Virus record (IMG/VR): IMGVR_UViG_3300041955_000143
Coordinates: 37,290-101,289 of that record
Reading direction: 5' to 3' (one strand)
DNA from: a virus
Lineage: Duplodnaviria > Heunggongvirae > Uroviricota > Caudoviricetes
DNA: 64,000 nt
Part shown: positions 1-64,000 of the stretch, one piece after another
Layout: each line of letters opens with the position of its first letter
Numbering within the stretch: the first letter of the stretch is position 1
Translations under genes and position numbers: made by a program
The notes under the pieces: generated by a model
Told to the model about the DNA's origin: nothing
Database searches by the model: none
What the model saw: only the letters and a program-made list of their open reading frames with translations

Positions 1-1885
1 GAGAATCGTTTTAGCGCCAGTCATTACGCCATGGCGAACTAACCCGCTTGCGCCAGCACCAGCACCAGCGCCAGCCGCCGCTCCAGCCCATTCCGCTGTC
101 TTCAGCGGATCGCCGCCGCTGAGAAAGGCGCCGATACTGCCGCCAGCTAGACCGGCCTCCATCATCTGCCGCACTGTGGTTGAGTTGCCGAGCGCCTTGC
201 GCGCGGCGTCATAAACAGTTTCGCGGTTGATTACGGCCTGCAATGCATTGGTGCCTTGTGGTCCAAGTATGGCGGTCGAAAGTTTACGTTGCTGCGGAGA
301 ATTGAGAACGCGAATCGTCACGTCATTTCGATCTGGCGTAGCCTCGACACGATCTGCCATTGCGGAGACGTATCCTTCACGAAATAACTCACGCTCGCTC
401 GGCTTCATCTTCGCCATCTGTTGAACGACGATAGCAGGATCACCCTTCCAGCGTGCAGCTTTACTTCCAGCCTCTAGCGCATCATTGGCACCAAAGAAAT
501 TAGCCGCCACGCCGCGAGCATTGCTGTAGCTCAGCACAAGATCATCGAGTTCGTTGCGCATAGTAGTCGCGAGACCAGTTAATGCGCCGCCCTCGCTCGT
601 TCTACCAGCGCGCATGGCCGCCGACGCCGCATCTCGAAGATTGCGATATGTGTAATCCCAGAATTGCAAATTAGGATACGTCGGGACACCTTGCGGTCCT
701 TTATTGAAGATCAAGCGCCCATCCTGAGTGATGCTAACACCAGGATTGAAGGCACCCATACCTTGCACGATCGCTCGATCTTGTCCTTGCGTCACCGCAT
801 CTTTCATGGCTGACTTGACGGCTGGACTCCCTAATAGAGTTTCCAGCGTTGGAGAAATCAGCGGTTTGTCGCCATCGGAATATGCCTGTTTGTAGGCTCC
901 GACGCGCGTCGCGTCATACGCGGCCTGCAATTCTGCTCGCGTGGTCGTCGCATCAGCACCGCCGCTGACGAGACCGCGCATGGCCGCGCCAACACGCTCA
1001 TTCTGGCCAGCGAATCTTTCCTGTATCGCCCCAGCAAGAGCGGCGCGTCCTTCCGGCGAAGTATTGGCTGCGGAGCGCAGCAATGCGCGCGTATTCTCGC
1101 CGCCAAGATCGGCAAGCATCACAGGCTCGCCAGCGGCTTTAGCTGCCATAAACTCAGTACCCGTAAGTCCTGGCGTCGTCCCGGCTGTTACTTGCGGATA
1201 ATCCCGCGTTAGTGCGCCAGCCACGCGCCGCGCTGCTTCGACTTCTGGATTTATCCAACCGCGGACGGTCGAAACAGCAGGCTTAACGAGATAATCAGCC
1301 GCAGCCTTCCCGATTGTCTCCAATCCAGCACCGCCAGCGCCGCCTACAGCGCCGCTTGCGGCACCAATCGCCGCTTTTTCCAGCGCATCAAGAGGATCGG
1401 TTCCTTCGCTCGCCCCGCTTATCCCGCCGTAAGTCGCGCCAATCTTCGCTCCTTGAGCAAGCCGCGCGGCTAGACCTGGACCGCTTGCCTCTGGGGCCAA
1501 TGCCATGGGCAAGACTGCGCCTGCCAATTCACTACCGCCATAGACATAGGGATGTTCTTTTTGTGCTTGCTGCTCTGCGGCCTTCGTAATATCGCGCATC
1601 TTTTCGTAAGCACCGCTAGGTCCACCAATTTCTTCTACTAATTTCGATACTTTCTCGTGTTCCTCTGGCGAGAGAGCTAAATAAGCTTCAGGTGGCACAC
1701 CAGACGCTGCCAAAGCTCCAGCGATTTGCGGAAGCCATCCTGCAGTGGCCCCTGATCCGACACCTAACGCCGCAGCCTCTAATTTTGATGTTTGCGGCTC
1801 AGATGTAGTTTTAGGCACAAGATCATCGAAACCGCTTGGCTGTGGCGGCTGATTCTGCGGGATAAGATCGTCGAATAGTCCCACG
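1..1885 (-). CDS. Large Gly/Ala-rich virion (internal/ejection-type) protein, N-terminal ~628 aa only; ORF runs off window start
   Basis: Minus-strand frame open from GTG at 1885..1883 (overlapping stop of upstream gene) to coordinate 1 with no stop; translation MGLFDDLIPQNQPP... is low-complexity G/A-rich like phage internal virion proteins; not in ORF track because no stop in window. Confidence 0.45.
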
Positions 1886-1886
1886 A

Positions 1887-4800
1887 TTATAGTCCAGACG
1901 GATCAATGCCCTGTTGACGTAGCCTACCTATCACGGCGTCACGCGGAGCACCACGCGCGATGGCATCACGAGCCTGACTAAGAATATCGTTAGCTGGCGC
2001 CGATCTCTCGGCAGCAGTTGGTGCCTCGCCGCCGATCCGTTCATAAGCTTCCTGTGCTTTCGGCGACAAGAATGAAATGTGATCGCGCGTCGTGCCAAAC
2101 GCTCGATCCCATTGATCAGCGACGGAATCGAGTTGGCCCTTAACTAAACGCACCAAAGTTTGATTAGCAACATGCTGTGCGTCCCGCGCCATAGTAGGAT
2201 CAAAGGCTGCAGCGCGCCACTTATCCAATTCTGCTTGTGCCGCACTACTTGACCCTTTGAACGCCTTTACTGCCTCGTCGTTCACGGCATTAGAAGCAGA
2301 TGCCACGCGCGTTAGACGCGGGTCTTGTTGATGTCTCAAAACCCAATTCCGTACTTCATTGGCATATTGCGTACCTAATCCCCACGGACCAATCGAATTG
2401 GATCTAAAATTATCCAAATCAGTCTGCGCGGCTTCTAATTCGTTCAAATGATTTGCCAAAGTATTCATTGGGCGGATGATGTTGCGCGCAGTCGGCCCCG
2501 AGGTAAATTCGCGTATTGCAGCGTTTCGTGCGGTCCAGTTAACCGCATCAAAACTCGGATCGTAAAGCGCGGCTGATTGCAACATCCCCTGCCAGAACGG
2601 TCGCGCCAATGCGAATGATGATGGCGGCGCAATCTTGCCTTGCACCATCATTTTTACAAGCGCCTGTTGCCCCGGCGTCATTCCTACTAATGCCTGATCG
2701 TTGAGTTGCTTCCCAGCAAGAGGATTCTGGAACACTTGTTCGGACAGGGTTCCTCCCTCTGGGGGCGCCACCACGGAGGTAATTCCAGATTGCCGAAGAA
2801 TCTGTGCAAGTTCCGCTTTTGCCTCTGGTGTTTCATCAGCCATCGCGACTCGCACTGATTGCGGCGTTGCTGGTGCAGTCCCTTGCGGCATATTAGCGGC
2901 AGCGGGCGCAGTAGCGGTCGGGACGGCGGGGGCGACGGTTGGAGTTGGGGATAGAGCAGGAATAGGAGAAGTTACCGGCTCGCCAATGGCGCCAGTGTTA
3001 GGATCAATACGCCTGAAAGTATTAGTTGCTGGGTCACGGATTCCATAAATGTCCTGCCCAAGCGGGCCAGTACCGATCTTTACGGGCTGCATGAGTTGAC
3101 GTCTCTCGGCAGCTTCTTTTTGAGCCAAAATCGCCCGCTGATCGGCCGTTAGATCGGTGTAAGGCCGCGTGTGCAGATCGAGTTCTGATTGCCAATGCTT
3201 GGCCTCAAGGTCTAATTTTTTGGCCTCTAAATCAATTTTTCTTTGGGTGAATCCGGCCGCTTGCTCCTGCTCTTTGAGACCTTGATAAGTCTGGGCCCCC
3301 ATCAGACCACCTTCACCGATCGCCACTCCTGGGAATGGAGAACGTGAAGCCAGCATCCCAAGACCAGCGGCCGTCAATGCTGGCCAAAGTTTAGAGTTCC
3401 CCGACCAGTCAATTCCGGCAGGCGTGGGCGAGGCTGCGGCCACTCCAGTCGGAGTAGGCGGTGCCGCGGGCGCAATGCCAGTTGGCGGCGGGGCGAAAGC
3501 GAGGGCCTGCGACGGCATACCGCCGCCCTCGAATTTGTTTTGCCACAGATTCGCAAACTGACCAGCCGTCATTCCCAAGCTGCCGCCGTTTTGTAGTACG
3601 GCATCGCGGCCGACGATGCTCGCCGCAGGCGCGTTGGGATTTGCCAAAAGGGCAAGTGCGCCGTTCGCGCCTTGCTGGTGAGCCAGATATAGCTCGGCGG
3701 CCGTAGGATCGCGGCCCAGCGCGGCGCGGAGAACCTGCTGGTTATCCCGCCCTAATCGTCCAGCCGCATCAGCGCTCGCCGCTGGGTCAGTGGGGTCATC
3801 CAAGCCGTATTGCTTGGCCGTGCTCGGAACGAATTGGAAAAGACCGCTCGCCCCGGAGAACTCATTCCTAGCGTCCGGATTGAGGCCCGATTCGATCTTG
3901 GCGGTTCTCGCCAAGTAACCAGACGGCAGGCCGTATTTGTCCTCTGTCTTGTCGAACAGGGTCGGGCTGCGCCCCGTTGAGACCTCGGGCGGCAACGCGG
4001 CCACACCAGCATCGGCATCGCTCGGGCGCGACGGCGGCAAGGGGACATCGGTGAGAACGCCGTTAGCCGCGTTGGGAGGCGGCAGCATAATCGCGGTATT
4101 GTCTGTCGGATTGATTACGCTACCCGCCCATGACGGCATATTGGTCACGTCGGAAAAGGCTTGATCGAAGTCTGGCCCTCCACCTTCCGCATAGCCGCGT
4201 GGCACCATTATCCGGTCGTGCGTCGGCAGACCGGCAATGCCGCCGGAGGCAAAACGGCCGACACCTCCGCCGTGTGCCCATCCGAGTCCGCTCTGGTCAG
4301 TACCCATACCGAATCCCGACATGTCGGCTGACACGCCAGGATTGGCCGGGGTGACGATATTGCCTTCGTATGTCGGGGCACCTCCACCGGACGGAATGTT
4401 GCCCGGCGAGACACCAACCGGCGCGTTCAGCCCTTGCTGAATGCCCTTTGCCATCTGGCCGATCTGCTGGCCTTGGACCTGCGGTTGCTGGGGTGGCTGT
4501 GGCGGCCTAGGAGGCCCAGGGCCGCGCGCTAGCGATCCGGTCGGCACATATCCAGTCCCGCCGCCATACGGCATCCCTGCCGCTCCGTAGGGGAATGCGG
4601 ATATGCCTGTGGTCTGACCGCCGCCGAGCGCAAAGCCTGGAACCTCGCCGCCTGCGGCAAAGTGTCGCGCTCTATTCGCTACACCGCCATGCCATCGGCG
4701 GATCGCGTCCTTCGTGGCCTCGTCGTAGTCGACGTGCTTGATGCCATGGACTTCATGCACGGCGTCTGGATGATGATGCTCGACGTCCTGCGCAACGAGT

Positions 4801-5762
4801 CCTATGCGAGTCTCAGGATCGCCCTTATAGTTGAAGCGATAGATGGTCTGGCCGTCGAATAGCTTGCCGATCCGATGCAGGTTCTCTTTCACTCTACGGT
4901 CGGAACCAGTTAGAAATGGTATCGCGCCAGCCGAACCGAATAATCCGGTGAGCGTCGTTCCCAAGCCGAGAGCCTGACTGATAGGATTTGGCGGCGGCCC
5001 AATCGTCTGCGCCGTTCCGCCCATCAAACTGCCGAGGCTTCCAGCAATCCCCGCTCCATATTGTTCAGTCTGGAACGGATAGGCGAGTTGGTTGAGGTAT
5101 TGCTGATAGTTGAAAACGTCTTGGGCTTGCTGCGTCTGTTGCTCAGTCGTACCAGCACCAATCTGCGCGCCAGCGCCCGTTAGCCCTAAATTCTGCGCCG
5201 ATCCCGCGATGCCGCTCAGGCCGTATGCTCCAGCCTGCGCCGCCTGTTGTTCGGAGAGCGCGGTGTTGACTCCTTGCGTATAACCCTGACTTTCGAGGCC
5301 AGCGATAACCGGGGCTTGGGCGAGTTGCTCTTGGTTCGCCGTTTCCGCCTGCGCGATCGCCTCGCGGTTGCCGCCGAGCGCACCCTGAGCAATCGCGTTG
5401 CCTTGCACCTGTTGTTGTTGGAGCGCGTTCTGCGCGTTGAACTCTTGTTGGGTCGCGCCGACGACCTGCTGCGTATAAGGATTCTCGTAATTCTGGATTT
5501 GAGCCGCCGTGATCGGTTGACCGGCGCTGAGCGCCATCTGCTCGGCGGTCGACATCGCCGGCTGCGCGGCGTTTGCGTATTGATTGATTCCACTGATCCC
5601 CGCATATTGCTGGGCATTTATTGGGGCCACGCCTTGGCCAGAAAAAGCAGTGTAGGGCGTCTGACTAAGATTAAGAGCATTGTTCAAAAGCGACGTGTAC
5701 GCCGACATCGCCTGCGGTGTAGGCGTCGTGGTTTGGGTCGTTGTATTCTTGTTCCCGCACAT
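1887..5762 (-). CDS. Multidomain virion protein: Q/G-rich N-terminus, internal peptidase-S74-like intramolecular chaperone motif (TGSDRRVKENL...GLVAQDVEHHHPDAV...VDYDEA), Pro-rich linker, SLT lytic transglycosylase domain (AKIESGLNPDARNEFSGASGLFQFVPSTAKQYGL)
   Basis: ORF open to 5822 but first 20 codons overlap the upstream gene; Met21 (5762) or Met39 (5708) is the likely start; domain motifs read directly from translation. Confidence 0.65.
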   Translation of the reverse strand: MCGNKNTTTQTTTPTPQAMSAYTSLLNNALNLSQTPYTAFSGQGVAPINAQQYAGISGINQYANAAQPAMSTAEQMALSAGQPITAAQIQNYENPYTQQVVGATQQEFNAQNALQQQQVQGNAIAQGALGGNREAIAQAETANQEQLAQAPVIAGLESQGYTQGVNTALSEQQAAQAGAYGLSGIAGSAQNLGLTGAGAQIGAGTTEQQTQQAQDVFNYQQYLNQLAYPFQTEQYGAGIAGSLGSLMGGTAQTIGPPPNPISQALGLGTTLTGLFGSAGAIPFLTGSDRRVKENLHRIGKLFDGQTIYRFNYKGDPETRIGLVAQDVEHHHPDAVHEVHGIKHVDYDEATKDAIRRWHGGVANRARHFAAGGEVPGFALGGGQTTGISAFPYGAAGMPYGGGTGYVPTGSLARGPGPPRPPQPPQQPQVQGQQIGQMAKGIQQGLNAPVGVSPGNIPSGGGAPTYEGNIVTPANPGVSADMSGFGMGTDQSGLGWAHGGGVGRFASGGIAGLPTHDRIMVPRGYAEGGGPDFDQAFSDVTNMPSWAGSVINPTDNTAIMLPPPNAANGVLTDVPLPPSRPSDADAGVAALPPEVSTGRSPTLFDKTEDKYGLPSGYLARTAKIESGLNPDARNEFSGASGLFQFVPSTAKQYGLDDPTDPAASADAAGRLGRDNQQVLRAALGRDPTAAELYLAHQQGANGALALLANPNAPAASIVGRDAVLQNGGSLGMTAGQFANLWQNKFEGGGMPSQALAFAPPPTGIAPAAPPTPTGVAAASPTPAGIDWSGNSKLWPALTAAGLGMLASRSPFPGVAIGEGGLMGAQTYQGLKEQEQAAGFTQRKIDLEAKKLDLEAKHWQSELDLHTRPYTDLTADQRAILAQKEAAERRQLMQPVKIGTGPLGQDIYGIRDPATNTFRRIDPNTGAIGEPVTSPIPALSPTPTVAPAVPTATAPAAANMPQGTAPATPQSVRVAMADETPEAKAELAQILRQSGITSVVAPPEGGTLSEQVFQNPLAGKQLNDQALVGMTPGQQALVKMMVQGKIAPPSSFALARPFWQGMLQSAALYDPSFDAVNWTARNAAIREFTSGPTARNIIRPMNTLANHLNELEAAQTDLDNFRSNSIGPWGLGTQYANEVRNWVLRHQQDPRLTRVASASNAVNDEAVKAFKGSSSAAQAELDKWRAAAFDPTMARDAQHVANQTLVRLVKGQLDSVADQWDRAFGTTRDHISFLSPKAQEAYERIGGEAPTAAERSAPANDILSQARDAIARGAPRDAVIGRLRQQGIDPSGL

Positions 5763-5764
5763 CT

Positions 5765-6448
5765 CTAAGTTGTGGCGATTGCCGCCGTCCCGTTGTTGGC
5801 TGTCTTTTTGGACGCACCCCACAAGTTATCTTCTGCTTGCACGGCCTCGGCGGCCTCCTTCAGTAGCGGCCCAAGTTTCTTCTGCGCCACTGAGAACGTG
5901 ATCGAGCGAGGCGATTTCGTACAAGTGTTTGCGAACTCCTTGAGTCTCTGCCGAAGTTCGCTGTGATCTTCCATCGGTTCAGAACGCCATTGCGGTGCAT
6001 TGAAAACAAAAAACGCGCCCGCAGGATAGCCAAGTGCGCGGCGATATAGGCGCACTTTTCCAGCCATGCTACGGTTCGTAATTATGCCAGTTACGAGCGG
6101 CATATTCATTTTCATGGCGCACGACTTGCCGAACTCGATCAGCGCCTCAGCATTATGCGATCGCCGATGATCGCCGTCGACAAAGTTCCAGAGTTCGGAA
6201 AGATGCCATTGATCGGAATACCAATAGTCGGACAGGATTAAACAGGTCGAAGCCTCGAGGTGTCCCGTTTCGCCGATCACTCCGACAATCGCCCCCTTTT
6301 GCTTGAAACAACGGTGCAAGTAGCCTCGGACCTTGTCCTCATTCAGCGTAAAGAGTCCGTTTTCCTCCCAAAGACGACGACACATCGACATTACATCGTC
6401 TTCATCGGCCGGGACGGCAATTCTTACTTTCGGAAGTTCTGTGCCCAT
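5765..6448 (-). CDS. hypothetical protein (227 aa)
   Basis: Co-directional ORF in virion gene string, contiguous with neighbours; no confident domain assignment. Confidence 0.4.
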   Translation of the reverse strand: MGTELPKVRIAVPADEDDVMSMCRRLWEENGLFTLNEDKVRGYLHRCFKQKGAIVGVIGETGHLEASTCLILSDYWYSDQWHLSELWNFVDGDHRRSHNAEALIEFGKSCAMKMNMPLVTGIITNRSMAGKVRLYRRALGYPAGAFFVFNAPQWRSEPMEDHSELRQRLKEFANTCTKSPRSITFSVAQKKLGPLLKEAAEAVQAEDNLWGASKKTANNGTAAIATT

Positions 6449-6744
6449 CAGTTCGGCTTCGCCCTTTCGGCCGACTCATCCGAGCCATTATGCGCGATCC
6501 GCGCTTGATCTTGCCGCCCTTTCTCGATTGATTCGAGTTGCCTCGTCAGCATGTCGCGGAGTTGAGCCGCGCAAGCCTCGTCCATGCGGATACGACAACT
6601 GATTGCGGGATCAGGCTCTACCGTCTTGCCGTCGTCGCTCGGCGTGAAAAGAAACGTAGCGAGACTCAAATTGACGACGCCGTTAAAGACGCCGATGCCA
6701 ACTACGTTCGTAACGAAAGTCACGTCGTCGCTAATGGATTTCAC
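6448..6744 (-). CDS. hypothetical protein (98 aa)
   Basis: ORF with start/stop coupling to neighbours. Confidence 0.35.
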   Translation of the reverse strand: MKSISDDVTFVTNVVGIGVFNGVVNLSLATFLFTPSDDGKTVEPDPAISCRIRMDEACAAQLRDMLTRQLESIEKGRQDQARIAHNGSDESAERAKPN

Positions 6745-7028
6745 GATTGCACCTCTCTCATGCCATCCTCTTGATAAAGTCTAAGCACATCTCGGTCGCC
6801 AGCCTCAGTGCGCGAAAGGTGGAATGGCACGCCATTCTTGGTAAGCCTTCCGGTCCAAGGATCGCCAATCCGAAATCGTAGAACATTGTCGAAAAACCTC
6901 TCGTCGGTAATGACCCTACCGTCACTCAAAGCGAGGCGAAGGATTTTACTCAATTCGCCAGTAGCTCCGTCAAATTCCCATTCAATGTCCTTGACGGTAA
7001 CTATCGGCGCGCGAACTTCGTCATTCAT
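6741..7028 (-). CDS. hypothetical protein (95 aa)
   Basis: ORF with 4-nt overlap coupling to HNH gene. Confidence 0.35.
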   Translation of the reverse strand: MNDEVRAPIVTVKDIEWEFDGATGELSKILRLALSDGRVITDERFFDNVLRFRIGDPWTGRLTKNGVPFHLSRTEAGDRDVLRLYQEDGMREVQS

Positions 7029-7771
7029 AGCAATCTCCCAAGAGCGCGGGCATAGTCAATGGGATCGCGAGCGCCCTTCGCGAGATTGCATTTGGCACAA
7101 GTGATCTGGATGTTACTACGGTGATTGCTGCCGCCCGGTCGAGACAGGGCAATAATATGGTCGATGTGATAATCGAGGCCGAGTTTGCGACGGCAGTAAG
7201 CGCATTTCCTTCCTTGCATCCGCAAAATCGAAGCAATGTCATCGGTAGTAAATGAACCTGGGGCAAGCTTTTCGATTGCGCGGCGGCGATGTCCTGAAAC
7301 CCTCGCGTTGTGTTTAGCGCGCTCTGGATGATCCAAGGCCCATTGCCGCGTGCGCTCTTGGGCCCTTTGGCGATATTCCTCGTCAGCAGGTTTGCGCCCC
7401 TGTACTCGGCGCTGTTCCTTTACTTCAGGTCTCTTTACGCGTTTTTGGTGCAAGAGACGCGCACAATAAACGCAGTGACGCCCTTTAACGAAACGCAAGC
7501 CATCGTGGCCGTGAACACACTCCCTACCGTAGTAGTAAATCGACCCCTGTTTTATCGCCTCATCGCGAGGAGATTTTCTTGGCGGTTTCCGATTAGCCGC
7601 AGCACGCTTAGCAGCACCCAAGCTAACGCATTCACAGCATGTTGCCTTTGAAGTATAGCGTTCCGAGACGTGCCCATGAGGACACGGCCTATCGACAAAA
7701 TACCGCTTGAGGCCAAGTAGCCTCGCCTCTTTACGCGAAATGATTGGACGCCTAGTTTCATCGTCAGCCAT
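7025..7771 (-). CDS. HNH endonuclease (Cys-rich zinc-finger N-terminus)
   Basis: Motif YHIDHIIALSRPGGSNHRSNIQITCAKCNLAKGA is a canonical HNH core; multiple CxxC/H pairs upstream. Confidence 0.7.
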   Translation of the reverse strand: MADDETRRPIISRKEARLLGLKRYFVDRPCPHGHVSERYTSKATCCECVSLGAAKRAAANRKPPRKSPRDEAIKQGSIYYYGRECVHGHDGLRFVKGRHCVYCARLLHQKRVKRPEVKEQRRVQGRKPADEEYRQRAQERTRQWALDHPERAKHNARVSGHRRRAIEKLAPGSFTTDDIASILRMQGRKCAYCRRKLGLDYHIDHIIALSRPGGSNHRSNIQITCAKCNLAKGARDPIDYARALGRLL

Positions 7772-7801
7772 CTTGAGCGCTCCAGTAGCTCACCTTGGTT
7801 A

Positions 7802-7993
7802 CATGCTTATCCGGTTGTCTCACACAGTCAGTCGAAGTAGTCCGTTTTGGTATCGAGCTTTCGGCGCATGATGACTTGGTGCCACAAATAGCCGCCAATC
7901 AGTCCCCAATCGCCAATTTCGTAGGATACGCGAAGCAACTGCCATGCTGTTTTCATGTCCTAACCCCCTGTGTGAGACAACCGGATAAGCATG
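7802..7993. mobile_element. 192-bp MITE with perfect 26-bp terminal inverted repeats (CATGCTTATCCGGTTGTCTCACACAG) flanked by 8-bp target-site duplication CTTGGTTA (7794..7801 and 7994..8001)
   Basis: TIRs and TSD read directly; first 13-15 nt of TIR match the ends of the IS1595-family element at 36598..38899. Confidence 0.65.
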
Positions 7994-8046
7994 CTTGGTT
8001 AGAGGCTCGTTGGCGCACCCACGCCTTCGGGCCTCGATTCATCTTA

Positions 8047-9084
8047 TCACTTCTTCGCTGGCGGCGGCAGTTTTCGCAACGTGCCGATCTCTTTCTTACG
8101 TTGGCTCATTACGAAATTGTCCAACGCAGCGTGTCCGAGTTTAAGGCTCCCGTGTTTTTGGATAATGGCCCAAGGTGGAACGATTACCTCACCACCACTA
8201 ACATCGACAGGGACCGCTTCGTAATGGCCAGCGCCACGTGCGCCACCTTCGCTGTAGGTAAACAACCCGCCTCCAATGGCAAACTTGGTGAATGCCCTCG
8301 GCGGACGAGGTAGATTGCCGTGAGGCATGTGCGGCGTTGGCCCCATGCCGTAAGGCCCCATATGGTACATTTTCCCTAAAAGGTTCATTCCAGCCAAGGA
8401 GTTGCCGTGCCCTAAAGAAGACACGGTTGAGGAAGGGACCACGTAAGAGCCCGCAGGAACTTTGATTTGATGCGCGTCGGTGCGACCTGGCACAGATGAA
8501 ACAACTGGCCCGACGTGTAATTGTCTCGCCTCGTTCCGCTCGAACCACGGCGGATTCATGCTTGGCGGTCGACTCACGTTCAGGCCGCCCATTTGGCGGT
8601 TTGCGACGCCGCCGCGGCGGAGCAACTGAGTCCCCATAGGTCTAACGGGTTGCGATTGCGCGGTCCCGACGGTACTCGCCGCAGTGGTTGCCGCGTTCGG
8701 CATTAACGGATTTGTGGATTGCGTTCCCGGTGCAACGCCAACGGTATTAGTGGCATTGGTTAGTGCCGTGGCAACGGCGCTACTCGGCGCCGCAGGATTC
8801 GATGCTCCCGGCACGGCAGGCGATGGGGCACCAGTCGATCCCGCGCCAGCCCCGGAGCCCTGTTGGAGAGCGCTTATGATGGCTTGAACGGGGTTAACGC
8901 CTCCGCCGTCGTCGAAGGTTGGAACCACGCCGCCAGAGGCTTTCCGCGAATTGGAAAGCGCTATGGCGATAGCCTGCTTGCGCGCCCTTTCCGGACCAAA
9001 CTTCCCGAGCGTATGGGCGAAGGTTTTACCCCCGCGCAACTCCTTGATGGTCTCGCCGACAGGTGCGCCAGGAGTGAGCGGCAT
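8047..9084 (-). CDS. Gly/Pro-rich virion-associated protein (345 aa) with repeated basic-GG-hydrophobic motifs
   Basis: Long ORF in structural block; motifs RGGKTF, SGGVVP, RRGGVANRQMGG, SGGEVIVP resemble repeats in the 296-aa protein at 17742..18632. Confidence 0.45.
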   Translation of the reverse strand: MPLTPGAPVGETIKELRGGKTFAHTLGKFGPERARKQAIAIALSNSRKASGGVVPTFDDGGGVNPVQAIISALQQGSGAGAGSTGAPSPAVPGASNPAAPSSAVATALTNATNTVGVAPGTQSTNPLMPNAATTAASTVGTAQSQPVRPMGTQLLRRGGVANRQMGGLNVSRPPSMNPPWFERNEARQLHVGPVVSSVPGRTDAHQIKVPAGSYVVPSSTVSSLGHGNSLAGMNLLGKMYHMGPYGMGPTPHMPHGNLPRPPRAFTKFAIGGGLFTYSEGGARGAGHYEAVPVDVSGGEVIVPPWAIIQKHGSLKLGHAALDNFVMSQRKKEIGTLRKLPPPAKK

Positions 9085-9091
9085 TTATCCC

Positions 9092-9415
9092 CTACCTCGC
9101 ATTTAGATTGCCGCCCTCGCCAATCTCGATTGAGAGCGGCATGGGACGGCTACGGGCCGCAGCATATTCAGCGTCGGAAAGGCACTCCTCGCTTGTGGTA
9201 TATTGCGGGAAAGAAAACCCACATTCGCCTTGAGTGTATTCGCATATGCCGTCTTTGCGACAGGCGAGTTGGGGAAGGCAGACGACCGCAGGCACGGTGG
9301 TATTCATCGTTCGCACCGTGACGCTATGCGGCCTGTCTGCGGGACAATCGGCCGCAACGGCCGCGGCTGTAGAAGCCACCGTGATTGCGATTGCGAGGAT
9401 TAACCGGACCATCAT
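9092..9415 (-). CDS. small secreted Cys-rich protein
   Basis: N-terminal hydrophobic signal MMVRLILAIAITVASTAAAVAA then 8 Cys; ORF open to 9493 but Met27 gives the signal-peptide start. Confidence 0.4.
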   Translation of the reverse strand: MMVRLILAIAITVASTAAAVAADCPADRPHSVTVRTMNTTVPAVVCLPQLACRKDGICEYTQGECGFSFPQYTTSEECLSDAEYAAARSRPMPLSIEIGEGGNLNAR

Positions 9416-9461
9416 TCCCTCTACCGTTGCTTTAGCACGTTTTTCCTCAGATTCGTATAGG

Positions 9462-9800
9462 TTACTTGCCCAACACACTCCATTGCGAGCCATTCCAGAA
9501 AACTAGGTACGTCACGGCCCCGGTAGCGGCGGTCGCATTTGCCCCCCATGCCAATGCGGCGGCTCCATTCGTAATGACAGCTATCGAGCCTATCGCGGGA
9601 GAAGCGGGCAGAGTCGTTGTCGTATAGGCTTTGACGCTCTCCGGGAAATTGACCGCCTTCAACGCCGCGATCAGCGTTAGCATATTCTGATTGGCGTTGC
9701 TGAGTTGGCGGACGACGCCTTGAAGGGTCGATACAATGTCGGTCGAGCCGGCCGTGCCTTGGCCGGGAGTCGGACCGCCGGGCGCTTGTGGCATACTCAT
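9462..9800 (-). CDS. hypothetical protein (112 aa), Ala/Thr-rich
   Basis: ORF in tail-gene neighbourhood. Confidence 0.4.
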   Translation of the reverse strand: MSMPQAPGGPTPGQGTAGSTDIVSTLQGVVRQLSNANQNMLTLIAALKAVNFPESVKAYTTTTLPASPAIGSIAVITNGAAALAWGANATAATGAVTYLVFWNGSQWSVLGK

Positions 9801-10114
9801 TTCGGCAATCCTCCGACGATCAAACCTTCCCTAATTCGACCGTGCCACAAGCCGCCAGGACTTCCGTCGATTGACGGTTCGACCGTCATCGTATCGAAGC
9901 TAGCGCCGTCAATGCCACCCGTGACCGTCCAAGCGAAATCAGGACGGCAACCCTGCACGTCGTCGTCCTCAAATAAATTCCACTGCTCCCGCGTCGGCAT
10001 CTTCACGACGAAGCAACTCTGCCGCCATTTGGGATCAATCGGGCTAACGAACGTGAAGCCGACGCGCTTCCCGTCTTTCATCAGCCATTTCGGATTGAGA
10101 TCGACGAGTCTCAT
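9797..10114 (-). CDS. hypothetical protein (~105 aa)
   Basis: ORF open to 10237 but upstream part overlaps the membrane-protein gene; Met42 start abuts its stop. Confidence 0.35.
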   Translation of the reverse strand: MRLVDLNPKWLMKDGKRVGFTFVSPIDPKWRQSCFVVKMPTREQWNLFEDDDVQGCRPDFAWTVTGGIDGASFDTMTVEPSIDGSPGGLWHGRIREGLIVGGLPK

Positions 10115-10338
10115 GACCGATTGCACACCTCGCCGAATTGTATCGCTGTCCCGGCTACGCCAATACAGAAGCACACCAACCCGATCACGAACGAGAAAAA
10201 CGCAAACCAGCCGAGCCAATAATCCAGCCACGTCCATGCCATCGTGACGTGCGAAACTGCCTCAAAGGATAGCGCGAGCACTCCCATGCCGACCAAGGTA
10301 AGCAAAATAGTCCCGATTATTCTACAGAGCTTTCTCAT
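10111..10338 (-). CDS. small two-helix membrane protein (holin-like candidate)
   Basis: 75 aa with two hydrophobic helices (IIGTILLTLVGMGVLAL; WLGWFAFFSFVIGLVCFCIGVAG). Confidence 0.35.
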   Translation of the reverse strand: MRKLCRIIGTILLTLVGMGVLALSFEAVSHVTMAWTWLDYWLGWFAFFSFVIGLVCFCIGVAGTAIQFGEVCNRS

Positions 10339-10543
10339 TTCGGCACCTTCCTAGTGACTCTCTTATCGGCGTTTTTCGTAAATACGCCGTCAGGCACAAT
10401 AGGCCAGACCAATTCGCCGAACGGAATCCGGACGCGAATGTGAGGAAGGTCATGCCCTACCGAGACCAATGCGCCGAAGGTCGGCCTAGCGCCGAGGCGC
10501 AGCGCCAGATGACCGGATGCGGTTAGCTTGGCTTGCGGCAGCA

Positions 10544-12619
10544 TCAGCGCCTCCCTGCCGGCGCGTAGCGCCACTTACAGCTTCCCAACCTATAGAAGCT
10601 CCCGATGTCGCTGGTCTGGACACCGATCGCCATCAGCCGACCGCGGAAGCGAACACTGAGGTATTCAGTTTGCTGAGTGCAGGTATAGGGCCCGTAGGCG
10701 ATTGGCGTGTCGCCAGGATAGTTGACAACATAGAACGTCATTTGGATTTGGGCCGAGTTGCTGCCGCCAGCAAAGGTTTCCCATTTGAAATCCGGCAGCA
10801 CTTGGTCGACGAAAACAAATTCTTCGCCTTCCGCGAGGTAGAAGAAGCCCGTGAGGAAGCTGGAAACCAGCGGGGCTCCCGCTGCGTCTGGCGTCGTTTC
10901 GTGCTGGTAGATAATTCCGTTCGGCGAGGCACCAATCGGCATACCGAGCACACTCTGGTCGATCCAGGCCGACCGAGGCCAAGGGCCGTAATCCCAAGGT
11001 TGTCCCGGTTCGACCACGTTCATCTTGACGTAGGTATCGCACTCGCCGCTCACACTGGCCGCGCTTGGGAAAAGCCAGCCGACCTCGTTGAAGGGCGTGT
11101 TCGGCATGGTCCGGACATTCTGCAGATAATTCGTATTGATGTTCTGGAAGACACTGTCCCAGACCGGACACGGGATCGGCGCAACGCCACCGCTAGTGTA
11201 GCTGTAAAAATTGTTCCGCCCCATCCAATAGACGCTGCCGGAGAGATTCTGCATGGCATGAGACGAGATCATGCCCATGCCGACGCCGATCTTGTTAAAG
11301 CCGAAGACGTCAGGCGGCCCGATATAGGTCATTGCCCACAGATCGAGGTCGGTCCAAATGAGATTTTGATTTGGCGCCGACATGCCGCCCATGATCGCGG
11401 AGCCGGATGGGATCGTGAAGTTGCCGGCCTGTGTCTGAGCGCTGGCGACCCAATTAAAGAAGTTCGAGACGTCGCACCACTCTACCAAGAGTAATTGCTG
11501 CTGAAATCCAATTCCCTGCTTAACGGACGATCCGTAGGCGATAAGAATTTGCTCAGACATCGAGATAAAAATGCCGTTATTGAACGGCGGCCCGCTCGAA
11601 ATGATCTGCGCGTTTTGAAATCCGCCAGTCGGGTCCCAATAGAAAATGCCGCCGCCTTTCGGGCAGGCGACAAGAATGTTGCCCCAATTATCTTCCGTCC
11701 AATCGGTCGCGGTTATTTCTGTCCCGGTTTGCGGGGCACCGCTGATCGAGCCGCTGCCGGTTCCGTAACCACCTTCGCCATACCCACCTGCGCCATAACC
11801 GCCGCCGCCAGCAGCAGAGGCTGGACCGAGCGCAATGGAATAGACTAGCTGCGCGTTGCCGCCGTTCATCGGGAATGCGCCGCTGGCCGTGGCCTGCGTG
11901 GTGGTAGCTATGGTAAAATCATTGGCGTCGGTGACCGAAACCACGTCGTAGGCGGCGTCAATCGTGACGCCATTGCCAGTGGTCGTGATGGGGAAAACAA
12001 CCGTGCTTCCTACCGATTGGCCGTGAGCAACGAAGTTCACTGAGACAATTTCGCTGCCGATCGTCGTCGTGAAGATCGGAAGGCTCGGAACTCCACTCGT
12101 CGAGATCGCTGGTGCTGGCGCCCCCGTAATAAAGTTGATCGCGGTAATCTGATAGGAATCGGTCCCAGTTATATTCGTGATCGGGTAGAGACCGTCGAGG
12201 ATAATGCCGCCGATCGACACCGGCACATTGAAAAAGACAGAATCGAATGTCGTGACGTTGGCAATGTTCGGATCGGTGATTGTTACGACGGCACTCCCGG
12301 CCGTGGTCGAGAAGGACGGCGCGAAGTTGGAAATCAGCGTTTGTGGCGTAATATCCTTGAGCGAGTTGTTCGTTATGACCGCAAGCTGCTCAGTGGTCCC
12401 TATTCCGAGATGGGTGTTTGTGTTCAAGTCCTCCCAGGCATGAAGGTCCCGCGGTGTGCCCTTGATCGGATAGGGGTAGAATTGCTTGTAGCCGCCGAGC
12501 TTTTGAACCAAGCCGCCCTTAAATCTGACCATGCTCGCGGACGAAATCCCGGCGCGAAGCAGCGTCGGCGTCGATAAGACGTTAACTCCGGGAACGAGCG
12601 CAACGCTGCCAAATCCCAT
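10544..12619 (-). CDS. tail protein (691 aa; tail tubular/spike-type)
   Basis: Large S/T/G-rich beta-type sequence with Gly-Tyr linker (GGGGYGAGGYGEGGYGTG); sits between fiber gene and lysis-like small genes. Confidence 0.55.
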   Translation of the reverse strand: MGFGSVALVPGVNVLSTPTLLRAGISSASMVRFKGGLVQKLGGYKQFYPYPIKGTPRDLHAWEDLNTNTHLGIGTTEQLAVITNNSLKDITPQTLISNFAPSFSTTAGSAVVTITDPNIANVTTFDSVFFNVPVSIGGIILDGLYPITNITGTDSYQITAINFITGAPAPAISTSGVPSLPIFTTTIGSEIVSVNFVAHGQSVGSTVVFPITTTGNGVTIDAAYDVVSVTDANDFTIATTTQATASGAFPMNGGNAQLVYSIALGPASAAGGGGYGAGGYGEGGYGTGSGSISGAPQTGTEITATDWTEDNWGNILVACPKGGGIFYWDPTGGFQNAQIISSGPPFNNGIFISMSEQILIAYGSSVKQGIGFQQQLLLVEWCDVSNFFNWVASAQTQAGNFTIPSGSAIMGGMSAPNQNLIWTDLDLWAMTYIGPPDVFGFNKIGVGMGMISSHAMQNLSGSVYWMGRNNFYSYTSGGVAPIPCPVWDSVFQNINTNYLQNVRTMPNTPFNEVGWLFPSAASVSGECDTYVKMNVVEPGQPWDYGPWPRSAWIDQSVLGMPIGASPNGIIYQHETTPDAAGAPLVSSFLTGFFYLAEGEEFVFVDQVLPDFKWETFAGGSNSAQIQMTFYVVNYPGDTPIAYGPYTCTQQTEYLSVRFRGRLMAIGVQTSDIGSFYRLGSCKWRYAPAGRR

Positions 12620-12629
12620 GTGGCGAGCC

Positions 12630-13553
12630 TCATCCGGCTCGAATCAAGGTGACACCCGCGATCTGCACGGGAGGTATTGTATTGAAAGAACTGGGACTTG
12701 CGCTACCGACCTGAGCGCCAGTAAAAGTTAAAGATGAACTCGCGAGGATGGCGGCGCAAGGCACTCCCGAGCCCGAATTGGTAACCGGCACACGTCCAGG
12801 ATTGGTTGCATCGTTACTAAAACCCGACGTAGGAGCACTGAACGCCAATGAATTAAGCGTCACCGTGCCACTTGGCGTGAATTGCGGTAGTTGATTGGTG
12901 TTGCCCAGAGCTTCCGTATCCGCGCCACCAGCGGCGAGGAATGTGTCACCGCTAACGCCAGACGCGCTAATGCGCCCTGTCCCCTGATTGAACGATGCGC
13001 GGACGCGGCCACGCAAATCAGGCGTGACGTTGCTATTGCCAAGCAGCGCGTAAAGCTGTGGATAGGTCGCTTGGTTAAACACACTGCCGTTGCAAACGAG
13101 GTAAGGCGACACCGTACATGCTGTCATCCACGCCGGAAGCCCACTGTTGCCGCCAGCATACGCGAGATCGAGATACGTCCCGACCGGCGGCAGATCAACG
13201 TAGTCCATGTTCGTGCCGTCGTTGAAGACGTATGTCTTCTGACCGGGAGGTGCGCCAATCGCGTTACCGCCGCCAGAACTGGCAAGCTGGACGTAAAAGG
13301 CTCCGACCTGACAGCGATTCTCAATTATGAAGAAACCAGGGACCGGAATTGTAATCACGATATTTGCCGTGATTGCCCCAGTAAATCGAAGTAGTGCGCT
13401 TTGAGACTGGTACGGACCGGCCCAGGCTGCGCCTGAGTTCGGAGGCGTGCTCAATGTTACAGGTGCATTTGTCAGTCCGATTGTTGCGATATTGCCTACG
13501 AGGCTGTCCGTGGCTGAAAAATTCGCGTTACAAGGCTGATTCCATGAGCCCAC
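12630..13553 (-). CDS. tail fiber protein with phage tail-collar domain
   Basis: Motif LPAWMTACTVSPYLVCNGSVFNQATYPQLYALLGNSNVTPDLRGRV matches tail-collar (PF07484) signature PxGW..CDG....YP.L...G....LPDLRGR. Confidence 0.65.
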   Translation of the reverse strand: MGSWNQPCNANFSATDSLVGNIATIGLTNAPVTLSTPPNSGAAWAGPYQSQSALLRFTGAITANIVITIPVPGFFIIENRCQVGAFYVQLASSGGGNAIGAPPGQKTYVFNDGTNMDYVDLPPVGTYLDLAYAGGNSGLPAWMTACTVSPYLVCNGSVFNQATYPQLYALLGNSNVTPDLRGRVRASFNQGTGRISASGVSGDTFLAAGGADTEALGNTNQLPQFTPSGTVTLNSLAFSAPTSGFSNDATNPGRVPVTNSGSGVPCAAILASSSLTFTGAQVGSASPSSFNTIPPVQIAGVTLIRAG

Positions 13554-13626
13554 GTCGCTGTTTAATGCGGGAACATAGAGCCCCCTCGAGACGGTTTGGG
13601 GATCTGAAATTGTCGCCTCCTATTGC

Positions 13627-14340
13627 CTAGACGCGCGGGGGCGTCGCGATCGGTGCAGGTTGAAGACTTGTCCACGCTTGCGAGGCGTACCTTTTCCGCA
13701 TCTCTTCTACGTTCGCCGATTGCCAAAGATCAGAATAATGTTTTGCCCAAGACTCAGAACCTTGCGGGTCGTCCGTCATGGCGCCGAAGTCCTTCATATA
13801 AGCGTAACCCGCTATGCAAGCCTCAGCGAAGAATAGGTCTGGCAAGTAAAGCGAGAGTACGGTGGTTACGTTGCTCGCGCTCAGTGGCGTTGGTCGGATT
13901 GTACCGATCACCTCCATAGTATATGCGGCATCTGGCGCTGGACCGACGATAAATTGCTGGTCGGAAACTGGAGCGTAATACTCAGGCAGAGAGGGTGTTG
14001 ATGCTGCGGCCTCATTGCCCCACACAGCATCGAGATAATCTCTTGTCACTGGCACAAGCTGATTCCGATTCGTCGTCGTGCCCGATGGCGTGAAAAAATT
14101 CATTCCATTCGTGACAACGAAGCGGCCCAACGCCTGCGGCAACGTAAATGATCGACTATTTGCTGTTAGATTCGCGCTTGTGTCTCTTACAACCGTAGAT
14201 AAAAGATCAAGCTCGCGATACAACCTTTGCTCGCTGTCGTCGATAATTTGAGGAAGCGCCGTCTGATAGTTCGCGTCAGTCGGCGGAATGACGAGAAAAT
14301 TAGCAAGCTGGGCAACGAATTGCGCGTAGTTATAGCTCAC
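13627..14340 (-). CDS. structural-module hypothetical protein (237 aa)
   Basis: ORF immediately upstream of tail fiber gene; no recognised domain. Confidence 0.45.
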   Translation of the reverse strand: MSYNYAQFVAQLANFLVIPPTDANYQTALPQIIDDSEQRLYRELDLLSTVVRDTSANLTANSRSFTLPQALGRFVVTNGMNFFTPSGTTTNRNQLVPVTRDYLDAVWGNEAAASTPSLPEYYAPVSDQQFIVGPAPDAAYTMEVIGTIRPTPLSASNVTTVLSLYLPDLFFAEACIAGYAYMKDFGAMTDDPQGSESWAKHYSDLWQSANVEEMRKRYASQAWTSLQPAPIATPPRV

Positions 14341-14388
14341 GGCCTAAGCCCCGATTCCTGATTGATGGGCTTATAGCACGAATCGGCG

Positions 14389-14973
14389 CTACGCGCCCCA
14401 CCGGCAGACGGTGGCGAGTTGGTCTTGCAGCCGAACGGTATGTTCTTCATGCCACGCAGCGCGACGGTCAATGGCCGCTTTTTGAGCCTCGACATCGCCA
14501 TCGGCTCTTACGAGGCCGCCGTTGTAGGCGTAACGCTGCGGCGAAACATATCGCGGTGAGACATCGGGGAGCGGCTGGCGTGATGCCCTGTGATGCTCCT
14601 CCATCTCTTCGCGCGTCGGGCTAACTCCCATGCGTGAGGCGAAAATCGGTTTACCATCGTCGTACTTCACGTCGCCGAGGAAGGCGTTCCCATGATGATC
14701 GAAAACCGTTGGGCCCATCATAAATGGCGTTTCAATATCGGTCTCGACGTAAGCGGCACCCATGAGATCGCGCATTTCGGCTTCGATCTTCACGGCGCGC
14801 GAAAGCGGCCCTTCGTGCACCCACCATTCGCCGAATTTATCCTCGCCGATCGGCCAGGATTGAACCCGCACAATCGGATCGAACTTAATGCCCCGCAACG
14901 GCATGAGATTGCCAGCGGCGACAACCGCTGGCATAGCGAGAAGGCCGCCGAGGAATAAACGCCGAGAAAGCAA
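14389..14973 (-). CDS. secreted protein with Tat-like signal (MLSRRLFLGGLLAMPAVVAAG)
   Basis: RRxFLGG twin-arginine-like N-terminus read from translation. Confidence 0.45.
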   Translation of the reverse strand: MLSRRLFLGGLLAMPAVVAAGNLMPLRGIKFDPIVRVQSWPIGEDKFGEWWVHEGPLSRAVKIEAEMRDLMGAAYVETDIETPFMMGPTVFDHHGNAFLGDVKYDDGKPIFASRMGVSPTREEMEEHHRASRQPLPDVSPRYVSPQRYAYNGGLVRADGDVEAQKAAIDRRAAWHEEHTVRLQDQLATVCRWGA

Positions 14974-14976
14974 GGA

Positions 14977-15501
14977 TCACTCCTCAACCGTAAGGTTAAC
15001 CATGCGGCCGACCTCCTTCACGATCTTCGGCCGTGCGCCTTCGTGGTCGCGGGTCATGGTGTCTTTCGGGGTCTTTCCGAGCTTCTGTTCGGCCTCGACG
15101 ATTTGCTGGCGGGCGGCGGTGTTGCGCTCGCGAATCGCCTCTTCGGTTAATTCCTTCGGCCGATCCATGAGGATCTGGCCGCCCTTGATGATGTGCGGGG
15201 CGTTGTAACCGGGAGGAAGCCAAGTCGGATGACGCGACGGCGGTACTGGCTCAAAGCCCTGCTCGCGCATACGCGCGAGATAGAATGGGTCTTCCTGTCC
15301 GTAGACCGAGAACTTCTTCCACTCGTAAGTAAGATGGGAAGGGATTTCCTCGATCGGGATGGCAAACTCGTCTTGGAAGACTTGGCCGCGATGGCGGCGG
15401 GTCCGCGGCGCATCGTGCTCGGTCTCATGTTGCGCCGTAGCGCGTTGGTCTGCGGCGGAGACGTGTTCGTTCGGCCGCTTGGCCTTGGGTGCGTCAGACA
15501 T
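14977..15501 (-). CDS. hypothetical protein (174 aa)
   Basis: ORF tightly packed in structural block. Confidence 0.45.
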   Translation of the reverse strand: MSDAPKAKRPNEHVSAADQRATAQHETEHDAPRTRRHRGQVFQDEFAIPIEEIPSHLTYEWKKFSVYGQEDPFYLARMREQGFEPVPPSRHPTWLPPGYNAPHIIKGGQILMDRPKELTEEAIRERNTAARQQIVEAEQKLGKTPKDTMTRDHEGARPKIVKEVGRMVNLTVEE

Positions 15502-15515
15502 GGCGTTTTTCCTTT

Positions 15516-16631
15516 TTAGTAACCGATTCTTCCAATCTTGCCCTCGGCGGTCGCCTTAACAAGCTCTTGGGCATAGGTGCCGAAGGCCCGCTTGCGGTGC
15601 GCGGCTTCATCCTCTCCCGGCTTTGCGGGGTAGGAGAACAGCGCCGTTTCCTGCTGTGCTGGATTGAGTTGGACGGATCGGCGTTGCGCTGGCGCTCCGC
15701 CCGCGCTCGGGGGCGCATTGGTCGGCGGAGCCGCTGGCGTCGGTGTTTTCTTGGCCGCAGGTTTTGCCGCAGGAGCCGCAGGAGCCGCGCTACCATCGCC
15801 GCCCGCTGCGGGCTGTACCGTCGCCGCAGCCGACGTCACCGCAGGCTGTAGATGCTGCTCAATGACTTGGAAATACTCGGGCGTGTCGGGCCGGATGTTC
15901 TTGCCGAGCGCCGCCCAATGGCCTTGCATCATGGCCGCGTTCTTCGTCGCATCGCCGCCGACTTCGGTCGGCGCACATTCGCGATGCCCACGGAGCCAAT
16001 TTTGCGCTGCAGGAGAGAAATTGCCATTCGCCAGATACGCCTCGAATGGCTCGGTCACCGCCTGAGGGGCTTCAACGGCACCGCTAGCCGGAGGAGCGCG
16101 TCGAGTCGCCCCGGCCTCAATCTCAGTCTTGCGTCGGCTGTAATCCTTCAGTTCGGCCGCGGCGCCGGCAATCTGTTCCTGCGCATCGGCCATCTTGTCG
16201 GCGTCGCCAGCGTCAAAAGCCCGTTTGAACTCAGCCTTTGCCGAGGCCAGCGCCCGAGTCGAGTTGTCGATCCCGTTGGTGACCAGCGTCAATTCGGTGC
16301 TGCCGACCGCGTCGCGCGCTTCGGCCGCTTCCTGTTCGCGTTGCGCGGCAAGTCGCTGCGCCCGCTCCGCCCGTTGCCGTTCGGCATTAGCGGTAGCCGT
16401 GGCCGCGTCTGCGCGGCGCCGCTCTGCTTCGATCTTGCCTTGTGCCTCGAGGAGTGCTGCGGCGGCCTCGTCGGCCGCGTCTTTGACCGCTGGAGCGACG
16501 GTTGCTGCGGTTTGTCCGTTCGCTGGCGCGGCAGGAGCGCCGCTCGGTGTCTCGACTACCGGCTCTTCGCCCTCGACTTCGATGGTCACTACCGAGTCGT
16601 CGCTCAGTTCGACCGTTGCTGGATCAGGCAT
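15516..16631 (-). CDS. scaffolding-like protein (acidic, Ala/Glu-rich coiled coil)
   Basis: 371 aa, AERRRADAATATANAERQRAERAQRLAAQREQEAAEARD type coiled-coil low complexity typical of phage scaffolds. Confidence 0.5.
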   Translation of the reverse strand: MPDPATVELSDDSVVTIEVEGEEPVVETPSGAPAAPANGQTAATVAPAVKDAADEAAAALLEAQGKIEAERRRADAATATANAERQRAERAQRLAAQREQEAAEARDAVGSTELTLVTNGIDNSTRALASAKAEFKRAFDAGDADKMADAQEQIAGAAAELKDYSRRKTEIEAGATRRAPPASGAVEAPQAVTEPFEAYLANGNFSPAAQNWLRGHRECAPTEVGGDATKNAAMMQGHWAALGKNIRPDTPEYFQVIEQHLQPAVTSAAATVQPAAGGDGSAAPAAPAAKPAAKKTPTPAAPPTNAPPSAGGAPAQRRSVQLNPAQQETALFSYPAKPGEDEAAHRKRAFGTYAQELVKATAEGKIGRIGY

Positions 16632-16641
16632 TGCTTTTTCC

Positions 16642-17130
16642 TCAGTACGTTACGTCGGGTGATTCGATTACCCCGATGATGTCCTGGTCGCGTACCACGC
16701 GGCAGAGGCAGCCGTTGACGATGATCGAGCGTCCGTCCGCGACAAAAATTGGAACCCAGTCGCCAAGGTCAGCATGGTCAGGACCAAAATCGAAATGCTC
16801 GTCTGAGACGAACGCGGAGTGTCCCTTCATCAGAATAAGCCCCGCTTTTCCTTGGAAGGAATCCTCTTTGCGGGTCATATCCGAGAGATAGAACTTTTTC
16901 TCTCCCATCGCGATCGCTTCCGGCCGCTCGTAGACCGCGATCAAGACGCGATTGCCGTGCAACTTCGGGAAGCCGGGGATTTCCCCTAGTTTCTTCATCC
17001 CGACTTGCCGGTAGATCTTTTCCTTTGGGTCTTCGTCATGAACCGCAGGCCCAAGGCCCTTACCGCGCGGCTGTGCTAGCTCAGCGCGGCGCTTCTGCGC
17101 TACATGCGAGGGAACGATTAGCGAACTCAT
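16642..17130 (-). CDS. GroES-like co-chaperonin
   Basis: KAGLILMKG...GDWVPIF...VRDQDIIGVIE resembles GroES (GGIVLT...GD.V.F......ILAIVE) mobile loop / C-terminal pattern. Confidence 0.4.
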   Translation of the reverse strand: MSSLIVPSHVAQKRRAELAQPRGKGLGPAVHDEDPKEKIYRQVGMKKLGEIPGFPKLHGNRVLIAVYERPEAIAMGEKKFYLSDMTRKEDSFQGKAGLILMKGHSAFVSDEHFDFGPDHADLGDWVPIFVADGRSIIVNGCLCRVVRDQDIIGVIESPDVTY

Positions 17131-17375
17131 TAGATAAATGCTCCTGAGTCGAGTTGATCGACAAGCGCATACACTTCGGACGCATCACCGTGATTTATCA
17201 TATCGCAGGGACGCCGCCCATCAAGCAGAGGATGCGGCGTTCTCAACCAAATATCAATCTCATGGCGCTTGAGATATTCCAGCATCTTTCGCCGGATTCT
17301 TTCAAAGTCGTCTTGCGCGCTCATTCCTTTCTTTCCTGCGGGCCATATTGGTCCTTCTCGACCTCTTGGCACCAT
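17130..17375 (-). CDS. hypothetical protein (81 aa)
   Basis: Small ORF stop/start coupled to GroES-like gene. Confidence 0.35.
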   Translation of the reverse strand: MVPRGREGPIWPAGKKGMSAQDDFERIRRKMLEYLKRHEIDIWLRTPHPLLDGRRPCDMINHGDASEVYALVDQLDSGAFI

Positions 17376-17741
17376 TCGAGAACGTCGGTCAGGCCGCGAA
17401 TATATCCGGTCATGTGCCGGTACTCGGCGTAGTCTCTCGCTGTGCCGTTCTCCAATCCTTGCCGTCGTTCCTCGAGTTTTTCGGCAATGACGTTGTAGAT
17501 TCCTTTATGGAACCGATCAATGATGTCACGCGCCATTGCTACACAACTGGAGCGCCGAAGCCGCTCCCCGATCCGTTATGGGTTCCGTGACGCGCCCCGG
17601 ATCGGACGGCTTCGGTTTCGCTCTCCATGTTGGCCGGCTGCCCGGGTGCCCGAGTAACGGATGCGCGGCTACCATCCCGGAGCGTCCCGCGCCTCATGGC
17701 TGTCAGTGATCGGCCTTGTGCATTCCTCATTTTCTCAGAAC

Positions 17742-18632
17742 TCAAACGACCTGCGGCGGTGCTGGCTTTTTGGGCTTTTCGCCAATCTTTTCCAGTCTTG
17801 CGATTCCTGTAACTGACCCCGCGGTCATGTGATGCACCTGATTCGGCAACCGGCCGCCGCGGGCGCGAACGCTCGTTTTCTCGGCCTTGTCTGACCGAAT
17901 CAGTCCCTCGTCCTTCAGCGTCTTTTGGATCAGGGCGCGATCCTGTGCTTCGTCCTCATGGACGCGACCGCCACGCTTTTTCGACGCGGCATTGGCCGTA
18001 GCCGCGGCTTGCGAGTTGATAAGGTTCTCTTCGGCCGCTTGCTCCTTGGCGTCGCCAACAGATCCGGTTGGGCCACCATCTTCGCGGTGCACACGTCCGC
18101 CGCGCTTGCGGGGCGGCACGATTCCGGGCGGCACAGCGCCGGGAGGCCCACCCATCGGCGGCATTCCACCGGGCGGCATTGCCATCGGCGGGCGCGGCGG
18201 CATGGCGGGCGCACCCATCCCCGCTGCGGGCGGCAGCCCCGGAGCCACAGGAACCACCGGAGGCCGCGCCAATCCGGGCGCGATACCGGCGGGACCAGCA
18301 CCTCCGCCTTGCGGTGCCACGATGACGTTGACGTGAGTCGATCCGTGCTTCTTGGTTCGGCCGCCGCGGGCGCGAGCAGGCACCGCACCACCCTTGGCGT
18401 AGGTGGCGATCGGGTTGACTGCGACCGTGCCGCGCGAACCGCGATCAGCGCGGGATTTCGGCTTTGGACCTTCGCCGAAGCCGATATGCCGTTGCGGCCC
18501 CTCTTCATGGTCACGATTCGTCGGCGCGGTAATGTTGTTCGCTGGACCGGAGGCGCTGCCATATTCCTCCGTCATTTTTTTGAGCTTGGCGGTGTGTCCG
18601 TCGCGAGCGTCTTGAAGGTGAGGGTGAGCCAT
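17742..18632 (-). CDS. Gly/Pro-rich virion-associated protein (296 aa) with repeated RGGRV-type motifs
   Basis: KGGAVPARARGGR, RKRGGRVHREDGG, KKRGGRVHEDE, RARGGRLP repeats; proline-rich centre; opposite-strand ORFs here are Arg/Pro-rich artefacts. Confidence 0.45.
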   Translation of the reverse strand: MAHPHLQDARDGHTAKLKKMTEEYGSASGPANNITAPTNRDHEEGPQRHIGFGEGPKPKSRADRGSRGTVAVNPIATYAKGGAVPARARGGRTKKHGSTHVNVIVAPQGGGAGPAGIAPGLARPPVVPVAPGLPPAAGMGAPAMPPRPPMAMPPGGMPPMGGPPGAVPPGIVPPRKRGGRVHREDGGPTGSVGDAKEQAAEENLINSQAAATANAASKKRGGRVHEDEAQDRALIQKTLKDEGLIRSDKAEKTSVRARGGRLPNQVHHMTAGSVTGIARLEKIGEKPKKPAPPQVV

Positions 18633-18668
18633 GTTCAGTCCTCGATGTTGTCCACTCGGAGTTTTGTT

Positions 18669-18914
18669 TCAGCGCCCTTTAAGAGCTTGCTGCATTTCAT
18701 AAGGCGTCATCTGCGAGCCAGTTTCGTCGTCCCAGCCTTCTTTGTTGCCGACCCACCCGGGCGGCTTTGGAGTTGGCCTTAGCGGTGGCTTAGGATTGCC
18801 GGTCGGTCCGCCATCCGCGCGATACGGCGTGTTGTTCACGCCTTCCGCCTCTTTCATGCGGTCGATGAATTTGGGGTGTCGGGTATAGCCAGCACCTTTT
18901 TCTGGATATGCCAT
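18669..18914 (-). CDS. hypothetical protein (~81 aa)
   Basis: Small ORF between portal and Gly/Pro-rich protein; Met14 start chosen. Confidence 0.3.
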   Translation of the reverse strand: MAYPEKGAGYTRHPKFIDRMKEAEGVNNTPYRADGGPTGNPKPPLRPTPKPPGWVGNKEGWDDETGSQMTPYEMQQALKGR

Positions 18915-19138
18915 CAGGCAGCCTCTTGCTTCGACTTGAGAAAATAGGTGCACTTTGCTTGGTCAAATAACAGACGACCGGGGACCGATTTGTTGTAGAG
19001 ATTAACCAATTCGGTCAGCGTGTCCCAAGAAATGAGGCAAAGCCCTTCCCTACCCGCCCACTGTCGGGCAACCTCTTCCTTCGTCATTGTGACAGTAACG
19101 GTATCGGTCATGTCAGCAACCTATAGCCGATTTCGCGG

Positions 19139-21568
19139 TCATGGTCCAACGCCGGTTGGTTCGGGCGGTGCGGACTGCACTTGCCGGTCGAGATCGTTCT
19201 GCGCCGCTTCGTGGAGATGGCCGAGCGCGCCAGACACCAGCTTGTGCCGCCGGTCCTCGACCCCCATAGCCGCGTCGTGGCGACGCTGGGCGGCGCTTTC
19301 CGCTGACCTATGGGCAAGACCCTCCGCAGCCCGTTGCCGCGCTGCACGGCTCGCCATGGTCGCCAGAGCTAGCTTGTGGATGCGATCGGCCGCAGCGTTC
19401 TGATTCTCGACCCCGCGCGCCCGTTCTGCCGCCGCTAGGTCGCCTTGGTGGATAATCTGTTCCCTCGCCACTCCGAGCGAAGCGATTCGCTCCTTGCTCT
19501 GCAATTCCTGCATGCCTTGGGCCGCCTTGATGTCGGCTTCCTTGGCGCGGGTCTGAGCGTCGGCGATCCGAGCCTGTGCCGCCATAATCGTCGCTTGCGC
19601 CGTCAACTGCTCGGGCGGCGGGGGCGGCGGCGGCGAGCCTGGCGCGGGCGGTGGCTTGAAGAAGTCCTGTGCATCGTTAATGCCCATGACGCTCATCGCC
19701 CGCTCGTCGACCTTGTTCATGTCGAGGTTTTGATTCGTCGCCGCCATCTGCCGAAGCGCTACGACCTTGAGATAACGCTCGGTCTGGCTCGAGGTGTTCG
19801 GATCGGCGGCCGGCATCAATTCGCAATCGCTCAGCGCGGCAAGGAACATTGCACGGTGCCGATCTTCCGCCTGTTCCTCGGCATCGGAGACCGGCTGTTG
19901 CCCGGCCATCGCGGTTAACATCTTGAGAACCTTGCTCTTTTTATTGTGCCGCCACAACGCCTCCGGGTCTTCCATCAACAGACTTTTGAGCATATCGAAC
20001 TCTTGGCCTTGGGCTTGGTGCAATCTCTTGTGCACCGCCGACATGAGCTTCGTCGCTTGCTCGATCAGCGCCAAGGTCGTGCCGACCGGAGCGTCCTGCT
20101 TGCCTTCCCCGATTTGGAGCTCGGCCGTGCCGCCGACCCGCTGCGCCGTCGTCGCGATGTTCTCGATTAACTGAATGAAAACGGCGCTCGGGTCCTTGTA
20201 GGGCAGCGGCATGATCGACTGCCGGATGTCCTGCCCGTTGGTGTCGATCGGCATGCCGCCGCCGGGCGGGATGCGGAACTGATTCGTTAACTGCTTCGCC
20301 AGCGATTTGAGGTAGAGGAAGCCGGGGAAGTTGGCGAACATGCCAGCGTCGATCATCAGCCGCCACGCCGCGGTCACCGCCTTCGTGGCGTTGCCGAGTA
20401 CGTTCAAGAGACCGATGCCGTAGAAGCCCAAGCCGGGGATGAAGATATAGGCGATGATCCGGTTCCGCGGCATGCAGAACAGGTCCTCTTCCTCCCAATT
20501 CCTGCGGATTTCGAGGATGCGGCGCGATTCGCGGTCCAGCACCACCTTGTACGGCAACGGCAATCCGGTCTCGACCTGTTCGCCGGTCTTGTCGTCCTTC
20601 AGCGTGTGCTCGAATCCGGGGACTTCGATCTCGCAGTAGCACTCGTATAGTTCGCGGTCCTGGTCGGCCGGTTCTGTATAGGTCGTCGGCGCAATGCCTT
20701 GGACTTGGTCGATCTTGGTCTTGACCGCATCCTTTTGGGTCTGCGCCATGTTCTCTGGAAGCGCGATGTCCAGATATGCGCCGATCAACTGCATCCGCCG
20801 CAACAGGCTCGGCTTCATAAAAATGCGGTGGGTAATGCGGCCCGCGCCGTCAATATCGCTCGCCGTGTTCGAGACGATCAGATCCTCGGCATTGATCGAG
20901 GCAATGACTGGGCGCCGCTTGATCGGATCGTGATAGCCCTTCTTGAACGAAATCCCCGAAAATCCGAGCATCAAGAGCATACGATCGGTGTCGGGATAGT
21001 ATTCCTTGGCAACCTTTATCAGGTAGTGGTTGAGGTCCTTTTCTAGTTCTGTCGCCAGCTTGTCGGCGAGTTCGTTGCCTTCACCGTCGTTCCGGACCTT
21101 GACCGGGCCGTCGCTCGGCAATAGCTCGCCTCGGGCATTGGCTTGGAACCGCAGCACCGCCTCGAGCAATAGCGGATGATCGACCGTGGAGACGCCTTCG
21201 GCTGGCGTTGCTCCGCTCGCCGCAGCGCCGCGGGGATTTTTCACCTGCAGGCCAAGCAACGATATGCCGTTGCTCATGTTCTCAAGCCACTCGGAGCGGC
21301 TTTGCAGGTCTAACTCAATGCCTTGGAGTAGCCTTTCGGCAATCTGGGAAAGGTCGGAGTCTGCCAATAATTCCGCTAGGTTATCGCCGAACTCAGCCGT
21401 TTCCTTGCGCGGTTGCGGTCGTGGCCCGAACGTCACGTCAACCATGCCGTCGGGATTTTCCTGCACTAATGCGCCAGTGTGAACGTCGTAGTCGTCGTCC
21501 GGATTGATAACGACGGTGATCGCCTGCCCGGGCGTGGCACTATCGACGGCGTAGGCGGCGTCCGACAT
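19139..21568 (-). CDS. portal protein (809 aa, P22-like with long C-terminal helical region)
   Basis: Position downstream of terminase, size, internal FIPGLGFYGIGLLN hydrophobic core and long C-terminal Ala/Gln-rich helical tail as in P22-type portals. Confidence 0.6.
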   Translation of the reverse strand: MSDAAYAVDSATPGQAITVVINPDDDYDVHTGALVQENPDGMVDVTFGPRPQPRKETAEFGDNLAELLADSDLSQIAERLLQGIELDLQSRSEWLENMSNGISLLGLQVKNPRGAAASGATPAEGVSTVDHPLLLEAVLRFQANARGELLPSDGPVKVRNDGEGNELADKLATELEKDLNHYLIKVAKEYYPDTDRMLLMLGFSGISFKKGYHDPIKRRPVIASINAEDLIVSNTASDIDGAGRITHRIFMKPSLLRRMQLIGAYLDIALPENMAQTQKDAVKTKIDQVQGIAPTTYTEPADQDRELYECYCEIEVPGFEHTLKDDKTGEQVETGLPLPYKVVLDRESRRILEIRRNWEEEDLFCMPRNRIIAYIFIPGLGFYGIGLLNVLGNATKAVTAAWRLMIDAGMFANFPGFLYLKSLAKQLTNQFRIPPGGGMPIDTNGQDIRQSIMPLPYKDPSAVFIQLIENIATTAQRVGGTAELQIGEGKQDAPVGTTLALIEQATKLMSAVHKRLHQAQGQEFDMLKSLLMEDPEALWRHNKKSKVLKMLTAMAGQQPVSDAEEQAEDRHRAMFLAALSDCELMPAADPNTSSQTERYLKVVALRQMAATNQNLDMNKVDERAMSVMGINDAQDFFKPPPAPGSPPPPPPPEQLTAQATIMAAQARIADAQTRAKEADIKAAQGMQELQSKERIASLGVAREQIIHQGDLAAAERARGVENQNAAADRIHKLALATMASRAARQRAAEGLAHRSAESAAQRRHDAAMGVEDRRHKLVSGALGHLHEAAQNDLDRQVQSAPPEPTGVGP

Positions 21569-21574
21569 CAGGCG

Positions 21575-21793
21575 CTAGACCTTGTGATGAGCATACTTCC
21601 CCTTGATAGCTTTCGAGTAAAAGCCGCCCTTCGAGTCGGCCGCCATGAACCCATCATACACACTTTGCGGGACTTCGACATGGCGGTAGGTTCCGCCGCT
21701 TTTGAATTGCACCTCGAGGGTACGAGTCTCGGGGTCAAAGCCAACAGAGGCGACGTTGCTAGACGTCACTGGTTCGCGCTTTATGTCAGCCAT
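21575..21793 (-). CDS. KTSC-domain protein (72 aa)
   Basis: SSNVASVGFDPETRTLEVQFKSGGTYRHVEVPQSVYDGFMAADSKGGFYSKAIKGKY matches KTSC pattern. Confidence 0.45.
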   Translation of the reverse strand: MADIKREPVTSSNVASVGFDPETRTLEVQFKSGGTYRHVEVPQSVYDGFMAADSKGGFYSKAIKGKYAHHKV

Positions 21794-22050
21794 CTTGCCT
21801 CGATCTGTTGCTTTGTCAGCGCCAACGCAGCGCGGTAACGAGCAAGCATAAGACGCCCAAGCAGCGGCTTTTCTCGCCGCAGGGTTCGATAAAGCCGCGC
21901 CAAATCATTACGCGCCGCCGCGATCTCGGGTATCCGCTTCCACCGCTTATCAGGGACATACGCGCCCTCGCGCTTGATCGCCGCATAGGTCGCCTCAACC
22001 ATTTGCCCTCGTCGCATTAAACACGTCGTCCAGAAACCGTAGTTGGTCAT
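21781..22050 (-). CDS. hypothetical protein (89 aa)
   Basis: Small co-directional ORF between portal and terminase. Confidence 0.3.
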   Translation of the reverse strand: MTNYGFWTTCLMRRGQMVEATYAAIKREGAYVPDKRWKRIPEIAAARNDLARLYRTLRREKPLLGRLMLARYRAALALTKQQIEARWLT

Positions 22051-22183
22051 TTATGACTTTTTGGCCCCAAGCGTCCATTCGCTCAAGCGTGTCGGCGGCC
22101 TCAAGCATTAAGGTGTGCTCTGGCTCAACGGCATGGGACGACGCTTGAAATCTTAGTCTCTCGATCAAATTCGTCTCAGCCAT
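21995..22183 (-). CDS. hypothetical protein (62 aa)
   Basis: Small co-directional ORF. Confidence 0.25.
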   Translation of the reverse strand: MAETNLIERLRFQASSHAVEPEHTLMLEAADTLERMDAWGQKVINDQLRFLDDVFNATRANG

Positions 22184-22490
22184 GGGCTGCGTCCTTCTCG
22201 ATCCGGAAGCTGTAGCCCTCGGCGAGATTCTTCACCTCGCCGCAATAGAGGTCGGCGATCTTATGCTCGTCCATAATCATTCCCGCTGGTTCGGTAAGCC
22301 AAACCTCATAGGTCGACCAGCCGAACGGATTTGCCTTCCCGTTCCGCAAGTCGATCCCTTCTGTGATGTCCTTGCCGTTCTTTGTAAAGGTCAGCCTCTC
22401 AGCCATTCCCGGCCTCATCGCCAAAGTAGAGTTGCCCAAAATGCTTGCGACAATCTTTATACTCAACAGCGCACATTTCGCCGACAACAT
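22176..22490 (-). CDS. hypothetical protein (104 aa)
   Basis: Small co-directional ORF. Confidence 0.3.
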   Translation of the reverse strand: MLSAKCALLSIKIVASILGNSTLAMRPGMAERLTFTKNGKDITEGIDLRNGKANPFGWSTYEVWLTEPAGMIMDEHKIADLYCGEVKNLAEGYSFRIEKDAAHG

Positions 22491-22540
22491 GACCTTCGAT
22501 GGTAAGCGGTCGTCGAGTGGCTACGGCATGGCGTTTTCGC

Positions 22541-22786
22541 TCAGCCATTCCCGCCCCCCTCGACCGCCTTCATTAAATCCGTGAAACTATCGACCGCGCG
22601 TTGGACGTGGCGTCCTTCAACAATATCTAAGAGCGTGATCGCAAAGCCAAGCCCTTCCGGCTCTGGAAATCGACAGCCGACGATGACAGTGCCGTCTTCT
22701 TGTCCCTCGATGAAATAGCCCTCCGGAATCGGATGGAGGGCGGCGGTGATCTCGTTAACGGCGTTGAGGTTTACCATCACCGCCAA
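22541..22786 (-). CDS. hypothetical protein (81 aa)
   Basis: Small co-directional ORF. Confidence 0.3.
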   Translation of the reverse strand: MAVMVNLNAVNEITAALHPIPEGYFIEGQEDGTVIVGCRFPEPEGLGFAITLLDIVEGRHVQRAVDSFTDLMKAVEGGGNG

Positions 22787-23016
22787 CCTTCATTGAGAAG
22801 TTCAACAAGCAAATCAGCATGGCTCCTCACGGCGTCGATGGCTTTCGTCTTATCCGCGGGGTGGAATGCTGCTGTAATCATCTTGTAGTGGGCCATTCCA
22901 AGGATCGAGCCGGCATCCTTTGGATTATATTCCCTGAGCAGACCGAGAAGATCGTCGGCCGCTAGATCAATTTCTCGATCCGATACGTTTTTGTGCTCGC
23001 GAGACGCCGACCTCAT
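22777..23016 (-). CDS. hypothetical protein (79 aa)
   Basis: Small co-directional ORF. Confidence 0.3.
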   Translation of the reverse strand: MRSASREHKNVSDREIDLAADDLLGLLREYNPKDAGSILGMAHYKMITAAFHPADKTKAIDAVRSHADLLVELLNEGWR

Positions 23017-23288
23017 CCGCGCACCGGCAGGATGCGCGACTGCTGAGGATTCATCATGCTGTTTAGAAGTAGGGTCGACAGCATTCCGACGCCCGCATAC
23101 ATATCGCCTTTTCGGCCGCCGACGATTATTGGCGCAATTCCGCCGACCGAATTGACCGCGACAATCGCGAGCGAATCCAGTTGGCCCATCTTCGCGTTTG
23201 CCAATAGGTCTTCAAGCACCTTGATTATTGGGTTCTGGATCCGCAGCGGCGGGATTCCGTCAAGTGCGATGCCATTCTGATCGTTCAT
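23013..23288 (-). CDS. hypothetical protein (91 aa)
   Basis: Small co-directional ORF, 4-nt coupling. Confidence 0.3.
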   Translation of the reverse strand: MNDQNGIALDGIPPLRIQNPIIKVLEDLLANAKMGQLDSLAIVAVNSVGGIAPIIVGGRKGDMYAGVGMLSTLLLNSMMNPQQSRILPVRG

Positions 23289-23473
23289 TTTTGGCCCTCT
23301 TTCTGTAGAGATACGACTGGAAGCGTGACCAGCTTCCGCTTCGGATTTGGGTCGCCGTGGTAGGTGTATTTTTCTTCCGCCTTGGCTTTTGCGGCTTGCA
23401 TCAACGCCCTGCGGCGCACTTCCTTGGATTGAAAAGCCTTGCCGTAGTCCACCATCACAGGCCGCCCCACCAC
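23285..23473 (-). CDS. hypothetical protein (62 aa)
   Basis: Small co-directional ORF. Confidence 0.25.
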   Translation of the reverse strand: MVGRPVMVDYGKAFQSKEVRRRALMQAAKAKAEEKYTYHGDPNPKRKLVTLPVVSLQKEGQK

Positions 23474-23676
23474 CCCTTGCAGATCGTAAGCGTTACACCG
23501 AGCTTGTGCATGTAGTAAATCGCCACGATCATTCGCCCTTCGCTAATCGCTGCGCCGCATAGCAGGCCGACACAGAACATAACCGCTAGTCTGGCTATGC
23601 CGGAAACCGGCGCTCCCAGCGCCTCTTTTCTCGGCGGGTCAGCAGCGCCTCTACCGGCCATGTTAATATCAGCCAC
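23455..23676 (-). CDS. small membrane protein (73 aa)
   Basis: Hydrophobic stretch IARLAVMFCVGLLCGAAI. Confidence 0.25.
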   Translation of the reverse strand: MADINMAGRGAADPPRKEALGAPVSGIARLAVMFCVGLLCGAAISEGRMIVAIYYMHKLGVTLTICKGWWGGL

Positions 23677-23882
23677 AGTGACCTCACGTTAGTCCTCGAC
23701 CCCTGCCAGCCTTTCGGGCGGCGCCGCTTCGTCGGCGCGGATTGCCGACTTAGCAAACACGCTCAATACCTGCGGCACCTTGGCCGCTTCGGCCTCTGCC
23801 TCTATCGCGGAATGGGCGAGCACATCGACCCAGAGCTCTACCGAGCGCTTGACGCGGACCCGCCATTGGGCCGGGCGCGGCA

Positions 23883-24110
23883 TCAGGAGCGCCACCGATA
23901 TAGCAGCCGCATATTAGCGGCGGGCATTGGCCATACCTCAAATCCGTTCTTTGATCTTCGGTGAAAATAGACTGGGAAACCGTAATCGTTTGGCCGATCT
24001 TTTTGAACGTGGCCCCATGTAGGATCATCGACTTCGAGCAGCTCAATCGTGGAGGGCTGCGGATCAAGCCATTCCGCAATCGACCGGAGCATTCGAGCAA
24101 GAGATTTCAT
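23883..24110 (-). CDS. hypothetical protein (~75 aa)
   Basis: ORF open to 24248 but Met47 start couples (ATGA) to upstream zinc-ribbon gene. Confidence 0.3.
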   Translation of the reverse strand: MKSLARMLRSIAEWLDPQPSTIELLEVDDPTWGHVQKDRPNDYGFPVYFHRRSKNGFEVWPMPAANMRLLYRWRS

Positions 24111-24322
24111 CGTTTGTCTCCAAACACCTTGTCCCATTCCGCGTTCATTAGCTGGATGGAGCGTTGGAACGTTGGCGAATTTTGGATACGGTCGTATCGG
24201 TGTGCATACGCTTCTGCGTCGAAACGACCAAGGCTCGGAAAATAGCACGGCCCCGCAAATTCACAGCCATAGAGGTATCGAAATGCGGTCGCGCCGCAGC
24301 GAGGACAAACGAGATTTGCCAT
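24107..24322 (-). CDS. small zinc-ribbon protein (71 aa)
   Basis: CPRCG...C..C pattern; directly downstream of terminase. Confidence 0.3.
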   Translation of the reverse strand: MANLVCPRCGATAFRYLYGCEFAGPCYFPSLGRFDAEAYAHRYDRIQNSPTFQRSIQLMNAEWDKVFGDKR

Positions 24323-24324
24323 GT

Positions 24325-26118
24325 CTATCCACCTACCCCGTAGGCGTTTGCGACCGTATCGTGCGGTGGGCCTTTGTAGCGCATTTCGTCTTCAAGGAGA
24401 CTACTCATCTCCTCAGCGCGCACAAGCAATCCTTGCTCGCGGAGCCAGCCGATCGCCATGCTGCAAGAATCCACCAGGTCGTCATGCTCGCCTCTGGGGA
24501 ACAACTCATTTTGCTGGATCGTATCCTCCGCCCATTTCGTGTTCGGAGCCCAGATAGCTCCATCGGTAAACATCGGCACGATCGAATGTGCCCGCGAAAC
24601 CTTGTCACCGACCGGGTTGACCATCCAGATTCCCCAATTCTCGCGGGCGTAGAGCCGCCGAATTTCGTTCGCGACGTCATGGCCGCGAGTCTTGTTCTCG
24701 ATCAAAAGCCGGTTGACCTTGTAGCGCTTGCAGGTATCGGCAACCCATTCGACCAGGCCCCATTCGTGCTGCTGGCGAGAGGTGAAACTGACCTTGGCCT
24801 CGCCGGGCCGCGCCGAGATCACCTTGCCGTGAAGCGGCAACCGCTTCGCCCACGCAAACATCAGCATCGCGCGGCGGTTCTTGTTGACGTCGACCCAGAT
24901 GCCCCAGACCGTCAAGGCGTTAAAGTCGTTCTCGGTTTTCTCGCCGAGCGCGGTGTCGAGGCTGGCGACGATCAGATCGCACAGCGGAAACTCCTTGCGG
25001 TTCTCATTCCACTCCAAGCCATAAACCTTGGCCGCAGTTCCATCCCAAGTCTGCCACCAGTCTCGTTTGATGATGCCGCCTCCCTTCGGAATAGGCGATT
25101 GCTGCAGACGACCACTCGCCATATAGATTCCGAGCGTACTCTTGATTCGGCGCAACTCTTTCTGCCCAAACCGTTCTGGCCACATCAGTTCGTCAGGTTC
25201 AGTGCGTGGGTCCTCGAAAAACACCTCCTCGCAATCGTCAACGTCCTCGTCGAAGAACGACTCGATCATGTCGCTGCCAGTGCGGTATCCGTTCACCCAT
25301 CGCCGCGGCACGTACTCCATGGGAATAACCAGCGTGCAGTATTCCTCTTGCCCCGCGAGCACTATGCCCGAGAGATCGCCCTGGTGAAGGCGCTGCATGT
25401 TCAGGACGATGGCGCTTTGCTTAGGATCGTTGAGGCGCGTCGATGATAACTCCTGCCACCAGCTTGCGACCTTGCGCCGATCAGCGTCGGTCTCGATCTT
25501 TTTTTCAGTCTCGGTGTTGTGGGGATCGTCCACGGAAATAATGTCACCGCCGAGCCCTAGAAGCGAACCGCTAACCGACGTGGCAATACGCGACCCACCT
25601 TCAGTGTTGTCGAAATGGTGCTTCGCAGCCTGGTCGATGCGCAGCGTAAAACGATCCGCCCAATAGCGTTGATAGAACGGACTGAGCAATAGCCGGCGTG
25701 TCTGGTTCGAGGCTGTCAGTGAAAGCCGCTCGTTATAGCTACCACTAAGAAACGCTACCTGCGGCCCGCTGAGAAAGGTACGTTCGGACCGCGCCCATAT
25801 CCAGGCGTTCCAAGCCACTGAAACCATTTTGGTTTTGCCGGTCCTTGGGGGCTGATTTATGAGCAGCCGCAGGATGTGACCTTCTGTGACGGCCTGAAGG
25901 TGGTCGCAAACGGCACCTATAATCCACGAATCTTGGAACGGAGCCGAATCAATCGAAGGCCACGCCGCCTCGAGGAAATCGCGGAAGCTATTTTCGTATA
26001 GCTCTCGTTCCTCACGCCAGTTTCTCTCGCGGAGTTTTGAGCGGAGAATGTCTACACGCTCAATAATGTCGGGGGTGATGGTTTGGTCGGTCATCGCATC
26101 GCGTCGTGGCCAGACCAA
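24325..26118 (-). CDS. terL: terminase large subunit
   Basis: 597 aa; Walker A-like NQPPRTGKTKM, Walker B-like GGDIISVDDPHNTE, C-terminal nuclease-type acidic residues (HDDLVDS); size and position before portal. Confidence 0.8.
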   Translation of the reverse strand: MVWPRRDAMTDQTITPDIIERVDILRSKLRERNWREERELYENSFRDFLEAAWPSIDSAPFQDSWIIGAVCDHLQAVTEGHILRLLINQPPRTGKTKMVSVAWNAWIWARSERTFLSGPQVAFLSGSYNERLSLTASNQTRRLLLSPFYQRYWADRFTLRIDQAAKHHFDNTEGGSRIATSVSGSLLGLGGDIISVDDPHNTETEKKIETDADRRKVASWWQELSSTRLNDPKQSAIVLNMQRLHQGDLSGIVLAGQEEYCTLVIPMEYVPRRWVNGYRTGSDMIESFFDEDVDDCEEVFFEDPRTEPDELMWPERFGQKELRRIKSTLGIYMASGRLQQSPIPKGGGIIKRDWWQTWDGTAAKVYGLEWNENRKEFPLCDLIVASLDTALGEKTENDFNALTVWGIWVDVNKNRRAMLMFAWAKRLPLHGKVISARPGEAKVSFTSRQQHEWGLVEWVADTCKRYKVNRLLIENKTRGHDVANEIRRLYARENWGIWMVNPVGDKVSRAHSIVPMFTDGAIWAPNTKWAEDTIQQNELFPRGEHDDLVDSCSMAIGWLREQGLLVRAEEMSSLLEDEMRYKGPPHDTVANAYGVGG

Positions 26119-26426
26119 AGCATCGCCCGATGCTCATCGGCCTGTTCTGGCGTTCCCATTGGTTTGCCGCGTCGGCGGTTCATTGCCATGTGGGCGAGTT
26201 GGCGCAACGTGATTGCCCGTGCGCCATGCTGTAGCGCGAGCACTTTCTTTGATTGCGTGATGTCGTAATGGTCGCCTTGGAACCACTTGCGGGCAACGCC
26301 GATCTTGTCGGCCATCGCGTGCAGTTCGGCCTCGGTATCGGCAATCATGTGGCTCATAACGTAGGTGCGGCCCTTGCGGTGTTTTGGCTCAAAGTCGGCC
26401 TTCATGTCATCAACGTAGACGGTCAT
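26091..26426 (-). CDS. DUF4031-family phage protein
   Basis: MTVYVDD...RKGR..MSHMIADT.EELH..A.KIGV..WFQGDHYDI matches DUF4031 signature. Confidence 0.5.
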   Translation of the reverse strand: MTVYVDDMKADFEPKHRKGRTYVMSHMIADTEAELHAMADKIGVARKWFQGDHYDITQSKKVLALQHGARAITLRQLAHMAMNRRRGKPMGTPEQADEHRAMLWSGHDAMR

Positions 26427-26725
26427 CGCGGCAGTTCCGAAAGCGGCTTAAGCTGTGTCCAGCGGCCTTCTTTTGTCCTGCCATAGACGCCGGTTTGAGT
26501 TACGACGATGCGGTCGAAGACTCCTTCAAACGCATGGGCGCCAACGAGATCATCGGGCGGTACGGGCGGATAGACTTCCTCACGGCAGCGCGGCTTGGAC
26601 ACAATGGTGTAACCCGCTTTATCGAGTTCACGCATTATGCCGTTGATGTCGCAGACTTGGCCGCCGCCCAAATCAATAGCTTTCCAGATCGGATCGTCTT
26701 CGTTGAGAATCGGATGTTCGGTCAT
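26423..26725 (-). CDS. hypothetical protein (100 aa)
   Basis: ORF with 4-nt coupling. Confidence 0.35.
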   Translation of the reverse strand: MTEHPILNEDDPIWKAIDLGGGQVCDINGIMRELDKAGYTIVSKPRCREEVYPPVPPDDLVGAHAFEGVFDRIVVTQTGVYGRTKEGRWTQLKPLSELPR

Positions 26726-27177
26726 ATGAAGCCCCGCTCTTGGGCCAGCCAGACTGGAATCGTAAATGTACCGTCCCTGTTATCTTCCACCAAGTATTTA
26801 GGGAACCAATCCGTGCGAATGCCGTCATGCAGGCGAATCGCCTTGTCAGTCTCGCCTCTGACCTCGGCTTCTATGTCGACTAATTCGCGCTTGCCGCCGG
26901 TCGGCTGGCCGGCGACGTGGCGGATCGAATATACTTCGTAGTTAACGATGGCGTCGGCCGGGAGCGCGTTCGAGAGTGCGACTTGCCAGCGCCGCCAGCC
27001 TCGGTGGCCGGGCTTGAATTGGACCGTGAATTGCACCGTGAAAACGTGTCGGCCGCCGAACTCTAGCGCGTCCTCAAGGTGTCGGGCGAAGTACGTGCCC
27101 TTGCGGAAGCCGTCACGCAAGATCGCCCGCGCCTTGCGCGCGCTCGTCGTCCCGTGCCACCAAATTATTTGCTTCAC
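26722..27177 (-). CDS. hypothetical protein (151 aa)
   Basis: ORF with coupling; no recognised domain. Confidence 0.4.
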   Translation of the reverse strand: MKQIIWWHGTTSARKARAILRDGFRKGTYFARHLEDALEFGGRHVFTVQFTVQFKPGHRGWRRWQVALSNALPADAIVNYEVYSIRHVAGQPTGGKRELVDIEAEVRGETDKAIRLHDGIRTDWFPKYLVEDNRDGTFTIPVWLAQERGFI

Positions 27178-27470
27178 CCTTTCCGACTCCCCACGTAGGT
27201 TCCGGCGAAGGCGCCGGCAGCGGCGACTAACAGCAAAGCCGGATTATGAACGTAGCTCAAGATCACCGCGCCCTGGAAGATCACGCACAACGCCGCGTAA
27301 TTGGACGCCCGCAGACGGCGCCCGGTCGCGACGGATAGCGTGTATCGCGCAAACACGAAGTCGAGCGCGAACATTCCGAAGAATGCAATCAGGGCTTCCT
27401 TCATGCGCGCTTCACGTAGTCGGTCTCGGCTCATCGTGGCCTCTTGACCCACCGATACCCACTCTCGCAT
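27174..27470 (-). CDS. small membrane protein (98 aa, 3 TM)
   Basis: Hydrophobic helices throughout. Confidence 0.35.
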   Translation of the reverse strand: MREWVSVGQEATMSRDRLREARMKEALIAFFGMFALDFVFARYTLSVATGRRLRASNYAALCVIFQGAVILSYVHNPALLLVAAAGAFAGTYVGSRKG

Positions 27471-27655
27471 TTCGCATCGTAGTGGAGATATGTGCCAGCC
27501 GGTCCGGTTTTAAGCGTCGTGACGCCAGCGACGCGATCACCGTAGGAAGCACAAGGTTCGTCGGATACGGAAATATAGGCCACGGTGACGAGTGTAACGG
27601 CCGCAGTTGCCGCCAATCCAGCGATAACGAGGATCTGCCAGTTCCGCCGTTTCAT
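27431..27655 (-). CDS. small secreted/membrane-anchored protein (74 aa)
   Basis: N-terminal signal-like MKRRNWQILVIAGLAATAAVTLVTVAY. Confidence 0.3.
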   Translation of the reverse strand: MKRRNWQILVIAGLAATAAVTLVTVAYISVSDEPCASYGDRVAGVTTLKTGPAGTYLHYDAKCESGYRWVKRPR

Positions 27656-28560
27656 TTCTCGACCTCCGCAGGCTTTGAAGGCAGATAGGCGGCACGCAGA
27701 ACTTCAAGGTCGACGCCTTTGCCGGCGCGATCGAGCGAACGGATGGTTGCGTATTGCGCCCGATAGCCGCGTTCGTGCTCGATCACCGTCCCCCAAAGCC
27801 AAACGGTCCCGAACACTCCTGATCCCTGAATCTCGCCGTAAAACTCATGGGCAAGTTCGTAAGGATCCTTGAAGGCCCAAATGCCTGCGGTGTTGTGATC
27901 GTCGATCTCCAGCCCTTTGCCGATCTTGTCCTGCATCGGCTGGCCGGGGAACCACGCACTTCCGGCGCTGTAGCTCCGAAGCAGATTCCCGCCTTCGACT
28001 TTCCATGCACGATGACCAATCAGTTCTCCAACCGTCGGCGCGGTGCGCGGCAAAGGCTTGTGCGCGGCAACCGGATCCTTGTACGGCAGCGGCACAAAAC
28101 TAGGATTACCGACGTAAAGAGTTTGTTGGAGCAGAGCTCGTTGATGCGTCATCTCCTTTATCAAATCTGACATCGTCACACCGGGCGACAACGCCATTAT
28201 CGAGCCGGGGTTTGCTCTGGCGAGTGCGGTATACTCGGCTGCGGTGAGCGGTCGGGGGCTTGGGGCTGCGGGTCCGAAACTCGGCGCCGCTCCCCCGGAG
28301 TTTCCTGCGGGGTGTTGTGCAATGGCAAGATTTCGTGGCGTTTGATCGGATTGCCGATGTTGCTCATTCGTGTTTCCTTTCGGGTTTTTCAACAAATAAC
28401 GGATGATAGCGTTGTAGACCTCCATTCCGCTTGCGCGAGGAATGACGTTGCCGACTATCCCGTCAATAAATCGGAAATCGCCAGTCGTCAGATTTGATTC
28501 GATGATCCAATTAGGCGGGACCGGAAGCCCCATAAAACTCGTTAAGCTAGCTAGCGCCAT
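27652..28560 (-). CDS. hypothetical protein (302 aa)
   Basis: Long ORF, no recognised domain. Confidence 0.45.
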   Translation of the reverse strand: MALASLTSFMGLPVPPNWIIESNLTTGDFRFIDGIVGNVIPRASGMEVYNAIIRYLLKNPKGNTNEQHRQSDQTPRNLAIAQHPAGNSGGAAPSFGPAAPSPRPLTAAEYTALARANPGSIMALSPGVTMSDLIKEMTHQRALLQQTLYVGNPSFVPLPYKDPVAAHKPLPRTAPTVGELIGHRAWKVEGGNLLRSYSAGSAWFPGQPMQDKIGKGLEIDDHNTAGIWAFKDPYELAHEFYGEIQGSGVFGTVWLWGTVIEHERGYRAQYATIRSLDRAGKGVDLEVLRAAYLPSKPAEVEK

Positions 28561-28563
28561 ATC

Positions 28564-29025
28564 CTAAACTCCCTCTGATGGCGTCGGCGGAGTTTTAGCC
28601 GCCTCCACAGCGGCAACCCGTTCCCCGACCATCGCCGCGACGTCAATCGATTCGCGGACTTTGTCGGTGAATATGGCAACCAGCGGCAATAGGCCGAACA
28701 TCGACCGCTCGAAGCATACCGATTCTTTGCCGTCGACGGTAGCGACATACGCTTTAACCCCCGGCAACCCACAGATCACGTTCGGGTCATCGTAGCCTTG
28801 CGCTTTTGCCATCTCGCCGGCAACGGCAACCTCATGCTCAAGGCCAGCGTTAGCCACAGTCGCATTCCACTCGTCTCGGACCGCATCGAACATGGCAACC
28901 ATCAGCGCGGTAATGACAGCGCGATCGACCGTAAGCTGGCCGCTAACTTCCTTCGCAACTAGTTCCTTGGCTGCAGCGCGGAGCGATGCACTGGCCTCGG
29001 CATACGCAGAAACAGGCTCGTTCAC
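28564..29025 (-). CDS. hypothetical protein (153 aa)
   Basis: ORF. Confidence 0.4.
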   Translation of the reverse strand: MNEPVSAYAEASASLRAAAKELVAKEVSGQLTVDRAVITALMVAMFDAVRDEWNATVANAGLEHEVAVAGEMAKAQGYDDPNVICGLPGVKAYVATVDGKESVCFERSMFGLLPLVAIFTDKVRESIDVAAMVGERVAAVEAAKTPPTPSEGV

Positions 29026-29306
29026 GGTTTGGCGTCGAGACGCGTATAACCATCCTCGAACGCCTTAGCCGGTGACCACGATTTGTAGCCGTCCTCGTAG
29101 ATCACGAGGTAGTCGCCTAAGTTCGGGCGGCCGCGCGCAAATACATCAGACCTGATATTGACCTTGCATGGCGCACCGTTGACATCTTCGACTGTCACAG
29201 GGGTGTTGAAGCCCGGGCCAAACTCTAGAATTTTCCCAGCCTTAACGATCTTGTGGCACTTCCAATCTGCTAGTTGGCTCATTGCTTCCCGCCTTTCAGG
29301 TTGCAT
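29022..29306 (-). CDS. hypothetical protein (94 aa)
   Basis: ORF with coupling. Confidence 0.35.
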   Translation of the reverse strand: MQPERREAMSQLADWKCHKIVKAGKILEFGPGFNTPVTVEDVNGAPCKVNIRSDVFARGRPNLGDYLVIYEDGYKSWSPAKAFEDGYTRLDAKP

Positions 29307-29557
29307 GGGATGAGTACTGACCGCGGATCATCGGGACGACCAGCGGTGGTAATTAAAGCGTTGGAACCGCAGATATTACACTCGACGTAATAGAGACCAC
29401 ACCGTTTTGCTGGATAGGGCAAGTTAGTGTGACACGTATCAACGCCGAGCGCTTTTGCGCCGTCAATATCGACGCCATTCGGATAATCCGGATTTGGCGG
29501 ACACTGCGGTTCGCGGCCACGATCAATCCATTCAACTTTGAAACTGCCCCCTGACAC
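29279..29557 (-). CDS. Cys-rich small protein (92 aa)
   Basis: Multiple Cys incl. CxxC (ECNICGS). Confidence 0.35.
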   Translation of the reverse strand: MSGGSFKVEWIDRGREPQCPPNPDYPNGVDIDGAKALGVDTCHTNLPYPAKRCGLYYVECNICGSNALITTAGRPDDPRSVLIPCNLKGGKQ

Positions 29558-29558
29558 G

Positions 29559-29759
29559 TTACGATTCCTTCGCGAGTGCTTCGAGTTCCGCGCGCAGCCT
29601 CTTGATGTCCTCGCGGACGGTTTTGAGGTCGCGCCAACTATGGGAAGGTAATCCGCCCCAGACCTCGTCGCACAGGCCGTCGAGGAGCCGAACGGTGACG
29701 AGACTGAGGTTCAGGAGATCGACGGCCGGTTTGGCTTTAGCTTTTGTGCGCTTTTTCAT
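29559..29759 (-). CDS. hypothetical protein (66 aa)
   Basis: Small ORF. Confidence 0.3.
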   Translation of the reverse strand: MKKRTKAKAKPAVDLLNLSLVTVRLLDGLCDEVWGGLPSHSWRDLKTVREDIKRLRAELEALAKES

Positions 29760-29941
29760 CCGATTGCCTTCCCGGCGCTATATTTGGCGCGATGTATCGC
29801 ACGATTAGTGATCCTAGCGCGGTCGCGGTTCAAAGCCGCCCAGTGGGCTTTAGCTTCGTCGGCGCGGCGCAAAATCGCCTCTTCATCTACTGTCAAAAAC
29901 TTGCGCCAAAGTCCGCTTTTCCGCTTCGATTTCCAAGTCAT
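29756..29941 (-). CDS. hypothetical protein (61 aa)
   Basis: Small ORF. Confidence 0.3.
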   Translation of the reverse strand: MTWKSKRKSGLWRKFLTVDEEAILRRADEAKAHWAALNRDRARITNRAIHRAKYSAGKAIG

Positions 29942-30205
29942 GCGGACACCCTTTCGCCCTTGTCATAAGCGACCGCCCTTGCCTCTAATGTTTTCACAAT
30001 TTTCCCGCTTTCCTCTTCCGATAATACGATCTCCGCGACATTCCTAACGGCAACCATGGTTTCCTCTGCTCGGTCGTGAAATGCTCGGCGCCTTTCCTCG
30101 GTCGTCCCGCTTTAAGTTTTGGCTCTGGTAGAATCGCAAGTGACGGAGATCCAGCACAAGCGCCCCAGTGGCGAAGTCCGCATCGCCCGCACAAAGGTTC
30201 AAAGA

Positions 30206-30394
30206 TCACTGCGAAAGTTTCATCTCTTGCAGGGCAACAAACCTAGTGAGTTGCCCGTCAGTGATTTGGAACTCGACCCTTATGCCGTCTTTGTTAAGCG
30301 CGGCGATCAGAGTGCAAACATCGAGTAAAAGATGCTTGACCTTGTTAACCTCCTCGATCTTCGTCATCGCGCCCCCTCGCTGATCTTGTGCCAC
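30206..30394 (-). CDS. hypothetical protein (62 aa)
   Basis: Small ORF. Confidence 0.25.
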   Translation of the reverse strand: MAQDQRGGAMTKIEEVNKVKHLLLDVCTLIAALNKDGIRVEFQITDGQLTRFVALQEMKLSQ

Positions 30395-30663
30395 TCGCTG
30401 CCGTGGAGCTCATAGAAGCCGCCAGTACCAAGCCAATAAGTTGTGTCCTGGCGATAAGCATAGGGCGGCGTTAGGACTCGCTCGCGTTCCCGCTCCTGGG
30501 CGTCCCAAAGCCAAGACAAAGCCGCGAGGACGCGATTCTCGGTATTAGTCATAAGGTCTTGAGGCCACCACGACCCTTGCTCGAAAACACTGACGGATCG
30601 AGCGTGCGCCAAAGCCGCTTGGCATTTCCGTAGATGTGCCAAGGCCTGTTCACGCTCGGTCAT
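30364..30663 (-). CDS. hypothetical protein (99 aa)
   Basis: ORF. Confidence 0.35.
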   Translation of the reverse strand: MTEREQALAHLRKCQAALAHARSVSVFEQGSWWPQDLMTNTENRVLAALSWLWDAQERERERVLTPPYAYRQDTTYWLGTGGFYELHGSEWHKISEGAR

Positions 30664-31214
30664 CGCGACGCCACTAGATTTGGCTTCGTATCGTGCCGAG
30701 CCGCAATCACTTCGCGATCATGGACCGGATGGCAATTAGCATCGTGCGCGACGTCTATGTTGAGCGTCACGCTTTGGTCGGCGATGCGCTGCAGCAGAGC
30801 CTTGGCTTGGATCATGTCTCTGGCGTTGACGGTGCAGGCATCGTCGTCGCAAGAGATTGCCAACTGAGGCTGCGGCTGTGACGGGACGCTGATGTACGCT
30901 ACGGTGGTTCCGTTAGTGACGGCGTAAGTGCCGGTGTCTGGATTAGCCAAGATCACCGTGCTGGCGAAGGTGGTGACGCCGACACTGAGCGTCTGACTTG
31001 TTCCAGACGCCACATAATAGGCTGGCGTCGCCGATCTTACTGCCGACAGTATCGAAGTGGTGGCGCCACCGTCGCTCTCTGCTTGTGCAGGCAGCGCGAT
31101 TTCGGGCACCGTTGGCTGCGGAGCAGGCGGCTGATTATCAACCGCCGAGAACTTCGCGTAAGCGCCGCTGGCGGCGAGCACAACCGCGACCGCAATTCCT
31201 AGCATGATCTTCAT
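30660..31214 (-). CDS. secreted protein (184 aa) with N-terminal signal peptide
   Basis: MKIMLGIAVAVVLAASGAYA signal; Thr/Ser-rich beta-type body. Confidence 0.4.
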   Translation of the reverse strand: MKIMLGIAVAVVLAASGAYAKFSAVDNQPPAPQPTVPEIALPAQAESDGGATTSILSAVRSATPAYYVASGTSQTLSVGVTTFASTVILANPDTGTYAVTNGTTVAYISVPSQPQPQLAISCDDDACTVNARDMIQAKALLQRIADQSVTLNIDVAHDANCHPVHDREVIAARHDTKPNLVASR

Positions 31215-31228
31215 GGTTCTTTCCTTTC

Positions 31229-31411
31229 CTAAGTGCGAGCTAGCTTGGCGCGCGAGGTCCGATCCTTCTTGGTGCGAATGCCGCGCGCTACGGAATCAGG
31301 GACAATACGATCCAAGAGGATTTTCATTTCCGCAATCTGGTCAGAGCGAAGGCGCTTAAACGCGCCCTTGCGCCGATCATTCTTACGGCCGGGAAAATTG
31401 CGAGGTTTCAT
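31229..31411 (-). CDS. small basic protein (60 aa)
   Basis: Small ORF, Lys/Arg-rich. Confidence 0.25.
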   Translation of the reverse strand: MKPRNFPGRKNDRRKGAFKRLRSDQIAEMKILLDRIVPDSVARGIRTKKDRTSRAKLART

Positions 31412-31515
31412 TGCCGCACTCCTTCAATTAAGCGAACCCGCGCCCTCCGGGTGCTGGGGGGCGACGACGAATAGGCGCGGGTTCTGGCGCCGTGTGGTCC
31501 CCGGCGCGTTGGGAT

Positions 31516-31992
31516 TCATGTTGCTGTTGCATCTTCAAAGTTGACGATGCGCCGAGCGTTGGTCGGCGGCTGTGCCCTCGGATCGTTGTCGAGCTTCACA
31601 CAGAATTGCGCCGCTCCGTAAGGGTAGATTTCGTCAATAACGCCTGTCTCGCCGCCTTTGAGCGCGATTCGCGTACCGACCGGCAATGGCGGCTGTATCG
31701 CATTGCGCTTGGCCCATTCCTTTTCCGCCTTGCGGATTAGATCACCAACCGTGAAGCTGTAGTTATTCAGGATCTCGGCCATCTCGAAGTCGCAATCCCA
31801 ATAGCAATAGGAATCGAGGGCTTTCGCAATATCATAGCCATCCATGTGCTGCCGACCGTGCTTGGCAATCGCCTTCGCACATTCCTCCGCGTCGTCGCAC
31901 TCTTCCAAACATCCCTGCGCAAAGAGGCTATCCACAATCTTGCGGGCCGCCTCTAAGGCGATCTCAGGAGTGAACTTCGGGCGCGGTTCCAT
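31516..31992 (-). CDS. hypothetical protein (158 aa)
   Basis: ORF. Confidence 0.4.
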   Translation of the reverse strand: MEPRPKFTPEIALEAARKIVDSLFAQGCLEECDDAEECAKAIAKHGRQHMDGYDIAKALDSYCYWDCDFEMAEILNNYSFTVGDLIRKAEKEWAKRNAIQPPLPVGTRIALKGGETGVIDEIYPYGAAQFCVKLDNDPRAQPPTNARRIVNFEDATAT

Positions 31993-31995
31993 GCT

Positions 31996-32193
31996 TCAGA
32001 CCTCGTAATGCCAATCTGGTCCCCAAGTGCTCGGCGGATCGCCGCGCAGGCACTCATTCCGCCGGTTGGCGCGATAGGTCATTGCGGCGCGCGGATTGTG
32101 CTCGCGCTGCTCTTTCTTTTCCACCTTCGGCTTGATGCCGGCGCGAACGCGCGCCATCACATCGTCGTCTAGCTTTCGTTCAAGGCGGCCCAT
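31996..32193 (-). CDS. hypothetical protein (65 aa)
   Basis: Small ORF. Confidence 0.3.
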   Translation of the reverse strand: MGRLERKLDDDVMARVRAGIKPKVEKKEQREHNPRAAMTYRANRRNECLRGDPPSTWGPDWHYEV

Positions 32194-32204
32194 CTAATTG
32201 TCCT

Positions 32205-32504
32205 TTAAGCTGCCTTGACGCCAAGCCGCTCAAGCTCGGTCGCGGCGTCATCTCGCCTAGCCTCGAATACGGCCCACAACGCTTTAGTAAACTCCTCTTC
32301 GAGATCGCCCGACCATCCGATGCTCGACACGGTGCCACCGCCTGTCTGACCGCCTCGCTCAATGCGAAATTGGGTTGAATTTTCTGCATGCTGGATAAGC
32401 ATGATACCGACTACTCTCATGCCAGCCAAAGCATCTAAATTATGCTCGGCCCGCTTTAGCTTTTCGTGCAGACTTGCCGCTTCCTCTAGTTCCGAACGGG
32501 TCAT
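32205..32504 (-). CDS. hypothetical protein (99 aa)
   Basis: ORF. Confidence 0.35.
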   Translation of the reverse strand: MTRSELEEAASLHEKLKRAEHNLDALAGMRVVGIMLIQHAENSTQFRIERGGQTGGGTVSSIGWSGDLEEEFTKALWAVFEARRDDAATELERLGVKAA

Positions 32505-32531
32505 TTCCGTTTCTCCGCTTGGCGCCGGAAC

Positions 32532-32831
32532 TTATTTCGGCGGCCACACCGGCATTGTCGCCATCAAAGCTGTAAATTGCCTCGCGATAGGCTCCTGCGC
32601 CTCGCGGTAGACTTGTCGAATGAGGCTTGATAGTTCGGCTTGGAATCGGGCCGCTTCGTATTTGTCATCTGGTGCCCAGTTTTTCCAAAACTGTTCCATT
32701 TGCAATTCAAAAATGCGCGAATCGCGCGCCTGTTGATCGCGCTCCTGAAGAGTTGCGAGTTTTTCCATTACGCTTTCCCCTTTGTGAGCCACCGATACCA
32801 AGTTGTTCTTGAAATTCCTTCGGCTTCCCAA
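32532..32831 (-). CDS. hypothetical protein (99 aa)
   Basis: ORF. Confidence 0.35.
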   Translation of the reverse strand: MGSRRNFKNNLVSVAHKGESVMEKLATLQERDQQARDSRIFELQMEQFWKNWAPDDKYEAARFQAELSSLIRQVYREAQEPIARQFTALMATMPVWPPK

Positions 32832-33178
32832 GGCCGAGTGGCTGTCAACGTCTTGGCCTCGTTCTTCTTCAGCGGTCGACCAGCTTTGCGTTTAGGCTCG
32901 CGCGGGTTGGTCGCTACCCCAACCTCACCTCCTGGCCGGGACTGGTTCAAACGCCTAGCGGCTCTTCCCTGTCCTGACGGGTCATGCGCCTTTGTCTCAG
33001 CGTTACTATCCGCCTTCGGCTTGGTGTCATCGAAACTCGGTCTGCTTCCCCGAGCGCCGCGCGATTGATTCGGGCAAGGCCGCTCCGCCGTCACCTTGAA
33101 CGGGTGCGCCTTGCCGCAGACTTTGCATGGGTGCCATTCCATACGGAACGATTTGGGACGATTTGGGACGAAAGTCAA
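32768..33178 (-). CDS. AlpA-like HTH DNA-binding protein (C-terminal GISRTTWYRWLTKG)
   Basis: C-terminal helix-turn-helix resembling AlpA/excisionase-type; contains a 2x11-bp tandem repeat gatttgggacg at 33149..33170. Confidence 0.35.
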   Translation of the reverse strand: MTFVPNRPKSFRMEWHPCKVCGKAHPFKVTAERPCPNQSRGARGSRPSFDDTKPKADSNAETKAHDPSGQGRAARRLNQSRPGGEVGVATNPREPKRKAGRPLKKNEAKTLTATRPWEAEGISRTTWYRWLTKGKA

Positions 33179-33696
33179 GCGCCGTTTTTCTTTATCCCAT
33201 CGCCTTTTGGTTCTAGCGGTGTTTCCGGCTCTTCCTCAGCGGTTTCATTCGATTCGACGGCCCTATTCGCAACTCCTTGCAAATCACGGTTTGCCTCTAA
33301 CTCCAAGATTGGACCTAGCTTTTCGAGTTCTACCGCTATGTCGCGGCGCAGTTCCTCGAGGGTTAAATCTCTTAGGGAATCGCCGGTATTTCCTTCGACT
33401 TTGATGGCGGCGAGCGTTGGACTTCGATAGGGTGCGATCTTTGCGGCAATGGCCACGGCACGCTGATAATCCTTGTCGACTTCTCTCATTGCCTCGTCGG
33501 GCAAATCCCTGATTTTGCTTCTTATCTGCGCCCTTACGAAGAAGTGGCGCATTGCGGTTTCCATGACGTAGAGGTGGTTTAGAACCTTGTCTGGGACTTG
33601 GGCTATTGCCGATTGAGCGGATAGCAGATGCTCTTCGGCTTCACGAATGATGGTCCGCTTATTTTTGGCTCCTTTTGGTCGGCCGGTCTTTGCCAT
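33175..33696 (-). CDS. hypothetical protein (173 aa), N-terminal AT-hook-like GRPKGAKNKR
   Basis: ORF. Confidence 0.4.
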   Translation of the reverse strand: MAKTGRPKGAKNKRTIIREAEEHLLSAQSAIAQVPDKVLNHLYVMETAMRHFFVRAQIRSKIRDLPDEAMREVDKDYQRAVAIAAKIAPYRSPTLAAIKVEGNTGDSLRDLTLEELRRDIAVELEKLGPILELEANRDLQGVANRAVESNETAEEEPETPLEPKGDGIKKNGA

Positions 33697-33865
33697 TTCC
33701 GTAGCATAAGGGCATTTTATTTGCGGGCAAGATAGTCAGTTTCGGGGAATATGTTCCGAGTTTATGGGATTTCGGCGTTCTTTTCCGTCCAAAGCGGCGC
33801 TAAATTTGCTTCCACAATTTTCGGCATGGCACTATTTCCCGCGGCTTTGCAGGCGGTGCATTTTT

Positions 33866-34639
33866 TCATGGCTTACATTCCATAAAGGCTCCAATAAATT
33901 CAGCGGCTAACGGCGCGACAATCGCGTTGCCGTAGGCGCGCAGGCGTCCCACTCGGCCGGGTATCCCTGTAGCCAGCGGGAATGTGCCGGATTCAACTGG
34001 CCGCGCTTTTCCGTCTGTGCAGGGGAGCCAGTCGCAATCTGCCCAACCTGCTGCGACAACGGGATGCCCGTGTCCGTTGGCCGTGGAGGTCGAACCCCGC
34101 GCGAATGATCCTGTGCTGTCGGGCTCACCCATCCCGCAATCGCGGTGGGCCACGAACCACAATCGTTGCCTGATGTGCGGCGCGCCGACGCCGCAAGCTG
34201 GCAGTACGGCCGATGCGCAGGCGTAGCCTTGTCCTTCCAAGTCAGCGAAAACAAGGTCGAGCCAACCCCATCCAATCGCCGCTTCAACTTGCTCACCAAA
34301 GATTGTTCTAGGGCGGCACTCGCGGATGAGAGATGCCCACGAAGGCCACAGGTGGCGTTCGTCATTGGCCGCCTTGCCCGCTCCTGCGGCGCTGAAAGGC
34401 TGGCAGGGACAAGAGCCTGTCCAAACAAATCTTTCGCCCCAATTGGCGAGATTGAGGGCATAGTCCCAGCCTCCGATTCCTGCGAAGAAATGTGCTCGTT
34501 CGACGTCTGGAATGTCGTCAGGGCTGAGGTCTTCGATTGGTCGGTCATCAATTTTTCCCGGCGTTATGTGTCCAGCGTCCATAAGGTTACTGAGCCAATC
34601 GCAGCAATAGCGATCAATCTCATTGTAAAATGCTTTCAT
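33866..34639 (-). CDS. DNA (cytosine-5)-methyltransferase (short form, 257 aa)
   Basis: Motif I FAGIGGW and motif IV PCQPFS(AAG) read from translation. Confidence 0.7.
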   Translation of the reverse strand: MKAFYNEIDRYCCDWLSNLMDAGHITPGKIDDRPIEDLSPDDIPDVERAHFFAGIGGWDYALNLANWGERFVWTGSCPCQPFSAAGAGKAANDERHLWPSWASLIRECRPRTIFGEQVEAAIGWGWLDLVFADLEGQGYACASAVLPACGVGAPHIRQRLWFVAHRDCGMGEPDSTGSFARGSTSTANGHGHPVVAAGWADCDWLPCTDGKARPVESGTFPLATGIPGRVGRLRAYGNAIVAPLAAEFIGAFMECKP

Positions 34640-35163
34640 CGGAGACAGATTAAATAGCGGTAGATTTTTTCGACAAGTTCTATGAATTGCGTTTCGGTCA
34701 ATCTGCCTTTGGCATAATTACATGCAGCACAGCACGAAACAACATTTTCGACTGTGTAACCCCCGCCGTTAAGGCGATCAATCCCGCCGCTTCGCAGATT
34801 ACCGCAATAATGGCAGGATGCCTTAACAAGGCCGCGAAATTGCTCACGGGTTAGTCCCCATTGCAGATTTTTCCGTTTAGCATTGGATCGGTAGGTACTT
34901 TCTGCTTCAAGTAGCCATCTCTCGGCAGTGTCATTACGCGACCGCTTTTGCCATGCACCGCGCCGCGCGCAAGTCGCACAGCAAATGACCTTCCCGCGAC
35001 GTAGCGCTGTAAGACGGACAGATCGAAACTCTCCGCATCGGCATAGGCAAACAGCGGTAACATGGACGTTCTTTGCACCACGCCGAATCGTCTGCACGGC
35101 CAAATCGCCGAAAACCTGCCCGACTTCAATCATTGCGGAGCCATTGGGCGGCATAGGTGTCAA
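34636..35163 (-). CDS. HNH endonuclease
   Basis: CHYCGNLRSGGIDRLNGGGYTVENVVSCCAACNYAKG; 4-nt overlap with downstream C5-MTase gene. Confidence 0.6.
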   Translation of the reverse strand: MTPMPPNGSAMIEVGQVFGDLAVQTIRRGAKNVHVTAVCLCRCGEFRSVRLTALRRGKVICCATCARRGAWQKRSRNDTAERWLLEAESTYRSNAKRKNLQWGLTREQFRGLVKASCHYCGNLRSGGIDRLNGGGYTVENVVSCCAACNYAKGRLTETQFIELVEKIYRYLICLR

Positions 35164-35222
35164 TCTCGTTGTAATAGGCAGGCACGGCGTTTGCGCCTTT
35201 TTGCTGGTTTTAAGCGTCTAAC

Positions 35223-35459
35223 TTAACCCTCCCACCCTTTTAGGAAACACCTAATTGCGGCGTGTGGAACACCATCTGCTCCGATCGTAAGGTAAGGCCA
35301 AACCACTGCAGTATGATACAAATTTGGCTCATCGACCACAGCATCGTCTGGAACTTCGACCCATTCGCTTGTGACGCGGGTGGCCTTGATCAAGACATCG
35401 ACGAGGTGCACGCGATAATGGCCGTTTTTGGTGTCCCAATCCACGTCCTTGAGAGCCAA
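35223..35459 (-). CDS. hypothetical protein (78 aa)
   Basis: Small ORF. Confidence 0.3.
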   Translation of the reverse strand: MALKDVDWDTKNGHYRVHLVDVLIKATRVTSEWVEVPDDAVVDEPNLYHTAVVWPYLTIGADGVPHAAIRCFLKGWEG

Positions 35460-36017
35460 ACCGTCGCTGCCCGAGCAGCAAAGCCCTTTGTGCCGGTTGG
35501 CCAGGGGCTATTCTGGCTTTCTGGCGAGGCGTCTGACGTCGACCAACTCCCCATCGTCCAGCCTGAGCCCTTCGATCATAACTACCGGAAGAATGGTGGC
35601 CTTAACCGTGGGCATCGCCTCGATCGGTTTGGCACGGCGCTCATAGTCGCGGATCCGAACGACATCGCCCATTTTTGGCCTCTACGCGAATCGCGGTGGC
35701 CATTCTACCGCAAATCATCGGCTTCGACCGCTGCGCCGAGGCCCAAGCTATTGCCATTTTTTTCCGTTCCCGATCATCTCGCCATGCGGAGACATCGCGG
35801 CTTCCAGATAGGGAGCGAAAGAGTCTGCCAGCCGCAATCTAGTCATCATGTCGAAACGCTCTCGCGGCAACTTATCGACCAACCATGCCGCCAATCCGCT
35901 CGGCGTGACAGGTACTTTATTGTTCGGAGCGACCATTGGTTTTGTCCTCAATCTGCTCGGCTTTGCGCAGCTCGCCCTGCCATGTTACTCTGGAAACGCT
36001 GGTATTGGAATTTCAGA

Positions 36018-36241
36018 CTATGAGCGAATTTGTCGGTGGTGACGTTAACGCAGTCCTGCGGTTGGTAAAATCACTTTCGGATGACGGCGACACTCAGCTT
36101 TCGATTCTGACAGTGGCGCTTGTAACCGCGTGTCGGTCATGTGGGGTTGACCGCGAGAGCGCAATGCCGATCATTCTGGAGGCATTTGACGATCAGCGGG
36201 ATTTAGTCCCGCTAGGCAGCGCGGAAGCTATCGGGTCATAA
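36018..36241 (+). CDS. hypothetical protein (~74 aa, MSEFVGGDVNAVLRLVKSL...)
   Basis: ORF open from 35936, with Met28 start at 36018 chosen by eye; ends directly before the IS1595 transposase remnant; locally lower GC. Confidence 0.3.
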
Positions 36242-36242
36242 G

Positions 36243-36356
36243 GAGAAGCTCGGCATCGGCGCGAACGGCGAAAGCCCGACCTACGACGGCCTGTACAGCG
36301 GCAAGTGGCATCATCAAAAGGTCAGTCATGACGACGAGGAACTACATGCTTGAACC
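36243..36356 (+). pseudogene. remnant of IS1595-family transposase C-terminus (…LGIGANGESPTYDGLYSGKWHHQKVSHDDEELHA*)
   Basis: Near-identical at nt and aa level to the last 35 codons of the intact transposase at 37817..38884 (LGIGANGESPTYDGLYSGEWTHPNVSHG...). Confidence 0.5.
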
Positions 36357-36527
36357 AAAAAATGCCGATGCTTTAAGGCCAAAGGCCAATCGTGACTGTT
36401 TGGTTTGTGGTGGCCGAGGCTGGTATATCGGAAAGACCACTGATCCAACGCGGAACAGCGGCGATGAACCAAAGGAGTGTCCTTGCACAAAGTTGGATTG
36501 GCACAAGGACTAGCGATCATGGGAGAA

Positions 36528-36542
36528 AACCGGATAAGCATG
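36528..36542. repeat. solo copy of IS right-end inverted repeat (AACCGGATAAGCATG)
   Basis: Identical to the right terminus of the element at 38885..38899; lies 55 bp upstream of the intact element's left end. Confidence 0.4.
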
Positions 36543-36610
36543 TTTTGTTTAGTGTTTGATCCATTGAACAAATCACATAACCGTCCTTGTCAACTTTCAT
36601 GCTTATCCGC

Positions 36611-36639
36611 TTGACACATGCACCTACTTGTGCTAGTGT
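36611..36639 (+). promoter_or_regulatory. candidate sigma70-type promoter inside the IS left end (TTGACA-17 nt-TAGTGT) followed by RBS AAGGGAG upstream of the passenger operon
   Basis: Hexamers and spacing read from sequence ttgacacatgcacctacttgtgctagtgt. Confidence 0.35.
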
Positions 36640-36658
36640 TTGCGTAACGTAAGGGAGT

Positions 36659-37030
36659 TTGAGCATGATTATCTACCTCGCTGGCGGCATGAAAGACGGA
36701 TGGCAGGATCGAGCCATTAACCTTCTTGAAGGGCATGAAATCCTCGACCCTCGATCTTGGGGCGACCCGAACCCGGCTATCTATACGGAGCGTGACCTTT
36801 CGGCGGTTCGCCGGTCGGATTGGCTCTTGGTTCACATGGCCTCTACAAACCCAAGCGGCTTTGGCCTGTCCGTTGAACTTGGCTACGCTTATGCTCTTGG
36901 GAAAAAGATTGTGTTCTGCGACGAAATTCGCAGCGATTGGCGTTCGCCGTACTTCGGGATGCACCGCGAAATGGCTACCGAAGTTGTCCATACGCTTGAA
37001 GCTGCGGCGGCTGTAATTAAGGGAAATTAA
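36659..37030 (+). CDS. nucleoside 2-deoxyribosyltransferase-like protein (Rcl/DNPH1/NDT fold)
   Basis: MIIYLAGGMKDGWQDRA N-terminus and SVELGYAYALGKKIV (catalytic Glu in E-L-G context) match the NDT-like family pattern; lower GC than phage backbone. Confidence 0.55.
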   Translation: MSMIIYLAGGMKDGWQDRAINLLEGHEILDPRSWGDPNPAIYTERDLSAVRRSDWLLVHMASTNPSGFGLSVELGYAYALGKKIVFCDEIRSDWRSPYFGMHREMATEVVHTLEAAAAVIKGN

Positions 37031-37033
37031 CCA

Positions 37034-37813
37034 ATGTCCGCTTTCAGCCCGTTGTTTGGGAAAGCGCCAGAGTCGGGCCGGGTGTTGGCATGGTTTTCGT
37101 GCGGCGATGCTAGTGCCGTTGCGGCTAAGCTGGCCGTCGAAAAGTATGGTGCTCGTTGTGAAGTGCTGTATTGTGACACCTTCGCTTTTGAACACCCGGA
37201 CAACCGACGTTTTTTCAAAGACGTTGAAAAGTGGCTCGGTTGCGAAATAAAAATCCTTAAATCGCAAGACTATCGAGACATTTATGACGTTTTTGAAAAG
37301 ACCCGTTGGCTTGTTGGAGTTGGTGGAGCGCGATGCACCACGGAACTGAAAAAGAATGTTCGCCGTGCTTACCAGCGCCCGGACGACACTCATATTTTTG
37401 GCTTCACTACTGACGAGAAAAAGCGAGCCAAGCGGTTTCATGAAAACAGCCCCGACTTGTTCGCTGAATTTCCTTTGATTGACGCCAAAATAGCCAAGGC
37501 TGACTGTCATCAGCGGATGCGCGATGCGGGTATTGAACTGCCCGCCATGTACCGGCTTGGCTATAAAAACAACAACTGCATCGGATGCGTGAAGGGCCAA
37601 AGTGGGTATTGGAACAAAATTCGCCGCGACTTCCCTGAAATCTTCAACAAGATGGCTAAGCAGGAACGCAGTTTGAACGCGGCCATCAATAAAAAGTACG
37701 TTAAAGGCAAGCGCCAGCGGGTTTTCCTTGATGAATTGCCACCCACTGCCGGACGTTATGAAAGCGAAGCTGACATTGAGTGCGGCGTTATCTGTGTGAC
37801 AGCAAAGGATTAA
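37034..37813 (+). CDS. PP-loop ATP pyrophosphatase, PAPS-reductase-like family
   Basis: LAWFSCGDASAVAAKL resembles the SGGxDS PP-loop; overall size/pattern like phage PAPS-reductase/DndC/IbrA-type proteins; assignment by eye only. Confidence 0.5.
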   Translation: MSAFSPLFGKAPESGRVLAWFSCGDASAVAAKLAVEKYGARCEVLYCDTFAFEHPDNRRFFKDVEKWLGCEIKILKSQDYRDIYDVFEKTRWLVGVGGARCTTELKKNVRRAYQRPDDTHIFGFTTDEKKRAKRFHENSPDLFAEFPLIDAKIAKADCHQRMRDAGIELPAMYRLGYKNNNCIGCVKGQSGYWNKIRRDFPEIFNKMAKQERSLNAAINKKYVKGKRQRVFLDELPPTAGRYESEADIECGVICVTAKD

Positions 37814-37816
37814 GTC

Positions 37817-38884
37817 ATGGTTCACGACATTCACCAATGGGAAAAACTGCCGTTCCCGAAGTCCCTGAGAGACTTTCAACGGCTTTTCCTCGACGACGCG
37901 GCGTGCGCTCGCTATCTCGAAGGCGCAAAATGGCCGGACGGCTTTCAATGTCCGCACTGCAAAGCCCGTGGCGAGCCTGTACGCATTGCTAAACGCCCGC
38001 TTGTGCTGGCGTGTCGCAAGTGCCGCAAGCAAACCTCCCTGACGGTCGGCACGGTCATGGAAAGCACTCATACGCCGCTGACGACTTGGTTTTGGGGCGC
38101 TTACCTCATTTCCAGCATGACGCCCGGTCTGTCTGCTGTTCAATTCCAGCGCCAGCTTGGCCTTACCCGATACGAAACCGCCTTCGGCATCCTACACAAG
38201 CTTCGCGCCGGTATGGTGCGCCAAGACCGCGACCGGATCGGCGGCAGCATTTCGGGCCGGGACCATATCGAAATTGACGAAACCTATATCGGCGGCGTGC
38301 TGCGCGGCGAGGGCAAAGGCCCCCATGCCGACGAAAAGACCCTTGTGGTCGCCGCCGTCGAGGTTCGCACCCGACCGCCCAAGAAGGGCGACAAGCCGCA
38401 ACGGCGCGGCGGGCGCTATGCCGGTCGCCTTCGGCTTGAAATCGTCCCCGACCGCACCGCCAAGTCCCTGTGCGGCTTTGTAGAGGCTGCGGTTGATCCT
38501 ACGTCCAACATGGTCGTTACCGATGCTTGGGGCGGCTACAACTCGCTGGCTGATCGCGGCTACGCCCACATGCCGGTCGTCGAGTCGAACAAGCCCGATG
38601 TTGCGGAAGAATACCTGCCAATCGTTCACCTTGTTTTCAGCAACCTCAAGGCTTGGCTGCAAGGCACGCACCACGGGCGCGTCGAGCCTAAGCACCTGCA
38701 AGCCTACCTCAACGAATTTACCTTCCGCTTCAATCGCCGCTTCTACCCGTTCAACGCCTTTCGTTCGCTCTTGGGCATTGGCGCAAACGGCGAAAGCCCG
38801 ACCTATGACGGGCTGTATAGTGGCGAATGGACGCATCCGAATGTCAGTCATGGAACACATCAACCGCTAGACACTGCATGTTGA
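37817..38884 (+). CDS. IS1595-family (ISXO2-like) DDE transposase
   Basis: N-terminal transposase zinc ribbon (AKWPDGFQCPHCKARGE...CRKCRK), DDE-region motifs HIEIDETYIGG, TDAWGGYNSL, C-terminal YLNEFTFRFNRR; paralogous to 62186..63088. Confidence 0.8.
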   Translation: MVHDIHQWEKLPFPKSLRDFQRLFLDDAACARYLEGAKWPDGFQCPHCKARGEPVRIAKRPLVLACRKCRKQTSLTVGTVMESTHTPLTTWFWGAYLISSMTPGLSAVQFQRQLGLTRYETAFGILHKLRAGMVRQDRDRIGGSISGRDHIEIDETYIGGVLRGEGKGPHADEKTLVVAAVEVRTRPPKKGDKPQRRGGRYAGRLRLEIVPDRTAKSLCGFVEAAVDPTSNMVVTDAWGGYNSLADRGYAHMPVVESNKPDVAEEYLPIVHLVFSNLKAWLQGTHHGRVEPKHLQAYLNEFTFRFNRRFYPFNAFRSLLGIGANGESPTYDGLYSGEWTHPNVSHGTHQPLDTAC

Positions 38885-38934
38885 AACCGGATAAGCATGT
38901 CAACTTTGATTGGCAGAACTTCCTTCACGGCGCG

Positions 38935-39111
38935 TCATTTGATCCTCTCGTCTTCGGTGGATTTCTTTATGGCATTGGCAAATGACAAGTCCGACTGCTC
39001 TGGGATAAAGGCCGAACCGTCATCGAAACCGCGCAATAATTTCAGCGCAGCAGCCGCCTCGCGTTCCCTGTGCTGGCGCACCGGCACAATGCCTGTCCAG
39101 ACATAGATCAT
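38935..39111 (-). CDS. small hypothetical protein (58 aa)
   Basis: Hand-translated ORF MIYVWTGIVPVRQHREREAAAALKLLRGFDDGSAFIPEQ...; stop lies 35 bp from IS insertion site. Confidence 0.3.
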   Translation of the reverse strand: MIYVWTGIVPVRQHREREAAAALKLLRGFDDGSAFIPEQSDLSFANAIKKSTEDERIK

Positions 39112-39353
39112 AGCTTGAAATCCGATCTGTAGAAGCGATTATGTCCCGGTGTGATGCGTGGTTTTAGCTGTTTATCCGCCCGCAGAACCGCGTAGTGCCG
39201 GTTTATCGTCCGCGTCGAGCAGTGAAGTTTTTGCGCGACATACTGCGCTCTGTGGCCGGCGAGAAATGCGGCCTCAATCTCGGCGAGTTCTGCTGCAGTG
39301 AAATGGTCGTGGTGGTTACGGGATTTTTCCCAGGTGTCGGGGGGATGGGTCAT
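39108..39353 (-). CDS. small HTH protein (sigma70 region-4/HTH_23-like)
   Basis: FTAAELAEIEAAFLAGHRAQYVAQKLHCSTRTINRHY; ORF open to 39521 but Met57 start (39353) gives ATGA coupling to upstream gene. Confidence 0.4.
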   Translation of the reverse strand: MTHPPDTWEKSRNHHDHFTAAELAEIEAAFLAGHRAQYVAQKLHCSTRTINRHYAVLRADKQLKPRITPGHNRFYRSDFKL

Positions 39354-40381
39354 GCTGGCATCTCCCTGACCCGCAATCGTTCTGGCCATTCTGCTTGGTC
39401 TCCCCCTTTTGCGGATCGTAAGTGAAGCGGATAGCCGTCGCTCAATGGCGCGGCGCCGAGTTGCTTGACAAAACACGCAACGCCAGCAGCCTCGCATTGC
39501 GCCACGATGCTGTCGGCCCATTCGATCTGCATCGGGCGTGCATTAGGTCCACTCTCTCCACCGACGATCACCCAATCTAGCGCCGCATGCCCCGAGGTGT
39601 CGCCGCCGTTACCATCGCCGCCCCATGGGCTAAATCGTTTACCGTTTAGGCAACTCTCCCATGAATGGCCGAGGCCACCGTCAAACTCCTCGTGAATGCG
39701 CGTGAGGTCAATCGGCGCCAATAGCGGCTCCGCCGAAATAAATCGGACCGCCGCCGGCGTCTGCAATAGAAGCGGTATGCGCTCGTCGGCTTCCTGCTGG
39801 CGTTCGCAGGAGACGCCGAGCCAACAATTTTCAAGCGGCCAGCAGTAACGAATCTTTGCTGGCGTAACAGTCTCGGCGAAGGCAACATTTCGATGCGTGG
39901 CGCACTGTGCCGCAACGCGCGAGCAGACGTCTCCACCGCCGATGCTGCTCACAGTGGTATCCGACATGTAGCGGCACATTCGCTCCGCTCGCTTCGTAAG
40001 GATTTGAAAAGTGTGCTGCGGGCATAACGCGGCGATAGCCAACATCTTGTCGATCCATTCATCCTTCACGAAGTCGGCGAACAGGTCGGTCATCGAACAG
40101 ACGAAGATCATGCGCGGCTTTTTCCAGCGTAGCGGCGCCTGCAGCATTTCATCGTCGAGAAAAATTTCGACGTCCTTGCGGTGCCCCGGCTTGAACGGCA
40201 GGCCAGTGCCGAGCCGCTTGTTCATGCTCTCGGCGTAGCAAAACTCGCATCCTACCGTAGCATGTTCACAGTACCAGCCGATACGCCCCCACGGTTCGCC
40301 GTCAGACCCGACCCCCGATCGGCGAGCTCGTATTGGCGTCCATGAGGCGTCCGTCCATTCTATGTTTGAGCGGTCGCTCAT
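39350..40381 (-). CDS. phage Gp37/Gp68-family protein (DUF5131)
   Basis: N-terminal SNIEWTDASWTP...GWYCEHATVGCEFCYAE matches DUF5131 signature (IEWT..W.P..GC...S.GC..CYA). Confidence 0.6.
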   Translation of the reverse strand: MSDRSNIEWTDASWTPIRARRSGVGSDGEPWGRIGWYCEHATVGCEFCYAESMNKRLGTGLPFKPGHRKDVEIFLDDEMLQAPLRWKKPRMIFVCSMTDLFADFVKDEWIDKMLAIAALCPQHTFQILTKRAERMCRYMSDTTVSSIGGGDVCSRVAAQCATHRNVAFAETVTPAKIRYCWPLENCWLGVSCERQQEADERIPLLLQTPAAVRFISAEPLLAPIDLTRIHEEFDGGLGHSWESCLNGKRFSPWGGDGNGGDTSGHAALDWVIVGGESGPNARPMQIEWADSIVAQCEAAGVACFVKQLGAAPLSDGYPLHLRSAKGGDQAEWPERLRVREMPA

Positions 40382-41004
40382 GGCGCGGACTCCTCGACCG
40401 GCGCATTGGTTCCAGCCGCCTCGCGTTCTTTGCGAGCGAGCATTGCCAGCGCTTCGCTTCCAATGGTTTTTGGCATAAGACGGCCCCCTCGCGCACTGAA
40501 CGCGGTGAGCGTAACCCAGATGCCGGCGCGTCCGTTTTCATCCCACTTCCATTCGCGCGGGTCTACGTCTTTGCTCTGCGACCACTCCTTCATTGCCTCG
40601 TAGGCTGGAGCGTCCGCGTTGACGAAGACGTTAGCGAAGGCACCTTGGCCTTCCCGCACCGGAGTTCCGTATCCGGGCACAAACTTGGGCATTGCTCGAT
40701 AGCGCGCCAAGGTCTCTCGGCGCGCCATCTCTTCCTCGCAGGCCGCCACAACTTTCGCGATCGACGGAGGAAAATCGGATTTCCGCTGCAGGCCGGTGCG
40801 CGGATCGGTGACGGCGACGATAACTGCTGGATCATATTTTTCCAACACGACGCCAAGTTGAGCGACAAAGCCTTCCGGGTCGGCAAAGTCATCGCGGCGG
40901 TAGGCGGAAAAGAGGACCTTCACTTGTTTGGTTATCAAGACGGCTTTCGAGATCCCCTTGTAATCTGTCGATTGCGTCGAGGAGTGATCCATTCCTTTTG
41001 CCAT
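40378..41004 (-). CDS. hypothetical protein (208 aa)
   Basis: ORF; start uncertain (overlaps next ORF by ~115 bp). Confidence 0.4.
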   Translation of the reverse strand: MAKGMDHSSTQSTDYKGISKAVLITKQVKVLFSAYRRDDFADPEGFVAQLGVVLEKYDPAVIVAVTDPRTGLQRKSDFPPSIAKVVAACEEEMARRETLARYRAMPKFVPGYGTPVREGQGAFANVFVNADAPAYEAMKEWSQSKDVDPREWKWDENGRAGIWVTLTAFSARGGRLMPKTIGSEALAMLARKEREAAGTNAPVEESAP

Positions 41005-41230
41005 TTACCTTCCCTTGTTGCTTTGAGACTCGGCGCATCCAACCTTTGAATGCCATCGACCAATTCGACTTGCGAGCTATTTGCCTGTTCGCGTTTGCGC
41101 CAGCCCACAAGCGCATATCTTCGGCCATTTCGTTGATTCGGTCGTCCGAGAGGTGCAAGATGCGGTGACCATAATCGCGATCATCGTTCGAGGGTAACCA
41201 ATCATCCGGCAACGCCAATCCTCGCGCCAT
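40889..41230 (-). CDS. hypothetical protein (~113 aa)
   Basis: ORF open to 41422; Met65 start abuts RNase H stop; overlap with 40378..41004 means one of the two starts is wrong. Confidence 0.25.
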   Translation of the reverse strand: MARGLALPDDWLPSNDDRDYGHRILHLSDDRINEMAEDMRLWAGANANRQIARKSNWSMAFKGWMRRVSKQQGKVNGKRNGSLLDAIDRLQGDLESRLDNQTSEGPLFRLPPR

Positions 41231-41231
41231 T

Positions 41232-41744
41232 TTATGCCGCCTCCGGCTGAATCCTAAACTCAATACCGCTTTTGTGTAGTTCAGCTTTCGAGAGTTCGTC
41301 GGCGATTGAATTGTGTTCGCGGCCGATCCACGTCCCATGAAGTGCGCGAAATTTTTTAACTTTCTCGCGAGCGGCCCTAGCGTATTCAGCGTAGAAGCCG
41401 CCCTTGATTTTCCAGCTTCCAAAACATTGTTGGATGACTAGGTTCGAATCGCCCTTGACCAAAATCAATTCGCTGGTCAGGCCGCGCTCAATGAACCAAT
41501 CGAGAATAGCGGTGAAGGCGAGATATTCGGCGACGTTATTTGAGGTCTGCGGTGACGCGGGAATCATCCCCGAAGTCTGCCACACCAGATCGCCGTTTTT
41601 GAAAATAACCGCGCCGTACCCTGCGGTTCCCCCTGGATTGCGGGGCTCGCAGCACCCATCGAAGAAAGCGATATAGGCACCCATCGATTCGGCATATCTC
41701 ACCGCGTTTTCGTCCGTTCGCACCCGCGCTCGTCTTCGCTTCAT
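41232..41744 (-). CDS. rnhA: ribonuclease H (RNase HI-like)
   Basis: FDGCC..NPGGTAGYGAVI, VAEYLAFTAILDW, ELILVKGDSNLVIQQ, REHNSIADELSKAEL match RNase H catalytic motifs. Confidence 0.65.
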   Translation of the reverse strand: MKRRRARVRTDENAVRYAESMGAYIAFFDGCCEPRNPGGTAGYGAVIFKNGDLVWQTSGMIPASPQTSNNVAEYLAFTAILDWFIERGLTSELILVKGDSNLVIQQCFGSWKIKGGFYAEYARAAREKVKKFRALHGTWIGREHNSIADELSKAELHKSGIEFRIQPEAA

Positions 41745-41749
41745 TCAAT

Positions 41750-42230
41750 TCCTCCATAGACCGCTTTCCGCAACTTCCGGCACAGAAGCCATGCGGGTGG
41801 GAAGCCCGTTAGCGCTATAGCTTGGGATGCCCTGATTTCGGGAGGGCCAGACCGCCGGCTACGCTTGATACAGTGCCTTAGAAGTCCCAAGTTTTCGGCG
41901 GGCCGACGAGCCGCACCCGCCAGGGTAGGAAATCCTGCCTTGCGGCAGGCAAAGTTCCCCGCGCTTCGTCCCTCGGAAGTCAGCCGAGGCACTGCGGCAA
42001 GGTAAAGTGAGGTGAGCTCAGTCGGACAAAGTCCGGGCCGGACAGGTGGGCGATATTGACGGGGCGGCACAAAACCCTTATTTAATCCCCGTCTTTGGTC
42101 TGGATTTCTGTCCATAGCACCATCCAGATCGGCGCCGGCGAGCTTGCCACTCGACCGGCGCGTTCTTTTTCTAAGGCCGATTCGCAATTTTTGGAAGCCT
42201 CAGCCAATAGACATACGTCAGTATTACTGC
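41750..42230. other. ~480-bp region without convincing CDS; hairpin-rich, candidate structured non-coding RNA
   Basis: Only ORFs are Arg-rich or overlapping artefacts; several clean stem-loops (CCUGCC-UUGC-GGCAGG; GGCGGG-13nt-CCCGCC; CCUCGG-7nt-CCGAGG) and an AAAGUCCGGGC box. Confidence 0.15.
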
Positions 42231-42232
42231 CA

Positions 42233-42478
42233 CTATTTCGCCGCCCCCAGCTTCAACCGCTTCGTCTTGCTTGGGGTTGGATTTGCGGCGGTGATCGTGA
42301 CGACGCAATTATTCTCTATCTCGAAGAAATGACTATCGAATTTAATAGTGCCATTAGTCATTCCGGAGCAGATCCTTTGAATTTCTGCCCTATCGCGATC
42401 GAGGTTAAAGCCGCGGACGCGCTCGAGCCAACGGCATAGCGCATGGTCTGTGACACGGGGCGGCTTGGTCATTTCCAA
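42233..42478 (-). CDS. hypothetical protein (81 aa)
   Basis: Small ORF. Confidence 0.3.
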   Translation of the reverse strand: MEMTKPPRVTDHALCRWLERVRGFNLDRDRAEIQRICSGMTNGTIKFDSHFFEIENNCVVTITAANPTPSKTKRLKLGAAK

Positions 42479-43095
42479 GAGATCCTATGCAGTTCGGCTG
42501 GTCCTTGGTGGCCGAGTTGCCAGATAAACCAAGCGAATGCTGTCGCGCTTGAGGCGCGGGGGCCATCCCATCCAGCCCTGTGCATCATCGGCAGACGTGA
42601 ACGGAAGGCATAGACGCGCGCCAAGAGGCCCCCGTCGAGGATTGCACTACGGCGCTGCCCCTCGATGAAGGCTAGCCGCAGGAGCATCACCACTTTGGGC
42701 ACACCCAGCGTGAGCGCATGGGTGACGAATCGATCGGCGAGCGCATAAGGTGGATTGGTCACTATCGCGCCGATATGAAAACCAGGGTGTGCTTCCATAA
42801 GGAAGTCGATGCGGCTCTCAGAATCAGGGCAATCGCGGTCGACGAGATCCGTCGCGTAAACACGATGACCAGATTCCCGCAGTACCTTGACGATCGCCCC
42901 ATCACCGCAGGCTGGTTCCCAAATAGTGCCACTGAATTTTTCGACCTTCAAAAGCGCATGAACGGCTTCTGGCGGCGTGGCGTAGAAATCGTCCCGACGT
43001 TCCACTAGTGGGGCACGGCCAGATTGAGCCGATTTGTCGAGCATCGCCCTAGAACTCCTCACACTTCCAGTTTGTGCCGATCTTGGTAACCGCAA
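42469..43095 (-). CDS. DNA N6-adenine (or N4-cytosine) methyltransferase
   Basis: AIVTNPPY catalytic motif and FYATPP region read from translation. Confidence 0.6.
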   Translation of the reverse strand: MRLPRSAQTGSVRSSRAMLDKSAQSGRAPLVERRDDFYATPPEAVHALLKVEKFSGTIWEPACGDGAIVKVLRESGHRVYATDLVDRDCPDSESRIDFLMEAHPGFHIGAIVTNPPYALADRFVTHALTLGVPKVVMLLRLAFIEGQRRSAILDGGLLARVYAFRSRLPMMHRAGWDGPRASSATAFAWFIWQLGHQGPAELHRISWK

Positions 43096-43465
43096 TGAAC
43101 CTAAGCGGGTATATCGAGGCGGCCACCTTGATTTTTACCCGCGCATCGTCGCGCCAGAAGCCTTTGACTTCGTGCATCTCAAGGACGCCGCTCGCCGGTA
43201 GCACAGCAAAATCAGGGGTATAGAACGTCGCATCGGCCAGCCGCAGCTTGATCGCCTCGAACTTGTGCCACAGAATGTCACCAGATGCCCGTAGGAGCCA
43301 CAGGTATGCGTCATAGGCCGCTTCGGTGCCGTTCATAGCCTCAGTCGTCAAACGGCCATGGGCGAGGCCCCTAGCCTCGGCGGCGGGCGATTTGAGCGGC
43401 GCGGAGGTTCCTTCCGCTTTGCCCCGAGTTAGAAACTCTCGGTATTCTTCCTCAGTCCAGCGCAT
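43049..43465 (-). CDS. PD-(D/E)XK-type nuclease (VRR-NUC-like)
   Basis: TPDF...LEMHEVKG arrangement (D...E.K) typical of PD-(D/E)XK. Confidence 0.45.
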   Translation of the reverse strand: MRWTEEEYREFLTRGKAEGTSAPLKSPAAEARGLAHGRLTTEAMNGTEAAYDAYLWLLRASGDILWHKFEAIKLRLADATFYTPDFAVLPASGVLEMHEVKGFWRDDARVKIKVAASIYPLRFIAVTKIGTNWKCEEF

Positions 43466-43792
43466 TCACGCCGCGGCGCCAGCAGCCGCGAGCTTGACGC
43501 TGGCGCGCTCGATAGCGGATTTTCCAAGCGGGGTGTCGGCGAGCATTCCTAAAGCCGATTCGTAAGTGGAGACAATGGCTTCGTGCTCGGCCCGCTCGGT
43601 GGCATCCTGCTTCCGCAGCCGGATAATGGTTCGGAGCGCCTTGACGTCGAAACCGTTGCCTTTGGCCTCGGCGTAAACGTCGCGAATATCGTCGGCGACT
43701 TGCTGCTTATCTTCGGACAAGCGTTCGATCCGTTCCACGAAGGATTTCAGGTGGTCCTTCGCGCTCTTCGCCAGTTGCCCCTCGGTCGCCAT
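43466..43792 (-). CDS. GapR-like DNA-binding protein (DUF2312/UPF0335)
   Basis: HLKSFVERIERLSEDKQQVADDIRDVYAEAKGNGFDVKALRTIIRLRKQD matches DUF2312 consensus. Confidence 0.55.
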   Translation of the reverse strand: MATEGQLAKSAKDHLKSFVERIERLSEDKQQVADDIRDVYAEAKGNGFDVKALRTIIRLRKQDATERAEHEAIVSTYESALGMLADTPLGKSAIERASVKLAAAGAAA

Positions 43793-43814
43793 TGCCGTCC
43801 TCCGTGGTTTGGAA

Positions 43815-44060
43815 TCAGTTCATTCTACTGCGCTTTTCCTGATTCGCCGCTTCGTTCCACATCTCGTCGTCGGCCAAGAGATCGCGCAGAAGCGCCGCAG
43901 CCGCATCGGTGGGATGCAGCCCAGTCGCCTGCCCGAATCGCGCCAGACGCCGAATCGTCTCGGGGTCCAGCGGGATAGGGACCCGCTCGCGATCGTCTTT
44001 GGTTCGCATGGTGGCGGCGCGGTATCCGATTCCCTTGTTCGGTTCAAGGCAGAGGAACAT
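43815..44060 (-). CDS. hypothetical protein (81 aa)
   Basis: Small ORF. Confidence 0.35.
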   Translation of the reverse strand: MFLCLEPNKGIGYRAATMRTKDDRERVPIPLDPETIRRLARFGQATGLHPTDAAAALLRDLLADDEMWNEAANQEKRSRMN

Positions 44061-44338
44061 TACCTGCGCTCCGAGCGGTGCATAAAGAGCGGTCGCAGGG
44101 CTGGAAACGGTTTATTCTCAGGCCATTTTTTGCGGAATTTCTCGACTATTTCGTCGAGCTTGTGTATGGTAATTGAGGCTGGCTTATCCTTAAATTTATC
44201 GTTTGGGGCAAATAGGTTAGATAGAAATGAGCTATTGCCGTACATCTCCTTGCTCACGGCCGACAATGGCTTGCCAGTTGCCTTGCAATAGGCCCCGACC
44301 AAGGTGCGGAGATTTTCTAGGGCTACGTCGGAGATCAT
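44060..44338 (-). CDS. hypothetical protein (92 aa); first gene of leftward block
   Basis: ORF at divergence point. Confidence 0.35.
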   Translation of the reverse strand: MISDVALENLRTLVGAYCKATGKPLSAVSKEMYGNSSFLSNLFAPNDKFKDKPASITIHKLDEIVEKFRKKWPENKPFPALRPLFMHRSERR

Positions 44339-44387
44339 CGGGAGAAAGGATTATCAGCCTACGTTAACAAATGCAAGGCACCCCCCT

Positions 44388-44416
44388 TGACGAAGGAAAT
44401 CTTTTCCCCTAATCTC
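44388..44416 (+). promoter_or_regulatory. candidate sigma70-type promoter (TTGACG-17 nt-TAATCT) for rightward block
   Basis: ttgacgaaggaaatcttttcccctaatct in the divergent intergenic region. Confidence 0.35.
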
Positions 44417-44450
44417 TGTTTTGCGACGTAGCCAAATCAGGGGACGTTCG

Positions 44451-44699
44451 ATGAAAACCAAGCACACAGTCACCGACAGCAAGGGGCAGGTCCACAAGCG
44501 CACAAGCGCTAGCCGCCTCTACACTCACGCCGTTGTTGTCCACTTGCCGGCGATCCCCGCCCACGATCATTTTCTTGCGTGGCCCGCTCGCACCCATGTC
44601 GAGTGGGCCTCTAGTCTCACGCTCGCGCAAAAGGCCGCCTCCCCGTGGCGCCGCAAGGACACCGAAGGCGTCGAGATCATCGAGGCGGTGCGGTCATGA
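44451..44699 (+). CDS. hypothetical protein (82 aa)
   Basis: First ORF of plus-strand block. Confidence 0.35.
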   Translation: MKTKHTVTDSKGQVHKRTSASRLYTHAVVVHLPAIPAHDHFLAWPARTHVEWASSLTLAQKAASPWRRKDTEGVEIIEAVRS

Positions 44700-44950
44700 C
44701 CCTCACAGATTTACGCGAGCTACTGACCAGCGGAAAATTTCACCACGCAACCGTCAAGCTAGGTCGCGGCCGATGCTGGGATGGGCTTTACATCTACGAG
44801 AAGGGAGAGGGCGTCGGTTCCTTCCGCGGCTATAAGCTGACCGGCGCAATCCCTTACGGGTGGGGCGACAGCGAAAGCCCCGAAATGACCGCCGCGATGG
44901 AACTGGTTAAGAGCACGGGCTGGTCATTCGGCGCCTATGGCGAGGGCTAA
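44696..44950 (+). CDS. hypothetical protein (84 aa)
   Basis: ATGA coupling. Confidence 0.35.
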   Translation: MTLTDLRELLTSGKFHHATVKLGRGRCWDGLYIYEKGEGVGSFRGYKLTGAIPYGWGDSESPEMTAAMELVKSTGWSFGAYGEG

Positions 44951-45461
44951 CATGAAGTCTCCCACGCGATTTGAGACAGTGACCTGCTCGCGCTGCGGCG
45001 GCTCGGGCGAGTATTCCTATTGCCAGATGTACGGCCGGACGTGCTTCAAATGCGGCGGCTCGGGCCGACAACTCACCAAGCGCGGCCGAGCCGCCGCCGA
45101 TTACTTGCGGGCGCTGCGGACGATCAAGGCCCGCGACGTCAAGTTCGGCGATTGCGTCTATATCAGCGCGGTCCCCGGCTTCGCGAAGGCGACTTACGTC
45201 CGCGTCGATACGATCTACACGCAACTGCGAAGCGGCAGTCACCGCGACCCAAAAACGGGCGAGACAGTCTACGTCAACCATCTAAACCTGAACGGCACCA
45301 CGCCGAAGGGCGAGCGGTTTGGACTTGGCACCTTCCCTGATGCTGACGTCCGCCTCGTTCCGACGAAGGCCGAGGCCGAAGCACAGGTCGCTAAAGCACT
45401 CGCCTACCAAGCAACCCTCACCAAGGCTGGCACGGTCGCCAAGCGCGCGAGGGCAGCGTGA
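44937..45461 (+). CDS. zinc-ribbon protein (174 aa; two CxxC..CxxC units)
   Basis: CSRCGGSG...CFKCGGSG. Confidence 0.4.
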   Translation: MARANMKSPTRFETVTCSRCGGSGEYSYCQMYGRTCFKCGGSGRQLTKRGRAAADYLRALRTIKARDVKFGDCVYISAVPGFAKATYVRVDTIYTQLRSGSHRDPKTGETVYVNHLNLNGTTPKGERFGLGTFPDADVRLVPTKAEAEAQVAKALAYQATLTKAGTVAKRARAA

Positions 45462-45561
45462 TGAAAAACTACATCGCAGTCACCGCGGCTCTAGCGGCAG
45501 GCACTTTGATCGCCGTCGCGGCGGTTGCTCCTTACGTTTACCTGATCGCGTGGAGCGTAAG

Positions 45562-45945
45562 GTGAGCGCGCACACGCCTGGACCGTGGGCTGTTTTAAGC
45601 GGCTTTCCATGCGAGATCGTGCCGGAAGCACATCGTAATCGACCATACGGAGGGTCGATTTATGAAGCCGAAGATAGAGAACGTTACGCGCTTCGTATCG
45701 CTTCGGCTGATACAAACACGCTTTCCAACTTCGCCCACGAGATTCCGAGAGAGCAAGCTAAGGCCAATGCCCACCTGATCGCCGCCGCACCGGACTTGCT
45801 AGAGGCGCTTCGCGTCCTTGAGGACGCTTATACAAGCGACGTAAACTGGAATAATCGTAATGAAAACATCATTGCGAAAGCGCGAGCCGCTATTAGCAAA
45901 GCCACTGCGGGGGAACACCCATCCACCAAAGAGAGTGTCCGATGA
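45562..45945 (+). CDS. hypothetical protein (~127 aa, GTG start)
   Basis: In-frame part of ORF 45319..45945 after a 34-aa hydrophobic micro-ORF (45461..45565). Confidence 0.3.
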   Translation: MSAHTPGPWAVLSGFPCEIVPEAHRNRPYGGSIYEAEDRERYALRIASADTNTLSNFAHEIPREQAKANAHLIAAAPDLLEALRVLEDAYTSDVNWNNRNENIIAKARAAISKATAGEHPSTKESVR

Positions 45946-46027
45946 TCGCGTTCGAGAAGATCGTTTCTACCGTAATTTTCTCCGCATTGGCCGGGGCGTT
46001 CCTGGCCGCCATTTGGGTGTTCGTCCT

Positions 46028-46345
46028 GTGACGCTCGATTGTTCGCGCTGCGGTCAACCGCACACTAGGACAGGACAACGATACTGCCGTGATTGCCACG
46101 CGGCCTACATGCGGGAATGGCGCAAAACGCACCCTCTGACCGAAGTGGCGCGAGAAAAGGACATGGTCCGTTCGATTGCTGGCACCTACAAGCGCCGCGG
46201 GGTTTTAGTGCCTCAGCCTTGTGCTTGCGGTTCAAGCGACGTCGAAATGCACCATCCGGACTATGACCGACCGCTTTTGGTCGTTTGGATGTGCCGTCCG
46301 TGTCATCTCAATTACCACGTGAAACATGAGGGGTGTCCCCTATGA
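46028..46345 (+). CDS. Cys/His-rich zinc-binding protein (~105 aa)
   Basis: CSRCG..., CRDCH, CACG, CRPCH. Confidence 0.3.
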   Translation: MTLDCSRCGQPHTRTGQRYCRDCHAAYMREWRKTHPLTEVAREKDMVRSIAGTYKRRGVLVPQPCACGSSDVEMHHPDYDRPLLVVWMCRPCHLNYHVKHEGCPL

Positions 46346-47235
46346 GTATGCAAGCCGAAAACCCGCGCGCCGTAGTCGGGTCAAATCAAGCTCCCGAGTA
46401 CGCGCAGCGCGTCACCGACCAGATGGCGCGCGACTATGAGGCCCTGACGCAAGGCGTGGCCGCACTCTTGGAAGAGGCCCGCGGGAAGCCAGTCGAGGTC
46501 ACGACAGATGACGTGGCGCTCGACGTCGGGGCGCTTATCAAGCGATTGGGCGATGCCGACAAGCGCGCCGAGGCTTTCCGGATTGCGGAAGGCGAACCTT
46601 TCCTTCGGGGCAAGAACGCCGTCGACCAGTTCTTTTTCGCGATTCGGGACAAACTCGGGCGTCGGAACAAGAACGACAGGTCGGCGAAGCCTGGGGCAAT
46701 CGACATCTTGCAGGCCCGCGTCTCCTCCTTCCTCGAGCGAAAACGGATCGAAGAGCAGGCCAGACGCGACCGAGAGGCTGCGGAACAGGCCCGCATTGCC
46801 CGGGAGAAGGCCGCTGAGGACGAGAGAGCTCGGCTGGCGGCTGAGGAGGCCAGACTAGCCGCAGAACGCGCTAGGGCCCCCGCCAAGGTCGAGGAGAAGG
46901 CCGCTATTGCCGAGAAAGCCGAGGAACAGGCGTCCGTCGCCAGCGCCGAGGCCGCAATCGCCGCCGAGCGCGCCCAAGAGGCCCATATCGCCACCCTCGC
47001 CAAGCCGGCCGAAATGGCCCGCACCCGCGGCGATGACGGCGTGCTTCTGACGCTCGCCAAGGAAAATTACGCCATCATGGTCGACCGCTCAAAGCTCGAC
47101 ATGGCAAAACTCTGGCCATTTTTCACCGACAGCGAGGTCGAAAAGGCGCTTCGGGCTTGGGCTAAAAACACCGGCTATACGCAACCGATGGCCGGAGCCG
47201 AGATCGGGCGCAAAAATAAGGGCGTGACCCGATGA
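46333..47235 (+). CDS. coiled-coil protein (300 aa), charged Ala/Glu/Arg repeats
   Basis: ERARLAAEEARLAAERARAPAKVEEKAAIAEKAEEQ. Confidence 0.4.
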   Translation: MSPMSMQAENPRAVVGSNQAPEYAQRVTDQMARDYEALTQGVAALLEEARGKPVEVTTDDVALDVGALIKRLGDADKRAEAFRIAEGEPFLRGKNAVDQFFFAIRDKLGRRNKNDRSAKPGAIDILQARVSSFLERKRIEEQARRDREAAEQARIAREKAAEDERARLAAEEARLAAERARAPAKVEEKAAIAEKAEEQASVASAEAAIAAERAQEAHIATLAKPAEMARTRGDDGVLLTLAKENYAIMVDRSKLDMAKLWPFFTDSEVEKALRAWAKNTGYTQPMAGAEIGRKNKGVTR

Positions 47236-48254
47236 CCGACCAAATTTGCAGCTATCAGACTTACGGCTCCAACAGCATGCGCCTGATCTGTCCAGGTCCG
47301 TCGACATGGGACTTCGGGGGCATGCCAGAGCCGATAGTGTGGCTTGGAATTGTGGTCGGCGGACTGTTCGCGGCGTTTCTGGCATTTCTGATCCTGCGGG
47401 CACTGATACGGTCAGGAGTTTTCGTGGTGAGGCAGCAAAGCCGCGCCGTCATTGAGCGCTTCGGCAAATATCACCGCACCGCAGTTCCCGGTTTGCGCTT
47501 CAAACTGCCCGTCATCGACCAGATCGTGAAAACCCAATGGCTGCGGATATTCCAGTTGGCGATCGAGGCCGATACCAAAACCAAGGACAACGTGTTTGTC
47601 GTCGCTCATGTCTCGGTACAGTACCGCATCATTCCAGAACGTGCCTCAGAGGCTTGGTACATGCTGCAGGATGCCGAGAGGCAGATGACCTCGTTTGTTC
47701 TGGACAATGCCCGCTCCACTATCCCCGCAATGACCCTTGATGAGGTGTTCGAGCATAAGGACCGCATCGCCACCGCCGCGAAGGAAGCGCTGACGGAGAA
47801 AATGCACGGCTACGGCTACGAAATCACCGATGTTCTCGTAACCGAGATCGACCCGGCGGCCAACGTCAAGGACGCAATGGATCAAATCCAGACGCAACAG
47901 CGCCTACAGGTCGCGGCACAGGCGAAGGGCGAAGCCAACAAAATCCTGATCGTCAAAGGCGCCGAGGCGGAGGCGGAGTCGAAACGGTTGCAGGGCGTGG
48001 GCATTGCCAACCAGCGCCGCGCCATCGTCGAAGGACTCAAGGATTCGGTAGATAGTCTGCGAGCGGCTACCGGCGTAGACCCAGCCGAGGCAACGCGAAT
48101 GGTCGTGCTGACTCAATACTTCGACACCATCAAAGAGATCGGCGTGTCAGCGGGCGCCAAGGTGATCTTCCAGCCCAGTTCGCCCTCGGGAATGACCGAT
48201 ATGCTGGCGCAAATTCGTACCGCCGTTATGTCGGCGGAAGAGGCGACACGATGA
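47232..48254 (+). CDS. SPFH/band-7 (stomatin/prohibitin-like) membrane protein
   Basis: N-terminal TM (IVWLGIVVGGLFAAFLAFLIL) followed by SPFH-type body and Ala/Glu-rich coiled coil; start may be Met31 (47322). Confidence 0.6.
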   Translation: MTDQICSYQTYGSNSMRLICPGPSTWDFGGMPEPIVWLGIVVGGLFAAFLAFLILRALIRSGVFVVRQQSRAVIERFGKYHRTAVPGLRFKLPVIDQIVKTQWLRIFQLAIEADTKTKDNVFVVAHVSVQYRIIPERASEAWYMLQDAERQMTSFVLDNARSTIPAMTLDEVFEHKDRIATAAKEALTEKMHGYGYEITDVLVTEIDPAANVKDAMDQIQTQQRLQVAAQAKGEANKILIVKGAEAEAESKRLQGVGIANQRRAIVEGLKDSVDSLRAATGVDPAEATRMVVLTQYFDTIKEIGVSAGAKVIFQPSSPSGMTDMLAQIRTAVMSAEEATR

Positions 48255-48292
48255 TTCCCATGAGGCCCCAGTGCGAGAGGTGGAGCGTCGCG

Positions 48293-48679
48293 ATGAAATG
48301 CTCGTACCTGATTGCGGTCGCGGTTGTTGGAATGACGGTTGCAGCGCAAGCGCAAGACCTACACTCGATCGCACCTCCCGCTATTCTCCAAATGGATAGT
48401 TTGCCGAACGCGGGCGAGTTGCGCGTTCGTTATTGCCTAGTAGGCAACCATATCTGCACTGAGCACAGCACAAGTTGTCATGGGCAATGTTGCAGCCAGT
48501 ACGCAGCGGACAGCATTGGTTACGGGTGCAGCGGTAATGTTTACGGCCTGATCTCACCTTTGTCGCATTATGCGGGCTGGCGGTGCCAAATGTATGCGAA
48601 GCCTGCATCAGACGTTCCGCTAGGCGGCGATGCTGGTCCCGTTCCTGAAAACATCAAACAATGTACAAATATCCGTTGA
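48293..48679 (+). CDS. secreted Cys-rich protein
   Basis: Signal peptide MKCSYLIAVAVVGMTVAAQA; 10+ Cys. Confidence 0.4.
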   Translation: MKCSYLIAVAVVGMTVAAQAQDLHSIAPPAILQMDSLPNAGELRVRYCLVGNHICTEHSTSCHGQCCSQYAADSIGYGCSGNVYGLISPLSHYAGWRCQMYAKPASDVPLGGDAGPVPENIKQCTNIR

Positions 48680-48716
48680 GACACCAAACCTAGTTCTGTA
48701 GCGCAGGAGTAACGCA

Positions 48717-49046
48717 ATGCGTTGGAGTTTGGAGGACCGGCAACGAGCAATGGCGATGCGGGCGAGTCGAATGAAGCTGCGGGAGATCGCGGCACATTTC
48801 CCCGGACGTAACGCCTTCCACATCGCAAGTTTGCTCAGTCCAGTAAAGAAGGACCGATCTTCGTTAAATGAAATCAGCAAGGCGATTCTAACGTCGCTCG
48901 GCGAGGAAACTAAGCCACCAGAATATCTCATCGCGGAAGCCGTCATGCGAGCAATGTTTCCGCGGACGCCGACGATGAAGGTCTGCGGGGATCCGGTGTT
49001 AAATCAAAGCGCGGCCTATCGAGCTATGTACGGGGAGAGATTATGA
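48717..49046 (+). CDS. hypothetical protein (109 aa)
   Basis: ORF. Confidence 0.35.
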   Translation: MRWSLEDRQRAMAMRASRMKLREIAAHFPGRNAFHIASLLSPVKKDRSSLNEISKAILTSLGEETKPPEYLIAEAVMRAMFPRTPTMKVCGDPVLNQSAAYRAMYGERL

Positions 49047-49364
49047 AAATGTTCCTGTTAGGCGTCGCTACCGCGCTAGTGCCGTCGCTGATCGTCCTCG
49101 CGACTCTAGTTGTTCCGTTGCTTTGGAGGAAGGACCCCTTTGGAGAAAGACTTTGACTAAGCGAGAGGTGAGCAAATTAGGCCATGGAATTTTCCGTCTG
49201 TTCTGGAAATCTGGCATGAGTTCTCTTGCTTCGGTCGGCAGTTTGCATGACGGCACTCGATGGTTTTCGCCGACAAACTGGACCAGCAAAACGCCAGCAG
49301 GAATTGCTAGTACAAATTGGAGTCTCGTTGACCATGTTGTCCGGTTCGACTTAGGAGACGAATT

Positions 49365-50303
49365 ATGACCAGAACCAAGACTAAGGACCGCCCCGATACG
49401 CTTCTATTTGGCGATGCCGAGATTGAACTGCCGCCAAAATCTGAGGGCGATGCGCCTGGACCGTCCCCGCTCGCGGTCAAGGCCACACCTAGCGCATCCG
49501 AAAGTGGCCGGGGCCAGCCCTCGCCAGCAAAGAAACCGACAAAGAACGCTGTGGCGAAGGTCGAACGGCTTCCGGCGCCGATGAACGTGCTAGACGCGCT
49601 CGCCGCCGCGTTGAAAAACCCCGACGTCGACCCTGTGAAGATGCGGGAGCTCTATAAGCTATACCAAGAAACCGAGGCGAAACAGCAGTTCCACGATGCG
49701 CTGCTTGCCATCGACTTTCCGAGCATCAACCGCGACGGCAAGATTCCGGTCAAGGGCGGGAGGGACCTTCGGTTTGCTTCCTTCGAGAATGTCCATAAGG
49801 CCGTCATGCCCCTGCTTCGGCAGCACCGATTCCGCATGTCCTTCGCACCGATGCCGGGCGAGAACGGAACCGGCCTCGTTGTCGAATGTCGGCTGATCCG
49901 CGGGACCTACGAGGAAAAATGCGTTGTCCCGATCAGCACGGCGCCGGCAAGCCGCGCGATGAACTCGCAGCAAGCGATCGGCGCCGCGATCAAGTATGCC
50001 TCCCGCTACGGGGTAATGTACTTGTTAAACCTTCGCTCCGAAGCGCCAGAGGACCGCGACACTGATGGCGTCCACCCGCAGGAGGTCGCCGAGCAAGAAG
50101 CGGCCAACGCGACCATCAACGGCTCGCAGGCTAAAAAACTCCTAGAAGCCATCAACGATAGTGGAATCGAAGCAACCCGCTTCATGGAAAAGTACGGAAT
50201 CAAAGCCGTCCATGAACTCCCGACCAAGCTCTTCGACGAAGCCATGAAGGCGCTGCGGGATTACGGGGCGCGCAGGGCCGCCCAGGAAAAGAACGCCCAA
50301 TGA
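49365..50303 (+). CDS. erf: ERF-family single-strand annealing protein
   Basis: FASFENVHKAVMPLLRQHRF and surrounding pattern typical of ERF superfamily. Confidence 0.6.
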   Translation: MTRTKTKDRPDTLLFGDAEIELPPKSEGDAPGPSPLAVKATPSASESGRGQPSPAKKPTKNAVAKVERLPAPMNVLDALAAALKNPDVDPVKMRELYKLYQETEAKQQFHDALLAIDFPSINRDGKIPVKGGRDLRFASFENVHKAVMPLLRQHRFRMSFAPMPGENGTGLVVECRLIRGTYEEKCVVPISTAPASRAMNSQQAIGAAIKYASRYGVMYLLNLRSEAPEDRDTDGVHPQEVAEQEAANATINGSQAKKLLEAINDSGIEATRFMEKYGIKAVHELPTKLFDEAMKALRDYGARRAAQEKNAQ

Positions 50304-50488
50304 GTGAGCGAGAGTCTATGGAGCAGACAGTGGCGTATGCCCTTCGGCAAGCGCGAAACGACGCCCTCGATAGCGCCGCCGATCTGTGCGACGCGCTCTC
50401 GACCATCGGTAAGAACGCCGCAGATTGCGCGACCGCGATCCGAACCTTCAAAAAGTCTCTGAGACAACCGAACGATCCGCTGCCATGA
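50300..50488 (+). CDS. hypothetical protein (62 aa)
   Basis: Small ORF. Confidence 0.3.
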   Translation: MSERESMEQTVAYALRQARNDALDSAADLCDALSTIGKNAADCATAIRTFKKSLRQPNDPLP

Positions 50489-50694
50489 GCGCACGAATGA
50501 CCCCTATCGTCAAACTCGCCCGCGAGATTTGGTGGTGGGATTTCTCGCCAAGCGGTCGCCGAAAATACCGCAAGGCATCGCAATGGAAGGCGATCAAGGA
50601 GGACAAGCGGCAGATGTATCTCGCCGAGGCGAGACGTTTTTCCTTTTTGCTCAAACGGGTCGACGTCAACGTACTCAATGAGATAAGCGGATGA
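50485..50694 (+). CDS. hypothetical protein (69 aa)
   Basis: Small ORF. Confidence 0.3.
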   Translation: MSARMTPIVKLAREIWWWDFSPSGRRKYRKASQWKAIKEDKRQMYLAEARRFSFLLKRVDVNVLNEISG

Positions 50695-51362
50695 AGACCG
50701 CCGCACAGAAGAAGCCGCCCGAGGATACCGTCGAGTTTTTCGACGTCGAGCAACGGACGGATGCGTGGCTTGAACTCAGGCGCGGAATCCCAACCACGTC
50801 CAAATTTGCAACGATTATCGCTGAGGGCAAGGACGGCAACGCCAGCAAGACGCGGGAGGATTACATGGAACGGCTGGCCGGCGAAATTATCTCAGGCCAA
50901 GTCGCCGAGAGTTTCCGCAATGAAGTCATGGACCGTGGCAATCGCGTCGAACCGGAGGCAAGGTCATGGTACGAACGGACGCGGTTCGCTGACTTAACGC
51001 AGATCGGCTTTGTAAGGCGGACGGTTAGAGTACCGCTCGGCGGCGACTTCGTCATCGGGTGCTCGCCAGATAGCGGCGTCACAAAGCGTAAGGGATTGGA
51101 GATCAAAAGCGTCGCGCCTCATTTGCTCGTCCGAGGCAAGCGACGAGGCGCTGGCGGCTTTCCTCCAGAACATCGCGCACAGTTGCAGGGAACGATGTGG
51201 GCTTGCGATTGGGACGAAATGGACCTTGTCCTCTACTTCCCCGGCTGGCCTAACCCGCCAGTCTTCACGGTCCAGAGAGACGATCAGTACATCGCGCGCC
51301 TCAAAGACGAGGTCGAGAGGTTCGACTACGAGCTAAAGCGCCTCGTGGAGCAATGCCGGTGA
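50691..51362 (+). CDS. YqaJ-like viral recombinase-domain exonuclease
   Basis: TDAWLELRRGIPTTSKFATII matches YqaJ N-terminal signature; partners ERF. Confidence 0.6.
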   Translation: MKTAAQKKPPEDTVEFFDVEQRTDAWLELRRGIPTTSKFATIIAEGKDGNASKTREDYMERLAGEIISGQVAESFRNEVMDRGNRVEPEARSWYERTRFADLTQIGFVRRTVRVPLGGDFVIGCSPDSGVTKRKGLEIKSVAPHLLVRGKRRGAGGFPPEHRAQLQGTMWACDWDEMDLVLYFPGWPNPPVFTVQRDDQYIARLKDEVERFDYELKRLVEQCR

Positions 51363-51712
51363 AACCGCAGCGCATTCAGAGAAGGCGCATAAAGGGCTGG
51401 AAAATGCCGCCGAATACGGTCTGCGTTGACCGCTCGACCAAATGGGGTAATCCGTTCCGACCAAGGCAAGAGCGGGATTGGACGAAGGAGTATTGCGCCA
51501 AGCTGTTTGAGTACCTTGCTGGCGGCTATATCTGCATGTGCGATCATCCGTCGCCAGACGAGCAGCGCGCTTATCTCAAAATGGCAAAGCGCGATATTAA
51601 GGAGTTGCGCGGCAAGAATCTGGCGTGCTGGTGCAAAGTCGGCGATCCGTGTCACGCTGATGTGCTATTGCGCGCAGCTAACAAGCCGCTGGCGAAGAGA
51701 AAAACATCGTGA
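51353..51712 (+). CDS. DUF4326-family protein
   Basis: WGNPF...CWCK.G.PCHADVLL pattern. Confidence 0.4.
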   Translation: MPVKPQRIQRRRIKGWKMPPNTVCVDRSTKWGNPFRPRQERDWTKEYCAKLFEYLAGGYICMCDHPSPDEQRAYLKMAKRDIKELRGKNLACWCKVGDPCHADVLLRAANKPLAKRKTS

Positions 51713-52263
51713 GAGTCCAACCGATCAACTTCGTCTGGCGCACAGTCGATCTTGTCGACGCGGACGGCGTTGCGACTCGCACGATGGCGATGGTCCCAGA
51801 GCCGAGATACGACAATATCGCCAAGCGACAGTTTGAAGACGGAGAGGCATATCCCCTTCAGCAAATCGAAGAACGCTCGATGCGTTCGCACAATCAATTC
51901 TTCGCCGCGATGGGGGAATATTATGACAATCTTCCGGAGAACATAGCTGCACGTTGGCCAACCGACGTTCACTTCCGCAAATGGTGTCTTATCGAGACTA
52001 ATTGGTTCACAGAGAAAGAATACGAAATGGCGTCGGAAAAAGGAGCCATGATGCTTGCGGATGATATTCGGATAGACGACGAGTACGCCCGCATCGTTGT
52101 GCGAGGAACGAAGGTCTTCGTGCGGCGCGCAATGTCACAGTCTCTCGCAGCCATGGGGAGAGAGAAATTCGAGGCCAGCAAAAAGGACTGCCTCGAACTC
52201 GCCGAGGCGATGGTCGGGACGCCAGTTAGGACGATGCTGCGTGAAGCTGGCAAACATGGCTAG
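51709..52263 (+). CDS. hypothetical protein (184 aa)
   Basis: ORF. Confidence 0.4.
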   Translation: MRVQPINFVWRTVDLVDADGVATRTMAMVPEPRYDNIAKRQFEDGEAYPLQQIEERSMRSHNQFFAAMGEYYDNLPENIAARWPTDVHFRKWCLIETNWFTEKEYEMASEKGAMMLADDIRIDDEYARIVVRGTKVFVRRAMSQSLAAMGREKFEASKKDCLELAEAMVGTPVRTMLREAGKHG

Positions 52264-52441
52264 TAGAGCAATATTTGCCATTGCCAAACGCCGCTGGTGG
52301 GCAGGTGGCGGTTACGTTGTGCTGCAAGGGCCTGGTTGGCCTTACAAGATCGCATGGTTTCGCGAGCTTACTCATGCGGAATGCTTCGTGCGTCTTTTCA
52401 AAGTGTATCTTTCAGACGAGGATCGAAAGGATCTAGCATGA
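52256..52441 (+). CDS. hypothetical protein (61 aa)
   Basis: Small ORF. Confidence 0.3.
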   Translation: MASRAIFAIAKRRWWAGGGYVVLQGPGWPYKIAWFRELTHAECFVRLFKVYLSDEDRKDLA

Positions 52442-52773
52442 GCCGCATAGCTGAATCCCATCTTGGCGACCAGCCATATCCGCTTTCGCCTGGCGCAAAG
52501 ACTGGCGGCACATCGCGCGAGGCCGCGCACATTATTTCCGCGTCGAGTGCAAATGTCCGCGAGCAAGTCTGGAAGACCGTCGCCGCCGCGGAACCGCTCG
52601 GACTCACTGCCGACCAATGCGCCGCGAAGATCGACCGCAAGCCGGGATATATCAGGCCGCGCCTCTCGGAACTTAAAAAGCTCGGGCGCGTCATCAAGAC
52701 CGAAATGCGCCGACCGAATGAGAGCGGACTCCCTGCCTCAGTTTGGAGGATCGTACCTTGCCCCAAGTCTTGA
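52438..52773 (+). CDS. hypothetical protein (111 aa)
   Basis: ORF. Confidence 0.35.
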   Translation: MSRIAESHLGDQPYPLSPGAKTGGTSREAAHIISASSANVREQVWKTVAAAEPLGLTADQCAAKIDRKPGYIRPRLSELKKLGRVIKTEMRRPNESGLPASVWRIVPCPKS

Positions 52774-53093
52774 CCGTTGCCGAGAAACTCGCCGAGATAG
52801 ACCGGCTTATCGAGCACTATCGGTTTGCCCGACGCTGGCCGGAAGAGCCTGAGTACAAAACCTACGTGACATTGAAGGCCGTCGCGGCTGATCTCCGTGC
52901 ACGAATGGACGGCAAAGCAGAAACCACGAGGCGGACGCTCGGCGCGAAAGTCGCCGCAGCGGCTCGGGCGGCAGACGACCACTCGGAAATTTTCGCCCTC
53001 GCTGTTGTTGAATTGGGCAAAGATTTGATCGGACATTGGGCGACTGTTGAGCAAGCGTTAGAGCAATACGAGAGAACTCATGCGACTCCCTAG
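52743..53093 (+). CDS. hypothetical protein (116 aa)
   Basis: ORF. Confidence 0.35.
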   Translation: MEDRTLPQVLTVAEKLAEIDRLIEHYRFARRWPEEPEYKTYVTLKAVAADLRARMDGKAETTRRTLGAKVAAAARAADDHSEIFALAVVELGKDLIGHWATVEQALEQYERTHATP

Positions 53094-53526
53094 GCCATAC
53101 GTTCCACTCGGCGTTCGTCTTTCAGTCGCGCTCCGCCAGCTTGGGACGCCCCCGAGTGACATTGCGAGACTTGTTGAAACTACCAGCCGGAACAGAACTC
53201 TAGACGCAAACCTTTATTGGGTTCTGAAAAAACTGTTCAATACCGAATTATACCATCTCGACCACGATCCAGCGCTGGAAAACCGCTTGCAGGTCAAAAA
53301 TACGCGCACTGGCAAAATCCGCTACGTCCCAGATGCGAATGATCCCCGCTCTTTGATCTACCGAACCAAGGAAGATCACAGACTCAAGACGCTTGTCAGA
53401 GGCGATGGCGCACAATTATCTGACGCCGCCATCGCCCGCAAACGCAAGCGCAAGGAGCGGAAGGCAACGCGACCGAAATACAACTGGCCGTCGAGACCGC
53501 TGCAAAGCAGGAGTTCGTTCCGATGA
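53080..53526 (+). CDS. HNH-like nuclease
   Basis: LYHLDHDPALENR ... EDHRLKT. Confidence 0.4.
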   Translation: MRLPRPYVPLGVRLSVALRQLGTPPSDIARLVETTSRNRTLDANLYWVLKKLFNTELYHLDHDPALENRLQVKNTRTGKIRYVPDANDPRSLIYRTKEDHRLKTLVRGDGAQLSDAAIARKRKRKERKATRPKYNWPSRPLQSRSSFR

Positions 53527-53789
53527 AAGCAAGATCTGACCGTGAGGAAAGAGAGGTGATGCCTCCCTTCGATTTAAGCCTTTACGAAGCATTTATGATG
53601 ATTCCAGGCGGTTGGGGTTTCGAGATACGGTCGTATGAGGACGGTTATTTCACAGTGGAACTCTGGCGCTTCGACAAAACTCCGTTCGCTGAAACTGGAC
53701 ATATACCGATCCACGAACGCGGCAAAAATCTCGCAAATACGATCTGGAAAGCAGCAACTAGAGCGATACGGACCCACAATGCCGGATAA
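53523..53789 (+). CDS. hypothetical protein (88 aa)
   Basis: ORF. Confidence 0.3.
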   Translation: MKARSDREEREVMPPFDLSLYEAFMMIPGGWGFEIRSYEDGYFTVELWRFDKTPFAETGHIPIHERGKNLANTIWKAATRAIRTHNAG

Positions 53790-53970
53790 AACAGCGGCCT
53801 TTGAGGCAATGCTACAAATCCAGAAATGCACAAAAGCAATCCGCGCGCTGGTTAGCGAGAACATCTTGTTACGCCAAGCTCTAATTGAGCTCTCTAAGAT
53901 TGATCCTGGTTGCATCCAATCCACAATCGCCAAGCGGACTCTAAACGAGGTTGGCATCGAGGAAACATGA
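53779..53970 (+). CDS. hypothetical protein (63 aa)
   Basis: ORF. Confidence 0.3.
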   Translation: MPDKTAAFEAMLQIQKCTKAIRALVSENILLRQALIELSKIDPGCIQSTIAKRTLNEVGIEET

Positions 53971-54176
53971 AGCTAATCGCCCACGACCAAAAGGATGATA
54001 TGGTCACGCACCGCTACTCGATCCAAACCGAGGACGGTAAGGTGTGGCTTCTATTTGACCTGCCAAATGGTTCTCCGTTCTATCCGATGGACATCGCTAA
54101 TGCGATGGAGGACCGACTGCAAAAAATGCCTCTAACCCCGCTGCAATCCGCAGCACTAGCAAGGAGACGACAATGA
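53967..54176 (+). CDS. hypothetical protein (69 aa)
   Basis: ORF. Confidence 0.3.
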   Translation: MKLIAHDQKDDMVTHRYSIQTEDGKVWLLFDLPNGSPFYPMDIANAMEDRLQKMPLTPLQSAALARRRQ

Positions 54177-54700
54177 AGTTTCGATCCTCGATTTTAGCGA
54201 TTGCCGCAATGACAATCGCGGCCCCGGCTTTCGGGCAGACCAAAGCGCCACCGCTCACTGTCCAGGACGTGATCGGCGTCTGGAACGCGATCAATGCGCT
54301 AGACACCCACCAGACCGGCGTCCTCGACAAAACCGGCAATCCAATCGCGGTCCCAAACAATTACGAGTACAGCGGCGCCGTACATCTGACTTTGGCCCGC
54401 GACAACGCCAAAGCCTATATGATCGTCAAGGACTATAACGACGAGCTCGCAAAGATGCGCGCCAAATTCACCGAGGACCAGAAGGACGTTCCCAAGGAAA
54501 AACTCGCGGAGTTCACACAGGAGCGGCAGAAAGAGTTCGACAAGAAATCCGCAGAGATGCTGATGGCGCCTGCCACCGACGTCACCTTCGTCCACATCAA
54601 GTCCACCGATCTCTGCCTCGACGCTCATCCGCCAGAGTGCCCGGTGAAGAACGCTATACCAATCACCGTCATTCAGGCGCTTCTACCGATCCTTGACTAA
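54173..54700 (+). CDS. secreted protein (175 aa)
   Basis: Signal peptide MKFRSSILAIAAMTIAAPAFGQ. Confidence 0.4.
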   Translation: MKFRSSILAIAAMTIAAPAFGQTKAPPLTVQDVIGVWNAINALDTHQTGVLDKTGNPIAVPNNYEYSGAVHLTLARDNAKAYMIVKDYNDELAKMRAKFTEDQKDVPKEKLAEFTQERQKEFDKKSAEMLMAPATDVTFVHIKSTDLCLDAHPPECPVKNAIPITVIQALLPILD

Positions 54701-54879
54701 AATGGCGCACGGCATAGTCGGCGCGGCCCTTGTGGTCGCCGCCGCCTTTGCCGCCACGGCGGCGGTGCCGCGGTTGTTCCCAAGTGAGGCACTGAAAGCA
54801 AACAGACTTGACGGGGTGCAAGCAAGTTTTTCAATGCGGTGGCCGGATGATCCGGCACCGAAACATCGGAGAATAAAAC

Positions 54880-55365
54880 GTGAGCAACGAAAGCAAAGGC
54901 AAAGTTACCGGAGCGCCGAGCAAGATGGTCGCAGCGGACGATCCGGCCGTAGTCCAGTTTCTCAATAATCTAACGGAGTTGCGCCGCGAGCGCGACGGTC
55001 TGACGCTGGATCTTCAGCAAGCCCAGCGCGATTTGGCGGGCGCAAATGCAAAGATCGAGTATCTGGAAAATGCGCTCGAAACGATGACGCATCAACGTGA
55101 TACTTTCATGGGGCGTCTGATCGAGGCCGCGACGCACCATGATTCGATCAGAGAAATGTTCGGCAAGGCTGACCGGGCGCTGAACGCAGCGGCCGATGTT
55201 GCTACCATCGCCAAAACCAACGGCAATGGGCAAGAGATAGCCGAGGCACCCAAGCGGGGCGAGCCGGGCGAACTCCTAAGCGACGACGCCGCTAGAAAAA
55301 TCGCGGCGAAATACGCACCCTTCGGGGTGTTCTGGCACGATAGCGTCGAACCCCGGGGACAGTAA
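54880..55365 (+). CDS. coiled-coil protein (161 aa)
   Basis: ORF, last gene of plus block. Confidence 0.4.
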   Translation: MSNESKGKVTGAPSKMVAADDPAVVQFLNNLTELRRERDGLTLDLQQAQRDLAGANAKIEYLENALETMTHQRDTFMGRLIEAATHHDSIREMFGKADRALNAAADVATIAKTNGNGQEIAEAPKRGEPGELLSDDAARKIAAKYAPFGVFWHDSVEPRGQ

Positions 55366-55380
55366 GCTGCAAACGAAAGA

Positions 55381-55423
55381 GCGAGCGAGAAAGAAACCAT
55401 CCCGCTCGCCTGCTTTTCGTTTT
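55381..55423. terminator. candidate bidirectional rho-independent terminator between convergent genes
   Basis: GCGAGCG-loop-CGCTCGC stem followed by CTGCTTTTCGTTTT. Confidence 0.35.
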
Positions 55424-55992
55424 CAAATTCTGGCGTAACGTCGGCGAGCGGCATAACCGTGTGGGTTGATTACTCTGACGCTACCAACACGGACCTCGCG
55501 GCGACCATAAGGACCGCTTGTCGTGAAGTATCCGCCGTGGACATTCGACACGATGGCTTCAACATGCCTATTCCCCCAGATCGCTGCCATACCCGGCGCT
55601 GGCGATGCTGTCTCAAAAACGTGCCACGTCCGCGCCAGCCATAGGTTTAAGCCGTTGAGGACGTGTGCCGTGGTGCCGAAAATGATGGACTCGGCAGTAC
55701 AGCCGCAAGGGCCGCCCATCCGAGCCGCCACATAGCATGGGCCAGGGATACTGCCGCCGTGCCTAGAATGGGCTACATGAACGCGGCGGATAGCCCCGTA
55801 GCGCCAGTGGCGTGGCCGCTGCTGGGCCTTTGCGTGGTGCCTGTGGCTTTTACCCTCCCAATCCCTATGCGCGCCGTAGGGGCTGTAGGACCGTTCTGAG
55901 GCCATATCTGGTCCCATCCAGGGGCCGTAGGCGTTGGCTTGGGTGGTTAGGGCCAAGAAGGCCGTGGCTGCAATAACCGTCGCATACTTCAT
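55423..55992 (-). CDS. secreted CHAP-domain peptidoglycan amidase/peptidase
   Basis: Signal peptide MKYATVIAATAFLALTTQANA; C-terminal GPCGCTAESIIFG...AAIWGNRHVEAIV matches CHAP Cys/His arrangement; ORF open to 56019. Confidence 0.5.
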   Translation of the reverse strand: MKYATVIAATAFLALTTQANAYGPWMGPDMASERSYSPYGAHRDWEGKSHRHHAKAQQRPRHWRYGAIRRVHVAHSRHGGSIPGPCYVAARMGGPCGCTAESIIFGTTAHVLNGLNLWLARTWHVFETASPAPGMAAIWGNRHVEAIVSNVHGGYFTTSGPYGRREVRVGSVRVINPHGYAARRRYARI

Positions 55993-56108
55993 CGGATCAC
56001 TCCTTTGTGCATGGTTCATCGTAGTCGCGGGCCTCGGCCCTCCTTGCCGGTCATGTTGTGGGGATGATGGGAAAGCCTAGCCGCTAGGCTTCAGGAAGGT
56101 CAAGCCTC

Positions 56109-56708
56109 TCAGCCGTACAGCAGTTCGAACTTACCGTCCTGGTGCTCCGCGACGGCCGTAAAGTTTTTCACGAAGTCGCCCGTATTTACATACAGGAACC
56201 CGCGCTGCTGGTGAATCTCTGGATGATGTAGATGGCCGCAGACGACCCCATTACAGCCCTGACCGAGTGCCGTGGTCTTCGCCATCCGGAGAAAATTGCG
56301 GTGGACGTAGCCGCTTAGGATGTTCTGCTGGAAGGCATGAAAAATAATCAGCCAGCCATTCATCAATGGATCGAACTTGTCGCCGTGTGTGACCAGCAAC
56401 CGGCGGCCATCGGCTGCCTGGTGGAAGACGTGATCGACCGAGACCATCCCACCGATCGCATAAAGGAAGTCGTGGTTGCCGTAGATATAATCGACCTTTG
56501 GAGCTGCGTTCTGCAAGGCGCGGATCGCTTCCGCCGGCACATTCTCACGCCTGCCGTTTACGATATCCCCCACCAGATACAGGTGATCCGCCGTGACCTT
56601 CTCGAGGAACAGCATCAACCGGCCGACCATCTCCGGCGATTGGGAGCCGAGATGCAGGTCGGACATGAACAGAGCGCGGTAGTGCGCTGCCTTGGCGTCA
56701 CCCATCAT
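56109..56708 (-). CDS. calcineurin-like metallophosphoesterase (LpxH-like)
   Basis: SDLHLG, GDIVNG, GNHD, THGD, CGHLH metal-binding motifs. Confidence 0.6.
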   Translation of the reverse strand: MMGDAKAAHYRALFMSDLHLGSQSPEMVGRLMLFLEKVTADHLYLVGDIVNGRRENVPAEAIRALQNAAPKVDYIYGNHDFLYAIGGMVSVDHVFHQAADGRRLLVTHGDKFDPLMNGWLIIFHAFQQNILSGYVHRNFLRMAKTTALGQGCNGVVCGHLHHPEIHQQRGFLYVNTGDFVKNFTAVAEHQDGKFELLYG

Positions 56709-56771
56709 TTCCCTGCTTCCCGACAGACAGCCCGAAGGCCCTGGCTTCCCTTGTCTCCTTGGAGGAGACTA

Positions 56772-57854
56772 TCACGCCCGCATCTTGTTGCCGCGCCACG
56801 AGAAGTCCTTCCTTGTCCATGCGATGCAGTAGATCCACGGGATCAGAATATCCCGCAACGCCATCGCCGGAATCATCCTCCACGAGCAGTGCCATCCCTT
56901 CGACCACGCCAGCAGCATCTCAGAACCATACCATGATGCCATCGCCACCGCGACAAGTGATGGAAGCGCCCAGCCGAACGACGCGATCATCAGAACTGGA
57001 ACGACCGCGGTGGATGCCAACTCAGCGGCGAACGGCACCGGGAAGGTCTTGCGGCGAAGGATCGCCCATCTCATCTGACGGTCGAGAACCTGCCGGAATG
57101 TTCTGTGTCCAAGAAGCTGCGGGAACGGCGCACTGACCAGCCTCACCCGCAGCCCGGCAGCGCGCACCACCTTGGTCGCGGCGGCGTCCTCGCAGACCTC
57201 GCTGGCGAGCGCCTCCACGCCGCCCCAGGAGTCCAGCAGCTTGCGGTCCCACAGCATCACCTTGCCCATCCCGAAGCCGTGGCCGAAGGCGTCGGCAACG
57301 AATTGCCAGCGCGCCTGGTAGGTGTTGAGGAAGGCGCATTCAAGCTCGGCGGCGAAGCTCTCCGGCCGCGAGCCGAGAGGCGGGGAGCATACTAGCCCCA
57401 CGTCCGGCGCCCACCGTGAGATCATCTGGTCCACCGCGTCCGGCGGCAGCAGCACGTTCGAGTCGGCCATCATCACGTAGCTCGCGTGACTGGCAGCGCG
57501 CCACCCCTTGGCCACGTTATTCAGCTTTGGGTTATCACTGATAGCATCGTCACCAATCAGCAGCATGGCGCGCCGGTGTCGTCCGACGATCTCCCCAGCA
57601 AGTTGCATGCCGCCGTCATCCCTGCTGGCGATGCAGAAGTAGACATTTGCGTCGTCACGGGAAAACGAGGACTCTAGCGTCTCCGGGTCGTGCTCCTCGC
57701 GCCCCGCGATCGGGCGGATGATGGCGACCGGGCCGTACTCACTCACCACCTTGGTCCCGGTACGGATACGAAGTCCGGCGACCAGGGTACTCAGGAGGTT
57801 GACGGCAATAACGATCGATGCGGCAACGAGGATCAGCGAGGCCATTAGCTCCAT
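56772..57854 (-). CDS. membrane glycosyltransferase (GT2/GT21 ceramide-glucosyltransferase-like)
   Basis: N-terminal TM then GT-A-type region; ORF open to 58091 but first 79 codons overlap upstream gene, Met80 (MELMASLILV) taken as start. Confidence 0.5.
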   Translation of the reverse strand: MELMASLILVAASIVIAVNLLSTLVAGLRIRTGTKVVSEYGPVAIIRPIAGREEHDPETLESSFSRDDANVYFCIASRDDGGMQLAGEIVGRHRRAMLLIGDDAISDNPKLNNVAKGWRAASHASYVMMADSNVLLPPDAVDQMISRWAPDVGLVCSPPLGSRPESFAAELECAFLNTYQARWQFVADAFGHGFGMGKVMLWDRKLLDSWGGVEALASEVCEDAAATKVVRAAGLRVRLVSAPFPQLLGHRTFRQVLDRQMRWAILRRKTFPVPFAAELASTAVVPVLMIASFGWALPSLVAVAMASWYGSEMLLAWSKGWHCSWRMIPAMALRDILIPWIYCIAWTRKDFSWRGNKMRA

Positions 57855-57912
57855 TTGCGCGGGACGATACAGTCGCCACCAGTCTGCATGAGCAAAATTG
57901 ACCACTTCGGCT

Positions 57913-58689
57913 TCAGTGTCCGCGTATCGAAATCCAGGTGATAAGCGGCGTAAGGATAGCTGCCGCGATGAATATAGCACCAGCAGCCCACTGAAAGACC
58001 TGGCTCTGCCCGGCCTGCGTCCCCTTGTTCGATGTCTCCTCCAAGTTGATCTTGTTGACGTTGAACGACAGCTTCGCAATTGCCTCCGCATTTGCTGCCG
58101 CCGTTTTCGCCAGCATCTCTGCCGTCGATGCCGAAAGCGCCGAGATACTCTCCGACATCTTCTTCATCGCATTCTCGATCGCCGGGTCCGCGACGCTGCT
58201 CCGTCCCGCAAGGGTGAATTGGAATGCCTCCAACTTGCTGACGCGGGCGTCAAACGTGGCCTGAATTTGGACGAGCTGAGTTGACACTAGGGTAGAGGTC
58301 GTTCGCACCGACTCAGCAAGCATGTCCCGGATGGTGTTCTGAAACTCTTGCCGGGTCTGAGCAAGCTGGTCGATCCTATTGGTTTCGGCTTGGCGCAGCG
58401 CCGTCTGCAATTTCGACTCCGCCTCGCGGGCAAAGTCTTGCATCCTAGACTCTGCCTCACGGGCGAAGTTCTGCAGCTTCTCCTGAGCAATGAGGTTTGC
58501 GTCAAGGAACCTGTTGTCGGCAACGCGCAGTTCGTGCTGGTGCTCCTTCTCGACATCGACAAGCGCCAACACGTTCTCAGTCGGATCGACGACGGGGCCG
58601 CCGCTAGCGTCGACGCCGATCCCCATCCCAGTCTGGACAGGACGACGAGTCTGTCGTTTCTTTCTGCTGCTGCTGCTGCTGCTGCTCAT
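57913..58689 (-). CDS. coiled-coil protein with C-terminal membrane anchor and N-terminal poly-Ser
   Basis: MSSSSSSSRKKRQ... (AGC)8 run at 58661..58684; C-terminal TM AAGAIFIAAAILTPLITWISI. Confidence 0.45.
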   Translation of the reverse strand: MSSSSSSSRKKRQTRRPVQTGMGIGVDASGGPVVDPTENVLALVDVEKEHQHELRVADNRFLDANLIAQEKLQNFAREAESRMQDFAREAESKLQTALRQAETNRIDQLAQTRQEFQNTIRDMLAESVRTTSTLVSTQLVQIQATFDARVSKLEAFQFTLAGRSSVADPAIENAMKKMSESISALSASTAEMLAKTAAANAEAIAKLSFNVNKINLEETSNKGTQAGQSQVFQWAAGAIFIAAAILTPLITWISIRGH

Positions 58690-58922
58690 CTCAATTTGAC
58701 CCTTACGTCATACTCGCCATTTCCGACCGCTCGCGTGCGAACGTAATAGAAATTCCAACCACGCCCGTTGACCGGAGCTTGCTTGAGCAACGCGCCGGGG
58801 CTGTAGCCAAGACCGACTTCGAGTTGCTTGACTGTAGGATAAGCGTCGGCTGCGTGCGCAGGGTGGCCGAACAGCAGGGCGGCGGCGAGGATTGTGATAG
58901 CGGCAAAAGGTTTCATCATCAT
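58686..58922 (-). CDS. small secreted protein (78 aa)
   Basis: Signal peptide MMMKPFAAITILAAALLFGHPAHA. Confidence 0.35.
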   Translation of the reverse strand: MMMKPFAAITILAAALLFGHPAHAADAYPTVKQLEVGLGYSPGALLKQAPVNGRGWNFYYVRTRAVGNGEYDVRVKLR

Positions 58923-58928
58923 TCCGAC

Positions 58929-59132
58929 TCACTTGGGGCTGTCTGCCAGTTCTAACCATTGAGACAGTTGGTCGGCAAATGCCTGAGCTTGAGTCTTGTC
59001 GGGGAATCCAATCACTTCCGCTAAGACATTGATTGTTATCTTACGGGGGTCATCGGTATTGGGCATCGTAATGACCTTGAACCTATCTGGCATCATGCGA
59101 ACCCCACCAACTTCGATGTTTGTTTCACCCAC
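58929..59132 (-). CDS. hypothetical protein (67 aa)
   Basis: Small ORF. Confidence 0.3.
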   Translation of the reverse strand: MGETNIEVGGVRMMPDRFKVITMPNTDDPRKITINVLAEVIGFPDKTQAQAFADQLSQWLELADSPK

Positions 59133-59572
59133 CCTAGTTCGACTAACGCAAGCTCGGCATCACCAGCATACCGTACCCCACCAACGCACACTGGGCGAGT
59201 CTCCAGTAAATTCATGGCCTCGACGGCAGTGAACCCTTGCGCCCTCATTATAGCATACCCTAATGATGGGCCCCTGTTCCTGCCCTCCGCACAATGCGTC
59301 AGCACAATGTTTCCCTTGAACGACAGCGCACCAATTCCAAAATCAATCGCGGACATGAACCAAGAAGCGCCCTTGTGTGTGCCGTCGTCTTTAGTCGTAT
59401 CGACCAATAGTGCAATGCCATTAGTCGGAGGGAATAGCGGTTCCTCACCATCAATGTTGGCGTCTATTACGTGAGTGATACCCAACGCTTTAATATCGGC
59501 AACATTGGAAGCATCCGTAATTCGACTACCGACATACAGCCTCTCGGTTATCCGGCTGCAGTCGTATGTCAT
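59093..59572 (-). CDS. dual-specificity/tyrosine protein phosphatase
   Basis: VLTHCAEGRNRGPS contains the HCxxGxxR P-loop signature. Confidence 0.55.
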   Translation of the reverse strand: MTYDCSRITERLYVGSRITDASNVADIKALGITHVIDANIDGEEPLFPPTNGIALLVDTTKDDGTHKGASWFMSAIDFGIGALSFKGNIVLTHCAEGRNRGPSLGYAIMRAQGFTAVEAMNLLETRPVCVGGVRYAGDAELALVELGWVKQTSKLVGFA

Positions 59573-60345
59573 CGCCGTGCCGCATCCTGTTTTATTGCTT
59601 GCACGTCGCTCAAAAGGGCGGCGGTGGCAAATCCAGATGGCGACTTTTCATCCTTCTCGATCCAATCAGGTCCGAACATGCAATAACTTTCATCACAGTA
59701 GGAATCCCAGAATTTCCAGCTTAGTGTCTTCAGCATTCCCCATGTAATGCAGGTCAATTCGTCCTCGTCATAGGCAATAACCGGAATCAGATGCCCGCCC
59801 CAAGAACCTGCGGCGCTGTCGCCGGTCAGGGTGGAGGCCCCTGGCGCTACATCCCAAGGGCCATTCTGCGCCGTCAAAGGCAGTTGCACCCCGACATAGC
59901 AAACACCAAAAAGAAAAATCGAGTTCTTCACATCAAGACGATTGCCGGGTTTCACCGAAGCGAACGCCGACAGTTTATGCCCCATGATCGGATTGCTGTA
60001 CCAATAGCGCAAAACATCGGTAGCCGCGCAGCCAGAATCGGTTTCCGGGTCCCCCGGCACATAGCCGCTTAACAGGCTATACAAGGAAAGAATTTCGCTG
60101 TCTGGCAAAATGACTTCGGCCGGTTGCGTGAATGAAGTCCACGTTTGGATGGTGTGGCCCACGCCAGCGATCGTACAACAACCTATTTCACGATTGAGCA
60201 TCGGCCCTAGATGCTTCAAGTTTTTGCTATAATCAGCAGAAACCGGCGGAGGCGATAGGGCGGCGGTGTATTTTTTGCTGTCGGGAAGTCCGAGCAATCT
60301 CTTAGGTGCGAGCTTTCCTAACTTGTAGATTGCGTCCGTCATCAC
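59569..60345 (-). CDS. papain-like (C1-type) cysteine peptidase candidate
   Basis: IGCCTIAGVGH (Cys nucleophile region), GGHLIPVIAYDE (His), CITWGMLKTLSW (Asn/Trp region) in papain-like order; 4-nt overlap with phosphatase gene. Confidence 0.4.
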   Translation of the reverse strand: MMTDAIYKLGKLAPKRLLGLPDSKKYTAALSPPPVSADYSKNLKHLGPMLNREIGCCTIAGVGHTIQTWTSFTQPAEVILPDSEILSLYSLLSGYVPGDPETDSGCAATDVLRYWYSNPIMGHKLSAFASVKPGNRLDVKNSIFLFGVCYVGVQLPLTAQNGPWDVAPGASTLTGDSAAGSWGGHLIPVIAYDEDELTCITWGMLKTLSWKFWDSYCDESYCMFGPDWIEKDEKSPSGFATAALLSDVQAIKQDAARR

Positions 60346-60629
60346 GGCTGTCCTGCATTGGGCACAACGGCGGTTTTGCCGAGCTTTTGTCTTGCGTCCA
60401 CGCGGTCACCATTCAGCATGACGATGATGTGGCTTACGCCATCCTTGGTCGTAAGCTGCATCAGGACGGAGCCGTCAGCGGCAGGAGGGGAGGTCACTTT
60501 AACCCATCCCTCCCCTTCTAGCTTCGCGATGGTCCGCTGCTGCTGCGAAACATTATTGGGCATAGACTGGAATGTAAGAGAAGCCGCCATTAGCAGCAGG
60601 CACTTTGACGTAGCCACGGAGGGTGCCAA
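60342..60629 (-). CDS. small secreted protein (95 aa)
   Basis: Signal-like MAPSVATSKCLLLMAASLTF. Confidence 0.35.
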   Translation of the reverse strand: MAPSVATSKCLLLMAASLTFQSMPNNVSQQQRTIAKLEGEGWVKVTSPPAADGSVLMQLTTKDGVSHIIVMLNGDRVDARQKLGKTAVVPNAGQP

Positions 60630-61002
60630 CCGCGGCCGCGCCGAGCCGACGCCTACGAAGCATCATTCTGGCTCCAACCGGGATCGACGGCAGGAGGTTT
60701 GTCAGCGCCGCAATAACGGCGTTCACCGCCGCACTGCCGGCCACAACAATTGCGCTGTAGGCAGGCCCGAACAGACCAGCCGCAGTCGCCGCAATGCTCT
60801 CGATAGTGGGGGCATAGTTTGCTACGGCCTGCACTACGTTCGTGATTGCGGTGATAACGGCCGGGTCAAGCCCGTAAGTGACGACGCCAGTGGTAGGGTT
60901 AGTGGTCGAGGCGCAGCCGCCAAGAGCGAGGACGCCAGCACCGGCACCGAGCGAAAACAGGTGACGGCGAGTAATATCGGTCTGCATTGTATTTCCTTTC
61001 AC
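60553..61002 (-). CDS. Tat-signal lipoprotein candidate
   Basis: TRRHLFSLGAGAGVLALGGC twin-arginine plus lipobox. Confidence 0.4.
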   Translation of the reverse strand: MKGNTMQTDITRRHLFSLGAGAGVLALGGCASTTNPTTGVVTYGLDPAVITAITNVVQAVANYAPTIESIAATAAGLFGPAYSAIVVAGSAAVNAVIAALTNLLPSIPVGARMMLRRRRLGAAAVGTLRGYVKVPAANGGFSYIPVYAQ

Positions 61003-61223
61003 TTGTTGGTGACGCCGGGGCCGGCGACATTCGACGAGAAGAAGTGGAATCCAAGGTTAATGCAGGTGAGAATGAAGGCGGCATCCGTCGCCACTGTTTT
61101 GATGTCGGATACTATGGCGGGAGAGAGGCTGCCAAATTGCACGCTGCCAGCCGCAATTCCGGTAAGGATAGCGAAGATGACGTTCAGCCAGATGGCTGTG
61201 GCCGGGTTGATTCCGTTCTGCAT
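60999..61223 (-). CDS. small membrane protein (74 aa)
   Basis: Two hydrophobic helices. Confidence 0.35.
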   Translation of the reverse strand: MQNGINPATAIWLNVIFAILTGIAAGSVQFGSLSPAIVSDIKTVATDAAFILTCINLGFHFFSSNVAGPGVTNK

Positions 61224-61359
61224 GGTTAATGCCCTTTCCCAAATTCACTATATAAGCGGCCTACTAGGCCATCCATGACATAGCGGCGACGGCGCCACTG
61301 TCTCCACGCAAAGCTATAGCCGAAAATGCAGCCAAATACAAAAGACGCGACGATCCAGA

Positions 61360-61779
61360 TCACAGATCACCTACCATCTTAATGAGCTTTTGCCTGTCCG
61401 TATCGAGCAGATAATATCCAGTGACCGGCTCCGTCTGGATCTTAACGCCAAATACCTTTAACCGCTTGTTGAGGCGATGAACGTGCTGGTCAATAACACT
61501 AGGATTGACATCGGACTCGCCTCCATACAAAGCCCTGCAAGCAAAGTCCCTGGTTACTACGCCCTTTCGCCTCAACAACAAGCCCAACATTGAGTAGCAA
61601 CGCGGGCCGATGCCGTGGCCTTTCATCCTCCACGGCAGAATAATCGACATCCCAAGCAGGCGCTCTAGCTCCTCCACGCGGTCGTGCAGCCTCTCAATTT
61701 CATCATCGCGCGAAATACCAGGCGACGAGGATCGCGGCAGCGACAATGAGGGCAAGGATTGCGCGAGCGAGGCGGTCAT
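61360..61779 (-). CDS. winged-helix transcriptional regulator (OmpR/PhoB C-terminal-like)
   Basis: C-terminal VDQHVHRLNKRL...GYYL pattern as in trans_reg_C domains. Confidence 0.45.
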   Translation of the reverse strand: MTASLAQSLPSLSLPRSSSPGISRDDEIERLHDRVEELERLLGMSIILPWRMKGHGIGPRCYSMLGLLLRRKGVVTRDFACRALYGGESDVNPSVIDQHVHRLNKRLKVFGVKIQTEPVTGYYLLDTDRQKLIKMVGDL

Positions 61780-61986
61780 TCAAGGCTTTCGTGCCTTGGC
61801 TGCGGCGGTTAAGGCCGTGGCGACGATGGCGTTCAACAGATCATCCGTAATCGCAGCCTGTTCATACCACGGCACGTCTGCCTGCGCCAATTTCTTGAGG
61901 GCGGTAAAGGCCGCAGTGGCTTCTGCTTGCGTATAAAGGGCCTGTGCCTTCAATTTCAGAGTTTGTTCATTCCATGTGGCGGTCAT
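61780..61986 (-). CDS. hypothetical protein (68 aa)
   Basis: Small ORF. Confidence 0.3.
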   Translation of the reverse strand: MTATWNEQTLKLKAQALYTQAEATAAFTALKKLAQADVPWYEQAAITDDLLNAIVATALTAAAKARKP

Positions 61987-62185
61987 CTGTCTATCTCCTA
62001 GTTATGACCCGGTAACACCGTCGCGCCCCGGCATACCTTCCACCATTCCGCAGTGCGCGGTACGTCCGGGGAACACCAATGTCGTAAAGGCGGCGATGTG
62101 CGCCAACCTGAATGATGGGCGATTATCCCGGACTTGACAGAAGCCTCTAGGCATGGCAATATCCTTCTATTGAAGGGGAAAAGCC

Positions 62186-63088
62186 ATGGCCAAACGACCC
62201 AAGCCCGTCCCGCAGATGACCGCCGCTCAGTTCGACGCGGCCTTTCCTGACGAAGAAGCCTGCAAAGCCTATCTGGTTGCCCGTAGATGGCCCGATGGCG
62301 TGCATTGCCCGCGCTGCGGCAATCCCAAGGTCTATGACCTGAGGTCGCGCCGGTGGCATTGGCAATGCGAACAGTGCGCCCCTGACGGCTATCGGTTTTC
62401 TCATATCGCCGGGACGATCTTCGAGAACACCAACAAGCCGCTCCGCGATTGGTTCAAGGTCGCCCATCTCATGCTCGCCAGCAAGAAAGGCATGAGTGCC
62501 TTGCAGATCATGCGCTACATGGGATTCGGCTCCTACAAAACCGCATGGGGCATGTGTCACAAGATCAGAACTGCGTTGATCGAGGACATTCAGAAGCTCG
62601 GCGGGATTGTCGAGGTTGACGAGTCGTTCATCGGCGGCAAAGACAAAAACAAACATTGGGACGGTCGCAAGCGCGAACCGCGAGAGCATCGCCTTTCGAC
62701 TAAAACTCCGGTCATTGGCGCAGTACAGCGCAAGGGCAACGTAGTTGCCCGCGTTCTCGACCACATCAGCAGCGCGGCTTGTCAGACATTCGTGCGCGAA
62801 ATGGTTTCCGACAAAGTCAGCTTGCTCGCGACCGACGAAAGTCGCGTCTATGACGGATTGACCGGATACAATCACCAAACGGTCGATCACCACCGTAAGC
62901 AATATGTCATCGGCGCGGTTCACACCAACACGATTGAGGGCTTCTGGTCGATCTTCAAGCGCGGCGTGGTCGGCACGTTCCACAAGATGAGCGCCAAATA
63001 TATGCCGCTGTACATCGCCGAGTTTCAGTTCCGCTACAATAACCGCATGAACCCCGACATTTTCGGGACGGCGATTTCTGGATGTTAG
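62186..63088 (+). CDS. IS1595-family DDE transposase
   Basis: RWPDGVHCPRCGN zinc ribbon, IVEVDESFIGGK, TDESRVYDGL, YIAEFQFRYNNR; paralog of 37817..38884. Confidence 0.8.
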   Translation: MAKRPKPVPQMTAAQFDAAFPDEEACKAYLVARRWPDGVHCPRCGNPKVYDLRSRRWHWQCEQCAPDGYRFSHIAGTIFENTNKPLRDWFKVAHLMLASKKGMSALQIMRYMGFGSYKTAWGMCHKIRTALIEDIQKLGGIVEVDESFIGGKDKNKHWDGRKREPREHRLSTKTPVIGAVQRKGNVVARVLDHISSAACQTFVREMVSDKVSLLATDESRVYDGLTGYNHQTVDHHRKQYVIGAVHTNTIEGFWSIFKRGVVGTFHKMSAKYMPLYIAEFQFRYNNRMNPDIFGTAISGC

Positions 63089-63090
63089 CT

Positions 63091-63858
63091 TCATTTTTCG
63101 GAGATACCAAATTCGTATTCTGGCACGTCATAGTTTTTGATTTCCATTAATGTAACGACAAAGGTACGACCAGATGCTTGAACGTCGTGGCTAGTTTGAT
63201 TGTTAAAACTGAATTTAAACTTTTTCTGATTTGGCGCTGACGTATAGACTTGAAGGTCTCGGACTTTTACGCCAGGAAGGTCTTTGTCTGGGAATTTCAT
63301 TGGAGTTGCATTTTGTATTAATGTTATTTCGCTCGCAGTCTCCGGCTCGGAAACATCTGTACGTAATGTCCCGGCATTGTCCAAATTCAACGTATCGTTT
63401 CCACCCACGCTAGTTGGAATATTTTTGATGGTTTGCTTGCTGGAATAGTGATGAGAGGATGCCGCGGAAATTAACTTCGCTAGATCAGCAAACGTAATTG
63501 GCCTCTGATAATTGGCCGCTTCAAACGACCCGAGACCCAGAAGCAACACACCAAAAATTCCCGAGAAAATAAGTCTATTTTTCCATGTAATTGGCTGTGG
63601 CAGTAGAAATGTTATCGCTACCCCTACCAACCACGCCAAAGCTAGAAGTATTAGCGCGAGGGTCATTGTAACAATCCCCGCCGCTGACAAGGATGCGATA
63701 ATGCAAGCAGTGGCAAACGTGGCGAGGAGAGCAAATGCTGCGTTTGCCAAAATGTCTCTAAATGTGCCTGTTGGCTTTGTGATTTTCTGTAATCCCCTTT
63801 GGCGTTGCCTTTCGAGATTCCTCCGTTGCTGGCGCGTAAGCGTCTTATTCCGCGACAT
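63091..63858 (-). CDS. passenger membrane protein (255 aa): basic N-terminus, 3-4 TM helices, ~130-aa C-terminal soluble domain; AT-rich codon usage
   Basis: Hydrophobic helices read from translation; markedly lower GC than surrounding DNA. Confidence 0.5.
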   Translation of the reverse strand: MSRNKTLTRQQRRNLERQRQRGLQKITKPTGTFRDILANAAFALLATFATACIIASLSAAGIVTMTLALILLALAWLVGVAITFLLPQPITWKNRLIFSGIFGVLLLGLGSFEAANYQRPITFADLAKLISAASSHHYSSKQTIKNIPTSVGGNDTLNLDNAGTLRTDVSEPETASEITLIQNATPMKFPDKDLPGVKVRDLQVYTSAPNQKKFKFSFNNQTSHDVQASGRTFVVTLMEIKNYDVPEYEFGISEK

Positions 63859-64000
63859 GGCAGAATCCTTCCTCTTTGGGATTGTACCTCCAAAGAGGGT
63901 TCCCGCAGAACGGGAACAAGATTTTGGGAGACGTTTTTTCCCTGATGACAGAGCAGTGATAGTGCATTATACTGCTTCTGTCTAGTTAGGGATAATCGCC

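What the first reader, a model, noticed from the sequence alone, without database searches (positions are those of the whole stretch)
62118..64000. Second IS1595-family element with an AT-rich membrane-protein passenger; window ends at its outer inverted repeat
It uses different TIRs from the first element (GGCGATTATCCC...ACAGAAGC at both ends, 23/27 matching) and a paralogous zinc-ribbon DDE transposase. A convergently oriented, strongly AT-biased gene encodes a 255-aa membrane protein. The passenger looks horizontally acquired and could be an abortive-infection or exclusion-type membrane effector. The sequence stops exactly at the last base of the right IR, which suggests an assembly break at a repeated IS copy.
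Basis: partly seen in the sequence, partly recalled or inferred. Interest (0 to 1): 0.55.

Follow-up and report, generated by a model that had tools for sequence, protein, structure and literature searches.

The report
Cargo-carrying IS1595 insertion sequence in phage
This is a complete 1.9-kb jumping gene of a known type (IS1595 family) sitting in a phage genome; it carries one extra gene for a membrane protein of unknown function, and its relatives carry unrelated, mostly membrane-protein genes in the same slot.

Summary
Window 62118-64000 is a complete 1,883-bp IS1595-family element. It has 27-nt terminal inverted repeats (24/27 matching, not 23/27), an intact 300-aa zinc-ribbon/DDE transposase, and a convergent, low-GC 255-aa membrane-protein gene. 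Metagenome contigs that run past the window end show the same 8 bp (GAATGATG) on both sides, so the whole unit, cargo included, inserted as one piece. The insertion lies between small genes of a phage or prophage.

This is a "transporter IS" (tIS), a kind already described for the IS1595 family. The cargo has three transmembrane helices and a confidently predicted C-terminal beta domain. That domain defines an uncharacterised family (253 cluster representatives) with no match in Pfam, NCBIfam, PHROGs, PADLOC, PDB or BFVD. The abortive-infection/exclusion idea has no support.

Wider pattern: in about 45 related elements, DNA homology ends near the transposase stop codon and resumes only at the right end. 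The slot between holds unrelated ORFs. In 39 of 45 elements the longest slot ORF has an N-terminal hydrophobic segment, against 26% of flanking ORFs.

Verdict: a new member of a known kind, with an interesting cargo pattern across the clade.

The parts
62110..62117 (.). Left copy of the 8-bp target-site duplication, GAATGATG. The right copy lies just beyond the window end.
   Evidence: Contigs L001 and L002 continue past the right IR with GAATGATG, identical to 62110-62117.
62118..62144 (+). Left terminal inverted repeat (IRL), GGCGATTATCCCGGACTTGACAGAAGC. It contains a TTGACA (-35-like) hexamer at 62134-62139 pointing towards the transposase gene.
   Evidence: The motif GGCGAT(T/G)(A/T)T..CTTGAC recurs at the ends of about 45 related elements. 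The promoter role is inferred only.
62186..63088 (+). IS1595-family transposase, 300 aa. Features read from the sequence: CxxC...CxxC zinc ribbon (C41, C44, C61, C64) and candidate catalytic D144, D216, E250 (K257 at +7; E278/R282).
   Evidence: Pfam PF12760 and PF12762; NCBIfam NF033547 at 205.9 bits. There are thousands of homologues, the closest 96% identical, in Xanthobacteraceae and other alphaproteobacterial MAGs. The catalytic residues were read from the sequence by eye.
63091..63858 (-). Cargo (passenger) gene, 255 aa. It has an Arg/Lys-rich N-terminal helix, three TM helices (about 33-59, 65-85, 92-116), and an all-beta C-terminal domain (about 139-254) that ends in the conserved FGISEK.
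   Evidence: AlphaFold2 gives mean pLDDT 85, and about 95 in the beta domain. The family has 253 cluster representatives at E<=1e-3. P0002 is 45% identical over the full length. There are no hits in Pfam, NCBIfam, PHROGs or PADLOC.
63859..63973 (-). Conserved right-end leader between IRR and the cargo start codon. It holds two adjacent hairpins: 63871-63879 paired with 63890-63898, and 63899-63905 paired with 63911-63917. The start-proximal hairpin includes AGAGG just upstream of the likely ribosome-binding site.
   Evidence: The leader is about 80% identical in L095, L097 and L093, which carry unrelated cargo; homology stops at the ATG. L039 shares the hairpin part. The RNA fold is -40.1 kcal/mol with z = -3.2. 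Covariation support is minimal with only 5 sequences.
63945..63973 (+). Outward-facing sigma-70-like motif, ATGACA-N17-TATACT, next to the IRR. On the other strand the same bases read TATAAT towards the cargo gene.
   Evidence: The consensus scan scored 10/12, but 2.0 such sites are expected by chance in this region. The hexamers are conserved in the 4-sequence alignment A5. Function is not shown.
63974..64000 (-). Right terminal inverted repeat (IRR), GGCGATTATCCCTAACTAGACAGAAGC read on the minus strand. Its last base is the last base of the window.

Best explanation
Window 62118-64000 is a complete, probably still mobile, 1,883-bp transporter insertion sequence (tIS) of the IS1595 family. 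Its end sequence and motifs resemble the ISNwi1 group.

Mobility. The single zinc-ribbon/DDE transposase recognises the 27-nt terminal inverted repeats and moves everything between them. The insertion leaves an 8-bp target duplication. Here the element landed in an intergenic stretch of a phage or prophage. On its right are an endolysin, an HNH endonuclease and a 59-aa ORF. On its left are a 68-aa ORF and a run of other small ORFs. All of these lie on the minus strand.

Cargo. The element carries one gene, convergent with the transposase and co-directional with the surrounding phage genes. Its product is an inner-membrane protein. By the positive-inside rule the basic N-terminus is cytoplasmic, three TM helices follow, and a roughly 120-aa beta domain of an uncharacterised family faces the periplasm. 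Expression is probably from the conserved 115-nt right-end leader or by read-through of phage transcripts.

Modularity. The cargo is an exchangeable module. In relatives, the backbone (IRL to the transposase stop) and the right end are conserved, while the ORF between them is replaced by unrelated genes, mostly for membrane-anchored proteins.

Shown: the anatomy, the TSD, family membership, the modular replacement, and the membrane-protein enrichment.

Inferred: activity, topology, the promoter, and any function. My best guess for the function (about 0.25) is an envelope-acting accessory protein that benefits the carrier, for example by excluding a competing phage, element or toxin.
For: - TIRs are 24/27, with none expected by chance.
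- The transposase has the IS1595 domains.
- The 8-bp TSD GAATGATG is seen once the contig is extended.
- The identical element (100% nt) is present in four assemblies.
- Phage context: terminase, portal, ejection protein and ERF in the window; endolysin and HNH endonuclease in the right flank.
- Cargo structure: 3 TM helices plus a high-confidence beta domain.
- The cargo family is real: 253 representatives.
- Other family members sit next to IS1595 ends or transposase remnants: L098, L006-9, L005 and P0177.
- About 45 related elements have the same architecture, many with perfect 8-bp TSDs.
- In all 28 pairwise comparisons of close relatives, homology ends within about 25 nt of the transposase stop; in 10 of them a second block resumes in the last 26-145 nt.
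- The cargos are unrelated to each other by blastp and to the window's cargo family by hhalign.
- 39 of 45 longest slot ORFs have an N-terminal hydrophobic segment, against 54 of 207 flanking ORFs; Fisher p = 3.6e-14.
- tIS are described as a class restricted to the IS1595 and IS66 families (bioRxiv 10.1101/2021.05.26.445724; PMC3129680).
Against: - Only one insertion site of this exact element is documented. The different 2-nt flank in L003/L004 is too short to prove a second copy, so current activity is unproven.
- No canonical promoter for the cargo was found on its own strand.
- Covariation for the leader hairpins is minimal.
- Cargo function has no homology or fold support at all.
- The ORF choice in relatives was mechanical (longest ORF) and the TM calls are a simple hydropathy threshold.
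- The ISNwi1-group assignment rests on my memory of the ISfinder group definitions. It was not compared with reference sequences.
Confidence: 0.85

Rival explanations
1. The cargo is an anti-phage abortive-infection or superinfection-exclusion membrane effector, spread by the IS and, here, by a phage.
For: - It is a small membrane protein with a probably periplasmic domain, carried on mobile elements and located in a phage.
- It is co-oriented with the phage genes, like a moron.
- Cargo in the clade is hyperdiverse and membrane-biased, as expected for conflict genes.
Against: - No match in PADLOC or PHROGs.
- No homologue in 50,697 phage records.
- Three of the six family members whose larger contexts I inspected (L099, L100, L101-L104) show no IS1595 ends or transposase remnant; L106 and L107 were not scanned for these.
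Confidence: 0.15
2. The cargo serves the IS itself, as a regulator of transposition or as an addiction/toxicity module that stabilises the element.
For: - Nearly every member of the clade keeps one extra ORF in the same slot.
- The leader is conserved, with hairpins that could gate translation.
Against: The extra ORFs are unrelated in sequence, occur in both orientations (20 plus, 25 minus) and range widely in size. That is hard to reconcile with a conserved role in transposition. No antitoxin-like partner or second ORF is present.
Confidence: 0.08
3. This is not one element. On this view a roughly 1-kb IS lies next to a phage or host gene, and the distal IR is a solo IR or MITE end.
For: Canonical IS1595-family members are about 1 kb (general knowledge). 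Decayed versions with a lone IR next to a cargo homologue do exist (L006-9, L098).
Against: - The 8-bp duplication brackets the full 1,883 bp.
- There is no IR-like sequence near the transposase stop.
- About 45 relatives have the same length class, with TSDs around the whole unit.
- The cargo's GC differs from both the IS backbone and the phage.
Confidence: 0.03

Closest known systems
IS1595-family transporter IS (tIS), ISNwi1 group with passenger genes (ISfinder; Siguier, Gagnevin & Chandler 2009, cited in PMC3129680, PMC7986276 and bioRxiv 10.1101/2021.05.26.445724)
   Same: It has a single zinc-ribbon + DDE_Tnp_IS1595 transposase, GG-starting TIRs, an 8-bp TSD, and a non-transposition gene inside the IRs. 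The ends (GGCGATTAT) and the DDE-K/E-R4 spacing fit what I recall of the ISNwi1 group.
   Different: It is not close to any plasmid-borne copy (at most 43% aa identity in PLSDB). The clade occurs in uncultured soil and peat Alphaproteobacteria. I found no description in the searchable literature of the ORF-precise cargo replacement, the conserved leader, or the strong bias towards membrane-anchored cargo. The 2009 paper itself could not be read.
Integron gene cassettes
   Same: There is one fixed slot with conserved flanks, filled by many unrelated, mostly uncharacterised small ORFs.
   Different: There is no integrase, attI or attC. The slot lies inside a DDE transposon, and cargo occurs in both orientations. 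How the exchange happens is unknown; homologous recombination between the conserved backbone and right end is the simplest guess.
Phage morons and superinfection-exclusion membrane proteins (e.g. P22 SieA, T4 Imm/Sp)
   Same: It is a small membrane protein gene of atypical GC, inserted between phage genes and co-oriented with them.
   Different: No sequence or fold similarity was found. It was delivered by an IS rather than being an autonomous moron with its own promoter and terminator.
Three-TM plus beta-sandwich architecture of coronavirus/torovirus M proteins
   Same: The overall layout is the same: three TM helices followed by a beta domain. These proteins appear among the weak Foldseek hits.
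   Different: The matches are far from significant: E of about 0.26-0.9 and TM-scores of about 0.15, and a Pfam Flavi_M hit at E 0.23. I treat this as a resemblance of architecture only, not homology.

Membership tests
IS1595 family (insertion sequences) | Transposase with the DDE_Tnp_IS1595 catalytic domain | tested here: met
   PF12762 E 5.4e-39 over the full model; NCBIfam NF033547 at 205.9 bits against a cutoff of 75.
IS1595 family (insertion sequences) | N-terminal zinc-ribbon (Zn_ribbon_IS1595), present in all groups except IS1016 (PMC8101967) | tested here: met
   PF12760 E 3.6e-12, residues 21-64. The CxxC...CxxC motif is visible in the sequence.
IS1595 family (insertion sequences) | Terminal inverted repeats | tested here: met
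   27-nt TIRs, 24/27 matching, starting with GG.
IS1595 family (insertion sequences) | 8-bp target-site duplication (PMC8101967) | tested here: met
   GAATGATG on both sides after extension with L001/L002. Perfect 8-bp TSDs flank 16 or more of the related elements.
ISNwi1 group of IS1595 | Group-specific end sequence and catalytic motif (recalled from ISfinder: ends ggnnatTAT; DDEK plus E-R4), and phylogenetic placement with ISNwi1 | tested here: inconclusive
   The ends (GGCGATTAT), E250...K257 and E278...R282 fit. However, the definitions are from memory, and no ISfinder reference sequence was available for comparison.
Transporter IS (tIS) | IS-like element carrying one or more passenger genes unrelated to transposition inside its IRs (bioRxiv 10.1101/2021.05.26.445724) | tested here: met
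   The 255-aa cargo ORF lies between the transposase stop and the IRR, and the TSD brackets the whole unit. The cargo is unrelated to transposases.
Transporter IS (tIS) | Demonstrated transposition of the whole unit | not testable with these tools
   Only one insertion site is documented. The intact transposase, TIRs and TSD suggest activity but do not prove it.
Known anti-phage defence / abortive-infection systems | Homology to a protein of a described defence system | tested here: not met
   PADLOC gave 0 families for the cargo and for two homologues at E<=1.
Known phage protein families (including superinfection exclusion and holins) | Match to a PHROG or to a phage genome | tested here: not met
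   PHROGs gave nothing for the cargo and only E of 0.2 or worse for its homologues. tblastn against 50,697 phage records found no match. The best BFVD Foldseek E is 0.016 with TM 0.25.

The most novel reading that the evidence does not exclude
This ISNwi1-like clade of soil Alphaproteobacteria may work as a dedicated shuttle for a hypervariable pool of envelope proteins. On this reading there is a single cargo slot, bounded by the transposase stop codon and a conserved structured leader. Unrelated membrane-anchored genes are swapped into it ORF-precisely. The cargos would be conflict genes, such as phage or mobile-element exclusion factors, immunity to periplasm-acting toxins, or surface remodelling proteins. 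The window's 3-TM/FGISEK-domain protein would be one such module, here passed on to a phage.
Probability: 0.2. Interest if true: 0.75.

Novelty: new member of a known kind. Interest (0 to 1): 0.42.

Why it matters
As a single locus it is ordinary: a well-formed tIS of a family for which cargo-carrying members are already recognised.

It is worth a note for three reasons.

1. It shows an IS delivering a foreign membrane-protein gene into a phage genome. That is a two-step route for gene spread.

2. It anchors an uncharacterised C-terminal domain family (253 cluster representatives, confidently foldable, no known relative). Five members of that family, counting the window's own cargo, lie in or beside IS1595 elements or their remnants.

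3. The comparison set reveals a clade-wide rule: one slot, ORF-precise replacement, and about 87% membrane-anchored cargo. If the cargos turn out to be conflict or envelope genes, these small elements would be an overlooked vehicle for such genes in soil bacteria.

Tried and rejected
- blastn of the element against PLSDB plasmids found no match.
- Exact-pattern scans of IMG/VR for the IS right end and for the reconstructed empty site found no match. I therefore could not show an empty site.
- The AFDB50 fold library was unavailable.
- Pfam weak hits DMAP1 and Flavi_M (E 0.16-0.23) were rejected.
- hhalign of the cargo family profile against all other slot ORFs gave probabilities below 1%, so the idea of one fast-evolving family was not supported.
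- The leader hairpins were tested for covariation with 5 sequences. This was too few: 2 pairs showed compensatory changes.
- A holin reading of the cargo was considered, because an endolysin lies nearby in the right flank. I set it aside because the gene lies inside the IS, is 255 aa with a large beta domain, and has homologues in non-phage contexts.
- TIRs of the first IS1595 element (37817-38884) were not found by a quick inverted-repeat scan, and I did not pursue this.
- Siguier et al. 2009 is not held in the library, so the group definitions are from memory.

Full report
**1. The observation**

Window 62118-64000 is bounded by 27-nt inverted repeats, 62118-62144 and 63974-64000. A degenerate IR pattern finds only these two sites in the 64 kb, and none in 100 shuffles.

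Between the repeats lie two convergent ORFs whose stop codons are separated by 2 nt.
- 62186-63088 (+) encodes a 300-aa protein. It matches Pfam Zn_ribbon_IS1595 (E 3.6e-12) and DDE_Tnp_IS1595 (E 5.4e-39, full model). It also matches NCBIfam "IS1595 family transposase" at 205.9 bits against a cutoff of 75.
- 63091-63858 (-) encodes 255 aa with no Pfam family.

The cargo gene has 44.7% GC (GC3 43.8%). The transposase has 56.5% (GC3 72.4%) and the window as a whole 57%. The other IS1595 transposase in the window (37817-38884) is only 30% identical and lacks these TIRs. The window ends on the last base of the right IR.

**2.

The exact cargo protein is encoded on four short metagenome contigs, all 100% identical to the window over the shared DNA. 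Two of them (L001, L002) run 1.9-2.2 kb beyond the window end.

In window orientation the right flank begins GAATGATG. This is the same 8 nt that precede the left IR at 62110-62117. An 8-bp TSD is the family norm (PMC8101967). So the whole 1,883-bp unit, cargo included, inserted as one piece. The cargo is not a resident gene that merely sits next to an IS.

Two other contigs (L003, L004) start 2 nt outside the right IR, with AC instead of GA. L001 and L002 break inside the transposase. Assemblers therefore repeatedly break at this element. That fits a repeated or polymorphic IS, but 2 nt cannot prove a second copy.

**3. Context**

The window is a phage or prophage. It encodes:
- a large terminase subunit;
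- an SU10-like portal;
- a 1,311-aa DNA-ejection/transglycosylase protein;
- virion and tail-fibre proteins;
- an ERF recombinase.

The sequence beyond the IS encodes an HNH endonuclease and an endolysin. The IS lies in an intergenic stretch between a 59-aa ORF and a 68-aa ORF. All flanking genes are on the minus strand, so the cargo is co-oriented with phage transcription and the transposase is antisense to it. No intrinsic terminator was predicted inside the element.

**4. The cargo protein**

AlphaFold2 was run on an 87-sequence alignment and gave mean pLDDT 85. The model has:
- a basic N-terminal helix (residues 4-26);
- three TM helices (33-59, 65-85, 92-116);
- a short helix;
- an all-beta domain (139-254) with pLDDT of about 95.

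By the positive-inside rule the Arg/Lys-rich N-terminus and the KNR loop after TM2 are cytoplasmic. That places the beta domain in the periplasm. This topology is an inference.

The C-terminal roughly 125 aa carry the motifs LNLDN, RTFVV.L and EY.FGISEK at the C-terminus. A profile of this region finds 253 cluster representatives at E<=1e-3 among 1.84 billion proteins, 146 of them at 1e-10. The domain is almost always at the extreme C-terminus of proteins of 140-300 aa.

Nothing known matches it.
- Pfam, NCBIfam, PHROGs and PADLOC gave no hits.
- 50,697 phage genomes gave no tblastn hit.
- The best Foldseek E is 0.17 against PDB and 0.016 against BFVD.

**5. The cargo family and IS1595**

Several other family members are linked to IS1595 elements.
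- P0273 (L098) has the same IRR plus hairpin leader upstream. Directly downstream is a 21-aa transposase remnant, 86% identical to the window's transposase.
- P0004 (L006-L009) has the IRR upstream but no transposase.
- P0002, 45% identical over the full length (L005), is followed by a 33-aa IS1595 transposase C-terminal remnant.
- P0177 is a fusion of a transposase fragment to the domain.

Other members lie in ordinary chromosomal or other contexts. L099, L100 and L101-L104 were scanned and show no IS ends or transposase remnant. L106 and L107 were not scanned for these; the Pfam listing of their neighbouring genes shows no transposase.

**6. The clade**

The transposase has thousands of homologues, the closest 96% identical. 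A genome scan returned 79 loci. Nearly all are alphaproteobacterial MAGs from soil and peat, Xanthobacteraceae among them.

A script delimited about 45 elements by GGCGAT(T/G)(A/T)T..CTTGAC-type TIRs, and at least 16 of them have perfect 8-bp TSDs. Element lengths are 1.44-2.47 kb, median 1,934 bp. That leaves 450-1,480 bp between the transposase stop and the IRR in essentially every element.

This slot holds one ORF of about 110-390 aa, in either orientation (20 plus, 25 minus). The ORFs fall into a few small families plus many singletons. None is related to the window's cargo by tblastn or by profile comparison. None has a Pfam domain, apart from nested IS copies.

Among eight close relatives (DNA 76-87% identical over the backbone), all 28 pairwise comparisons behave alike. 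Homology runs from the IRL to within about 25 nt of the transposase stop and then vanishes. In 10 of the 28 pairs a second block of homology resumes in the last 26-145 nt.

For L095, L097 and L093 the conserved right end extends across the whole 115-145-nt leader at about 80% identity. It stops at or near the cargo start codon, although their cargos are unrelated.

The longest slot ORF has a hydrophobic 19-mer in its first 120 aa in 39 of 45 elements. The figure for flanking ORFs from the same loci is 54 of 207 (Fisher p = 3.6e-14).

**7. The leader**

As RNA, the leader folds into two adjacent hairpins: -40.1 kcal/mol, z = -3.2 against shuffles. The start-proximal hairpin overlaps purine-rich sequence just upstream of the ATG. 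Gating of translation is possible but unproven, and covariation data are too thin.

The only sigma-70-like match faces outward on the plus strand at 63945-63973. The same bases read TATAAT towards the cargo. The promoter is therefore unresolved.

**8. Comparison with known systems**

ISs that carry passenger genes are called transporter ISs. They were defined on the IS1595 family (Siguier et al. 2009, as cited in PMC3129680 and PMC7986276). [quoted passage not shown]

The element meets every family criterion I could test. Its ends (GGCGATTAT) and its D144/D216/E250-K257/E278-R282 pattern fit my recollection of the ISNwi1 group. I could not check this against ISfinder, so I report it as inconclusive.

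The element is therefore a new member of a known kind. I did not find the ORF-precise cargo replacement, the conserved leader or the membrane-protein bias described in the searchable literature. The key 2009 paper was not readable, so I do not claim these as new.

**9. Function**

The mobility mechanism is well supported. The cargo's function is not known.

My best guess, at about 0.25, is an envelope-acting accessory protein that benefits the carrier. The grounds are the periplasm-facing domain, the carriage on mobile elements and a phage, and the diversity of slot genes.

**10. Verdict**

This is an ordinary but well-formed tIS with a cargo family of unknown function. It sits within an IS clade whose cargo pattern deserves a systematic look.

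Noticed in passing
L097, L098, L006-L009, L093 (related loci): The intergenic region between an HTH+shikimate-kinase-like gene and hemY is occupied by elements of this IS clade in several related genomes. L097, L098 and L006-9 share the same site and orientation but carry different cargo. L093 has an element next to hemY with the IRR end towards hemY, the opposite of L098; its other flank was not seen. This points either to an insertion hot spot or to an old insertion whose cargo was later exchanged.
   Followed up: partly
L093 (reverse-complement coordinates 123-1046 and 2967-3080): A right end about 80% identical to the window's (IRR plus leader) is paired with a transposase only 36% identical to the window's. 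The slot is also much longer, about 1.9 kb, and includes a 587-aa membrane-protein ORF. The right-end module may therefore move between distant IS1595 backbones.
   Followed up: no
L105 (P0177) and L005 1123-1257: There are rearranged versions. In P0177 a transposase fragment is fused in frame to the cargo C-terminal domain. In L005 a 33-aa transposase C-terminal remnant lies downstream of the P0002 cargo on the same strand, whereas the window's arrangement is convergent.
   Followed up: partly
L010 3933-3970, L011 6971-7009, L097: In some relatives the terminal 12 nt (GGCGATTATCCC) recur as an inverted copy 25-60 nt inside the end. This makes the IS tip palindromic. In the window's right end the feature is only vestigial.
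   Followed up: no
window 37817-38884: This is the first IS1595-family transposase: 355 aa, 30% identical to the second, NCBIfam 187.7 bits. A quick inverted-repeat scan of 37300-41600 found no convincing TIRs. A DUF5131 gene (39350-40381) lies just downstream.
   Followed up: partly
window 59093-59572 (-): This 159-aa ORF contains HCAEGRNRG, which looks like the HCX5R signature of dual-specificity/tyrosine phosphatases. It has no PHROG match.
   Followed up: no
window 56772-58091 (-): A family-21 glycosyltransferase (PF13506, E 2.5e-49) lies inside the phage region. It may be a moron that modifies the host envelope.
   Followed up: no
window 47232-48254 (+) and 49365-50303 (+): The phage encodes an SPFH/Band-7 protein and an ERF-family recombinase.
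   Followed up: no
window 60999-61223 (-): A 74-aa ORF with two hydrophobic stretches lies about 0.9 kb left of the IS, and an endolysin lies in the right flank (L001 3-845). It could be the phage's holin. If so, the IS sits within or beside the lysis region.
   Followed up: no
L004 1035-1048: This contig diverges from the IS sequence inside the transposase gene for its last 14 nt. It is either a variant copy or a chimeric contig end.
   Followed up: no
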